From assembly GCA_907165135.1 (NCBI GenBank), contig OU015566.1, positions 13,392,001-13,456,000 on the forward strand: a stretch of 64,000 nt of DNA, read 5' to 3'. The notes under the pieces are model-generated. The model searched no databases. It had not been told where the DNA came from and saw only the letters and a list, made by a program, of their open reading frames with translations. Position numbers and translations under genes: made by a program. This document shows positions 1 to 64,000 of the stretch, piece after piece (position 1 is the first letter of the stretch; each line of letters starts with the position of its first letter). This DNA is from Oikopleura dioica (lineage: Eukaryota > Animalia > Chordata).

Positions 1-220
1 GCTAACCCTTTACCTCCCCTTGATACAGAACAGTGCGACAATAAGTAAAGTACAGGTAGAATGTCCCTTTCGGGCTCGAAGGAACATCGGTAGAATTGGG
101 ACAGTCGGCGGCAGATTTTTGAAGAGGGTTTTGTACGGTGATGAAGCAGCAAACATCTTGATCCTAAGCAGTAGACAACTTCCAATCCCCAAAAAGCATC
201 AGAAAGCCCAATTGCCAACA

Positions 221-2248
221 CTAGCCTTCGTACTTTTTCTTCGTAGGGTCCAGCGAGAGACGAGATGGACGGAGAATATTCCGCTTGGGGCTAGGAGAAG
301 ACGGGTTGGAAGTAGACCTTTGGGGTTGTGACGAAGCCAGGATCAGGAGCGAAGATGGGATCAGAGATGTTGACTCCGTCGCCGAGCCAGATTTTGGAGC
401 TTCGAATAGAGGCTTTGGCGGAGCGATCGGAGAGAGAGAAGATGGAATCTTTTCGGGCGGTTTGGGCTTGCGTGACCGAGATTGTGACTCGATACCCTTA
501 CCTCCCCTAGTCACATGATCGTTCTGCTTTATTTTCGACTTGAAGTTTTTGATCAAGTGTGGCCATTCGGTCAAGTCCAGATTTTGATCATAGTCATCAA
601 GGAAAGGAACTATTTCCTCGATCGCGGCGACATGGGAACGGTGAATGAGGTCGACGGTGCTGTTTGCATCTTCGACGAGGCAGACCTGCTGGTTGGTGGA
701 TCTGAGGGTGGAGGGGCCACTCCATTTTGCATTGGAGTTTTTGGCGTCTCCGGCGAGTGGGCGTAGCTTGACAACTTGGGGTTTTAGTTTCGAAGCTTCG
801 GTGAACTCGAACTTGACGTTTCCAAGTAAATTGTTTATCGAGTAGGAAGAGATATTGCTGTTGCGCAAATAATCTCGTCCTAAGAGTGCTGGGCGGCATT
901 GTCCATCCATCACAGTTGCGGCGAGCTCAAACTGAGGGCCTTTGTCGAATCTAACCTTGCAGTAGAGGGTTCCCCTTGGAGTTTCAGCTACTCCGCTAAT
1001 ACCGGCTACATCGTGGTTTGGAGCGCTCAAATTGCGTAGCACGTTTTGGGGGATAACATGCGAAGGTAGAATTGTTGAATATGCGCCAGTATCGAATTCG
1101 ATGTTGCAGTCGAACGAATCTTGTCCTGACTCAAATGTGGCGCGTAGAAAATATCCAGGGCGGGATTCGACCTTTTCGGTCAGGTGCACTGGAATTGCAG
1201 AGAAGAGGGCATGGACATCGGCGAAATTATCGGGTTCCACGTTGTAGTGGCTTTTACGCTGCATTTGATCGGGCTTTTCGGACTTCTCGTCCTTTTTCTG
1301 CGCAGAATTCTGGTCCCGATTGTGCCAAGAGCGTTTACCCTCGCCATGTTTTCCATAACCTTGCTTCTGTTTGTTGTTGGATCCGGGTTGAGTTTTGTTG
1401 ACGTTGATGACATCTGAAGAAACGCGGTTTCGGCGACTGGTCTCGGCTTTGAGTGCGAGGTCGTTAAGCGTGAAGGTTTTGTCGATGGAGCTCAGAAGAG
1501 CGTTGTAAGTGTCAGGCTCCTGGTCGCGGAGGGCTCTGACAGCGAACATTGTTGCCCATGCTTCGTGGATATCTTCCACATTTGGCTCAGCATCGTTGTT
1601 AGCAGTTTTGAAGGTTTCGAGAAACGCGGCTTTTGCCTCAGCGAGTTTTGTTGCGAGCTCGGATGTGAAATGAGTCACGGGGCGCGATCGGTCGAAAACG
1701 ATGTCGCTGACATCGAGCATCAGTAGAAAATGCGAGATTTTTGGGCCATAGTGCTTCTTGAGAAGCCCAATGGCGGCGTCGACGTCGTCACAGGCGCGGA
1801 GATCGTTACCGATAAATCGGGCGACGTTCGGAGCTAGCTTGCTGGTAAGAGCGTTGAGGAATATTTTTTCGTCGCCGTCGCGGCGTAGATGACTGTCTTT
1901 GAATACCCTCATCGCTGTTATAAAATCCACAAACTGGCCGGGGCTATTTCCTTTGAAGGGCTGGATTGACGCGAAGCTTTTGTAGAACAAGTTGCAGATG
2001 TGCTGCTCGCGCTGGTCGTATTCCCTGTTGGAATTTTCGGCCGGTGGATTGGCGTATTTGCGTTTTCGGACCAGGTCCTTGTAGTGCAAGAATAGCTCGC
2101 GTTCTTTTTGGAGCTGTTCTTCCTTCATCGTCTGTAGTGCTTTATCAGTCGGAGCGGATTTGAGCTTCTTGTCGAGATCAGCGATGAAGTCGGCGATTTG
2201 TTCCAGGGCGCCGTCGCATCTTTCGACGGTTTCGGGGAGATTTGGCAT
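221..2248 (-). CDS. Gag-like / aspartic protease / integrase C-terminal-like polyprotein (675 aa)
   Basis: Intronless ORF inside the LTR element; helical Gag-like N-terminus; retropepsin motifs IEFDTGAYSTIL (DTG at 1085-1093) and ALLGRDYL; KWSGP...LIHRSHV resembles the GPY/F integrase CTD; no YxDD, RNase H or DDE core. Confidence 0.85.
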   Translation of the reverse strand: MPNLPETVERCDGALEQIADFIADLDKKLKSAPTDKALQTMKEEQLQKERELFLHYKDLVRKRKYANPPAENSNREYDQREQHICNLFYKSFASIQPFKGNSPGQFVDFITAMRVFKDSHLRRDGDEKIFLNALTSKLAPNVARFIGNDLRACDDVDAAIGLLKKHYGPKISHFLLMLDVSDIVFDRSRPVTHFTSELATKLAEAKAAFLETFKTANNDAEPNVEDIHEAWATMFAVRALRDQEPDTYNALLSSIDKTFTLNDLALKAETSRRNRVSSDVINVNKTQPGSNNKQKQGYGKHGEGKRSWHNRDQNSAQKKDEKSEKPDQMQRKSHYNVEPDNFADVHALFSAIPVHLTEKVESRPGYFLRATFESGQDSFDCNIEFDTGAYSTILPSHVIPQNVLRNLSAPNHDVAGISGVAETPRGTLYCKVRFDKGPQFELAATVMDGQCRPALLGRDYLRNSNISSYSINNLLGNVKFEFTEASKLKPQVVKLRPLAGDAKNSNAKWSGPSTLRSTNQQVCLVEDANSTVDLIHRSHVAAIEEIVPFLDDYDQNLDLTEWPHLIKNFKSKIKQNDHVTRGGKGIESQSRSRKPKPPEKIPSSLSPIAPPKPLFEAPKSGSATESTSLIPSSLLILASSQPQRSTSNPSSPSPKRNILRPSRLSLDPTKKKYEG

Positions 2249-2909
2249 CTCCGAGATGTACTAGAACGGGCGAATCACTGATTTCGAGGATTTCTACCTT
2301 GACCGACCCGTTTCTCAAAGACAAGAATTGTCTAGGAGAAATTTACGGGGTTTGAAGAGCAAATGAAGATTCAATAGCGGTCGTAGCAGTTGATTGATGT
2401 CGTAACTTGGCGGGAGATGTGCGATTTATAAGAGCTGCCAGGCTAAGAAGGGCCGATTTACTGCTTTCGAGCGAAATTACCTCGACCGGTCCGACTAACT
2501 AAGACTTTTGAGGGTCAAAGTTAGATAACGGACTTGGAGAGCGCGAAATGTCGTTGAAAATAGGCGTCAGCGGCGGCGCGAGATCGAAATCGCAGCGGTT
2601 GCACAAGTTGACGTGGCAAAACGGTTGGCGCGGCGGTACTTTTCCACACGCGACGAGTACCGGAAGTGAGAACACGAGTGCTAATCCAGGTTCGTAACGG
2701 CCTTGGGCGGAGAAAAACGCTGGACAGGGTAAAAGACGATCAAACGTTGGGTAGGGCGGGTGGTCTTTGACGAATCGTAGGGTACTCAGCTGATTTTGGA
2801 GAATTTGGAGGGATGAGATGGATGTGTCGAGCGGTAGACAAGGTGGAGGGTTGAAGGTGTAAGTTCTGGGGCCGCGGGAGTTCTCTATGTCGAATTTATG
2901 AGCGAAGTC

Positions 2910-2919
2910 TCTGACACCA
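2910..2919 (-). promoter_or_regulatory. Primer binding site (TGGTGTCAGA, tRNA-Leu-like)
   Basis: TGG complementary to tRNA CCA, 1 nt after the LTR; TGGTGTCAGA resembles tRNA-Leu 3' ends (recalled, not searched). Confidence 0.7.
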
Positions 2920-2920
2920 C

Positions 2921-3122
2921 TAAAGGGTCAATGCACTGCTGGAAACACTCTCCCACTGAGACTCTAGCTCCTGGGAATAAAAGACAACAATTCTAGTTTT
3001 TAGCTGCTGCTTCTACTTTATTCGAGAGACAACTGACCAGTCGAGACTGGCACTGCGCGCGCAACGTCCCACTGATCAGTATCAAAGTTCAACGGGTTCG
3101 CCCAGAATGCGCTAACCCTTTA
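2921..3122 (-). repeat. 5' LTR (202 bp) with terminal inverted repeats TAAAGGGT...ACCCTTTA
   Basis: 8-bp terminal IR; internal AATAAA on the minus strand; followed 1 nt later by the PBS; its first 12 nt recur at the window start next to the PPT. Confidence 0.85.
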
Positions 3123-3440
3123 ATTTTATTCATTTGGAACTTTCGAAGCTTGATTCAGTTTTTGAATACAGAAAATCTACTTTTTGAGTACAGAAAAGGT
3201 GGATTAGGCAGTTTTTGGTACAGAAAAGAAGAATTTAGTTTTTGATTGGCTTTTTTGCAAAATTGAGTAAATAGAGTCTTATTTATAAAATTTACAATTT
3301 TACAGTTTCTTTTTCGTTTTCAAAAGACTCGCTTTTGAATTCATATTTAGCGATTGATGGAGAAGCAGAAATTGGGTTTTGAAGGCACCGACATTTAGTT
3401 TATTTTTGAGCTTATTCTTGTAATTCTAGCGCATGGCAGT

Positions 3441-5314
3441 TCAGTGGCCGCCGGCGTTGGAAAGCGTCAAGTTGTAAGTGACTTGGTGGCCTCTGTCCCA
3501 GGCATAGAGCAGCCCGTCGACGGGCGAGTAGTCCACCATCGTGTTCCACTCGTACTTGTTGGTGAATGGAATGTCGATGAACTTGAACGCCTCTGAACAT
3601 TTTTATTTCAATCGACTCGGCTCAGAGGGGAAATGACCTGTGTGGGTGTTGTACATGAAATTTAGGCCGGTGTATTTTTCGTCGTATTTCTTCAAAACGT
3701 ACAAAACGCCGCAGACCATGAAGGCGTTTCCCGACCACTGTTTACGCCAGTTCGTCCTGAAGGTCTTCAACACGTCCAGAGTCTGAAAATTCGAGTTCAA
3801 GATAGAGCTTCTCATAAAAGTAGTCCTTGCCAAAACGAAGAATTGCTTATTGTAAAGTACCTTTGGGTCTAATTTAGAAACGACGATGTCGAGGGAGTTT
3901 TGAAGCGTCGCATAAATCACCCAAAGTCCAGTTTCATCCGCTGCGAAATCGATGTCCGTTGATCCAGCCCACTTTTTTTAGGTTTTCAACCTGCATTTTC
4001 TTTAAGTTTAATTTTTTTATCAAAAACCGTGGCTGATAAGGCGCCATATTTCCGAAGCCGGCTTCTGGGAGAGATCTTTCTGCAGCGACTTTTCGTGTTG
4101 CGAAATCGAACCTGAAAATGATGATGAAGAAGACTGTTTTTGATGTTGTCTCACCGAATAATTGATGAAGTGTTAAATTTATTGAAATAGACGGAGCCAT
4201 CGTAGATCTGGTGCCCAGTACCTGCCCAATTGTATGGAACTGAAAACTTAATATTTAAAAGCCCCCTTTTCAGCCCTGTTTCGAGCAATATGGGAATTGC
4301 ACTGACCTGTGTAGTTTGTAAGGGGCTGGTCTTTGATGAAATCTACCAGGCGGGCGTACTCAACCACGAGCGTGTTTCTGATTCAAGCTTCAAAAGAGCA
4401 AAACTGGAAGTAAGGGATTCGAAAGAAGAAATGAATCGAATTCTCGAGTTTTCCGAAGCGTTCCTGTAAAAATGCTCCATAATGTAAATCGAGCTGGATT
4501 CCTTTCTGAAGGCGTCTCTGCCCCAGAAGCCGAACATTCGTCCCGACTTCTTGTAAGTGACTGGTTCGCCAACTTCCGTGATTTTGCCGCATTTTCCGTC
4601 TAAGCTGGGGATTTCGTCGATTTGCTCGTCGTCCATTACCACGAAAGTTTCGTCGTCCATTACGCTAAAAAATGAAATCAAGAACAAATAAAATAGAAAT
4701 CTAACCTGTAAGCAGTGTGCCTCAATTTGTTCGCCGCTTCGACCAAAACCGACTGCTTCAATTTGTAGCTCGAAAGTTCGACGACAATCGCTCTCGGAGC
4801 AGCTCGGTCTTCGCTTTTGCTTCCCACACGATTTGCTCTTTCGATATCGGATGCTTCGATTTGGTAGCCCAAGTATTCCAGCAATTCGACGATTTTTCCG
4901 GCTGTGTCTTCGTTTTCTTCCTCGGGGATTCCTGAATTTGACAATTAACACTCTTAAAATTTCCGAAATCTAATGATTCCGCCTTCCAATTGACAAAAAC
5001 TGACCTTTTAGTCGAATAAACCGCGATCTCGAGTCTTCTTTCAGCTCCCGAATGTAGCCAGTATTTGTTTTCAAATCAGCCCGCAACTTTTCGTTGCTAT
5101 TCTTTATTTCCGCAAAAGTAGACTCGATTTCTCTCGATCCCCTTTCAAGCTGAAAAAGACTCGCTCGGACACGAGTGAGGGCTTCGATCGACGTTTTCTG
5201 ACGATCGGAAAAGACCAAACTCGCCGTCGAAAACAGCAGCGGCCAAATGACGACTCCAAGGACCATCAACAAAGAGGCCGATTTCGCGGACGATTTATCT
5301 AACCCATCTTTCAT
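3441..5314 (-). CDS. Olfactomedin-domain protein with N-terminal signal/anchor, coiled coil and LINE ORF1p-like RRM (8 exons)
   Basis: Spliced OLF motifs: CGKITEVGEPVT..SGRMFGFWGRD, VPYNWAGTGHQIYDGSVYFNK, WAGSTDIDFAADETGLWVIYAT, NAFMVCGVLY, IDIPFTNKY..MVDYSPVDGLLYAWDRGHQVTY. Upstream exons join in frame through GT-AG introns 4932-5004 and 4665-4705. Confidence 0.9.
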
Positions 5315-5408
5315 TTTCTAAAGGTTCAGCTAGAAAAGATCGGCTGCTTTAGGGGTTATCCGTAAAATAAGAATTTTCAGTGACAGAAAAAGCAGCAAGT
5401 CGTTATTT

Positions 5409-6050
5409 TTACTGGACAGAAGTAGAGCGCTTGAATTGCCGTGGGTCGCCGCTTTCCCAGTTGATATTCGGATCCGACAAGTCGTTGTTGGCGTTGAACT
5501 GGAGGCAGAACTCGTTCACGCGCTGGATCGAGCCGTTTTTGCTGGAAAGAGTTCAACGAGGTAGCGAGAAAAAGAACCGACCTGATGTACAAAGTGAGAA
5601 CGTCTTTGAAGAGCTTGGTGTATGCCCGCTGGATTCGGAGAATGTCGCCTTCGCGCACCAGCCCGCCCAACTCGCCCCACATTGATAGGTTAACCTGATT
5701 CAACGGGTTTATTGGGAGACAATGAAAAGAAGAACTTACTCTGCCAGTTTTGTCGGCGATGATGATGTTTCTGACTTCGTTTCCGTCCGTTGTTCGGATC
5801 GCATTCGTCACGCTGGAATCATTTCTATTGATGACGACTCAATTTTTGCTTACCCGAGACAGATGACGGTCAAATTGGCAGTTTTGGTGGTCAGTTTTAA
5901 GTCTTTGATCCAATTCACGACTTCTGGAACCGATGGTTCTGGTCTTCCTTGCGCGTTTTGTGGGTTGAAACGAACCCCAGAAGTGCTTCTGTGATTGCCG
6001 TTGTGATTGTGGTTGTGGTTTCGATTTCGCGGGTCTTGGGGAACGCTCAT
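5409..6050 (-). CDS. NABP: SOSS complex subunit B / hSSB-like OB-fold ssDNA-binding protein
   Basis: IKDLK...NLTVICL, TTDGNEVRNIIIADKTG, VNLSMWGELGGLVREGDILRIQRAYTKLFKDVLTLY, IQRVNEFCLQF match NABP1/2. Confidence 0.85.
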
Positions 6051-6143
6051 TTTAGCGCCTTTTCGTTTTCTGAAATCAACAAGGAGTCAATTTTAATTCG
6101 CAGTGAGTCAATTTCCTTGTCCAGGCAGCAAAAAATGAGAAAA

Positions 6144-7485
6144 TCAGATGTTGAGCGGCTTGTTGTAAAGCAGAACTTGGCGCTGCTTGAAGCCTTTTGC
6201 ACTCAAAGCGGAAGTGAGGTTGATCGGATCCGAGAACCCGATCGAAGTCAAAAAGGATGTGAACTCGCAGGGCTTGAACTTAATGTTTTTGTAGTTTTCC
6301 TCGATTTCGGAAGTCAGCTTCTTCCGACGCGCATAGCTTTTCCAAGGCTGAAAAGAATTTAATTTATAATTTATTACAAAAAGCGGGAATACCTGTGGCT
6401 CGAGAAGAAAGCGGCCTCCTGGCCTTAGCTGCCGAAATATTCTTCTGAAGAATCTCTTGATTCCGTTGTCGCCATTGTTCAAATGAACCCATTTGGAAAC
6501 ACTGAAAGCAATGATTGTGTCGTACTCTGGCTCCTGCCGCTCCAAATATTCGTCGCAGCTGAAGACGTAGTTCCCTAAATAAAAATCAAAAAGGAACGAA
6601 TGATTTTAGTACCGTTGATGAAATGGACGTTTTCGGGAAAGTCCTTTCCTTTCGAGTTGGAGAGGCCGGTGTTTACGAAAGGAGCTCGTAAAGGACCGTA
6701 TAATTTTGAAAAACTGGCCGGGAATTTCTTTTCTTCCGCGCAATAATGCCTAAAAATAGAAATGAATAATAAAGAAAATGCTTTCTTTTTACCGAATATT
6801 TTTCTGTGCCATTTCGATGAGCTTTTCGTCGATGTCGATTCCCACTATTTTCCGAGGCTTCAGATCCCTTAAATCAATTTTTATGCCCGATTCTAGCGCC
6901 TGAAAATGAACCTGGCGATAAGAAGCGTCAAATGACCCGAGTTGCAGCCAATGTCGAGAACGTCGAGTCCCTCCATCCATTCTTTCTTCATCAGATCGAT
7001 CCGATAGTCTGAGAATTTGTCGCTATTTCTGTAACTGAAAAACACTTTCACGAGCCTGTTAGGAGATAAAATTTGTGTACCCGTAGTACTGGATGTAGTT
7101 TCCGTGGGGAAAGGTTTGTTTCTCGCCTCTTTCACCGTTTTTCTTGCTAGACTTTTGATTCTGTTTCAGCTAGAAAGCAATTAACAAAGGCGAGTAAAAA
7201 GTAGATCACCTGTGAGCCAGATTTAGACCCTTTTCTCTGCTTCTTGGGCGCTTTTTTGCTTTCTTCATCATCGAGGCCAAGAGGATCTTTCAGATTTTCG
7301 GGTATTTTCAAATCGGTTGCTTCTGAAATCGGAAGACTGAATTCATTCTCTTCCACATCGTTGATTATTGCATCCTGACTCAAAGAATCAAGCCCTAGCG
7401 GATCGTCGACTGATCCGATCGGAAATTCTTTGTTCTCCGAATTCGAGACCTTCCTTTTTCTCGGTCGCGATTTTATCTGGCTCAT
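6144..7485 (-). CDS. MEPCE: 7SK snRNA methylphosphate capping enzyme (Bin3 family)
   Basis: VLDIGCNSGHLTLLIAR (SAM motif I), IVGIDIDEKLIEMA, YDTIIAFSVSKWVHLNNGDNGIKRFF..LRPGGRFLLEPQ, DPLGL motifs. Confidence 0.9.
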
Positions 7486-7559
7486 TTTTCTGAAGAAGAT
7501 ATAAATTAATTCTTGAATTGAACGTAAAGGGCAGTTTTTGAAGCAGAGCAGGATTTGAA

Positions 7560-10066
7560 TCATTCTTCCATATTGTTTTGGTAGTAGTGGCCGGCGATCT
7601 CGGTCAACCATTCTTGCTGAATTACTGAAACTTCGCGCATGTATTTTCCTTGCGTCACTTCTGTGTACAAAACGCATTTCGGGGGCTTTTTCATGTCTGC
7701 CAGCGCGGAATCGGGGTGCAGCTTTTTGAGGGTTTTCAAATTTGAAGATCATGGGTACAGAACTCGGCAACTTTTATGGAGCTAAAAATCAAACCCGCTC
7801 CTGAAGAACGACAGCGTCTCTGACAGTCTCATAAAGCCCATCTCCCCTCAGAATCGCCGCATTCGGAAACAAACCGGCCGTTATCGCCTTCAAAACAGGA
7901 AAAACATTTTCCCTAGCTGAGGTTTCTTCGATTTTCCATCTTTTAAGAAACTTAGAAAGCTGCGTTCGAATTTGACCGACGCGGACGAGAGCTCTTTTCT
8001 TCGGTTTTCAAAGATCTGCTTTTGCAGTCAGTCATTTTCTCGAAAATCGATGCCTGTGATTCAAAAAGCGCTTGTTAGTAAATTTTCTGTCTCTTTCGCA
8101 CTCTTCGAAAGTCTCGAACGCATTCAGCATCGAAATGTGATCTCCCTCTTCGACTTGGAATCTTCTGTGCTCCCTCGAAGCTTCCTGTCTTCTCCCCGGC
8201 GGAATCTGGAAGATCGTTCTCACGCTCAGCAGAGCCACCATCGTCAGAATCTCGCGCACGCACTCGTACTCGATCGAGGCCAAAAGCATTTTCGCGAAAA
8301 AGGGATGAAGCGGCAGTTCCGCGATTCGCTCACCGATCTTTTCTGTCAACTCGCATTCTTCGTCCAAAGCTCCTTGAAATTCCGAAAGTTAGATTCAGCA
8401 GAGGCTTGGCTCAGCAGCCTGTGTAAAAACCTGACTCATAGTCTGAATGATTACTTCATGAAAGACCTTTCAGTCTCTAATTCAGGTTTTTTTGCACAGC
8501 AGGCGATTTTTACCTAAAGCGAAGAGCAGTTCCAGCGACCTGGAAAGCGCCTGAGCTGGCGGCGGCGAGGGAAAGTCGAATCTGACGACGTTGCTGATTC
8601 CCAACTGCTTCAATCGCAAAATCGTGCTCGTCAATTCCGATCGCCGCATTTCTGGAACAGTTGCTTCCATCAACTTGTCGTAGTCTTGCTGAGTGTAAAG
8701 TCGGTAGCAAGAGCCAGAGCGGACTCGACCGGCTCGACCGGCGCGTTGATTTGCGGCTGCTTGAGAAACTGGAACTGTCGTAGTTGAATCGAGCCCGTTT
8801 TTTGGGTTGTAAGCGGAAATCTTAACGAAGCCTGCGTCGATCACGTGCACGATGCCAGGAAGAGTTAACGAGGTTTCGGCGATGTTCGTAGAAACTTTTT
8901 GAAATGTCAACAACTGTTGACCACTTGAAAAATAGGGTTGAAAAAGCCAGATACTTGAGCAGTTGTTGACTCTTTCCTATAACTTTTCTGGTGTTCCTCG
9001 GCAGACTTTCAAAAACCCTCATTTGGTCTATGACCGGCAGCGATCCATAAAGCGGCAATGCCTTCATCTTCATCAGCGGAACACCAATTCCCTGCGCTTT
9101 CAAAATCACCTTTCCGACTTCGTCTCTCAAGTTGTCGCAAAGACTATCGCAGTCCTCCGCCGAAGTCACGAAAACTAAAATGTCGCCAGGCTTGTTGTCG
9201 CGGTGGATCTTCAAAACTGTTTCGAGCGATTCTTTCATGTAGTCGGGACAGGGTTTTTCCAAGTAGAATATGTCCACTGGATAAGTTCGGCCTTCCAGAT
9301 GGATAATTGTCGAGGTGTCTTGTTCTGCATTGCCGGTCAGATTGTGATTGAAGAAATCTCTGAAGAACTCTGCATCAAGCGTCGCCGAAGCAACAATAAT
9401 CCTCAAATCCGGCCTCACTTTCTGAATCTTCTTCAAAAGTCCGAGACACATGTCTGTCTGCAGGCTTCTCTCATGCGCCTCGTCGATCATGATCACCGAG
9501 TAGCGCCGCAAAAGAGGATCGGAGGTCATTTCTTGGAGCAAGACGCCGTCGGTGACGAATTTCACACGCGTCTGTTCTTCGTCTTGCTTCGAATCGAAGC
9601 GGACTGCGTAGCCGATGCTGGTTCCGATCATGGCTCCTTTCTCATCGGCGACGCGGGTTGCCAGGGTTACAGCAGCGACTCGACGAGGTTGAGTGACGCA
9701 GACTTGGTAGCCGCGGCTAGTCCAGCCTGCTTCGTGGAGATACTAGAAGTTGGATTTAGGAGAGAGTGATTTGAAAAGGATGGAAGCCGATTGCCGCCTT
9801 GGCTCGACAATTTGATAGGAGAATGCTCAAACCTGTGGAATCTGGGTTGACTTTCCGCATCCAGTTTCTCCAACCAAAACGAGCGTTTGAAAGTTCTCGA
9901 CGGCCCAAAGGATGTGATTTCTCCACTGAAAAATGGGCAGCCTCTGTCTCTGCTGCGTTAGCGACAAGTTGCTGTTCGGATTGAAAGAGGTGATTTTCTC
10001 GCCCGATCCGGCGTCAAGCAACACTGCTTCTTCGGGCGCCGACGCTCCCGGTCGCCAAACTTTCAT
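7560..10066 (-). CDS. DHX35: DEAH-box RNA helicase DHX35
   Basis: N-terminal WRPG...FNPNSNLSLTQQRQRLPIF typical of DHX35; GETGCGKSTQIPQ, DEAH, SAT, QRAGRAGR, HA2 and OB-fold segments. Confidence 0.9.
8405..8505. mobile_element. Degenerate copy of the hAT-like MITE family in a DHX35 intron
   Basis: CTTGGCTCAGCAGCCTGTGTAAAAACCTGACTCA resembles the left TIR at 48288; inverted partner TCAGGTTTTTTTGCACAG. Confidence 0.55.
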
Positions 10067-10245
10067 TTTTCTGAAAACTTTGAGATAAGGGATTTGATAA
10101 TCTCTAGAATCGGGCAGAAGGGAGGAAATGTTGTTGGGAAAGAAGTCAGTTTGAATAAGAGTCAAAAAGAGAAAGGATTAAAGGTAAAAACTAGTTCTTT
10201 AGTTTCGGAATTGAATACGTTCTTTTTATAACTTTTATATTCGAG

Positions 10246-10689
10246 ATGAACGACTGGAACCGCCGGTACGAGCTCCCCACTCGCCCTCGGCGCCAGTACG
10301 ACTATGTCCAAAACGCGGAAGTGGACGAGCTGATGCGCCAGGAGCAAGAATTGCTGCAGAGCAACGAGCACGAATGTCTCTACAACGACTGGCGCAACAA
10401 GTCCAAAGACATGAACGAGCGCTTCGGCTACAAAGAGCTCGAGAACCTCGAATACGAGCAGCTCACTAGAATCAAGGTGAAATTAAAGAAAAACGGGAAA
10501 CGGTAAAACTGAAAATTCTAGCGCGCGGCGATGAAAAAACGAAAAAGCGCTTTGAAATCGCTCTTGGAGTCGGAAAACGCGAAATACACCGAGGAACTAG
10601 ACCAAATGCGATTGACAAAGCTGGTTTCGGAAGAATTCGTTCTCAAGACCGTCTTCCCGCCAAAACGAAACAACAAATTCTCTTTTTAA
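10246..10689 (+). CDS. Small helical protein, weakly CFAP141/C1orf189-like (2 exons)
   Basis: ORF 10246 spliced via a GT-AG intron to 10522; RKSALKSLLESENAKYTEELDQM resembles ciliary microtubule inner proteins; head-to-head with DHX35. Confidence 0.55.
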
Positions 10690-11282
10690 AAAAATCACAA
10701 AAAGCTCTTTTCACAATTTGAAAATTCAAAAAGCAATAAATATTTATTTTTATCCCGCTTCGTCTTCTTTCTTTTTTCCTTCTTTTGAATCTCTTTAAAA
10801 AATAGCGTTTTTGAACATGAAATCTGAAAAAAATAAAAAGTGTCCTCCGGATGCGTGGGAAACTTGCAGCAGGAGGGCTGCGGGGCGGAGGACTTTTCGG
10901 CGGGGCATCCAGAAATTCCATCTGTCATAAATGATGATCGCGGTATATAGATTTTTACGACAGCCACCCGCCAAATTTCGAAAAAATATTATGCCAAAAT
11001 TTTTTGGGCGAAAGCTTACAAAAAAGAGCAGTTATCTTTCTCAAATGAAATTCATTCAATGAGTTTGTTTGAATTGAGCAAAAATTGGCTAAAAGCTGGG
11101 AAAAGCGCTGAAAAGAAAAGATACAGTCACATTCGATTCTCCTCATTGATTTCCTCTGACACGCGCTTCTCCTCGAGCTGCCAGCGTGCATTCCTCGGTG
11201 AATTCTCAACTTCCAATAAATACAGACGCGGATCAGTACTTTTCATCAAACAAATCAACTTCACTATTTAACCAAATCAAAA

Positions 11283-11712
11283 ATGAAGCTTTCACTCGCC
11301 TTCGCAGCTGTTGCCTCAGGTTAAGACCTTCACATGTTGAAAAAAAAGACACAGTAATTCGTAGGTTCTGGCCTCTACGGTGGCTTCCGAAACCGTCGAT
11401 TTGCCACTGGCCTCATCAACCCTGGCCTCGTCAAATACAAGCGCAACTACGTCGAGAGTGGCAATGTTGAGCAGTTCGACGCTCTGCTCAACGATTGCCT
11501 CGATAAAGGAAAGTTTCAAAATCTCCCTACTGCTGCTTATAATTTCTTTGTCAGCTTTGAAAACTCTCTCAGCATTCCTCGACAACGGCTTGGACGTAAA
11601 CCTCGACGATTTCTTGGACTACATGAGCGCCTGCGAAAAGAAGGTTCTCGCCACCGTCGCAGGTCAAGTCAAAACCAGATCCGTGAACAAGATCTATTCC
11701 TTCTTTGGATAA
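11283..11712 (+). CDS. Small secreted protein / possible peptide precursor (3 exons)
   Basis: Signal peptide MKLSLAFAAVASG; a GT-AG and a GA-AG intron (11509-11554) keep the frame; RR/KR sites; A-rich leader. Confidence 0.7.
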
Positions 11713-11804
11713 CGGTTCTGACTCCTGAAAAGCTTCACTCTGAAATACGACGACTTGGAGTTTCATTTTTTATTTTACTTTCTTCCTGCAATACAAAAAA
11801 AGAA

Positions 11805-12971
11805 TCAAACAAAAATGAAGATTGAAAAGAGCAGCGAAAAAATTGTGAGTTGACCGGTTTGAATTGCGGAGCCGGGGTTGTTGGGTTTCGGAACGTATTC
11901 TGGTCCGTTACAATGGTTCGACTGGCAGATGTAGCTCGAGATGGTCTGCTGCCGGTGAAAGTGGTTTCGCTGCGTTTCTAGGGCAAATTCTTGTATCAAA
12001 TATACTGGTGGATTTATTACCTGTTTGCTTGTCATCTTCAATTCCAGTTCCATTACTACAGTGACGTTTGGTAATTCGACTCAAAGGCGTGCCAGTATTG
12101 TAGTCCCAGTACTCTTCTTGGTCCACGATGCATTCACCAAAGCACTAAAAAGCTCAATGTAAGTGCATAAAACGTTGTTTGAAGTTTACATCTTTGACGT
12201 GGAATTTTGGCGGAAGTCGTTTCGGGTGTTCGATGCAATTTTTGTCCTCTTGCTTCATTACCCATTGATTCTCCTGCGAGTCAAAGTGGACGTGAGAATT
12301 GCAAACATAGCAGTCGGAAGCGTGAGGTTCTCCCTGAAGAAGATCGGAGCTTTTTGCAGCAGAATGAGGCATTGTCAAGTTTTGCAAAGGCTAGAAAGAC
12401 AAGAATAAAAAGAGAAAAAAGGGAGGTTGAGTACAAAAACTGCTGATTGAATGCATTCATTGTTGTCGGACCCGCAAAGATGGTACTGTTGCTTGTGGAC
12501 CATTCCTTCCGCGTGATCCTTGTAATCGTATGTTTTCGACCCTTCGAAGTTGTCGTAGTACCCGCGCTCGGTGTAGTTGTAGGTGATATACCTAGATCGA
12601 ATGATCGAAAATAGGAAAGGCGGTTGAATACGGTTTTTTACTTAGAAGAGCCATCTGGTTGAATTTCTTCTTCATATCCATGTCCGAATAAATACTGGCA
12701 ATCCGTCCGAATTAGACCAACCTTCCCGGTAACAGTATTGTGGTGCTCTCTGTACTTCATCTTTTCAATCACTTTTGTGCTGGAAAAATTGGTCGGTTGT
12801 TTCAAAAATTTTTTGGACTTACTAAGAATCCGGCTCGACGCAGTTGTAATCGCCAGTTTCAACTCCAAGCTCTGAAATGCTGTGCTGGCACTCGTAGCAC
12901 TTGATGACTTCGTCCATGTTGGGCGCTTGCCCTCTGGCGAGAGCGAAAAAGAAAGTAGCAGCTAGCTTCAT
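11805..12971 (-). CDS. GPI-anchored Ly6/uPAR (three-finger/quiver)-like protein, probably two domains
   Basis: Signal peptide MKLAATFFFALARG; IKCYEC and DCYVC domain starts; terminal YICQSNHCN followed by hydrophobic GPI-type tail LTIFSLLFSIFIFV. Confidence 0.65.
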
Positions 12972-14732
12972 TGCCGTCTATTCTGATCTGATCTTGAGGA
13001 AATGGAAGAAGTGGAAGGTGTGAAAATCTAATGCTAATAATTAGTAGTATCATCACGAGTGAGTTATTTATTTGGCCATGTGAGTTCAACTTGACACAAG
13101 TTTTGAAGGAAAATCAATTCTTGAAATTTTGGATCAGGCTTGAAGCTTCAATGAGCCTCGAAAATAATCGATTTTAAAATTCGCCGAACTTTTTTTTTAC
13201 CAAAAAACAGCGCTCGGGTCCATCGATAGATCCGTGGGCGGACGATCAAACTTGCACTCCCTCATCCCCAATCAGCTGTTCACTTTTTGCACATTTGCTA
13301 ATTTGTATCAAAAAAGAAAACGACAGATAGAGAGGTCTTAAATCAAGTGAAAATATTTTGCGTCCAACCAGGCTTGAAGATTTAGAGAGATAAAGACAGT
13401 CCACCCGAGTGAGCACAAAATTGAAGAATTCAACAAATTTCCGTATACTTTTTCAAATAAGAAAAACGTCATTGTGTGCCCAACAGAACACGTCATTTGT
13501 TAGTTTTACTACTGGCTTGAGAGAGGAGGCGTAAATCAAAGTTCGAAGGTATTTTTTGATTTTTCTGGTGATTTTTTTAATGATCGATTTTCAATTTCCT
13601 GCTGGGTTCCTCTTCTGAGCCCGGAAATTGAAAATTACGCGCTCAATTTCTGATTCCGATTTCGATGATTGACAATTAGAGAATTTCTCAAAAAAAAGGA
13701 TGAGCAACTAATGCACTAGCCCCTCGGCAAGATTGTACAACCCCCGCTGCAGAAAAAAGCCCCTATCGCTTCTATTTTTTATTTTATCAGCAAATAGATA
13801 GATAACACACAGAAGAGGGAATGCCTATTTTGTTAAATGCGAGATGCAGTTCTGGTAGACTCCTCGCATAAATAATTAATCAAACAGATGAGAAAAGGGC
13901 TTAGAGAAAAACTCAAGGGCAGGAAGAAAAGTTTAAATTCTTGATTTACCAACTTCTGAAAACCAGTTTTTGAAAATAAATTCTTCGATTTTTGGACAAA
14001 AGAGAGAGAAAATTAAAGGCTTCCCGCTGAGCTTGAATGGGTTTTAAAAGTTAAAAAAAGCTTTTGTTGACATTTTCTCAGAAGATTTTTTGCCCAATAA
14101 AAGAGTCAAAAAATCGAATAATTATTCAATGCACATTTTAAGGGATCCGCTTTGAATAATGAAATTTTGATCTTTACAGTAGAAGTTCTACTGTAGAACT
14201 ATTGGGTCCTTGTTTTTCAGCCTGTAGGATTTATGACACCCTGAAATTAACTTTAACAACTGCTATTTGCCCAAGAACACCATTATCTCGAACACAAAGC
14301 CTGAGCAAATTTCGCATTTGAACATGTCCGGAATGAGCTTCCACATAATTCATTCGCGGCTCCATTGAGCCATGATCAGCTGTAACTCAAACAAAGATGA
14401 AATTTGCCACCCAGGACAGTAATAATGATCCACAATTCTTTCGGCTCTGGGAAAGAAAAGTGATCATAAGAAGAGAAAAAATAAGGGTCAAATATTGACT
14501 CGTAGTAAATACACTCGATTTTTATAAGAAAAATAGTTTCAATCAGGCGATTAGTTAGCGATAGACCAGCAAACATTGCCTTTTCTGACAGCGAGTTTTT
14601 ATGGTGTTTGCCTATCACCACCACTGCGACTCTACTTTTGGTTACTTTTCAGTACTGGCAAGTTTTTGTTTTCAGAAGAGAAAGAGAGAGGATTCGGATT
14701 CGGAAAATATTTCAGAAGAAAAGAATTGATCA

Positions 14733-17700
14733 ATGAGTGATGAAGAAGCGGCCCCAGATATGTGAGTAAAGAAAAAACTACCAAGAATACAAAAAAAAAG
14801 ACAGTAAGTGTTCAAAAATTGAGGAAAGGGATGAAAGCTTTTTCGAGCTCGCAAAGCTAAGATCCCTGGTGACTTTATTTACTCAAAAAAAACCTTGGTG
14901 AGAATAGAACTTCGGTGTAAATTTTAAAGCATTTTTACGATTTATGGCTCTACCAGTCGAAAAAGGCTCATCCATGGTGCCCTCGCCCCGGGGTTTCAGT
15001 ATTATCTTTCGATAAATTTTCAAGTAATTTTTTATTTTAGAGACTTATTTTCGCAAAAAAAAAGTTAAAACCTGTATTTTTAAAAATGAAGACAACGAAG
15101 AGTACGGAATGTAGTCTGCTTCTTAGGGAGATTTGACCTTATTTTCTGATTTCAATTTTAATTTATGGTCGTCTTTCTTATAACCGCTCTAACTCTGGCA
15201 GGAGCTGGCTGGGCTGGAAAAAAGCTAAGAGCCAAGGTTTCTTCTAAAAAATTATCAGACCGTGAAAATTGAGAAAAAAAATGTGTAACAAACCATAAAC
15301 AAAGGAAAAATACTGAAACACCGCGGCAGGAGGCACCTTGGGCACCATCGCAAATCGATTGCTGCGAAGCGGCCAATCCCAAAGCCCAGAACACGCGCGC
15401 GATTTGAACAGCGCCCAAACGCGCAAAAATTTAAAAGAGAACAGAGAAGTTCCAAGGCGTTTAGAGAGGTTTATAAAGAGTGGCAGCGCCGTAAAACGTA
15501 AGAAATATAATCATATAAAATCCTAAAAAAATATATGCAAAAACCCCTCTTTTCTATCATTTTTTTACTGTAACTGCTTGATAGTAACATCCTCCCTTAG
15601 CGTGAGAGATGATCTGGCGGCCAGGCGAAATCTCGTTGCCGGATCATCCAGCGTCAAGCATTTCTTGCCCGAATGCAACAACAAAGCTTATCATGAGCGT
15701 TATCGGTAAACTTTTTTTTTATAAAAGGCTTGCTTGCTGTTTGCTCACAATTTCAATATTGTTTTTTTTCTTCTTTCCTTTAATTGCATTTTGATCATTT
15801 TTGCTCAAAAAATAGGCTTTGAATTGGAAAAAAATGGTTAAAAATAGCTTGAAAATTGAGAAAAATGATCAATCATGCTCAACGAGAAGAAAAAAAAACG
15901 ATTCCGCGTTTAGTAGCACGTGTGGTAAAATAATCGTTTGACTTGTTCGTTGATTCTCGGGTGTGATTTGAAACTATAATTACAGTCATTTCAACTGTTG
16001 CACACTCTTGGCTGTTTGTAATCAGGCTCAAGAAAGCCCTCTTTGTGAAGCCTTTGTTACAAAGAGTCAAGTTTGTGAATATCCATTTTTGCTATTGAAA
16101 AAATGGACTTTTGAAACTGGAAAGAGAGAGAGAGAGAGAGTCACAAAGAGTCTTTAAAAACTGTCGCCTTTTCAGGATTACCGAGCAGCTCACGCACGAA
16201 GAACTTTCCAGGAAGAGACAAGAGCAGCAAGAAGAAGACTTTGCTATTCAAGACGTAAGTACAGAAGCAGAAATGATAAGAAACGCGTCAATTTGCGAAG
16301 AACGCATATTGCTTTGTAAGATAAGCGATGAGCTAATTTCTTCGCAAATAATTGCTTATTTCCTTCCAAAACAGTCTTTTCGTGACCCAAGTCGTATTCA
16401 TTATCTGAAAATTCTAGCGCTTGGAATCTTGGAAAGAAAGACGTCGCCTGAAAAGAGAGGCTTCTCGTAAACAAATCGCCGAAATCCCTGCATACGACGA
16501 CTGTCCTGTAGCAGCCCCTGCTCCCAGCCCTAGAAAAGTACGTTTACCACGGTTAAATCAATATTTTATTTTAAAGTATCATTTGTACAAATTGTTCATT
16601 ATGCATCCAATCATACAAGCCATTGTGGTTTGTCTAAAAGTGCTTCGTAATTGAAAAACCTTTTTTCCCATGTTACTCATTTTTCATCTCGCCGGATTTA
16701 TATTCCGATAGTTGATAATCAGAGATTCATATATTCATTGATTGATATTCTGGCTTTGCTAAAAAGCTCGGTGTTTCCCACAAGCTTCCGTTTTATTTTT
16801 CGATTTTGAAATTGAAAGATGAAATTAATTTTCATTCCTCAGCCTTCAATCAACCACGAGAAGTACGCAGCACTCGCTCGTCTCTACTCCACTGATTCTC
16901 AAGCCGAGTCCGGAGCCGTTGTTCTTGACACAGAGACTTACAGTCAGACCCACAGCGAGCCAGAGGCAGACAGTTTACAGTCAGAAGAGGAAGAAGAGGC
17001 GCCAATCAAGCCTGTAATTAAAACATCGCCGACGAAACAAGCGCCAGAAACAGCGACCATGAGAAACTCGGGAAGCTATTATCGTAAGTCATCTTTCAAG
17101 AATTGGCAGATTTGGGGGAAAGCTCTTGAGTCGAGATTTTGGGCAAATACCAAATAGTAGCGAGCTTGGATGAGCGTTTTTCCGGGAGATAATGATCATT
17201 TGATTTGATCACTTGAAAATTGTGTTGACAAATATTTACCATGGACGCGTTTCTAAGTCTTAAAAAGATAGCTGCTCGAATTACAAGCAATAAACTGTGT
17301 TATCATTTTTGTGGAAATCTGCATTTTGTCGGAAATTTGAACATGACAGGAAAAATTTAACCTATCGGCCCCTAAGTGCGCCGAAATTGACACCTGGCAG
17401 TACGCAGATTGTCGGAAATTACCGTCATGTCCGGGCCCCTTCTTTTTATTTTGACTGGTTCTAGGGAACAGAAATTCTTTTATTGACAAGCTAACCAATA
17501 ACGGAAGCAGTAGATTACTGTTCACAAGGTTGCATCCTCTTTGCTCAGAGGGCGCCAAGGAGAAAACCTCAGTTTAACCGCTTCTAAGTGGACGAAAAAC
17601 CAAAAATTTCACGTTGCCAACGAAAGCGACTCCTGCTTTGCTCGAGCTGAGAGCAAAATCAAAACAAATTTTGGTTAATTTTCGACTTCCGTAAAGAGGA

Positions 17701-20512
17701 TTTACCAGTAGAGATAAAAGAAAATAAAGATTGAGAGAAAATATTGGCAGATGAAAAATGCGGACTATTTATGAAGAATATAATAAGACACAGCTAGGAT
17801 TGTTTTCAGCGTACTAAAGAAAAGATTCTGCTTTATAAAATAAACTTAAAATTTTGAGTGATTTCTGGGATGTGATACCCTTAATGTCAAATTAAAATAT
17901 CGTCATTTTAAAGCCTTGAAAACCATGAAAGGCCCAACAAAAGGACTCGCTCTAGTCCGTCACGATTCCCTAAAACGCGTCCAGGAAAAATACAGGACTA
18001 ACTCCCTGCCCTCTATCTGCAAATACGCAAGTCTTATCACAAAATTTGCGCCCCTCCCAAACTCATGCTCGATCTCGCCCGGCTCGCACATTGCCCAGCC
18101 GATTCTAGTTTTTCCAGGTTTTTGAAAGCCTCTCTTTGAATTCTTTTCTTTGCTTGTACTATGTTTTAAATGTGATTTAGACTCAGCAGAACGCGTTACA
18201 AGCAGGACCGACGTTCCGCCCACTGCGGCGGTCAAGCCGCAACACCGCCCGGTCGAGAGCCTGGCTGCCCAGCTGCAGAGACAAAATATCGCCGCGGAGG
18301 GAGCCACAGGATATAAACAGTTCAAAAACGAGTTCCAGAATATTGACCTCAATGATACCAGATCTCCAATTCCAGAGCCCTCACAGTTCAAGGTTCGTTT
18401 TTTGCATAAAGAGGACCTCTATCTCGATAGGTTAATATTTAACTGTAGCAAGTCCGTCGCCAGGAATTTGCATCAAAGAAGGCTTTGTTCGAGGCTGTTC
18501 CATCCAACTCATCCTCCCAAAAAGTCCGGGAGTCGCTCCCTGGCCCAGGTCACATTCGCGCAACCCGCGAAGCACTCTTCAATTCCGCCGCTCAACCCTC
18601 TCAATCTTCAGCCAGGCCCACTTCTGCCGAGCGATTTCGCCGAGATATGCGCCTCGCTGCTGTTGAGGGCGCTGCTTTTCCCGATCCGCCTGTTTCTACC
18701 GTTCCAAAAGCCACCCATATCGCTTCCAAACCTGCCCCGAGTTATCAATACCAACAAGCTGCAAAGGCAACTTCTCCGATTCGAAGCCAAAGTGAAGTCG
18801 TTACACCTCTTCCTGGTCGATTTGCCGCACCTCCTCCTCCACCAATGACTCAGCATGAACCAGTCAGGACACAATCTGCGCCAGAGCAAGATATTTATAC
18901 AGAAAATACGATTTGCATGAACATGGTAGGATAAAACTGCCGATCCCTTTTTAACCATCTCTAGAAACCCGGCTCGAGCAGAGGCTTCGGCTTCCAAGTC
19001 CGGGGTGGTGGAGGTCCTGGATCACCAATTGTTGTTGACAGCATCAAACCAGGTCTGATTCAACTCAAAAGCCGGTTTCTAACTGATTATTTAGGTGGAG
19101 CAGCGCATATGTGCGAGCTTTCTGTAGGAGATGAAGTATTGCAAATGAATGGAATGACTGTTGGAAAACTAAGTCAGGTAGTAAAAATCTTATGAAAAGT
19201 GCTTCAAGGTTGTTAAGGATCAAATTATCGAACTGATGGTGGAAGCAGTAAGAACTGGCTTGCTAAGATTGCGCGTGAGGAGGATCAACCAGCCGGCGCG
19301 AAAAAGTAATATTCCCGTCTGGGACTAGAACTCTCTTCTACCTATTCTTCTCCTTTTCTTCTTCTTCCTCTCTACTTCTACGTCTCTTATTCTACTTTCC
19401 TCTATGATTTCATATCCTTTATAATCAAAATTTTCAATTTTTAAAACTCTTCGTTCCCAGAAAAAGATCCAGCACCATCAATGAGCCTTTCTTCCGGCGC
19501 AAAAATGGTAGCAACAGAAGGCGGTTTCTATCAGATCATGGCGGACATCCCAAGAAAGAACTCCCTTCGTCCCCAGCCAACGCCAAGTCCAGCAGGCACA
19601 CTTGATTCTGGACACGAGTCTGCCAGATCAAGTCCAACTCACAGTCCTAGAGGCAGAATGCCCGGCGAGGAGGAAAGATGGGCGCAAGATTTGAACGAGT
19701 TTGAAAGTCTGGAAAGAAGTCCGCTTGGAGGAAACGGCTTTCCTGAGGGAAGGTCGTGGAAGAATCCGTCCACCGCTCGATCAAGGGTTTGTTCATCCTT
19801 CAAAGAGGCATTTTTCTACGGTTTTTAGGAGGATGATGATTTGGCAAGCGTTCTAGCGATAGAACAAGAAGAGCTTGAACGAGAAATCGAAGACCGTGAG
19901 CGCGATAGAGAATTTAGAAGGCAAGATGAATACACTGAAGAGTCCATTCGGTAAATTTTTAATCCACTCTTTTCGATTCTAACTAACTTTACGCAGGAAA
20001 ATCCGCGAAGAAATTTTTGAAAGTGGAAGGTATTGAATCGTTCTTGACGAAAATTTCTATAATTGATTGACTTAAACCGAATCATATTATGTTTTTTATT
20101 GTTTGCATGTAATCTACAGTTACAGTAGATATTCCCGAGAGAGCATAAGGTAATATTCTTTTAAGAAATCAAGGAAGACAGCAACACTGGATGCTGGAAG
20201 AAGCCGACAAACGATTACGTCATCAATATTATGTGAGGAAATAGATGTCTGTAGTTGATGTATCAAAATCACCACTGTCAATTTCAAAAGCTCAAATAGC
20301 AAAATTTGTGTAAAACAAGCTGATTTAGCTTTTGTCCTCCATTTTTTAACCAATGATGAGTCACTAACATCTTCATCTCTTGCATGTCAAAAACGCATTT
20401 TTACGTCGCTCAAGTTCGAAGCTAAAATTAAAATTATGCGAAATTCAAATAGGACATGGAGCGACTCCGAAAAGTAATGGACGATCCACGGATTCCTAAG
20501 TCGCAGATCTAA
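14733..20512 (+). CDS. Multi-exon PDZ-domain scaffold, LMO7/Smallish-like (start and end approximate)
   Basis: PDZ across about 18900-19300: GFGFQVRGG..PIVVDSIKPGGAAHMCELSVGDEVLQMNG; EEERWAQDL and QHWMLEEADKR resemble LMO7-family motifs; Pro-rich linkers. Confidence 0.6.
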
Positions 20513-20790
20513 TTGATGGTACAATTTTCAGTTATACTAAGCTTTGACTCTCGCTCAATTCAAAATACAACTTCTGTACAATTTTTGAAAATGCTCTCTT
20601 TCAGTTCCGAAATTTGTGAATAAATATATAATTCAAGAAAATATGAGTCAAAATGGCACCAAGGAAGTAATGCATGCCAAAACTCTCGAGGGTTTCTTTT
20701 ATTGGGGGAGCATGAATTCACATTGAGAATAGAACAGAAAGAACAGAAAGGTAAAACAAGGATAGAATAAAACGAGTGAAGAAATGAGCG

Positions 20791-23208
20791 TTATTCGGTG
20801 TCAGAAGAAGAAAGGAGCTCGGTAAACTTTGTTCGGTTGAAGGAGGATTGCTGCGCTTTGACTGAAAGCTTCTGATGTCGCTGGTAGAGGTGATTGAAAA
20901 CAGAGGGTTTTTCGATGGGTTGAATGGGCGATGACGATGGTCGGCTGAAGAAGTTGATTCCGATCTTTGGCTTGCTGAAAAATGTAAGGAAGGCGGGTGG
21001 TTTAGTCATATTTACCGAGCGTTATTGAAGTTTTTGAAGAGCTTGTCGATCTCTTGCTTTTCAAGATCTCTCGGGTTGACGGAAGGCCTTTCGTCCTTGA
21101 TGCTCGTCGTGGATTTCGAGCGCTTCTGTTCCCATATTTTTGGCTTTGGCTTTTCTTCCAAGTCTTTTCCGCTGTCAATGTCCGGTGAGTGAAGAGGGGT
21201 AGAAAATGATGTACTGCGCGGAACGGGAGCGTATCCGAAGCTTGGCCACCAAGAAAATGAGGATTTGGGTTTTCTGATTTCCCCTTGTTTTTCGATGGGA
21301 CTTATGTTGTTTCTTTATCGTTCGTAAAAAATGATCGACAAAAGACGGAAACAATTCCTGTTAGGAACAGACTTCTGAACTAGAGTTCCTGATCGATGTT
21401 TCTTTCTCAATGAAAAGAGATTCTTCATTGGAAAAGCGGTAATGGAGTAAATCGTCTTGAAAAAATCCTTCTCACAAATAAAGTCTTCGTTGTTTGAATT
21501 CACCATTCGCGACATGAACTGATAGAACATGTCGGTCGATTCTATAGCGATAAGGTCTTCTTCTTTTGTCTTCCAAATCGCGAGAATACCTGATTTTTGC
21601 CGTTGCTAGAATTGTGAATATTGAGCTTACCTCGGATGAGAATCTCATTTCCGTCAAGAAGAAGTCCATCCCATAGGCGATAGACAATTTTTTTTGGCAG
21701 GAAAGTCCCGAAGGCTGAAAATGTACTGTTTTCTAGTGCTAGCTGCAATTCTACCTGTGAGGAGCCATTGCATCATGTACGGACTGGCGAGAGGAGGTTC
21801 ATGGCCATTTTCCCGAATCGAAGATTCCCTGTATTGAAACAATTAAAAACAAGAGAAAGAATCGGAGAAACCTGAGATTGATAAGATGAGAATTCACTTT
21901 CGGCGTGAAAGTCTTCATCAAGTCCGCCAAGACCTTCAAATCCGTTTGAATCCCCTCAAGATTGTGTGAATGATATTCTGGTGGCAAAACCGCGTGGAGC
22001 ATAAAAATGAAAACTTGCAGCGTGTCCCACTCTGTTTCCATAACTTCCATTATCAAGGCCACGATGACGTTGAATCCCTGGCAGTAACCGCATTCTGGAT
22101 TGTATCGAGCATAAGCAAGCAAGATTCGCTTCAAGCGTTGTTGATCGTGAGTTGAGCCGATGTTGGCAGTTCGGTGAAGATCTTTGACGATTTGGTAGTC
22201 CAGGTGCTTGTCATCGTCAGTCAAAGTAGAATTGAAAAGTGAAGGAAAGAGTTGTTTTCGATCCAGCCCGACTTCTTCGAAGTATTCTTCCGCAAGCCCC
22301 AGCCAGATCTTCTTCCTCCAAGAGTTCGGAAGCCCAACTTCCATCCTAAGCAAAGCCCTGTGCGATAAAAGCCAATCGTTGAAAGCCACTTTATCAGATA
22401 CCAAAGGAGGTTCTACGGAAAACGTCGACTGAAGAGGACCTTTTGACTTTTTCGAGGAGAAAGCCTGAATAATCGCGGAAACGACTTGACAATTTTGAGC
22501 GATGTCGTCCTTGATGCCATTTTGTTTCAAAGTAAGCCTGACTAGCTTGCTTGATAGCTTCGATATATTGTCGTCAAGATCGGCTCGGAAGGAATCAAGC
22601 TCTTGGGTTTCCATTCGAAGGAGGTCAGCATGGCTGTAGTCGTCATCGATTGATATGAGCTTGCCCTCGATTACCTTGTCGCGGAGATTTCGATTGTGGC
22701 TAGTTAAAATTATGACAGAAATGGTTCGATTTTCCACATGCATGATAATATCAGCGATAAGTTATCATGCAATCAAGATATTGGGATTAAGGCCATCTGA
22801 CAGAATGTCACATGACATGGAACTATCGGCTTGCATGCGAATCGCGCCCTCTTTTTCAAAATCAAGGCAATATAAAAAGAATCTTTCGACTATCACAAAA
22901 ACTTAATTATAAAATGTAGATCAGAACTCGGGTCTTTATTTTCAATCGATTCAAAACGTATGTATAAATATTATTCAAAATGATTCATATTTAATCTTAT
23001 CTTTTGTGATAAATCAATTTGTACACTTCCCTCAATATTAAACTAAACTTTTCAAAATGGTCTTGATGCAACATGCACACCGGAAAACATGACATACATT
23101 GACAAGACAAGACATTACATTCACGAGAAGCTACCTGTGATAGATATCCGAGAGTAAATCCTCAAGTAGCTCCTGCTCTTTTTTAGATTGTGTTGGAATT
23201 TTGTCCAT
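20791..23208 (-). CDS. TBC1D30: Rab GTPase-activating protein TBC1D30-like
   Basis: QIVKDLHRT, LKRILLAYARYNPECGYCQGFN, EPPLASPYMMQWLLT, RLWDGLLLDGNEILIR; probable first exon MDKIP..LLSDIYH. Confidence 0.8.
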
Positions 23209-23443
23209 GTTCCAATGGACCAAATCTATTAGAATTTCAATCTCTCAAGAAACATAAACAAATACAAGTAGGCACTTTAGTTGTGAACAGAACGGAGAGT
23301 CGACAGTAGGGAAACAAAAAGAGACAGACACAATTACAATTTTGAAGTTAAAGCGTTGAGCTAAGATGATTGATTTCAGGTGAAATTTAAATTGAACTAT
23401 GTAGAATTTATAAATTAAAGGTATTATGGTAAGGAAGAGTAAC

Positions 23444-24364
<921 letters not shown>

Positions 24365-24496
24365 CTTTTTTTTAAAGAGGTCTGAAAAACGGGGGTTAAA
24401 ACTAAAACTGAAGGGTTGTTCCAATGGCGATTTGTTGTTTTCAATGAAAAATAAATATTCTAGAAAAATAGTGGCTGCATAGAATTAAGAAATAAA

Positions 24497-27400
24497 TCAG
24501 ATGTAAAAGGCAGTTTCTTTTTCAATGTATTCTGATCCAAGGCCGAGGTTGAAGTTGTACGTGGCGATTTGACCGGGACTTCCAGTTCCCGCTATGCAAA
24601 AAGTTGAGCTTGGGAAAGATTGTTGGCGTTACCGATGATAAGAAGTTTGCTAGTGACGATCATCTTGTCGACATTCAGCGGGTTTCTGTGAATTCTATCG
24701 ATCAGCTTCCCGGTTTTATGATCCCAAATCGACAGGAACTTCGCATCTCCGCCCGCAAGCAAAACATCGAAATAGGGATGAATCTCCAAGCATCGAATAG
24801 CGCCAAGTTGAGCGGACCAGTTTCGAAGCTGCTGACCTTTTTCAAATTTTTAACGCACTGATTCTGTTCCATTTGATTTCGATTTCTCGATCGACAACAA
24901 ATCAACGAGAAATCGACGTCAAAATTTGACGGTCAAATACAGAAAATCAAGAATTTCCTTATAAGAATACGTCAGTATTTTAAAATCTTTCCTGTCCAGC
25001 TCCAGATTCTTATTTTCCCCTCTGAACAAGCCGAAGCTGCATTTGCCTCTCCGCAGGAAACGTCCAAAATCTCATCGTACGTCTTTTGCGCCGAAAAGAG
25101 CAGCTTTCCATCTACCAGGCTCCACCTTAAATTCTTGTTGAAGACAACTGTAATTTCATTTATGGGCGTACCCTCGTACTGTGCCGGAGGCACCGCCAGT
25201 GACGAAGCGATTTCGCTTGACATCGGAGCAAATTACACCTTAAAAAATTAACTCCACGACGAACAAGAAAGTCCCTCACCTTCCGAAGAAATGGACGCAC
25301 AATCGATCCAGTACTTCTTCTCCAAATCAAAGATCTTCGTCAACCCATTCCAAGCCGTGACAACGACGCGATTCCAGCCAGAGGATATCTTCAAAGATGT
25401 CACTTCGATATTTTCATCATCGGAGACTTCGAAATTGGACTTTTCCGAGCGCTGATGAATACTGTCGACGATGAGGGTATTTCCAATGATTCCGGCGTAG
25501 CTGTTCGGCTCGAAATAGATCAGATGATCCACCTGAACAATATTTTTCCGTAAGATATTCCCCAACATGTAAAAGAATACTATAAACGATCTGATAAAAT
25601 ATACGAGTGGAAGATTTTTATCATCCCCCGCTGTGAGACTTCTCGAGTAGCGCTCTCCTTTGGATATGAGATGACATTAAAAGAGAGAAATACTTGACGT
25701 TGGCATCACTTGAATTTATTGGGAATTATAAAATGAACATCAAGAAGCTTTCCTTCCTGTATACGCAAAACACTTTCGTTACAATGATACATACTCAGTT
25801 TTAATAAACAACAACAAATAAACATACTATATGTTACATACCGAAAGTGAGTTGTTATTCGAATCTTCAAGATAATATCTTCTATCCAAAAGTTTCCTCG
25901 TCGCCAGGTTAAAAATCAGCACGCATCCATCTTCCTCCGCTCCGACGAGCAAAAAGTTTTCCCCAGCCAGCGCTACGGAAGAAAACCTTTCCCTCTTGTT
26001 TTCAAGCGGAATGCTGATCGATTCGCACGTTTCTTCGTCATCGATGGTCAAATTTCCAAAATGGGCCAGCGCTGCTGTGCGACCATTTGCGTGGTCCAGC
26101 GCTTGAATTCGATTTCGTCTGACAGTTCTGGTGCTCACTGAAAAGATCATTAAACACCTGACCTCACAAGAGGGCACTGATTTCTTCAAAAGGATAACTA
26201 TTTTCTACACTGGGCAAAGTTAACCCTTTTTCTTGAGAAAATGTGCCACACATTTATGAAGAAAAAATTCATGGTAAAAACTTGAAAAAGATTAAAGAAA
26301 AGTCTAATAAAGATAACACTTTTTCTAGGGAAAAAGGAAGCGATCAAGTGATCTAAGTTCGGACTCCAATGGTAGTTCACTAATAAAGGTGCGAAAAAAA
26401 ACCGAAAACTTGAGAATTTATAATTTTGAAAAGCCAAAACGAATAAGCCCAAAGAAATTCTACCAGCTTGGGAAAGTCCTGCGCCATGGCGGCCATGAAT
26501 ACAGGAAATCTTCGAAATTATTAAACACTCATTTTTGATAACGCAAAATTTTGAGATTGAAAACACGACGTTTTGAAAAGTTCGTCATCGTCGAATCCAC
26601 TACCGGGGAAAGTATTGGTTGGTTGAAGATCTGGAAAATCTTGCACGAACTATTTACGGGTTTACAACACTGTTTAGCGCTAGAATCAAACAAGCTTTTG
26701 AAAACTCGAAAAAGACTGTTCAGAATGCGTGACAAAAGAAAACCGTCAAAAGTTGGAAGCGACGCTCCAGGCGAGTTCCTGCCACCTTTCAAAAGTCTCT
26801 GAACACAACATTCGAAAGCTCCTTTTGGAGAACTGGCCTGACACTGATCGAATCGTGGTTGTTATGCAAGAAGCACAGTCACACCTTTTGGAGATGTTCG
26901 TTTGCTACATGGGCGAGCGCTCGTAAATTATCTCTCTGTAAATAACCCAAAGATTTTAAAAGTGGATTTTAAATAAATCTATCGCCATTTCCGTGTTTAC
27001 CGAGAAATCTCAAGTATTTGTCCTAGCAACTGTTGCACTAGTACTTCATCTAAATTCTCTCCGAAGCCTCCGAAAAATTCGCTTCGATTAAAAACTCGTC
27101 AGTCTCTATTTATCGAGGGTAGTCTTCAAGGATTTCAACTGACCATTTGATCAATAAGAGGCTCAGCAAACCCTGAAGAAAACCTGCTTCAGGATCGTGA
27201 AAGCATCGCGGCTTCATTTCTCGTAGCTGCGTTTCATGAGAGATCTTTCAGTGCCCTGAGTCAGGTTTTCAACACAGGTTGCCTGAGCATAGATAAGGGG
27301 TATTTTGACTTACATTTGAACTCCCCATTCTTCCAATTTCGCTGCAGCTGATCCGCCCGATGATACAATCGTCTGTATATATTTTCACTCTGATAGTCCA

Positions 27401-27883
27401 CTACTGTCAGATCTCCAAGAAGAGTTCTTTCGAGCGAAACCCAGTCGTTTTTCTTGCATAAGGCGCGCCATAAACTCGGCCGGAGAATCGCCCTTCGCCA
27501 ATCTCTCAAAAAGGCTTTACAAAATCAAATTATTAGAATTCTAACGCTCTTCTATCTCGTTGAAGCCTTTCTCTTGATGTCAGACTAGCGTTGAGAACAT
27601 CCTTGCCGCTGAGGTAGGAGAAAATCTGGTCGGTTATTTCTGGCGGAAATTGAGCGACGAAATCGTGGGCAAGATGGACTTTTGCTCTTTCTGCGAATGC
27701 TCGGATCACATTCTCTGGCAGTTGCTGGAGAAACTGGTCGACCAGCGAGTCAAGCTCGTCTCAATTCGGGCTTGAGTTTGAGGTACGCCCAGACAAGTGA
27801 CAATTACGCAACTTGCCACAGAAACGATCTCGTAACAAGCCTGCATCTGAGATTGCGCTCAGTTGGGTAACCAGCTCTTTCAT
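24497..27883 (-). CDS. F-box/WD40 repeat protein
   Basis: F-box DFVAQFPPEITDQIFSYLSGKDVLNASL..RDWRR..LWRALC; downstream WD-like exons (EDGCVLIFN, WNGLTKIFD, SEGKIRIWS, GDAKFLSIWD). Confidence 0.72.
27158..27292. mobile_element. Degenerate hAT-like MITE copy in an F-box gene intron
   Basis: Right end CCCTGAGTCAGGTTTTCAACACAGGTTGCCTGAGC matches the right TIR near 48495-48532; left GGCTCAGCAAACCCTG; internal GCGGCTTC. Confidence 0.6.
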
Positions 27884-28614
27884 CCTTCACTCTCTCTCGA
27901 TTTCCGAAATCAAGTCATCAAACACTCTTGTTTTCAAAAAATCTCTAAAACATGCAGTTTATTTTGGACTACTGGCAATCAATTTTGGAATTATACGGAG
28001 CTAATCAATATTTTAATAAAAAACAGTAGTTTGACGTCAAAGCTAATTTCATCCCCAAGACTCGTGTTGGAAAGTAATTTGCTCAAGAACGGATCAGAAG
28101 ATCGATTCTTGAGCCTTGAAATCTCTATTTCTAATTTTCAATTATTCCTTGTTTTGAATCTTGGGCGAATAATTCATCTATCGACTCTCGGGTTGAAATT
28201 TGTCTTGATTGAAAATTGACCAATTTTGATATTTCTGAAGCGATGAGTAGAAAGAAAAGTCGGGATATGTTTTTCGATAACATTTATTTGGTTTGTTTCA
28301 TTCGTTTATCATACAGCTAGAATATTCAGAATACCTTTTCGCCCTCTTTTTTTTCAAAAACTAAGAATGGCGAGTCCACTTCTTTTTAACAGATACAAAT
28401 TCAGATATTTTTGTCGAAGAAAGTCAAACACAGGAGATCGGTGGGTTTGGCACACCGGCAGTTCATAAAAAGCGATTTTTTATCAGTAGTTTCTGTTTTT
28501 CAATTATGTCTTTTAAATTTTTTCAAGACTCCTTGGAAAGATATAAATAGAGAAGAGATTTAGGTGGGGGACAAAATGATGGTTGAGAAAATTATGAGTT
28601 TTGCTTCTCTTATT

Positions 28615-29761
28615 TTATGTTTGCTTGCGGAATTTTCGTAGAATCGGGTAGATGTTGTTGAAAGCATCGTCGATTTCTTAAAACATACGCATGAATTCAT
28701 CTTTTTCTAAATACAGTACGGTACCTTTTCGTTGCTTCGCCCCTGTGAGAACAACTTTCCCCGAGACAAAGATCAAGAGCACCAGCTTCGGCTTGATCAT
28801 CCGATAGACCAAGCCAGGGAACAGCTCCGGCTCAAAGGAAGTAAACTGCGCATGATTCAAAACAAGCTGCTCCAGACGAATCGCAAATTTGACATCAACG
28901 GAGCCGACCATATTCTGGATCTTGAAGTCTTTGAATTTCGCAGGAAAACCGAGTTTTTGAATCACTCGCGCGTATTTTCGCGCTGCAAGTCGGGATTTTT
29001 CCTCTGATTTTGCTCCTGAAAACGAAAGGTTATCGAAAAAATCTTCAATAGAAAAGCTTTCTATTTTTCTCTAAAAGCGGAGAAGCCGCTTGTTATTTAC
29101 CTGTACAAACCATCTTCCCCGAGGAAAAGATCAGCGCAGTGGTTCTTGGTTCTCGAATTCTCATAATCACCGCGGCGAATCGTTTTGGATTGTATTCGGC
29201 GTTTCGAGCTCGCATCGCGATGCTTTTGAGGTCAAGCTTTCCACAGTCCAGATCTACTGTAGCAACTGAAGGAAGCAATAAAGATGGGGAAAGAGTCGTT
29301 TTGTTTACCGATATTTTGAATTTGTGGGCTTGAAACGCCATTGTCGAGGGCTGATCTTGGCGTGGCGGGAGGATACTCGGATTGAACGGATTGTGGACCA
29401 CTCTGCTCGTTGATGACGCCCATTCTTTTGACGGAAGCGACTGCATTTGAGGGAGGGCCGCGCATGTTAGAAGCAGGACCAGGAGTGTGGCCATAGCTGA
29501 TAGTAGGGCCGGGGGTAGCGGGAGCGTAACTTTGATGAGTTTTCGAACAAACGATGAAAACTACTGGAGTATTTTTCGTTGACGATTAGCACGCGTCATT
29601 TTGTATTCAAATGATCGTTTTCAGAAACCATTCCTGTAACTTGCCCCAGAATTGCCATAAATAGGTCCAGGAGTAGCTGGTGGTTGATCTCCATACATTG
29701 GTCCTGGAGTTGGAGGAATCCCATAGCCAGGAGTGGCCGGCGTTCCGGGATTGTAGCTCAT
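28615..29761 (-). CDS. TBP: TATA-box binding protein
   Basis: [104 protein letters not shown]. Confidence 0.97.
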
Positions 29762-30137
29762 CGCACTGAACGAAAATTTCTAGAGATTGAAGTCATTTCA
29801 ATACGGGATCATAAATGATAAGATTCTAATTGCTTTTAGATATTTTTAGTCGTTTCTTATGATGACAGCTTAATTCAATGATACTCACCCTCTTCTGGCG
29901 TTATTGCAAGAAAATCTTATCTTTTCGAAATTTCAATCAAACAAAATTGTTATCTACGCGTACGATTACTTCCGATGATTACCTTCTCTCGAAGTTTTCA
30001 ACTGGCTGGTTTCTAGTAAAATTCCTCTTCTATATTCTATCTAATCTTCGTTTTCGTCCCTTTTTTATTCGTAGTTCTGAAAGTTCGATTGAGCCGTCCG
30101 ATTCAAGCAGAGCGCCGTTGCGTAATCAGCTCTTCTT

Positions 30138-30160
30138 GATTGGCCGCCTCTGTCCAATCG
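30138..30160. promoter_or_regulatory. Inverted CCAAT-box pair in the TBP/RNF13 divergent promoter
   Basis: GATTGG..CCAATC between two head-to-head genes. Confidence 0.4.
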
Positions 30161-30403
30161 CCGCCGCGCTGGAAAAATGAATCATTTATCCTTCCCTGGG
30201 CGTATTCTCGACAGGAGAATCACAAGTTCGCGTAATTTTCGCTTGTTTTTCGCGTCTCTCCGAGAGTTATTTTCTTGTGACGGTCAAGAAGGGCCTTTGA
30301 CGCCTTTCATTTTGTAAAATAAAAAATACTGTTGTTACACAATTTCCAGCTAAGATAGAGAAGTAACGAAATTCTGGGTCTAGAAAAAGGACTCAATGGG
30401 AAA

Positions 30404-32693
30404 ATGCGTTCGTTACAGTTACTTCAGTTTCTCGTACTTGGAAGCAAGGCGGAGATAGATGTCTACAACAGGTAAGAATGATTGCAATAAGCAATTACTA
30501 CTATACTAAAACAACTGTTTACTTTTGGCAAAATTTTGGCAAGTGGCTATCTTCCAAAGCAAACGATATTTGTAAATTAATCGTATTTTCGCTCAAACGA
30601 TTCGTTTTTTTCGTAAATTAACAAAATAATCACATGTTAGACGGGTCGAAAAAGGTCGAGACAAAATACCACCATAATAAATATTCTTCTTGTTTGTACA
30701 TAAGCATGAATGTTCTTGTCTCGTTACATAAAGGTTGATAACGTAGGAGAATTCGATCCTATATCTGCCTGTATAAAAGGTCTCCGATAGCGTTGTAGTC
30801 ATTGTTCTCAGTACCTCGCTCATGAGTAACGATAGTTTCGATAATTTTCATTGAAAACGAAACGAATCACCAATATTTTATTGCTCCACAAAGGCTACGT
30901 CTCTCCCCGCTCTCAAACTTCTCAAACAGAGAAAATTTCAAAAAGAGCATGGGTTTTTCAACGATCGTTATTTACAATTCAATTCTTAGCTCGCTCGTGG
31001 TCGTCGACAAGTTTCTATCGCTCGATGCGTACTTCGGCTCCGATCTCCCAGATGACGGCCTTTTCGGTCGAATTTCTCTAGCATCTCCTATCGAAGCCTG
31101 CGATGTTCCAATCAAGCCTGCGCCTGCTCCCTACAGACTTCAAAATGAAACCGTTCTCCCCATCGCCCTCATTTCCAGAGGCACCTGCTCGTTTCTCGAC
31201 AAAATTCAAGCCGCAACAGAAGCTGGTTTCGCCGCGGCAATAGTTTTTACCCTCCCAGATGATCCTCCTACGGGAATGGGGCCCACTGGCTATCCTGAGT
31301 TTATTCCTGCAGGTACGGGACAATGAGAATTAGTTATACTGTGAAAATGGCCAGAAATGAGTAGCCCTTCGATTGAAGTCAAAATCATGATCCTCGAAAA
31401 GGATTCTAGAGCTTAGAATATCAATTTTCTCATCGAGAACCCGACCTTACAACAATAATGCAATACTATGGTATCTGTATATTGTATATCTTCTGTAAGA
31501 TTGAGTTTTCAATAAGAAATGAATTTTCTAAGCTCTAGAATCTTCTTCGAGGATGATGATTTTAACCATATTCGAAAGATCAGTGTTCTCTAATCGTCTT
31601 CTCTAATGATGCAAGGCCTTTTACTGTCATTTAAGATCTTCTTTGGTCCGTTTTTTTTTCCGAAAATGGCATCAAACAATAGCATAATCATCATTATCTT
31701 TTCTAGTGATGACGACATTTGACGCTGGAGAATTCCTCAAGAGCGAAAAAGACCACATCTTCGTCCGTCTTCTTCCAACAGACGATCCATTTCCTTTCCC
31801 GCAGCATCTTCTTTGGCCCTTTGCTTCTGCCGTGGGAGGTTGTCTACTAATCATGCTCGTAAGAAATGAAACAGCTGGATCCAGTTAATCATTCATGATT
31901 TCAGATTTCGACGATCGTAAAGCTCGCCCGCGAATACAAAAAAGCCCGGAAAGGAAGACTTTCCCGAAAGAAGCTCAATACGCTTCCGATCATCAAATTC
32001 AACCCGCAAGAACACGGCTCGCGATTTGAAAGCTGCGCGATCTGCATCGAAGAATTCAAAGCGGGGGAGAAGATTCGAGAGCTGCCTTGTAAGCATGGCT
32101 ATCACAAGATCTGCATCGACCCTTGGCTAACATCAAACAGGTATAAATCCAATCATAGCTCCTTTTTCAACCTTTCTATTCTTCAGAAAAGTATGTCCCC
32201 TCTGCAAGCAAATCGTACTTCCAAGCTCGGATGATGAAGCTTCTGAAAACGAAGACTCCCCTTTAATCCGACCTGAAGGACCCGAGCTCCAAGATGGTAA
32301 GATCTTTCCTCCGCCTCTTCCAACCTCAACCCTGTTTTTAGACGAGGAAAGAAGCGTCGGCTGGGCCGCAGCTTTTTCCCGCAGCAGTCCTCGTGCGCGT
32401 GGTCCTTCAGTAAGCAGCTACACTTCACTAGATGGCGAAGTCAATCCCGTCTTCGCGACAGGTAAGAAGTTTGATGCGACAAGTGCCGAATCGGTTTCAG
32501 AAAACTCGACGAACACTTCAACAACATTATCCTCACAAATCGCGGTCCCAATCGACGATGAAGGCGTTCCCATTATTCGTAAGAGATTCTCCTTTCGAAT
32601 CAAGTTACAGTAGCTTCAGATCTCCCCGTGGAAACAGACTCGGACGATGCCGACGACGAATCGACTCCCAGGAATGATCCAGCGACGGTATGA
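30404..32693 (+). CDS. PA-TM-RING E3 ligase, RNF13/RNF167-like
   Basis: Signal peptide; PA domain [28 protein letters not shown]; [19 protein letters not shown]; RING-H2 [31 protein letters not shown]. Confidence 0.85.
31369..31577. mobile_element. Fold-back MITE-like palindrome in an RNF13 intron
   Basis: Arms of about 70 bp: AAAATCATGATCCTCGAAAAGGATTCTAGAGCTTAGAA vs TTCTAAGCTCTAGAATCTTCTTCGAGGATGATGATTTT. Confidence 0.7.
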
Positions 32694-32923
32694 AGAAGAC
32701 GCTCCCTCAACGCATTCCCACTCTCTTTTTGAGCTTTCCTAATTGTTCCCTTTCCAAAGTTCCCTGGTCAAATGATGGTATATTGAAAATTTCCAAATCT
32801 CTTCGGCTGAAAGTTTCTTTATGTTCTAGCCTTGTTCTTACTTCAAAAACTATTGTATAATGGCTTAAATTAAACAATAAACCAGCAAACTATTCAACAA
32901 AAAACATCGTTTTTTCATCGTTT

Positions 32924-33880
32924 CTAGTAGTGCATTTCGCACTCGAGAAAGACAGAACATTCAGAATCACGGGAAGAGTTTCTATTTCTTTCCTCTTGGC
33001 TCATTTCTCGCAGGCGCTTCTTGACAGGTTGATTTCCAAAGAGACGCATGTTGTAGACGAGTTTCTGCTGTTCAATTTCCATCCGGTCCCTATTATAATT
33101 ACGATTAGTTTGATGAACGAGCATACCTGCATCCTTTTCTCAGGCCATAAAAGGACAAGAGCAAGCCGAATGCAGCAATTATCCACAAAATAGCAATCAA
33201 CCATGTTTCTTCTAGCAATATTACACTTCCAAAACGAAGGTACATCGCTGCAATCGTACTGAAAGTTCAGTTAAAAGATGGCTTTTTTGATGAGCACCAT
33301 AAAAATTATAATTTTTATTTTAGTTTATATCTAAAAAATATATACATATGTGACAACCTAAAGTGAACACTCACGTTACTGACCCGAAGAAAAAAGATAA
33401 AATTGATATTCTTCAATAATTACCATGAAATCAAAATCATTGTCAATATGAGCCCACACAAAGGTGGTCGTAGAAAGGGATCGCATAAAGAAGGGTGTTC
33501 TGGTTGCAATGGCTGAATTAGAAAATAAATTCCTATTTATTTATCAATTCCTATTATACGGTAAAAATAATTCGTTTGAATAATCTTACTCTTATCAGCT
33601 CTCCATTTGCGGAAGATATCTTTCTTGAAAATGCAGCTTCCTCTAGTCGTGACATGATACTCCTAGACCTCGTCCGTGGACTGATTTCCTTTTCTCTATT
33701 TGAATATAAACTCATTTGAAGATTTTAAGACAGGATGAAATTAGGCAGCTAGGTCTTTCAAGAAAGCTTTGTTTATTTTTCTTTTTATTCTCTCGTAAAA
33801 TCTCGTGTCCTTTTTATAGAGAAAAATGGGTCTAATTGATTCACAGGATAAATTGATCGATCACTGGTACTCTCCATGTT
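32924..33880 (-). CDS. Small two-TM membrane protein of unknown function (start uncertain)
   Basis: Exons join in frame: PLCGLILTMILIS..TIAAMYL and WLIAILWIIAAFGLLLSFYGL, then a charged tail ending CEMHY. Confidence 0.55.
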
Positions 33881-34042
33881 CCGTTACGCCGCATTTTACG
33901 GGCGTTTTAAAATTTTCCTTCGTTTAATTTATTCATTATTTCAAGCTTTTTTACGTTATTTGGAAATATTCCGTGAGAATTCACCTTATGGAAAGCACTC
34001 TCAGAAAGCCAGAAAAGACTTTCTTTTCGAGTGAAGAAAAAC

Positions 34043-34420
34043 ATGGTCGCCTTGAAACTCTCATTTTTAAACCTTGTCTTTGGGGATCTCCTCTGCACAG
34101 AGAACTGCAAAACCGACCTGGGAAACTGCTACAGTGCTTGCGAAGCTGACCAGTACTGTAAATACCTGTGCACAGCCGATTTCAACCGCTGCGAAGAAGA
34201 ATGCCCAGAGAGAAGCTGCGCTGATTACTGTTGCGAGCATCTCGGCTCAGGAGTTCCCGGATGTTCCTATATGGTCAAGTATTACGATGCTAAATTATGC
34301 TCAGCCTCGTGCTCTGACGAGTGCTATCTGTGCTACGATACTGTCGTCAATGATTATGAATGCTATACGTCAGCATTGAATGATGTCACTTGCGATTGCG
34401 ATAGAACCCTTTGCAACTAG
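34043..34420 (+). CDS. Secreted Cys-rich protein (20 Cys), single exon
   Basis: Signal-like MVALKLSFLNLVFG; Cx3Cx6Cx3Cx5Cx3Cx6Cx3CP pattern; AATAAA just after the stop. Confidence 0.8.
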   Translation: MVALKLSFLNLVFGDLLCTENCKTDLGNCYSACEADQYCKYLCTADFNRCEEECPERSCADYCCEHLGSGVPGCSYMVKYYDAKLCSASCSDECYLCYDTVVNDYECYTSALNDVTCDCDRTLCN

Positions 34421-35099
34421 AATCTTGAATAAACGAATCCCACGAAAATACCAGACATGTTAAAATTAAGTGCATTGAAAGAAAAAACCCCGGGTTCAAT
34501 AAAATAATCGGATGAGATGATCGATTACAGTATGTTCGCTGCTGTCTCGTGCTAATAATTCCAGTTTCTCACTGAAATCCAGGGCGAAAAGCGATTGGTG
34601 ACGGCTTTTCAGTCCCTGGAGAAATCAATTTCTTGCGTTTGGAAAAGATACTACAAAAGAGAATCTGACGTAGAACATGAAGGTCTCATGACATGATAAA
34701 TGAAATCAGCAGTGTGTAAGCAGAGAGAAATTAGTGATGCAAGAAATCGTGAATAAATAAAGGTAAACTTTAGTTTAATTCAATTCTTAGTGGTCTCTTT
34801 GAAGCCAAAACTGCGTTGTTTGATTAAAAATAGTTTATCAACTGGTTAATTATTTTTAAATATAAAAATAAATTCAGAGTAGTAGGATTATGGTTCTCGC
34901 AAAATGAGAGTTTTATTATCTGTCTCCAAACCCATCTAAAAGACAATAGAACTAGGGGATAGAAGAAAATCTGTCATTAATCTTGAGAATTTCTTTACCG
35001 CAGAAAGAGAATCTAGTAAAACCCCTCTTATCCCCAATTTCTACTTTCTCGCGCCCTCGCGTGCAAACAACGAAGAGAATCCACTCATCAAGAGCTGAT

Positions 35100-38000
35100 C
35101 GTATCCCGGGCAATTCTAATTGACCACAAACAAATCCGTGTCGTTGAGAAAGTTGTTCTTTCGATAAGTTCCACAAAAGACAAAGGCGCCGAGCAAACCC
35201 GCCTCCGTGAGTAAATTCTTTTGAAATTTTATTTTCAATGCCTCCTGTTGAACAAAAAACTTCCTAAAGCCAAGTGTAGAGGAGATTACAGAGATTAACC
35301 AGAAAATTATGCGAGAACCATAATCAAGCGAAGATTTTTAGAGACAAAAATTTTTATCAAATTTTGACGACGGATTCCATTGAAAATAATCATCGAAATT
35401 GTCATTTAAAATAGGAGGTGGCCTAAAACGTCATGAAGTTGCCCTCAAAAATGTCTAAAATCCGTTCTTTCTCGGCCTTCAATTTTGGAACATGTCATTT
35501 TCTTGTTGTAGAAACAAAAAGAAATCTTTATTTACTCAGAAAATGTCATTTGTTTAACTCCAACAGTCATTTTTTGATCTTTTGGTATTCGAAAGAAAAG
35601 AGAGACTTGTGGGAAGTGAAAGAAGTAGGAGCGAAAAAAGTTGTTTTCTGATTTAAATTGTTAAATATTTAGTCCCTGCAAGTATTTGTTCAGAAAGCAA
35701 CCGATGAGTCTCTCTGTCAGCAAATCTCCGCTCAGAGGTCAGAACTCAAAGGGAACTTAGAGATATTTGAATAATGAAGAACCAAGATATTTTCGTGAAA
35801 ACCATAATAATCATATTTTCAAGAGGGTATTTATATATCCGGAAAATCGAAGTATTTTGATCAGATCAAGCAATTTTCAAAATCGTCATGTAGTTATTAA
35901 ATATTATTGATATTAGTGCAGAACGAATCCTATGAAGCTAACCCATGGTTAGGGTCCAAAAAGCTGCGTTGAGAGCATAAAAATCGCCTGACGCCGGGGA
36001 AAAGATGATAACGCCAATTTTAGGAGTGCTTGTTCAAATAATTCTATTTACCCAACTATCTTGTCTCTAGTATTCTACCGAGAAAATATCCTACCCTATC
36101 CTAATAGACAATTGCGGCCTACCGCCTTTTGGCTTGGTGACCACTAGTCAACTTGGTCATTGATCAAGTGCACTTGAGTTTTACTGGAGTGGTGTTCATC
36201 TTGACACATTTTTAATTTTGTAGAATGTGATGACAGACGAGCCAGAAGAAGACAATTCGACTCAAATCTCAAAATGGCTTGTGGGTCAGATTCTGGAAGA
36301 AGTTGTTCCAGACTCTCATGGCCCTACAGAAGGCTGGGTCGGCGAACCAGAGGAAGAACCCGAGGAAGATCAAGAACCAGAAGAAGTCGAGCAAGAAATT
36401 GAGGGACCAGCAAATGCAGAAAATGACAAGAATGATGGAAAATCTGAAAGGGAGTCACCTATTAATATTTACTCCTTGTCAAACGCAGCCGACTTGATGG
36501 TTGATTCTGTTTTGGTAAGCGCTTTCGCCAATATCAACAATCAGACTATTCATCTACTAAAATTTTCATTAGAGCCATGTCGCGCAGAATCTCAATAATA
36601 ACAGGGCGATTTCTCCGTTTCCAAATGTCACAGGAAGGGTCTATTGCTTTCTTGTTCTTTTCGCCTTTATTTCGTAAAAATAAGCCCATAAAAAGTCGAG
36701 GATAGCGGCTCATCTCGCCCAACCACCGGAAAACGAACACCAGTTCCTACAGTCCTCAAACAGGAATCAACAAGCAGTGAGGAAATTTCCTACCAAAGTC
36801 AAGGTATTAAGGCTTAGTCTTTCTTTCTCTAGAATCATAAAAATAGATTACCATTCATAACAAAGTAACTTTTTTTAAACAAACATTATGAAAAGCCCCT
36901 TTAAAAAATCTTACTCAGTCCCAAATACAGGTAAAATGAAGAAGATCTAACAAATTTTATCACTAGAAAATGGCGAAGAAATCAATGTCGGAGACTCTCT
37001 CGATCTGCAAGAAACGGATGTCACAGAAGTCGATACATCAGATTCGGAAATTCTCCCAAATGTCTCCGGTGCGATGGACAAAAATAAAAGGCGAATGAGC
37101 ACTGTTATCTCACTCGACAAAATCGAGGAGAATTTGGAAAATGACGACGGAATCGAAGATATTCTAAGCGATGAAACAGACGATGGAACAGGAAAGGTTG
37201 AAAACGATCTCCGTTGAAGACGAGTTTTGTTGTTTTTCAACCTAAGAAAAGACAGCGATTCTAGCGTGGAAATGAGAAAGCCTCTCAACCGACCGCGCTC
37301 AGCATCTTTGGCGAAGCTTCGAGATGAGTCCATGGCAAAAATCGACCCGATAAGAGGATCTCCTCCTGGTGACAAGCCGCCGGAACCGCTCTCTGATCGG
37401 GATTTGTCACAACATCTTGGGCCAGGCAGAAATCTGAATGTCTGGATTGGAACTTGGAATTTAGGACTTTCTACAGGTTTGCTTGATTTTCGGAACCAAG
37501 AAGGATGTTTTGATTTTAGATGTCGATCTGGTGCAACTTCAAAACTTTTTAAATGTCCAGAGTTCCACTCGCAAAGATGTTTACATATTCGGCTGTCAGG
37601 AAATCAACTCCGAGTCTGTCTACACATGGGAAGTGCAGCTTCAGAAGTGCGTCGGCAAAAAGTACATACTCCTCCATGCCGTCAGATTCGGCACCATTCA
37701 TCTGTCCATATTTGTTCGGCACGAGCTTCAGACCAAGGTGGGACACTAATTTCGATGACGATTTCTCGAAGAATTGACTTTCTCTTTTTTTTAAGATTAT
37801 TTGTTTGAACGGAACAAATCTTTCGATTTTCGCACTTCATTCATGTGAATTTTAGTGTTCGACAATTGATTGGGGAGTGCTTTCAGTTCGCGCGATGAGT
37901 CAAATCAAGACGAAGGGAGTTGCTGCTTGTGCGCTGCAAATCTTCGGCACCAAGTTCTTATTTATGAACAGCCATTTTAAGGTGACCCCTCTCAAATCGT

Positions 38001-38796
38001 TTATCTTCAAACAGGACTTTCTAGGCAGGAGAAACGCAGAACAGCTTGGAAGGAAGGGTCAGAAACTATCGGACGATCCGAAGCAAGTTGAGATTAAGGC
38101 GCTCTAGAACTCAATTAAAAGGTACTGATCCATTTTTGGGCAAATTTTAAGAAAGATTTAGGTCCAAATAATGCTTTAACAATTGTGCAAGAAAAGTATG
38201 ATGTAAATTTTGACGACTACGACTGTATATTTTGGTTTGGCGATCTCAACTTCAGGTGAGAATGGTTTATGGAGATACATATTTATAACATTGAAATCAA
38301 GGAGGAACCCAGAATCGGGAGAAGATGAGCTCCGTGCTTGTATAAAACGCTCGCTTTGCTTCGAAGATTTCCTCGAACAGCCGATTCAATTCGACCCGAC
38401 TTACAAGTTCCAGCCAAATACTCAGATCTACGACCTCAGTAGGTCGCTTCGCTGCCCTAGCCATACAGTAAGAGATACAGTATTCAAGCAATCAATTCAT
38501 CCAAACCCTAGGATCGAATCTTGTATCTAAATCGTGTGCCGATCTCTCCCGTCTACTACAACAGCTATCCAGAACTAAACCACTCGGACCATCGACCAGT
38601 GGCTGCAATTTTCCAAGTTCAAGTTTCGCCAGTTACGCCTAAAAACGCACCGTTGTCCGTGAACAACGGCGAATTCGTGGTCAGCGTCTTCAAAGCCGCT
38701 TTTTATACGCCGCAGATGGATAATTTGAAATCTTCAACTACCTCCGGCACTGCCTCCAAACTCGGTGGTCCTTCCAAAGTCTGTACCATACTCTGA
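35100..38796 (+). CDS. INPP5E: Inositol polyphosphate 5-phosphatase E (start approximate)
   Basis: VWIGTWNL, YIFGCQE, SQIKTKG..FGTKFLFMNSHF, FWFGDLNFR, PSHTDRILY, SDHRPV; C-terminal CAAX CTIL; long acidic N-terminus. Confidence 0.85.
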
Positions 38797-39011
38797 GATC
38801 TACTGAGAAAAACACACTTTATATTTTCTTATCAACACGCTCCATTTTCATACAAAAATGTGAATATATTTAATAAAAAAGAAAGATAAAATCGGTTAAT
38901 CTTTCACTTTGTTTGGAATAAAATAATATTTTTATAACAAGCTTGTGGAACGATTCAAAATGAATACAATTTGTCGAAAATACCAATTTTCTTTCACAAG
39001 TGGTTGTAGTG

Positions 39012-39516
39012 GAGTCACGCAACAACATTATGCAAGTTAGCGTCTGGGCAAGTTAGCGTCAAAGTTGCCGGTTATAAAAAATAATTTTTTTTCTCGAAAT
39101 TTTTATATCGAACACTGAATACAGTTTTCAGAAAGTAAAGGTGCCATTATTTCAAAGTTATTTTGACAGAGGTTTGAGAATTCAGGCATTTTTTGGGATT
39201 AATGTTCTAATAAACTTTGAAATCGACTGTCAAAATGAGTGTACTCTCGGAGTACAAAAATATAATTTCAAAACGTTAAACAAAATTTGCTCGAAAGAAA
39301 TGGAAAATATGACCGCTTTTCACACGGAAAGGTCGAGGTTAGATTCTAAGAGGGGACTGACTGTCTACCAGACTAAGACATGCTGAAAGAGCCATTCAAC
39401 GCTCCACGGATCGCCCACCCACTTTAGACGCTAACTTGCCCAAGACGCTAACTTTCCCAAAACGCTAATTTGCACAATCTTGGGGAAGTTAGCGACTGGG
39501 GAAGTTAGCGTGACTC
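39012..39516. mobile_element. MULE/Foldback-like MITE with subterminal repeats
   Basis: Termini GAGTCACGC...GCGTGACTC; flanks GGTTGTAGTG / GGTTGGAGTG (10-bp TSD, 1 mismatch); inverted arrays of the (GGG)CAAGTTAGCGTC unit. Confidence 0.75.
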
Positions 39517-39680
39517 GGTTGGAGTGGGTTTCATTTCGAGATTTCGATCAACGCGCATTCCTTTGACGGGGATAGGCTGATATCTTACCTTTTCTTTTTT
39601 GATTTCCCTTTTTATTTTCAAAATCGACATTTCGAGAATTTCTCTTGCATAAGTTGCAGCAATCTTCCATCTAAGAGAAA

Positions 39681-40787
39681 ATGTCAAAAATTAGTTTTAC
39701 GAACCTGCAAACGAAAAATACCACGAAATATGCCGGCTATGATTCAGTCTTCCGCCAAAAATACTATGGGTGCAAGAATTGCTATTATCTCACCGAGAAT
39801 ATGCACAAGCTTGAGAATGGCGAATTTAAATGTACCAACTGGAAGGGCCTTAAATATAAATTGAGAGACTCTAAATATATGATACGTTCTGAACTTGACA
39901 AGATTATAATTAATTTTTCTGGTTTATTTGTTAACTACCGGTTTCGGATAAAATCCTACATCAGGCTTAACAGACAATAAACAATTATTCCTATTATAAA
40001 TTATAAAATATAGATATTAATTATTAACAATATAAAAGCCTTCTGAAGCCATGAATCGGGGAAATATGAGCTTGCTCCATGTGATGCAGAGTTCAACTGC
40101 CCAGCCGGGAAATGTGGTGCCACGAATCTCTCTTTCAGGGAGTTCATGCTCGGAAAATGTTGTGATGCAGCAAAGGTCAAACAAAATGGAGAAGGAAGTG
40201 GTTTTTATAGATTTTTCCCAAAGTCATGAAAGTAGTTGATTAAGAAAATATAGACCATCACAGACAAAAACAAGTACGTGAAACTGGTCATGGAAAGCTT
40301 GGATCGGGCCAAAAATGACGAATGCGAAGCTGAAAATAAGCTTCAAAAGCAGGGGTCTGATAATCATTCGAAAATAGAAATAATAAAAAAATGCCGGCGA
40401 TTTTGCCTTATGTCGATCCAGACCCCGGATCACAGGCAAAAAAGGCCGTTGAGGATGCTGAAAAGCATGTTGAATGGGCAAAAAAGGATCGAGAGAGCAT
40501 GGAAGCCACCTTGAAAATCGCATTTGGCAGTGCTTTGCGACAGATGGGAGTTTCAGGTACTTTTGCATTTATTAATCGTGACTTAATTTCCATTTTAAGA
40601 GCCAAAAGAAGACGAGGGACCCGCTTGCAACGTTTGCTTGGAAGGCTACAACAAAGAAGATCGTCACGAGTGTACTCTTCACTGTGGTCATCGATCCTGC
40701 CACAAGTGCTTGACCGGTCTTCCTGAGAAGCTTTGCCCAATCTGCCGCAAGGAATTCACAAATGAGCAGATCATCAAGCTTTTCTGA
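39681..40787 (+). CDS. Protein with N-terminal Cys motifs, coiled coil and C-terminal C3HC4 RING
   Basis: CNVCLEGY..LHCGHRSCHKCL..CPICRKEF..IIKLF; upstream CKNC and CPAGKC exons and a helical region. Confidence 0.75.
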
Positions 40788-41190
40788 AGAAAAACTTTCT
40801 TCCTGTCTGTTTTCTCCGAGTTAGACATCGTCGAGAATAAAGTAAAATTAAAAATGATTCTTTTGTTTTCATTCGATCAAGCAAGCAAAAAGGATGAAAG
40901 ACAAAGCACGGCAAAAATACCAGTTGTTACAACTGAGTTGTAGCAGTTATTCGATTTTGTCTCCAGGAAAAATTTCAAGACATTTTGACTCAGAATACGT
41001 CTTATTTCGCCCATTATCAAGAATCTGCGATGGGCGGATGAGCCGGGCGTTCCCGCCGGCGAGCGCAATAAATTGGACCGATCATCAAGTGAGATAAGTA
41101 CTTTCAATATTCTGATTACTTCTGACAATTAAACTCTATTTTAAACTTTTCTTTCTTCATAAATAACAGAGAATAAAGTTTTTAGAAGCT

Positions 41191-42143
41191 ATGGCCGAGC
41201 CAAAGATTTTCGCCGCCGAGGAGGACTGCCGATCCAACTGGACCGACTCCATGGCCGACTACAACGAGGCCGACACTCATCTCGCCATCGAGGGAAAGCC
41301 CGTCATGGAGCGATGGGAGACTCCATTCATGAACAAACTCGCTGACATTGCCGCTTCCAACGGTGGAAAATGCCTTGAAGTTGGCTTCGGAATGGCCATT
41401 TCTGCCACTCAATTCCAGAAAAACGACATCACTGGTAAGATTGACCTTCAAATAATAGACTGGGCCAAAGCCATTAAAAAGACATCATAAGTAGCACTTA
41501 TAAAAAAAGTTTTTATTGCTCAATAAGTTCATTTTTAGATCACTACATCATCGAGTGCAACGACGGTGTCCTCAAGCGACTCGAAAACTGGAAGAAAGAG
41601 CAGCCCCACAACGTCCACCCCTGCCCTGGTTTCTGGGAAGATGCCGCGCCTAAGCTCGAAGGTAAATAATCGCTCGATTCAATTCGCGTTCTCATCGTTG
41701 ATTTCAGATGGTATGTTTGACGGAATCATGTACGATACCTACCCTCTTTCCGAAGAAACCTGGCACACACATCAATTCGATTTCATCAAGGTACAATCTC
41801 TTCTTTCTCAACCCTTTTAAAAAAATCCTCTCCAAGAAACACGCTTTTCGACTTCTTCGAAAAGGAGGTGTTCTTTCTTTCTGCAACTTGACTAGCTTCG
41901 GTGAACTCATGAAGGTAAAACAACTCAATTTTCGCATCACCAACAATATCTTTTCAGACAACTTACCCCAAGACAAAACAAGGCATCGAAATGCTCTTCA
42001 TCGAGACCCAACTCCCCCACCTCCTGGAAGCCGGATTCAAGCGACAAAACATCTCCTGGGAAGTCATCTCCAACCAGCCACCAGCTGATTGCAAGTACTA
42101 CGACACTGAATGGATGCTCGCACCAACTTGCATCAAAGAATAG
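41191..42143 (+). CDS. GAMT: Guanidinoacetate N-methyltransferase
   Basis: [70 protein letters not shown]. Confidence 0.96.
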
Positions 42144-42670
42144 ATCTTCTTTGAACATCCTACATGTAGCCTTTTTCAAAATCTCTGTCCTTCGAAATAA
42201 ATAACTCCCATAAACAAACACTGTATTTGACGGTCGATGGAATGAATTTAATCAACTAAGTAAAAAAAGAACACCAGGAATAACTTTTCGCGGCTGCGAT
42301 CATTAAGATAATTGGGAGATATTGGCGGTCCCATTTTGGTCAGCCGCACATCCTAATAACACTTTTTAAATTATTCATTACTTCTTTCCCACTTTTCTTT
42401 AACCGCACTTTCTCTTAACAAATATGATGCAAGATGCATTTTCTGATAGTGCTTCTACTCATCATATAAAATATATTTGGAGACGGAAATAGGAAGAATG
42501 CGCTGTGGACAGATAATGCAATTTGTATATTTTGAGAATAAAAGTCGGATCATCCGCCACAAACATTCGGATACTGAAGGCAGATTATGGTCGCCGTTTA
42601 TTTCCCATTTTAGAGAAATGACATTTTCAAAGAATGATAAAATTCATTTCAATCTATGCTTCTTATTTGA

Positions 42671-43802
42671 TCAGAGTACACGATAGTACAAGTTCTTCAC
42701 GTTGTAGTCAAAAGCACTTGGGTACCAAGGATTCGACAGATAGACAGAGATTTGTTTATTCGTCAATTCGTTCGCCTTTGACGTGGCCATTTGAAAAGAA
42801 GATATTTCTTTTCCATCTTTCTTTACAGATAAAGCTTGAAAAGAGGTGAATATAGTGAATGACTTTTGTGAATTTACCAACTGATGATGTGAAACTCGAA
42901 ACTTGTTTTTGTGTAAATGTATAGGTACTCCATTTTCCATCCTGACACTGTGAAAAAGGGCCTCTTTCCCATTTGCCGTTGCGTCCCGGGGAATCATTAT
43001 TATAAAGTATTGCCACATCTCCAGAACCGAACTCAGATTGCCAAATAGTGAAGAATCTATTGCCAAAACTACCGTGAATACCACCCGTAGTGAGATGTAG
43101 TATGTTTAGCCATGAGCCACGTCCATGTCTGGTTGAGCACTCAACATCAATGGATATCTCAAAATTTAATGCAGCCGTGAAATGTCTTTTTGAAAGTCAA
43201 GAAAACTAAAGAAAGTGATGTAAAGAAAAGATATCCTACTGGTAATATAACTAGCATTCGAAACTTTTCCCAAGTAGTTGTCCTCTTTTAGGTTTTATCG
43301 GAGAATTTCGGACAAATGATTTACAATTATCTTTCCCTTCACATGGATCTTTTGCAAGTATCTTTCTATTTATCTTTTCGATCAGAGCTGGCTTTTCCAT
43401 GACCAATTTTTCTAAAGTTTCATCGCCAATAAGCGAGTGTGCGCATGGGTTTACAACTTCATTGCCATAACATTCTCTGATGAAATCAGAAGACGAAATA
43501 TTCTTCTCAATAGCATCGTGCCGACATAAAACGTATTTTGTCTGAAGGGAAATTATGAACCTTTGAAGCATAATGCTTTCTATTACGTAAAGCGGCTCAG
43601 AAACTTGAAAATCATCAAAAACTTGATGAAACTCTTTCGAGTCACATGCCTCCTCGATGCACTCTCTTTCCAAATCTCCTCTTTTCCACATCTCTTCATA
43701 ACCTTCATTTGCTCTTTTCCTGCGTAAAAACGCGCTGGCTTTTTCTTTTGATAAAGTGTTTTCACCAAAGACAGATGCAAAAATGAGGATAAAAATCCTC
43801 AT
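42671..43802 (-). CDS. Secreted vitamin K-dependent Gla-domain protein with C-terminal ConA/LamG-like domain
   Basis: Signal + propeptide LSKEKASAFLRRKR, then ANEGYEEMWKRGDLERECIEEAC; last exons NILHLTTGG..GNRFFTIW and VYLSNPWYPSA..VKNL. Confidence 0.8.
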
Positions 43803-44544
43803 AATGATCTTTTAGAAAACTCAGCGTTTATGAACAAAGTCTGTTTTTTCATCCATCTTCCGGCGTATTTATTTGAACAATCTCGAGAAAGCAAATATTT
43901 TGTATCTAGTTTGTTCTCCTTCTTGTGCATGGATAATTAATTACCCGTTGAGTGGTTTTGCTGTCTGGAAGTTGTCAAATTACGAAAGGACGCTCTCGTT
44001 GCGCTAGAATCCATCTATCACTTGGGCACGCGAGGCGGTTCCTCTTGCGACGGCTGATCGATCATTTTTGCGTTTTCCTGCGCCACGAAAATGATGCTGG
44101 ATAGCGTTTAATTAAAGTATAATATGGCAAGGAAGTGGATCGGCAATTACCCAAGCCTCCTAATCACCGCTAGGGCCCTCAAGAAAGCGAGCAAGCGAGC
44201 AAGTTTCTGAAAAAACGAGTTAAGCTGCAACCGCAATTTGGAAATTAATTTGAAAATTGTGTCGGAGTTATTTGTTAGGTGGCTTTTTATGTTTAGGCGG
44301 CGGGAGAAAAGGCGCCGCCGTGTACCCAGGTAAACACCACAAAGAACACCACCAAAAGGACTGATTTTGTTTCTAATCCGCAGATGCAAGTTGCAACATG
44401 TTTACAACAGAAGCCCAACGATTCATTATGGAATGGAGCAGACTTTTTGTTTACGAAAAATTCTGGATTCGATAACCGAATTACGATGAAGTTTTCTTCC
44501 AAGAATTTTCTTTTTTACGGTGTATCTCTAGAATCTTGGCTAGT

Positions 44545-44663
44545 GGTTAGGGTTAGGGACTGGGAACACTTAACGGGGGTTTGGGGGGGCGTAGCCCCCT
44601 GGTTTAGGATTTAGGGGGGGTCCCGGGGGGCTTAGCCCCCAGGGTTAGGTTTAGGGTTAGGGG
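44545..44663 (+). repeat. Interstitial TTAGGG-containing G-rich repeat
   Basis: GGTTAGGGTTAGGG at the start, GGGTTAGGTTTAGGGTTAGGGG at the end; internal GGGGGC(G/T)TAGCCCCC hairpin occurs twice. Confidence 0.7.
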
Positions 44664-45174
44664 CAGCTCTAATGATAACCCCCTACTACCTTTTACAGTC
44701 GTGGAATTTGCCATTACGAACTTCTCACTCATTTCATGATTAAATTAGCTGGGATTACAGACTCGGCGGAATGGAGAATTAGTGGCCTTGTCGAATTGTC
44801 TTTACAGCGGCTAAACCGGGCCCATTTTCATTCTCTACTTACACGGCGTTATGGTCGCTGCCCGCGCTGGGAAAAACCCACACTCGGTAATATTTATAAA
44901 GAATTTCAATTTTGACTCCTTTACGCGCCAAAAAGTACAACCCAGAACAAGCGGCTACGGTACTTGTTTTTCGATGTCGCTTTATTTGTTCATTATTTAC
45001 AGTGAAAAATTACAGTCACAAAAAATTACAGCGAGGATGAAAATGAATGAGAGGCAGCGAAGAATAATGTTTAAAAACGAGCAGATAGCATTTTTACTAT
45101 TTTTTTTAAAGTCGATGGAACTGAAGAAAATCTGGCGGCCGGGCAGAACTTTTTGCTCAAGAACGAAATGAAGC

Positions 45175-48100
45175 TCAGCTGGTGATGGAATCGTCCATAT
45201 CTTCAACGGGAGAGTCGACTTCGTTCATTTCGACGGCTTCGCCGGATTCCATCTTTTCTCGCTTGTACTTTGTTCGGCGGTTTTGGAACCAGACTTTGAC
45301 CTGAAAAAAATGAGCGTTAGAAAAGTGACTGTAAAGAGCTTTTCGGTAAAAATAGCCGCATGCGGCTTCAGAGCTTCTTTTCGAAGCCGCGAAGGGCTTC
45401 ATCGCAAAAGTGACAATTGTGGAAATTGCTGTCAAATGTACTAAAATTGGTATTAGAGATGCTTCAACCACATTTTGGCAGCTTTATTTTCCCCGTGCTT
45501 GAAATTCATTTAGTTATCAGCCGCCTGCCAGTGCTCGACATAAAAGGGGTTAATATTATATTTTCGCACCTCTCGCTCTCGATTAAAAAAATCTACACAT
45601 TTGGCGGCTTATCCAAATGCAGTGCGGCGGGATCAAACGCCCGAGCGCTTCCTGTCTAGAGTTCCGAGTACCAAGTTCCAATTTTGTTGTTTTTAAAAAG
45701 GTTGATAAGAAGCGTGAAGAGGCGCCGACACTGTCAGTCACACCACGCGTTGGAGGGTTAGACAGGTTAAGAAAAGAACATTGGGGCGAAATTGACATCC
45801 ATCTGACAGTAAAAAAAAACGATTTTGAGCCAAAATTTCAACGATTTTAAAATTCGAATTTGACGAAAAAATGGCTCGTTTTTGATAAAGCTTATCAGCT
45901 TGTGAATGTTTCTAGAGTAAACTGAGGGTACTTTCATCAGCGAGTGGTTAACCCATCAGCCTCATTTTTGCCAATTAAAGTGGCTTTCCAAACATAATAA
46001 ATGATAACCCGTCATAACTAGCGAAAACGCTGAATTTTTCAATAAGAAAAAGTTGTTTTCTCAAATTTAAGACTCGCTGGAAAATCGCGTAATCGGATCA
46101 CTTTCAAAGTGGCCCTGTTTTGCCTTCAATTAGCAAGTACTCATCTGCGTTTACATTTCATTTTCGCGAAATTACGATCTTAGTGGGATTCATGAAAGGC
46201 GCCTCAGTTTATCCGAGGCGACCACAAGATTAAACTTATTACTTTTCGGGCGGCGGCTATTTGTGCAGTGGCTCACCGAGGTGGACCACGAGCCACGGTA
46301 AAAGCGGAGATGATGTTTAACTTTTAAGGGGGTAACCCGCCTTGTTGTCTTTGGAAGCATTTTACTGCCAAATTATCTTTTTTAATCGTCTGGTAATCGT
46401 TTTTCCAAGAATTAATGTAGTGACACCCTTATTTCAGAGCTCATTTTTCAAATGCCAAAATAAGGGTATCACTCTAAAAACTCTTGATGAAATTTCTTTT
46501 CCAAGAATTAATAAAGTGAAACCCTTATTTCAGACCTTCTTTTAACTGATGAAATAAGGGTATCAATCTACAAACTTTTGATGATTTTTTTCTCGAAAAA
46601 GGTCTACCCCCTTAAATTTTCTTTACAAAGGATGAACTTAATCCCAATGAAATCGGTTTCTTTATGATTTGGGCCCGATTCTAGCGCCCATTTTCTAAAG
46701 CGGAAGCTGCTCGTCTTCGGGGGTTCTAAGGAACACAACCTGGGCCAAAGAAAACAGCGATTTCCGCAAGGTGTAGGCACTTGGGCAAGTTAATGAGTCG
46801 GATTAGCACGCGTCGAAATCCGAGCTGCAATTTTCATCTCTTATCAGGACTAATTGCAGCGCACAAAGAGGGCTTGCTTTTCCGGTGCTTTATTTCGCGG
46901 CCGCAAATGGGGATGGACAATTATGACATTATCGCGAGAATACTATCCCCTTCAACTATTTGCAACAAATAGCAGATTATCGCGCGAGCCTGATATGCAT
47001 TTTAAAACCAATTTACCAGCAATCAGGTTCATTTTTTCGAGTACTAAATTAGCGATCCAATTATGCTAACTTCTTTACAGAAAATGATTTTTTTTCAGAA
47101 AATCATAAATAATCTATTTTAAAGTTTCTTTTATATTTTTAGCTCTTAGAAATACTGGTACACAATTTAGAACAGTTATAGATTTACATCATGCAGTACC
47201 ATGGTGGCTAGATAGACTAGAATTTTTTGAGATTGAGTCACGTGCGTAGAGTGTCCCTAATTTGAGAATTAGAACACCTCGGCGGCGGATGAAAGTCGCC
47301 TGACAAATCGCCCATTTAGAAACAATAATTTTTATTAAAAGGGTGTTTGTGACGGGATTTCAAGCTCTGCCGATCCGGAAAATTTTTCCCCCTCAATTTC
47401 GGCAATCTTATAAATTTGAAATATCCGCCTTTTATAAAATCCAAATCAAAAAGAAAGTAGCAACCATAAAAATTCAAAAATTCATGTGCGTCAATCATGT
47501 GATTCATGTCATGTCAAAAGAGAGAGAGTTGCTATTCGGAAGTGCTAAAACGCTCCGAGTTAGAAAATAACACAAATTCCAGTTGTCACTTTTGCGGTCA
47601 CTTTTTTTGGGGGCTCTTGCTTGAAAGTTACCTGTGTCTCGGTTAGGCCAAGGTTCTTTGCCAGGGTTTTTCGCTCGGCTCCGACGACATATCTACAAAT
47701 TCGCGGTTAATTCTTGCCCCAAAAACAGCAATATAAAATTCATCTATTGACTTACTGGTTCTTTTTGAATTCTTGTTCGAGTCTCATCAGCTGTGCGGGA
47801 GTGAAAGCAGTTCTGATCCTCTTCGGCTTCCTGAGAAACGGATTGTTCATGAAGGGGTTGAGCGGGGACATGGTCGGATACGGAGCTAGAAAAAAGGATG
47901 AGGAAAGTCGTGGTACACGGTTAATTCAATTTTCGCCGCTTGTTTTACTTTTAGCGCGCTAAATGCCCATCATTTCCCTGCGCCGCCAATTTCTCGCATA
48001 TTTCATAATAGCCTGTTCAATAGTTCCCGCGGTGGTGGTGTTGGTTTTACACAGAAATTACTATAATTATGCCCACCCTGCGCAGCGTATGACGCCTTGC

Positions 48101-50070
48101 CGCCAATTTGGCTTGCAAAGGAATTGGTGAGAAGTACACCAGGGCAGAAATTTATGTAGCACGCATTGCAAATTGATCAATCCCAAAAATGCGAAAATCG
48201 ATGCTCAACTTACAAACCCCTCTTATTATAAGAAGAGTAATCTTATGATTTTCTCATTTCTTGTGCCGATCCAGGTGAGTCTGAGACCTGGGCTCGGCAA
48301 CCTGTGTAGAAATCCTGAGTCAGGGTCTGAGAGAACTGAAATGAAAAGCCGCGCAGCGGCTTTTTAAAAATGAAGCCGCAAAGCGGCTTCAAAAATATTA
48401 CCATTTCAATCTATTAAAGATTCTGGCGAAGCCGCTTAGCGGCTTCGTTTGAAAAAAAAGCCGCTGCGCGGCTTTTCATTTAAGTTTTTTCAGACCCTGA
48501 CTCAGGCTTTCTACACAGGTTGCCGAGTTCAGTCTGAGACTCAACATCGATCTCGTATAATGAGCTGATTAGAGCTAATTAGTGAGTGTTATTGAACGAT
48601 AATTTTACGATCTTAAAAACAACCCACTCAGAAAAAAAATAGCAGATTCAGAAGATTGTCATTCTATTCAGCTTCCTCCTGGACGCCATTTGTGCTCATC
48701 TGCTTCCTTTCTTGATCCTTTTAATCCTCGAAGGGATCCAAAATTACCCCCGGGTCAAAATTACAGCTGGGGTCACCTCTTCCGGACACCAAGTCGCGCC
48801 TCTGGATTAATCTAATTCTACAGTGTTTTCCGCGAAAAAGACTCATTCATTTCAAATTGCTTTGTCCTTGGTCTTTGAGTCAGTATTCTCATTAATTGAC
48901 AGATCGAGAGTTTCTCTCACACCCGCTATAAATTGATTTAGGCCTCATTTAGCAGCTAAGTCATGATCAATGGGAGATATTACGCCCGGGCAACACTAAA
49001 ACCCGCGACGTCGCGACGGCTCGCGAAAACATTCTTCGCGTCAGTTCTATTAGCGCTAGAATTGGCGCCAGTTCTTTGATAAAGCCCCTGTACTTACAAG
49101 CTCGCGCGAACATTCCCATTGGCACGCCGTAGCCGACCGGGCCGCGCAGGGGTCCAGGGGCAGCTTCCGAGGATGCTGAAACTGCAGGAAACGTAGGATG
49201 CTGAGTCGCTGCTGCGGCTGCTGCTGCGGCTTGGGCGGCTTGAGCAGCCTGAGCTTGAGCGGCTTGAGCTTGTGCTTGGATGTGAGCTTGGATTTGAGCA
49301 GTTTGGGCGTGCAGTTGTGCTTGTTGCTTTTGCTGCAAAAGGAGTAGTTCTGCCAGTGCATTGTGCGTGGGCATCAGGGGGTTGGAGAGGCCAGAGATGG
49401 CGGAGAGCCCACTCGGCGCAGAAACGACTGGGGTTGGGATCGAAACCGGGGTGGGGATCGAAGTTGGTACTGCAGAAGCTGCTGGAGGAGGGCTCGGCGC
49501 GGGCGACTCTGATTTTGGACTGGGTGGGAGAGGAGTATCTTCAGGCAGACGGGTGAGCGTCGAAAGGCCGGGGATGCCTGGCTGAGCGGCGGTTCCGGCA
49601 GTTCCAGTTCCGGCAGTAGCAGTTGCCCCGGCAGCGAGTTGAGAGAATAGACCACCTTGGGTCAGTCGAAGAAGAGCTGCTTGTTGTGCTGCGAGGAGTT
49701 CCATGACTGATGCGGGGAGACCAGTTGCTGCTGGTTCAGCTGGCTTCGGAATTTCCTAAAGAGGGTTAGCAAGGGTTTCTTTTTGTGGGGAATTTCTCAC
49801 CTCTATTTTTGCTTCTGGAGTGGCTGGCGAGCTTTGCTCATTGTTAGGGATGATTTCGACTGGAGAAGGGCTTCGTTCGAGATGTTTGGAGGTCTCGGGA
49901 TCCGAGTTCGAGCCAGAGTTGGAGCTGGAATTGGAACTGGTGTTGGAGATCACGGGACTCTGAGGTTCCCGAGCAGCAGCAGCGAGAATGCTTGTTATGT
50001 CGAACTTTTTCTTGCTTTCCAGCAGCACTTGAGGAATCGTCAGCGCTGTGTTCTGCGCCATTGTACTCAT
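45175..50070 (-). CDS. Emx: Empty spiracles/Emx homeobox protein (5 exons)
   Basis: [64 protein letters not shown]; N-terminal eh1 motif FDITSIL; Q/A-rich region. Confidence 0.92.
46328..46611. mobile_element. Kolobok-like MITE (TTAA TSD) in an Emx intron
   Basis: TTAA-GGGGGTA...TACCCCC-TTAA; two internal units of about 97 bp, each with an ACCCTTATTT..AAATAAGGGT palindrome. Confidence 0.65.
48288..48532. mobile_element. hAT-like MITE with long TIRs and perfect 8-bp TSD
   Basis: TCTGAGAC at 48280-48287 and 48533-48540; arms of about 100 bp starting CTGGGCTCGGCAACCTGTGTAGAAA; internal AAGCCGC..GCGGCTT palindromes. Confidence 0.85.
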
Positions 50071-51386
50071 CCTCTTTTCTGTTGTGGTTGATGATCTCTT
50101 TTTTGGAGGAGAAAGAATGCAGTCTCTGGATTTTTCTATTCTTTTCTGACGTCTTCAAAATTGACTTCGAGGAAAATGTGAATGTGTGAGGAAATTAATA
50201 TCAATATCGGAATATTTTGGAGTGTTTATCGTTAGTAGCAGGCTGACGAGCGCGCTGGAAAATGGTGAGGACGCGTGGCGCTAGAGGAAGCAAGCTGAGA
50301 TACGTTCGAGCGCTCCGCAGCGCCCGAAAAAGGGAGCGAGCAGATTCGCGGGTTTCCCTTCTTTTTTTCTCTGGATACGTTTACGTATGGTGTGAAATTG
50401 TGCTGTTGTGGACCAAAAATATTGTTCTCTGATGAAAAATTTCTTGATTTATATTTCAAAATTTAAATTAAATAAACGATTCTAAATAGAAAACTTTCAA
50501 CTAAAATTAAACTTTATTTTTATAGAAGAAGGATACTGTAATCTTGGAATATTACAGTTTGATGCTTTTTTTAAGAAAGTTGTTATTAATATGACCAAAT
50601 TTTGTACTTTTGGGGTACCTTTATTGGAATCTTTCTGACTTTTGATAATTTCGAAATCATTAGTTTCTTGTTTCTAGTGATTATTAATTAGCAATAGGAG
50701 GAAGTAGAAGACCAGATGTAAGACACTCCCGTGGTATTAATGTTGACTGATCGGTCTATTAATATTGCCTTCGTAAGTTTCACAGACTAATGGGAGAATT
50801 ATCGAGGTTGATGATTCGAATCGTAAATGACCTTGAATAAGGCAATAATGCTTAATTATTGCCTTGTTAATCACAATTTAGTAAGAGCAATATCCTCTGA
50901 CTTCCTACCAGTGAATCCTCTTTTCCTTCAAAATCAACCTTGCTTTTTCTTATCAAAAGCGGCGCCGCCAGTTTGGTACATTAGCGGTCATCACCATAAA
51001 AAGTGTTCTGACCTGGTTACTTCTTTAGCGAACAAATTGCGGGATTACATGCAGCCTCCAATTATCGTTTATTGGCGGAGCAAGCCGCCAAATTCAAAAA
51101 AGTTTCGCCCGCGCCTAAACAAGCGTAACTAGGCCAAAATCGTAATGTCGCCATATTTGCCGATTAATCGAGCGAATAACCATTAACTCAATTACACTAT
51201 CAATGAATGAAAGGCTATTTTAGTAGGGAAATCCCCCTTTTAAAAAGCACAGCTTCCAAAACCTGCTTGTTCAAACGTCTTTTGAGCGGCCGCGAGTACT
51301 TCCAGCGCCGGAATTTATGAATCGGCTCAGCGCTAGGAAAACATTTGCTTTTCCTCGACTTTTCAGAATCTATTACGCGCTCACTC

Positions 51387-52074
51387 CAGGGATCTGGATT
51401 TTGCCCGAAAGTGAAAAGCGAAAGCGAAGCGAAGGCGAAAATTTTTTAAAAAATTTTAGCGAAAGCGAAGCGAAGCGAAAATTTTCTTTCAAAAGCGAAA
51501 AAAAGCGAATTTTTTTTATCATTTTTTGGATGAATAAAATTCTTTTTTTCTTTATACTCAGGGCTAAAAAAGATAAACAAGGTAGATTTTACTCATTCGG
51601 AGGTTTAAGAATCCCACATTTTAGGTGACAGAAGATTTTTGGACTGCTTTCTTCAGCCTTCAACTAAAACATAAATCGGAAAATGACCAAGAATTCGTCT
51701 AGGGACTTGACACGATTCAATACTAGTGATCAAAATGTAGCAGATGAGCTCAATTCTCACAGATGTCTTGTACACTTGTGCTACTTCCGACTCAAATTGA
51801 AACTTCTGCTCATGTTTATGATTTTTCTTAATCCTAGTGGCTGAATATGACCAAAAATGATGGTTTTAGGGGTTTCGAGAAGAAAGCTTTGGATTTATTT
51901 GAAAAGATTTTAACATTTTAATTATCAAATTATAGCTAATCGAAATTTTTTGAAAAGTGAAAGCGAAGCGAAGCGAATTGAAATTTTCAAAAGCGAAAGC
52001 GAAGCGAAGCGAATTCGCTTCGCCTCGCTTCGCTTCGCTATATGGCGATTTCGCAAAGCGAATCCAGACCCCTG
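51387..52074. mobile_element. Non-autonomous DNA transposon with (GCGAA)n subterminal repeats
   Basis: TIR CAGGGATCTGGATT / AATCCAGACCCCTG; CTCACTC direct repeat on both flanks (7 bp). Confidence 0.75.
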
Positions 52075-54639
52075 CTCACTCAACAAGGTGATTAGAGGTG
52101 AATGCCATTGATCAGAGTTATTATATGACGATACTCCAAGTTTTTAGTGAATACTTTGGGCCCTCTGAGTCAGTATTTTTAATTCAACATTTTTGAATTT
52201 TGTCTAATGTTGTGATCAAAAAGTTTTATAAATACTTACCTAATGGATCAAATTATTGATACTGATTTTAGAATTTCGATACCCAAGATTTTAAATAATC
52301 TATAAAAAGTAACTGTCAAGAAAAATTGTGGTTTCCACATAGAAAAACTAGAAAATAAAATCATTGATTTATTTAAAAATGTCCAGATTTATTTTAGATT
52401 TCAGCAATTTATAATTATTAAAGTTTTATTATAATAATCAGAAACCAACTTTTTTAAGGAAAAAAAGCTTATTTTTATAAGCAAAGACATATGAAGATTT
52501 CCTGATGAGCGTTATAAACTGTATCCAAAACAACTAAAACAGCGAAATCGTCAACTCCGCTGGTTTCTAGTCTTCTCCATTTGCTGCAGGTGTCCCTGGA
52601 GACGGGAACCGTCAACAACCGAGGAATGTTTCAGGTCTCGCGAAAACAGGTTCTGCTTGTTCGAGCGCGCAAAATAAATCTACCCACTTGTTGGTAAATT
52701 AATGCGGGTCACGAAATGAAGATGACCCGATATTTATTGGCGGCGGCGGGCTTCGAACATGATTTTCTGTGATTTTATCGACAATGGCTTTATTTGGGGA
52801 CGAGTTTAGAGGTGATAAGTTTTGGGCGATTCCCAGCGATACCCTTAATCTATTTGCTCAAATTAAAGAGCGTTTAGTATCATCCTTTATTTGGAACTTA
52901 AAAAACTCCCCTTTTCTTTAGCGTGGTGATACCCTTATTTATTCAGCAATGAATATGGATAAATTAGAAGGATAGAGTAGGGAAGCCCTTATTTTATTCG
53001 TGGCTCGGTTGAGAAGAAAGTCTGAAATCAGCCCTTTTTTCTACGAGTACAGGAAGAATCAACTGAAAGCATTTAGTGAGGGCAGGTGAGAGGAAGCGAA
53101 TAAGGAAGTGGTTTTAGCAAATTGTATGTAATTCAGTCTGGCGCGAATATTTTCATCCGGAAGATTTGAAACGCCTTTTGGGATACAATCAAAACACTTC
53201 GCCAATTGCGAATTGGCCACACGCGGATATCCAAAAAAACGAGACGTTTCTGTAACTCGATCGGGACTTGATTAGAGACGCTACTAGTTACAGTCTGAGC
53301 ACGTGAGAAAAGCTCAGAGCGAGATCTGATCATGCTTAAAATTAAAGAGCGTTTCAAGTTATTGAACTCTTGCCCCTAAAATTTAGCCAGCTGATGCTCC
53401 TGCTCCGCGTCAATTCGATTATTAATTGAAACTAGTGGAGCCTAAAGCGCTCTTTAAAGTTCTTAAACGAGCTCCGATGGTTGGGCTTGTGCACGGTCGG
53501 TTCCGGCCGCTGATTGATAATTTGTCGCCCGACGCACTTAGGCGTCAAATTCTGCACCTGTGATTTCAGGAAAATATTGTATTCAGATTTTGCAGACAGA
53601 AAATTTGTGGCCAAAATACATATTTGAAAGAAGGGTACAAAACAATCAAAATGATGCAAATTTGACTCGTACGGTCGTGAAAAGACGCTCTGTTTTTGAT
53701 GAAAAGTATGGTATCATTAGCTGCCTCCAAGACATTTTTACGGAACAACTAAGGATGTCCATCACAATAAGTTCATTTTCGACTGTCGAGTTCATATTTA
53801 ACCCCGACAATTGAAGGGAAAGAGGATCGTTTGCCCATCGATCTCGAAGATTCCATTGCTTATAAACTAATTTAAGGGTGTCTCCTGCTTATTCACCCTT
53901 GTTCGTTATCAGCAATCTGTGGGTTTGAATCTTACGAGCCTCCGTAGAAGCTTACCAAATAATCTATATTCTCTGAAATTAAAACAAACCGGAGAGTAGT
54001 GTTTTCTCTCCGGAAAGTCTTGAATAAAAAACTTGAATAACTTACCTTTACAAAAGTTCAGAAAAAATCAAAATCAGGCCTGAAATTAAGTTTTATGGTC
54101 CCGTAATATTTCTGCTAGAAATGAAGGATAAAATGCAAGACATCATTTTGAATACATTTTTGCGTTCTGTAATTTTCAAGTGACAAAATATTCAAAATTA
54201 ATCAAGCTAAAAGTGAAATGATCTCAGGTGAGTTTAGTGGCCCCTCTCAGCTTACTTCGCATAATGAAGAAATAATAGATTTGAATTGATAAGGAGTTCT
54301 TGGTCTGTATTATTCAGGGGAACAATTAAAGTGGTGATGGGTGTCGAGTATAATTGGTAATTTATATGTGCGATGATTGTGGTAAGAGCAATCGATTAAT
54401 ATTAGAAATTGAAAAATGAAATATTCATTTGTGGATGTATTTTGAGGCGACTTAGCCGGCCGCTTAGATCCGCCACCGTACGTTGCTTTGAACTCGCCGC
54501 CCGCCAAGGAAAATATTAAGAACGCACAATTAATAACTGCTTACCTCAATCTGCAAGGTGCTAGAATTGATTAAGACTTGATTCCAAATTGACGGAGACT
54601 TGAAGATTCCTGTGCCAAGAAATGGCGATTTCAGTTGGA

Positions 54640-54925
54640 AAAAATGGCTAAAAATGACGATTTTAGTCGAAAAATTGGACTAAAATGCCAGTTTTGATTG
54701 AAAAATGTTCAAAAAAGGACAATTTTAGTAACAAAATTGACCAAGTGAGGGGCCAAATATTTGGTCATCTTACCAAAATGGGTTAAAAAGGTTAATTTTA
54801 GTCCGAAAATTGGACTAAAATGCCAGTTTTGAGTCAAAAATGCTCAAAAAGGAGAAATGTTATTTAAAAAAAATGACCAAATCGGTTGCCAAATATTTGG
54901 TCTTCGAGCGAAAATGGGTGAAAAG
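54640..54925. repeat. Degenerate tandem duplication, period about 135 bp
   Basis: AAAATTGGACTAAAATGCCAGTTTTGA and CCAAATATTTGGTC each occur twice, about 135 bp apart. Confidence 0.65.
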
Positions 54926-57900
54926 CAGCTACACGTGATTAACATTAGAACATATGAAGAACGATGGCGAGTCGCGTAATCATGACAAGAATCCTGCAAT
55001 CTTTCCGGAAGCGACCAAGAGAGCTTTTCCAAACATAATTGTGGCTTTTTGGACATAATTGTTCGCCTCGCGCTCGCCAAAATGGTACTGCTGTTAATTG
55101 AGATCCATTCCGAATTCCAAAGTCGGATTCTTGCGGCGGCAAGCGACAGAAACGCGCGACGCCCGCTCAACGAGAAATTACCTCATTCATCAACCCTCTT
55201 ACATGCGCCTAAAACAAACAAAAGACGGCTCAAAAAAGAAAACCTTAATTTATTCACAATTTACGTTCGTTAGCCATTACCGTTCTTTGTAATCATAAAA
55301 GCTCCAAAAATTTAATTAAAGTAGCCGCTTGCGGCTTTTTTTTTTGCTCAAACCAAGAAAAAGACGTGTATTTTTGGAAGACCAATAAGATCGCTGTATT
55401 TGGCCTAACGGCCAATGAAAACCCAGATCCAAAGAATCACTTCCTTTTCTTAGTTCTGCCCGATTTTTAAGACATGGAAGTCTCAATTTGAAGACTAAAG
55501 CCCTCGAAAAAGGGTTGAAACTTGTTTTCCTCCTCTGAATGTCTATTTTGCTTACAGTATTAATTTTGGATTGGGTTCAATTTTCGCCTCCAAATCGCCA
55601 ATTTACGCCGCTCTTTTTGCTTGAATAGTGAATTATCTCGGTGGCGGTGCAATATTTTCTTTCTTGGGTCATTTTATCAAGCGCCGAGCTGCTCTTTTGC
55701 CGAAATTTTAAATTTCCAAAACTACCAAAGCAAGAACAGAAGGGGCGAGGAGAACGAAGTTTCTTCTTTCGTCAAGCGGCACCATTTTCTTCGCGCAAAT
55801 TATCGCACGGGGGAGGCTACGAGTGGCACTTTACGCTTATCGCAGCCGTTTATCAACAAAAATTGTTACAAAAGAAAACACTATTAAAACATCGAAATTT
55901 CAAATGAACCGACCTTTCCAAAACACCGAAATAGCAGGATATAATTTTGACTAATCGATGTTCTCTTCTGAGTAGACTATTCAGCAACTTTTAGAATAGC
56001 AAACATTTTTAAAGTATATCACAGTAAATTCGGCAATTATCCTGGATCCGTCATTGTTAATGGCACAATCAGTTATGCCTCAATCCTACTAATCCTACCA
56101 TTAATATTAGTAAAACTATCATCTGCGGTTTTTCCAATTGATTTTATTATTCTTCGAGACGCCCTTATTGTTTAGAAAATGACTAGTAGCTTAGAACTTC
56201 TTCCTATAAAATCCTCTTTTACATCAGGAAAAGTTCAGCTGAAAAAATAGGTGGCGCAATTTACCCCTGCGCTGTTGACCAATCAGCGCGTCGTTTTAGC
56301 TTCATTAGCGTTCATTAGCGCCCGCTGGAATAAATCTTCGCTCCGCCGCCCCGGGCCCTCGGTTTTCAAAAAGGGATGATTTGATAAAGAAGAAAAATAC
56401 GACTTATGATGTTCAAACTTTGAACCTCAAAGGTTGTTTTGTTAGCTAGAGTTTGATTCAATTTTTAAATTGAATTATTGCAAAAGACGTTTTTTTGCCA
56501 AGAAAAAAAAATTTAAATTAGAAGCTGAGTTTACTGAAAAAAGGATGAAGGGTAAATAGTAGATAGATTGTATGAGAACTGCTCATTTTGAAAAATAGCA
56601 TGCATTCAATGCATTTTGAAGATGATATCTTCGAAATTGCCCTTTTCCGAGTTGAGTACGGCTTAGGTTATCTGTGCATTTTCAGCAATCCGAAAATTTT
56701 TACTCTTTTAAATGCCAAAAGTGCCGGGTACTTTCCGATACAAAAGTGGGCTTAGAAGGTACTTTCTCGATTCAATCCATTCAGGTTCGACAGGATTAAT
56801 TAATCATTCAGACTTTTTCTGTCTTCGACACAAAAACAAACAGTACAGTAGATCCTGATGATCTTGCTCTAGGTCAAGACCGTTTTCCTTTCTCGTAAAA
56901 TATGCAGCATAATAAATGATCAGCGCCCCAAAAACATGCCAAATAGACTTTGGAATCGACATTTAACCTCTTGAACATATTTTAGCCCGTCTGTCTATCC
57001 AATTTTCCGCACAAATGGACTAAAAAGCGGCTCTCCCTTGCGGCCCCTTGACTTGATCAATGATGTTCTGCCTTCTAAAACTCCGGTTTTTGACTGACCG
57101 ATTTATGGGCCATTTCTTGAAGTTGCAACTTCCAAGTCACGTGGTGGTTAGGGACCAAAGGCATTGAATAGTGTAATGGCGCTAAGGGGGAAACCATTTG
57201 AAGGGGAAAATCGCCACTTGCCCAAAGTGCATTTGCAAGAGGAAAAGGTGATATTTTAATCAGCATTAGTGCGATAAAAGAGCGCCAATTAACCGGTTGA
57301 AACTGAAACAGATAATCGCTAGCGATGTCCTGCTAGTGTCCGGTCATCACTCCAACCCATCCTCTCATTCATTTTCGTCTTTAGAAATAAACTTCCTTCA
57401 AATGATAGTTTCTGTCAAAGAACATTTTATTTGAAATTAGATGAAAAATTGCGGTTTTTGCTCGGTAAGCGATTTGACTGAAAAGGCTTGGAAAGCACCT
57501 GCTGAGCGATAATGTTATTTTATCGCTAAAATGAAGCCCCCTCTGCTCCAGCCCACCTGCTAGGTATAATCTGGAAATGGAAACATAGTTGATGGCGTGA
57601 AATTGTTCCCTTTCAGCGTAATTACGATTCAGATAAGCCAATTTTTATTTCGTGGTAGAAATTGTTTGTTAGTTTCAATTAAATAATGTCTTCATTCAAT
57701 TATTTGAGTTTTTATTGATAAGAGTCTTGTCAAAAGATGACCTATGCCTACAATTTTAGCAAAAGTTATACTGATCATTTCATATGTGATAATTTATTTT
57801 AAAAATATACTTGTCAGATAAAGCAATAAGTTATGGTTCTTTCAAAGGGTGCTAGAAATCTATCAGAAGAACAAGTCCTTCGAATTTCTCCCTGGTCCAT

Positions 57901-58962
57901 AGGAACCCATGCGTCCGGGCTATGAAGTGGTTTCCGGTTTTTCCGGGGAGGGGTCTAATCTGTGATCGAGTGGCTCGTCCAAAATGTATAATTACAATCC
58001 CTTTGACGGGGTAATGAGATGCAATGCGATCCTCAAATTGCTCCCGAGCCAGATTCGCATTGTTTTACGTCGGATTAGCGCCTAAAGCAGAAAATGGAAG
58101 CAAAGATCTTCAAATTAAACATTCAATTTCCGTCTCCAAATTAAAGATCTCCCTTTCAAAAGCTCAAAATTGGTTGATTTCGGTCAATCCAGCCCTCTTT
58201 TTCGCCGAAAAATCGTCTCTTTTGGGCTTCAGAAAAGATTTCTCCTGAAAAAAGGGTGGTCTTATTTTGCGCAAACGCTGTAGAAAATAAAATTTGATGA
58301 GAAACTTGGCTATTTTAGTACAGAAAATCTACGGTTGTTAAAAAGTTAAGTGATAATTTCCCCGAGTTTTCAAAGCGGCAGAGGCGTTTTTTCGCGGTGT
58401 GAGAAAACAAACACTAGAAAAAAAAATGAATTGGCGGGCTAATTGACAACCCAATGGTTATCACCTTGTGGTCGGTTAAATCCGTATAAGTATAAACCAA
58501 AATTCCAACAAGCGGCTAACATGGGTAAGTCCTGGGAAATTTAACGCTGTGTCTATTTGGATTGCCATACCCTGGGATAGAAGGGCTACTAGCCCTCAGA
58601 GGACTTACAGTAAGACGGTGCCTAAATGATGAATTCATAAAAGAAGGTCGAATTTGCCCTAAATAAGGCTTATTTTTCTTCATAATTCGGCTCAGAGAGA
58701 GTAGAACATAATGATTTGATCAAGCAATTAGGCCTCTAGCAAGCTTTTTTCCTTTTTGAAATATTAATTTAATGACAGACGCGACCATCTCAGAACCAAA
58801 TGAAAGCCATTATATAAACCTCAAGTTTTGACATTCGAACCCAGTAAGATGAAAATGCAGATCTTCAAATCCTCCCTTTTCTTTTCTTTTGTCATGGCAA
58901 ATGCCGGTGCTTTACTGAATAAAATTTGTGCGAATCCAGGTATTACTAAGAACGATTTATTG

Positions 58963-59369
58963 CGACGGTACTGAATATGTAACGAATGTAACGAATGTAA
59001 CGAAAACTCAAAAACATGTCTTTTTCTCGTTACATTGTCAGTAAAATTCTAGAGATTTTTTGTTTATCTTATTTCATCCCCTTGAGTTTCCTACAAATTT
59101 ACCCGCGGAGCGGGCGTTTTTAATCATTCAGAGCAGGTTTGGAAAACGAATCTACCATATTTATGCTATTCTGCATTCTTTTTGTCTTTTTTTGCTCTTT
59201 TCGATATGTTCAATTGTTGAATAAAGTAAAACTCCCCAAGATCGCTCTTTAGAAAAAGTTTCTAGAATCAGCTAACAAAAAAACAACATGTCTCCGTTTT
59301 CGTTACATTGTCAGCAAACTCGTTACATTCGTTACATTCGTTACATTCGTTACATATTCAGTATCGACC
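58963..59369. mobile_element. MITE with 9-bp (AATGTAACG)n arrays in its TIRs and an 8-bp TSD
   Basis: TACTGAATATGTAACGAATGTAACG.. is inverted at both ends; ATTTATTG at 58955-58962 and 59370-59377. Confidence 0.75.
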
Positions 59370-59387
59370 ATTTATTGGAAGTTTTTT

Positions 59388-59537
59388 TCAAAGTCTGAGG
59401 GACTCGATCCCGATGCATTTTCGGACAGAAACTACAGAGACAATATTCCATTCTTCAATCTCTTCGCAGCGGATTTCTTCGGCGTTGTAGAACTGGAAGT
59501 TTTTTCGCGAGTAGACTGGTTTTCGGGGAGTAGTCAT
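59388..59537 (-). CDS. Candidate 49-aa small ORF gene
   Basis: TATAAATA at 59700-59693, AAAAATG start, MTTPRKPVYSRKNFQFYNAEEIRCEEIEEWNIVSVVSVRKCIGIESLRL*, AATAAA 11 nt after the stop. Confidence 0.4.
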   Translation of the reverse strand: MTTPRKPVYSRKNFQFYNAEEIRCEEIEEWNIVSVVSVRKCIGIESLRL

Positions 59538-61267
59538 TTTTAGTCGTTTTTTCGTCTCTTTTTCGATTTTTCAGAGTCTCTTTCTTTTAAAAAGAGCCTT
59601 TTTATAGGTTTTCGAATTTGTCTTTCAGCTTATTGGAGGTGTTTTGGGTCGGTGAGATTTTTTGAGTTATGAGAAGGTCTAAGCTACTGGGGTATTTATA
59701 TTTGGAAGGTGCCCTGCTGGGGTGCGCCTAGACGAGATGAGCATCTTATCGGAGAAGGATCAAGATTTCGTGCGCGAAAAAAATTGGTTCCTGAATCTTA
59801 GTTCCACGAACTTAAGAAGCACCACCTGGTTTCCTAGTTCCGGGCGATTACGGCACATTGACCGCGATCAATTTTTACTAATTTGTTAAGAGCAAATTTT
59901 AGGTTATCGGGCGCAATTTCCGGAGGACTGTGCTGCTCTTGCGAAACGAGCTATTGGAGAAGCATCACTCTTTCATATGCCTGTGGATCACAAACGAGCT
60001 GAAACTGGGAACTGGGCCGACTTTATCGTTTACTAATGCTTCGATTCAACAGACTTTTATAGAATACAGTATCTTCCCTTGATGATTTGCGTTTGAAAAT
60101 CATTGCGTCTGAAAATAATTGTAGAGAATGTCATTGAGAGAGGAACTACAGTATTGGGTGTGGTTCCTGCTTTTATCGCGCCGTATTTCAAGGACAGCCA
60201 AGTCATATTTGCGGATACCTTTACGAAAGGAAATGTGAATTGAAATGTAAATATGACCGCTTCGTAAATGATCTATCTCTATTGGATAAAGATGTGTGCT
60301 TGAGAATTCCAAATAGACATCTTGCCTTTAAATAGAGCGTGCCGCTTGGTTTCTTTCAGTTAGTTCTCTCGCCCTGGGAGACTCACATCTGACAAGTGTT
60401 CCCTATGTCATGTCATTCGTGGCGACTAATTATATTATTTACAGAAATTGCACTTAAGAATCAATCAAGGATCCAGAGAGATAGAGATGAGATTTTCTTT
60501 TGAGTTGCTGAGGTGAGTATCATTCCAAGCCGGTTGTCGTTCCTGGTCCGTGCCAAAAAGAATTGCATCTGTAACTATTTTCGAGTTATATAAGATCTAC
60601 GATCGGAGGCTAACCTTCACTTAGCCAACATTGTCATAATGATCATGAAGATTGTAGACATTGTCATAGTTTTCCGCTCCACCATGTATCTGATATCTCA
60701 TCTCTTGCACTAACTGGATGATATGATTTTCCGTATCCTGCGACTAAAATTATTCTCTAGGCTTAGCCCAAATTTTTCAATTTTATCGGCATTACCAGTC
60801 CGATAAATCCGCTGTTTACTCGTGGAAACTCCTCCATTTCAATAAATATCCGAAATAGAGTTGATCAGAAGCAATTAATATAAATCTAAAAATGGTCAAA
60901 ATTCTGCCGCTTTCTCAAATGAATTCCCTCGAATGGAATGTGTTACGCACAGAAATAAAAAAAGGGAAATCCGACTGGCTCTGATTGGTTAAAAATGCGT
61001 AAAAGGGACAGAAACACGCCTCTGGCAGCGTTTTATTGCAATTGGAATATAGCCAATGTCAATTCTGCATTGCTCATTTAGCTAAAATTCCCGATTCCAT
61101 GAAGAAATTCGTTATTACGGACGGAGCGCTGTGTCGCGAACAAAGAATCGCAGTTCGGCATTTTCCCCTGTGATATGTTTGGTGGACGAATACTGTCAGA
61201 AAATATTTAACCGTGAATCGATAAAAATAGCTCGTAGTCTGCTTGTCCTCTGTTCTCCTCCTTGATT

Positions 61268-61888
61268 TCAAAATCGAAAATACTCTGTGAAGAATTTATT
61301 GACAATATTTTTTCGAAAGGATTCATTCATCTTTCCCTCGCTCTTTTGATAAACAACTGGGTTCATATTTGGAGTCGGTAGCTTGCCATCTTTGTTGCCC
61401 GGCAAATGCGCCATGTGCGTCGATTTTTGGTACACATCGGCGAGAAACAAGGTTTTGCTGATCAAAGATTGACAGAATCGAGAACTGAAAGCTCTTACCT
61501 GCGCTCATCCCTCTCTTCCAAGAGCAGAGTAGTTGCGGAGACCATGATGACAAAACAAGTTCCAATACAGACCTCGCAGATTCGAAAAGGGTTCGTTTTC
61601 ATGTAAATTCCAAAAGAAGCAAAGCAAGATAAGATGAAGCTCAGCAGCACTATCAGACCTTTCTAGAGCTTTTTACCGTGAAAAACAATCAAAAAACTGA
61701 AAATGAAAAACTGAGCCTTTGAAAGAAATCCACTTGACACTGGCCTTCAATTTCGTCTCGTAATGAAACTTCTTTTTTTTGTTATAAAAACACTCATTGT
61801 TGCTCTGAAATCTCGGCGTTTTCCGATTCTTCAGCCGAACAGCTTTTCTTCTCGCTCTGAGCTTCGATGAAACAACACCAGCTATCAT
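61268..61888 (-). CDS. Small two-TM membrane protein of unknown function
   Basis: Basic N-terminus; hydrophobic GLIVLLSFILSCFASFGIYM and VCIGTCFVIMVSATTLLL; GC-AG and GT-AG introns keep the frame. Confidence 0.5.
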
Positions 61889-62563
61889 TTTTTATTTCAA
61901 AAGAAAAAGTTCTGCTTTGAAAATAAATTCCTGGATAAATGGTAGAATGGACGCTCCTGAAATCATTTCTCGCCTTTTGACTGGGAAAATATAAATTCGA
62001 CGTGACAGGAGATGTTTTTTCAATTATCTTCGCTTGTGAATATTTTATGGAATGATATGCTCCAACGCCGTGCTTTATTGACTGTATTTCCTCGCACTTT
62101 AGGAGATGCTAAGGAATTCGAGGATAACTTTAGAAGTTACAGGCGATTCGGTGAGTTTACCGGTTACACTGATTTGAGAAATTGATCAATTTTGGACAAA
62201 ACATTCGCTTCATAGGATAAGGACTAAAAGGAAGAGTTTCTAATGATAATCAAGGCATTTTTCATGACGCGTGATTCATTTTCTTCGTTTTAGATGAGTC
62301 AGATAATCAGAGAGGTCTCGAGATTCCACTCATTTTCGTCGCTGTTGAAAAAGTGTTCATCCTGATTGGACAAGAGCGCTGTTTTTCGGTTTGTGTTGAT
62401 TTCATTTTGGCGGCCAGATTTTGGCCAGCAATCACTGAAGTGATCAGAGAATTTCCAAAACTGCAGAGGCTCTAGAGAAAGTCAGGCCATTGCTTACGAG
62501 CTTTTTGATGTCACTTACTCTTCGATGTTTTCATTTCTTTACTTTGATTGTTGACTTTCAGAA

Positions 62564-63541
62564 ATGGGTTTTGGACTGCTCTCTCGCAAGAGGAGAAAAA
62601 GCGAAGAGGAAATTCGTCAGGATGAGAAAGCCACTCGTACCCAATTCAATAGTTTTTCCGATTTCCGAAAAGATGGGATTTTGACTGACGTAGTGATTAT
62701 TGTTCCTGGACATCCAGAAATAAAAGCTCACAAGATGGTTCTTGCCGCTGCTAGTCCATTTTTTCAAGCAATGTTCAAGGTAAAAAGATCTTTTTTTGCT
62801 TAATGAAAATGAGTTTTGGCAGTCTGGCTTGCGCGAATCTTCCTCAGATCGAGTTGAAATGCCGGAAATCGACTACGAAGCAGCCCAAATTCTCGTCGAC
62901 TTTGCATACTGCGGTAATTATAAAATCACCGAGGGGAACGTCAGAAACTTGTTGGCTGCCGCCGATTGCTATCAATTCGAAGAGATTAAAAAGAAATGCG
63001 AATCGTTTCTGATCGATATGATCGACGCGGATAACTGCTTCGAACTCGAGAAAATTGGAGACGCAAGGGGTCTATCTCGTCTATCTTCTCAGGCTGGACG
63101 TTTTTCTATGCAAAACTTCGAAGAAGTCATCAAGAGTAAATCTTTTACCGAGCTTTCATTCGAAGGTAAACTTATTAGACTCTGAAGCGATTATGTCATT
63201 TCTACTTTTTAGAGCTAGAAAACTATCTGTGTTACGAGAACGACGGACCCTTGTGTTATTCAGAAGTAACCTTCTACAACGGGATCGTGACATGGATTAA
63301 ATCCGATCTGGAGAAACGCTCTCAATATGCAACGAAACTGTTCGTGAACTGCGTTCGACTCGGCCGAATTCACAAAAACTTCATTTGGGATGTGGTCGAA
63401 AAGGAACCGCTTTTCTCCGATGCCGAATGTAAGGAGCACATTCTTCTTGCATGGAAGTTCAAGGCGTTCTATTACGATGAGGATTCTGATCGCGAGAAGG
63501 AATTCGGCACGATAGGGAAAATTCGCAATGAATTTTGTTAG
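62564..63541 (+). CDS. BTB-BACK protein (Kelch-like, no Kelch repeats), 3 exons
   Basis: LTDVVI..IKAHKMVLAAASPFFQAMF, SGLRES, LVDFAY, NVRNLLAAADCYQF, NCF, FTELS, WIKSD..R, CVRL; stop before any Kelch repeat. Confidence 0.88.
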
Positions 63542-63630
63542 AAAAACTTCCTTCTGCCATTATTTTTGCTTATCTTATCACGTTTATCAGACAGTTCCTG
63601 TTACTTCGACTTTCAGAAAAGGTTTTTGAA

Positions 63631-64000
63631 ATGAGTTCTCGCAAGAGGAAAAACCGCGGACAAGAAAGTGATCAAGATGAGGAAACAATGCGAAGCCAAT
63701 TCAAGAGTTTTTCCCATTTCCGAAAAGATGGGATTTTGACGGACGTGGTGATTGCTGTTCCTGGACATCCAGAGATAAAGGCTCACAAGATGGTTCTTGC
63801 CGCTGCGAGTCCATTTTTCGAAGCAATGTTCAAGGTAAAAAAGTCTTATCTGCTTTATGATGAGATGAGTTTTAGTCTGGCTTGCGCGAATCTTCCTCTG
63901 ATCGAGTTGAAATGCCGGAAATCGACTACGAAGCAGCACAAATCCTCGTCGACTATGCCTACTGCGGAAATTATAAAATCACCAAGGAGAACGTCAAAAA
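63631..64000 (+). CDS. Second tandem BTB(-BACK) paralog, cut by the window edge
   Basis: Near-identical BTB exons and the same intron position as the gene at 62564. Confidence 0.88.
   Translation, partial: MSSRKRKNRGQESDQDEETMRSQFKSFSHFRKDGILTDVVIAVPGHPEIKAHKMVLAAASPFFEAMFKVKKSYLLYDEMSFSLACANLPLIELKCRKSTTKQHKSSSTMPTAEIIKSPRRTSK

Follow-up and report, generated by a model that had tools for sequence, protein, structure and literature searches.

Positions 3441–5314 of the window, a 64,000-nucleotide stretch of the Oikopleura dioica contig OU015566.1, carry on the minus strand a single gene of nine exons and eight introns (~459 codons). Its product consists of a hydrophobic anchor, a coiled coil of ~55 residues, an RRM-type module, a short acidic linker and a complete olfactomedin (OLF) domain, in this order. 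Very probably, this is a host olfactomedin gene in which the region between the signal or anchor and the OLF domain is a domesticated fragment of a LINE ORF1 protein (ORF1p), comprising the coil and a non-canonical RRM without the C-terminal domain, and this fragment forms the stalk of a multivalent extracellular or surface protein. The capture of a retroelement coil–RRM module as an olfactomedin stalk had been proposed in a sequence-only reading of the window and is supported by the results below, in which each of the refuting conditions named there is decided in favour of the proposal.

Gene structure and domain composition

The exons and introns, all on the minus strand, are as follows.

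Exon 1, 5005..5314, minus strand: start codon; signal-anchor or signal peptide (residues ~14–35); coiled coil (~42–95); RRM strand 1; ends with ...FIRLK and the first base of Gly.
Intron 1, 4932..5004, minus strand: 73 nt, GT..AG; splits the RRM after strand 1 and before the GIPE turn.
Exon 2, 4706..4931, minus strand: remaining part of the ORF1p-type RRM (helix 1, strands 2–3, helix 2, start of strand 4).
Intron 2, 4665..4705, minus strand: 41 nt, GT..AG; spliced out in record 2 of metatranscriptome contig X1.
Exon 3, 4464..4664, minus strand: last part of RRM strand 4, ~20 residues of acidic linker, the first cysteine of OLF and the beginning of this domain.
Intron 3, 4378..4463, minus strand: 86 nt, non-canonical GA..AG; predicted, its position taken from colinearity with P0163.
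Exons 4–9, 4377–4307, 4239–4155, 4111–4033, 3971–3861, 3782–3638 and 3592–3441, minus strand: rest of the OLF beta-propeller and stop codon.
Introns 4–8, within 3441..4377, minus strand: separate exons 4–9; 3860–3783 is RNA-confirmed (contig X1, record 1).
Of these, intron 4032–3972, minus strand: predicted; its dinucleotides would be CC..AG.

The gene structure described in the sequence-only reading, in which introns 1 and 2 are canonical and leave one frame, is confirmed. In a marine metatranscriptome contig that is 95–99% alike, intron 2 is precisely removed, with 4706 joined to 4663/4664 and one synonymous-looking SNP (a base substituted at 4664); the same run also confirms the OLF intron 3860–3783. 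No read crossing intron 1 was found in the RNA-derived runs, where the introns seen spliced are 4705–4665 and 3860–3783. Intron 1 is backed by the paralogues L003, L004 and L005, in which the same motif is uninterrupted in one ORF, and by the intronless, cDNA-like orthologous contigs L012 and L013, in which one ORF matches the nine exons in order and encodes the anchor, coil, RRM and OLF domain together. The proposed joining of the upstream exons to the OLF exons is thus borne out by the RNA-derived contig for exons 2 and 3 and by the orthologous contigs for the whole reading frame.

Species-labelled RNA-seq runs (X5–X7) were set aside as splice evidence: they match at 90–95%, in conserved OLF exons only, and mostly partially. 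Their joints 3757/4033 and 3973/4155 are uninformative for this gene, the reads representing another lineage or paralogues.

Exon 1 encodes a 19-residue hydrophobic peak (residues 16–34, mean Kyte-Doolittle 2.19) followed by a helical heptad stretch. It contains no Cys, gives weak coiled-coil Pfam matches and is 47–48% identical to the orthologues P0162 and P0163. Exons 4–9 are colinear with P0163 at 65–90% identity. The Pfam OLF profile (PF02191) matches the downstream exons with E-values of 3e-5 to 7e-16, the pieces covering profile positions 1–52 (exon 3, E 3.3e-5), 58–91, 150–204 and 206–245; in the orthologue P0019, positions 1–246 are covered (E 1.8e-84). Taken together, the exon pieces and the colinearity with P0163 throughout show that the OLF domain is complete. 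Only two cysteines occur in the whole protein: the first is located where OLF starts, in exon 3, and the second in exon 8. They are the conserved OLF pair, so that hydropathy and sequence give both a secretory signal or anchor and the OLF cysteine pair. The anchor, heptad-like coil, short acidic linker and complete propeller of the earlier description are all recovered by hydropathy, Pfam OLF and the colinearity with P0163. Searches here and below used single exons or natural contiguous proteins (paralogue ORFs and the orthologues P0163, P0162 and P0019).

The neighbouring genes are a Bin3-type methyltransferase, a DEAD-box fragment and an LTR Gag-protease remnant; no RT or endonuclease was found among them. 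The LTR remnant is found 1.2 kb downstream of the gene, so the neighbourhood is not purely housekeeping. Of the two arguments that had been offered for an old domestication, the introns within the module stand, and the housekeeping gene run is to be corrected in this respect.

The stalk module resembles the RRM of ORF1p

A profile of the six Oikopleura modules, searched against the Protein Data Bank, matches human LINE-1 ORF1p (2yko/2ykp) with an E-value of 2e-5 over profile positions 2–86, i.e. the whole RRM, as well as 2w7a (8e-5) and 2ldy (6e-4). With a wider profile of 97 rows, the ORF1p match reaches 5.5e-9. A similarity to ISWI/SNF2 (E 8e-5) covers the profile partially and falls to 0.004 with the 97-row profile; it was rejected as a motif coincidence. 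The order of the coil and the RRM is common to the module and ORF1p.

Single sequences stay below the Pfam threshold. Exon 2, scored singly with the module split across exons, matches Transposase_22 with an E-value of 0.042 (14.6 bits, under the cut-off of 22.4 bits), and no single tunicate sequence reaches the cut-off: L003, L004, L005 and the ascidian orthologues give no Pfam match to Transposase_22, nor does the PF02994 model match anywhere in the Oikopleura genome. The C-terminal domain of ORF1p is absent after the RRM; ~20 acidic residues lie between strand 4 and the first OLF cysteine, with no further domain match. The likeness to Transposase_22 pointed out earlier is significant at the level of profiles, with single sequences under the Pfam cut-off. 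Since the module escapes standard Pfam annotation, comparable cases may have gone unnoticed elsewhere.

An exhaustive HMMER search of 1.8 billion proteins returned 7507 matches at E<=1e-3 and 373 at E<=1e-10. The top non-tunicate matches are ORF1 proteins of 200–280 residues, in which a coil and the module are followed by a tail. Among 115 relatives scanned, Transposase_22 is found in 17 and Baculo_FP_2nd in 15. One relative, P0013 (E 1.1e-17), is a genuine LINE ORF1, since it is located directly upstream (600 nt) of a 1073-residue ORF with Exo_endo_phos and RVT_1 domains. The nearest LINE relatives of the module are not the mammalian L1; they belong to an environmental group of ORF1 proteins whose tail resembles Baculo_FP.

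Predicted fold and self-association

The fold and complex models were made on P0163, of the contiguous orthologues the closest one (73% identity to exon 2), and not on the window's own exons. The AlphaFold2 model of P0163 residues 80–186 (pLDDT 84.8) has the beta-alpha-beta-beta-alpha-beta topology of an RRM. The structural match to ORF1p that had been anticipated is found: the 12 best Foldseek matches of this model in the Protein Data Bank are all human LINE-1 ORF1p (E 5e-5), and VIA-align gives ORF1p Z-scores of 11.5, 11.2 and 10.5 versus 8.0 or less for ordinary RRMs (best rmsd 2.6, 98 aligned).

A three-copy model of the orthologue's coil and RRM scores 0.49, versus 0.01 for the best control, a score that cannot separate a trimer from a dimer or a tetramer. 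At least 82% of the contacts are common to the three-copy runs, the partner pLDDT is at least 76, and the predicted contacts are parallel, in-register and heptad-spaced, which bears on the coil of exon 1. In a calibration with two copies instead of three, 21 of 30 solved one-chain pairs (17/29 for eukaryotes, 7/16 for animals) attain the 0.49 mark, and none of 23 proteins with a single-chain structure does. The pass may also be a recall of the solved ORF1p trimer (2ykp). The models support a parallel self-association of the coil, chain number left aside.

Copies, selection and charge

A search of the 64.3-Mb genome with exon 2 gives four more copies of the module (E 1.5e-18 to 0.3), and a profile search adds a sixth, which takes the module beyond a chance finding. 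All six are in host-type genes; five are linked to OLF and none is adjacent to an RT. In L005 and L011, the module and the start of OLF share one uninterrupted ORF, and the L004-type paralogue is a stand-alone protein with the anchor, coil and RRM and without OLF. Searches with PF02994 and the module profile found no LINE with such an ORF1 in this genome.

The exon 2 module is under purifying selection: pN is 0.21–0.22, pS is saturated at 0.81–0.96, and pN/pS is 0.23–0.26. These values and the host-type setting of all six copies agree with the earlier view that the RRM exon is not a neutral repeat. The introns inside the module, the missing C-terminal domain and ORF2, and the purifying selection indicate that it is not part of a live transposon.

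The net charge of exon 2 is −4, and the nearest orthologues are also acidic (−4 to −5). On average, tunicate modules carry a net charge of +0.9 (sd 3.1) versus +8.4 (sd 2.5) for the LINE ORF1 relatives (Mann-Whitney p 1e-10). The paralogue L003 has a charge of +7, and several other copies, ascidian ones among them, +3 to +4.

Distribution in tunicates

The module is also joined to OLF in Clavelina lepadiformis, Ciona savignyi, Ciona intestinalis, Styela clava and another gene of O. dioica, and the RefSeq models of four ascidians have both parts in one ORF. It is absent from the amphioxus and vertebrate OLF relatives examined. The search among other chordates that had been suggested thus places the architecture in ascidians and finds none in the amphioxus relatives checked. 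The same build in sea squirts means that the co-option is old, as had been argued from the introns, and that it predates the larvacean–ascidian split.

In a reduced, unrooted tree of 47 rows (LG+G4, two thirds of the LINE rows left out), all 21 tunicate modules are on one side of a branch with an SH-aLRT of 83.8, and 19 of them form a clade at 96. In the full tree of 97 rows, the divergent paralogue L005/P0171 is outside the tunicate clade. As the tree has no root, the distribution alone speaks for the direction of transfer, suggesting that it ran from the LINE to the host.

The RefSeq name of the ascidian orthologues is noelin-2/3-like. Vertebrate noelins have the Noelin-1 domain (PF12308), whereas the tunicate proteins have PF02191 only.

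Proposed mechanism and alternative explanations

The gene belongs to a small paralogous Oikopleura family with ascidian orthologues. Its hydrophobic N-terminus would direct the protein into the secretory pathway, where the coiled coil may associate in parallel, a trimer like that of ORF1p being the most likely form. The RRMs would be located at the base of the coil, with the OLF domains hung there by the short acidic linker, resulting in a multivalent OLF protein that is extracellular or on the surface. We infer that the most likely role of the module is that of a self-associating extracellular stalk presenting several OLF domains, and the extracellular location, the oligomer number and the loss of RNA binding are to be read in the same way. 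The RRM is probably a structural or spacer module and not a nucleic-acid binder.

According to established structural work, the ORF1p C-terminal domain acts together with the RRM in RNA binding. Its loss from the tunicate module, the acidic charge of the window copy and its nearest orthologues, the family mean close to zero, and the placement of the module on the luminal or extracellular side of the signal or anchor all speak against an RRM that has retained binding to nucleic acid or to a different polyanion (extracellular RNA or DNA, sulfated glycans, the tunic or house matrix) and is kept for that binding and not for mere oligomerisation. This is unlikely, but the hallmark RRM motifs of ORF1p are under purifying selection in larvaceans and ascidians, conservation extends beyond the coil to the RRM, and basic paralogues persist. 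In the extended form of this idea, the ORF1p-derived stalk binds a polyanion outside the cell and the proteins are transposon-derived extracellular nucleic-acid or matrix receptors of tunicates, for which we see a slim chance; in that case, the OLF-less paralogue would represent the same activity on its own.

It is very unlikely that the module owes nothing to a retrotransposon, being a host RRM with a mere likeness to ORF1p or else an ancestral domain of the host that LINEs captured. Such an origin would fit with the silence of Pfam, the rootless tree and the lack of a LINE with this ORF1 in the genome, but both sequence and structure place ORF1p ahead of every other RRM (in structure by a Z gap of more than 3), the coil precedes the RRM in both proteins, relatives resembling ORF1 number in the thousands with one shown in a LINE, and the combination with OLF was seen in tunicates only, the amphioxus and vertebrate OLF relatives checked being without it. 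That the gene model is an artefact, exons 1 and 2 being an independent small gene, or the decayed copy of a transposon, with an OLF gene downstream by coincidence, is extremely improbable. Intron 1 has no spanning read and the L004-type paralogue truly is an OLF-less protein; nevertheless, the junction of exons 2 and 3 is present in a spliced RNA-derived contig, and both parts are found in one ORF in the intronless orthologous contigs and the RefSeq models of four ascidians, as they are, up to the OLF start, in L005 and L011.

Comparison with known systems and significance

Noelin and myocilin have N-terminal coiled-coil stalks, and gliomedin has a type II anchor and a collagen trimer. The tunicate proteins share with this family the N-terminal signal or anchor, a stalk predicted to oligomerise, the C-terminal OLF propeller and the cysteine pair, but their stalk would be transposon-derived and contains a folded RRM. 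Similar to LINE-1 ORF1p (Transposase_22; 2ykp, 2yko, 2w7a, 2ldy), the coil directly precedes a non-canonical RRM and is predicted to self-associate in parallel; unlike LINE-1 ORF1p, the tunicate module has neither the C-terminal domain nor an ORF2, contains introns, is located between a signal or anchor and an OLF domain, and has a charge of about zero instead of a strongly basic one.

Co-options of ORF1p have been described in vertebrates (Lyosin/MYL4, L1-RFX5, NUP42-L1, USP4-L1; PMC12129022) and in fungi, as the EKA effectors of Blumeria (PMC4641428). The mammalian L1TD1 has been called the sole gene wholly derived from L1, next to a few fusion isoforms in vertebrates (PMC4161310, PMC11014241, PMC12129022). 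In L1TD1, the fusions and EKA, as in tunicates, LINE ORF1 coding sequence is kept by the host under purifying selection, and in the fusions a coil–RRM unit is spliced to host exons. However, all of these cases are confined to vertebrates and fungi, those in animals concern intracellular proteins, and the fusions use the ORF1 part as an alternative exon at the start or the end. In tunicates, the module serves constitutively as the internal stalk of a protein of the secretory pathway, is common to larvaceans and ascidians, and has intron positions that differ between paralogues. No tunicate or extracellular ORF1p case is mentioned in PMC12129022, and searches of the literature on olfactomedin with ORF1p, Transposase_22, Oikopleura or Ciona/noelin found no description of the architecture, in keeping with the earlier impression that it was unreported.

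These results correct the "noelin-like" annotation of the ascidian genes. Co-option of LINE ORF1 is rare, and the tunicate case adds an old, non-vertebrate one, the stalk of a secretory-pathway protein, in which the coil and RRM have lost the basic charge that RNA chaperones typically have. Such an extracellular use of a protein from a jumping gene has apparently gone unreported. A nucleic-acid-binding transposon protein would here have been reused structurally, which makes the family a natural experiment on the coil and RRM of ORF1p without the C-terminal domain and RNA.

Gene structure and transcripts

The window gene (positions 5314-3441, minus strand) consists of nine exons, which together code for 1380 bases (about 459 residues), and eight short introns (41-86 nt). 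An RRM of the ORF1p type, hereafter the module, lies between a coiled coil and an olfactomedin (OLF) domain.

5314-5005, minus: exon 1; short charged N-terminus, hydrophobic segment, coil and strand 1 of the module
4931-4706, minus: exon 2; remainder of the module
4664-4464, minus: exon 3; acidic linker of ~20 residues, then start of OLF
4377-4307, 4239-4155, 4111-4033, 3971-3861, 3782-3638 and 3592-3441, minus: exons 4-9

The hydrophobic segment spans residues 16-34, with a mean hydropathy of 2.19; ~55 residues of helical heptads follow, and strand 1 closes the exon. The later exons match Pfam OLF (E 3e-5 to 7e-16), and the protein has only two cysteines, both at the conserved OLF pair positions. 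Searches were run on single exons or on naturally contiguous relatives.

The sequence-only reading placed introns 1 and 2 at 5004-4932 and 4705-4665, and both positions are right. Intron 2 is exactly excised in a marine metatranscriptome contig 95-99% alike to the window gene, and the motif split by intron 1 runs through one ORF in paralogues L003, L004 and L005; no reads across intron 1 were found in the RNA data matched. A further contig from this metatranscriptome run bears out the OLF intron 3860-3783. P0163 and P0162, two orthologous proteins, are each encoded by one unbroken ORF on a contig of 1.65 kb (L012 and L013), colinear with every window exon.

Six of the eight introns have GT..AG borders. 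Orthologue-guided modelling predicts GA..AG for intron 3 (4463-4378, 86 nt) and would give CC..AG for intron 4032-3972 (61 nt), for which no in-frame canonical alternative was found; neither of these two introns is covered by a read. RNA-seq runs X5-X7, labelled as the same species, match window positions 3600-4260 at 90-95%, in OLF exons only, a pattern that reads of another cryptic lineage of the species, or of paralogues, would be expected to give.

Identity of the module

Exon 2 alone matches Pfam Transposase_22 weakly (E 0.042; 14.6 bits, below the cut-off of 22.4). The genome (64.3 Mb, 19 contigs) contains five more copies of the module, and a profile of its copies matches human LINE-1 ORF1p in the PDB (2yko/2ykp) over the whole RRM with an E of 2e-5, ahead of 2w7a and 2ldy; a larger profile improves this to 5.5e-9. 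A partial match to ISWI ATPase, at first similar in E to ORF1p, stood at 0.004 with the larger profile and was rejected.

An AlphaFold2 model of P0163:80-186, the closest contiguous orthologue (73% identical to exon 2), was built from a 97-row alignment and has a pLDDT of 84.8 and a beta-alpha-beta-beta-alpha-beta topology. The ORF1p likeness proposed from sequence holds in structure: all 12 best Foldseek matches in the PDB are human ORF1p (E 5e-5 to 1.4e-3), and VIA-align gives Z scores of 11.5 (rmsd 2.6 Å, 98 aligned), 11.2 and 10.5 for ORF1p vs at most 8.0 for ordinary RRMs.

HMMER, run exhaustively against 1.84 billion representative proteins, returned 7507 relatives at E<=1e-3 and 373 at <=1e-10. 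The best non-tunicate ones are 200-280 residues long and consist of a coiled coil, the module and a short tail. Among 115 relatives scanned, Pfam finds Transposase_22 in 17, Baculo_FP_2nd in 15 and Baculo_FP in 7. One relative, P0013 (E 1.1e-17), is the ORF1 of a genuine LINE, because a 1073-residue ORF with apurinic-type endonuclease and reverse transcriptase domains lies 600 nt downstream. This apparently complete element (environmental contig L015:8001-12554; 243-aa ORF1, 1073-aa ORF2) is used here to prove that the module's relatives are ORF1 proteins of LINEs.

Many LINE ORF1-like relatives (P0035 and others in the module alignment A3) match Baculo_FP and Baculo_FP_2nd, and Foldseek pairs the P0163 module model (mb1f5c6703551) with models of baculovirus FP25K at an E of about 1e-3; this suggests that FP25K shares the ORF1p-type RRM. 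A quick literature search found no statement to this effect.

Host domain or transposon copy

The module is a domain of the host rather than a copy of a transposon, since it has no ORF2 nearby, carries introns, evolves in a purifying pattern, and has lost both the ORF1p C-terminal domain (CTD) and the basic charge. No endonuclease or reverse transcriptase gene was found near the window gene, whose neighbours are a Gag-protease LTR-element remnant (the first below) and ordinary host genes.

221-2248, minus: gag-asp_proteas ORF of 675 codons, retroviral-type aspartyl protease (E 3.5e-5), 1.2 kb downstream of the OLF stop
6147-6545, minus: Bin3/MePCE-type methyltransferase exon (E 1.5e-34), upstream
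8825-9631, minus: weak DEAD-box helicase fragment, upstream

Neither the Transposase_22 model nor the family profile detects other ORF1-like sequences in the genome. Introns inside the module sit at different places in different paralogues: after strand 1 in the window gene, within helix 1 in L002 (1404-1497; GA..AG) and before the end of helix 2 in L004 (50 nt); the modules of L003 (1276-1746), L005 (1150-1845) and L011 (931-1743) are intronless. Such variation is consistent with genes that have long belonged to the host and whose introns have turned over. In the selection check, exon 2 differs from its orthologues with a pN of 0.21-0.22 and a saturated pS of 0.81-0.96, a pattern shared by the OLF exons. 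The CTD is absent from the window protein. The net charge of the RRM core averages +8.4 (sd 2.5) in 76 LINE ORF1 relatives vs +0.9 (sd 3.1) in 21 tunicate modules (Mann-Whitney p 1e-10) and is -4 in the window copy; the basic charge has thus been lost from the tunicate cores.

Distribution and origin

The build of signal or anchor, coil, module and OLF is present in several tunicates.

Clavelina lepadiformis: module and OLF, RefSeq "noelin-3-like"
Ciona savignyi: module and OLF
Ciona intestinalis: module and OLF, RefSeq "noelin-2-like"
Styela clava: module and OLF
Oikopleura dioica: module and OLF, another gene
Many unnamed marine sequences: module and OLF

Among the 120 best OLF relatives tested, the family profile found no module in the amphioxus protein or in noelin and OLFML2 proteins of vertebrates. 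In a reduced tree of 47 rows (21 tunicate, 26 LINE; LG+G4), the tunicate modules all share one side of a branch with an SH-aLRT of 83.8, and 19 of them form a clade at 96; the tree of all 97 rows places the divergent paralogue L005 (protein P0171) outside the tunicate clade. The simplest interpretation, short of proof, is one capture that predates the larvacean-ascidian split.

An OLF-less type of paralogue, made up of anchor, coil and RRM, occurs at L004:1397-2019 on the minus strand (C2 of the same genome, G000, about 1165700-1166330) and at L016:420-1019. It ends ~23 codons after the 50-nt intron, and its orthologues are 178-199 aa long. On contig L016 an OSR1-like kinase gene comes next on that strand, in what looks like an operon transcript.

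Self-association and proposed role

OLF domains known so far are all extracellular, and the window protein begins with a signal or a type II anchor, which would put the coil and RRM on the luminal or extracellular side. A joint model of three copies of coil and RRM from the orthologue scores 0.49, vs 0.01 for the best control. In a calibration on two copies, not three, that level was attained by 21 of 30 solved one-chain pairs and 0 of 23 solved single chains (17/29 in eukaryotes, 7/16 in animals). The three-copy runs agree on at least 82% of contacts, with a partner pLDDT of at least 76, and heptad-spaced, in-register contacts run over residues 37-90. The model supports parallel self-association, leaves the number of chains unfixed, and may simply reproduce the ORF1p trimer already solved.

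Given this predicted parallel association, the transposon-derived module would be an oligomerising stalk that presents multiple OLF propellers, a role resembling that of gliomedin's collagen stalk. RNA binding by the window copy is unlikely because charge and CTD are lost. As some paralogues are still basic (L003, +7), a polyanion-binding role for the module is a less likely alternative.

ORF1 co-options found in the literature are L1TD1, the fusion isoforms of vertebrates, namely Lyosin, L1-RFX5, NUP42-L1 and USP4-L1 (PMC12129022), and the fungal EKA effectors (PMC4641428). Unlike the window gene, none of these comes from a tunicate or involves an olfactomedin. Neither a tunicate nor an extracellular ORF1 case is mentioned in PMC12129022, and a literature search turned up no relevant paper that links olfactomedin with ORF1p, Transposase_22, Oikopleura or Ciona/noelin. 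The window gene represents a known process, ORF1p domestication, but in a new setting, of greater age and put to a new use.
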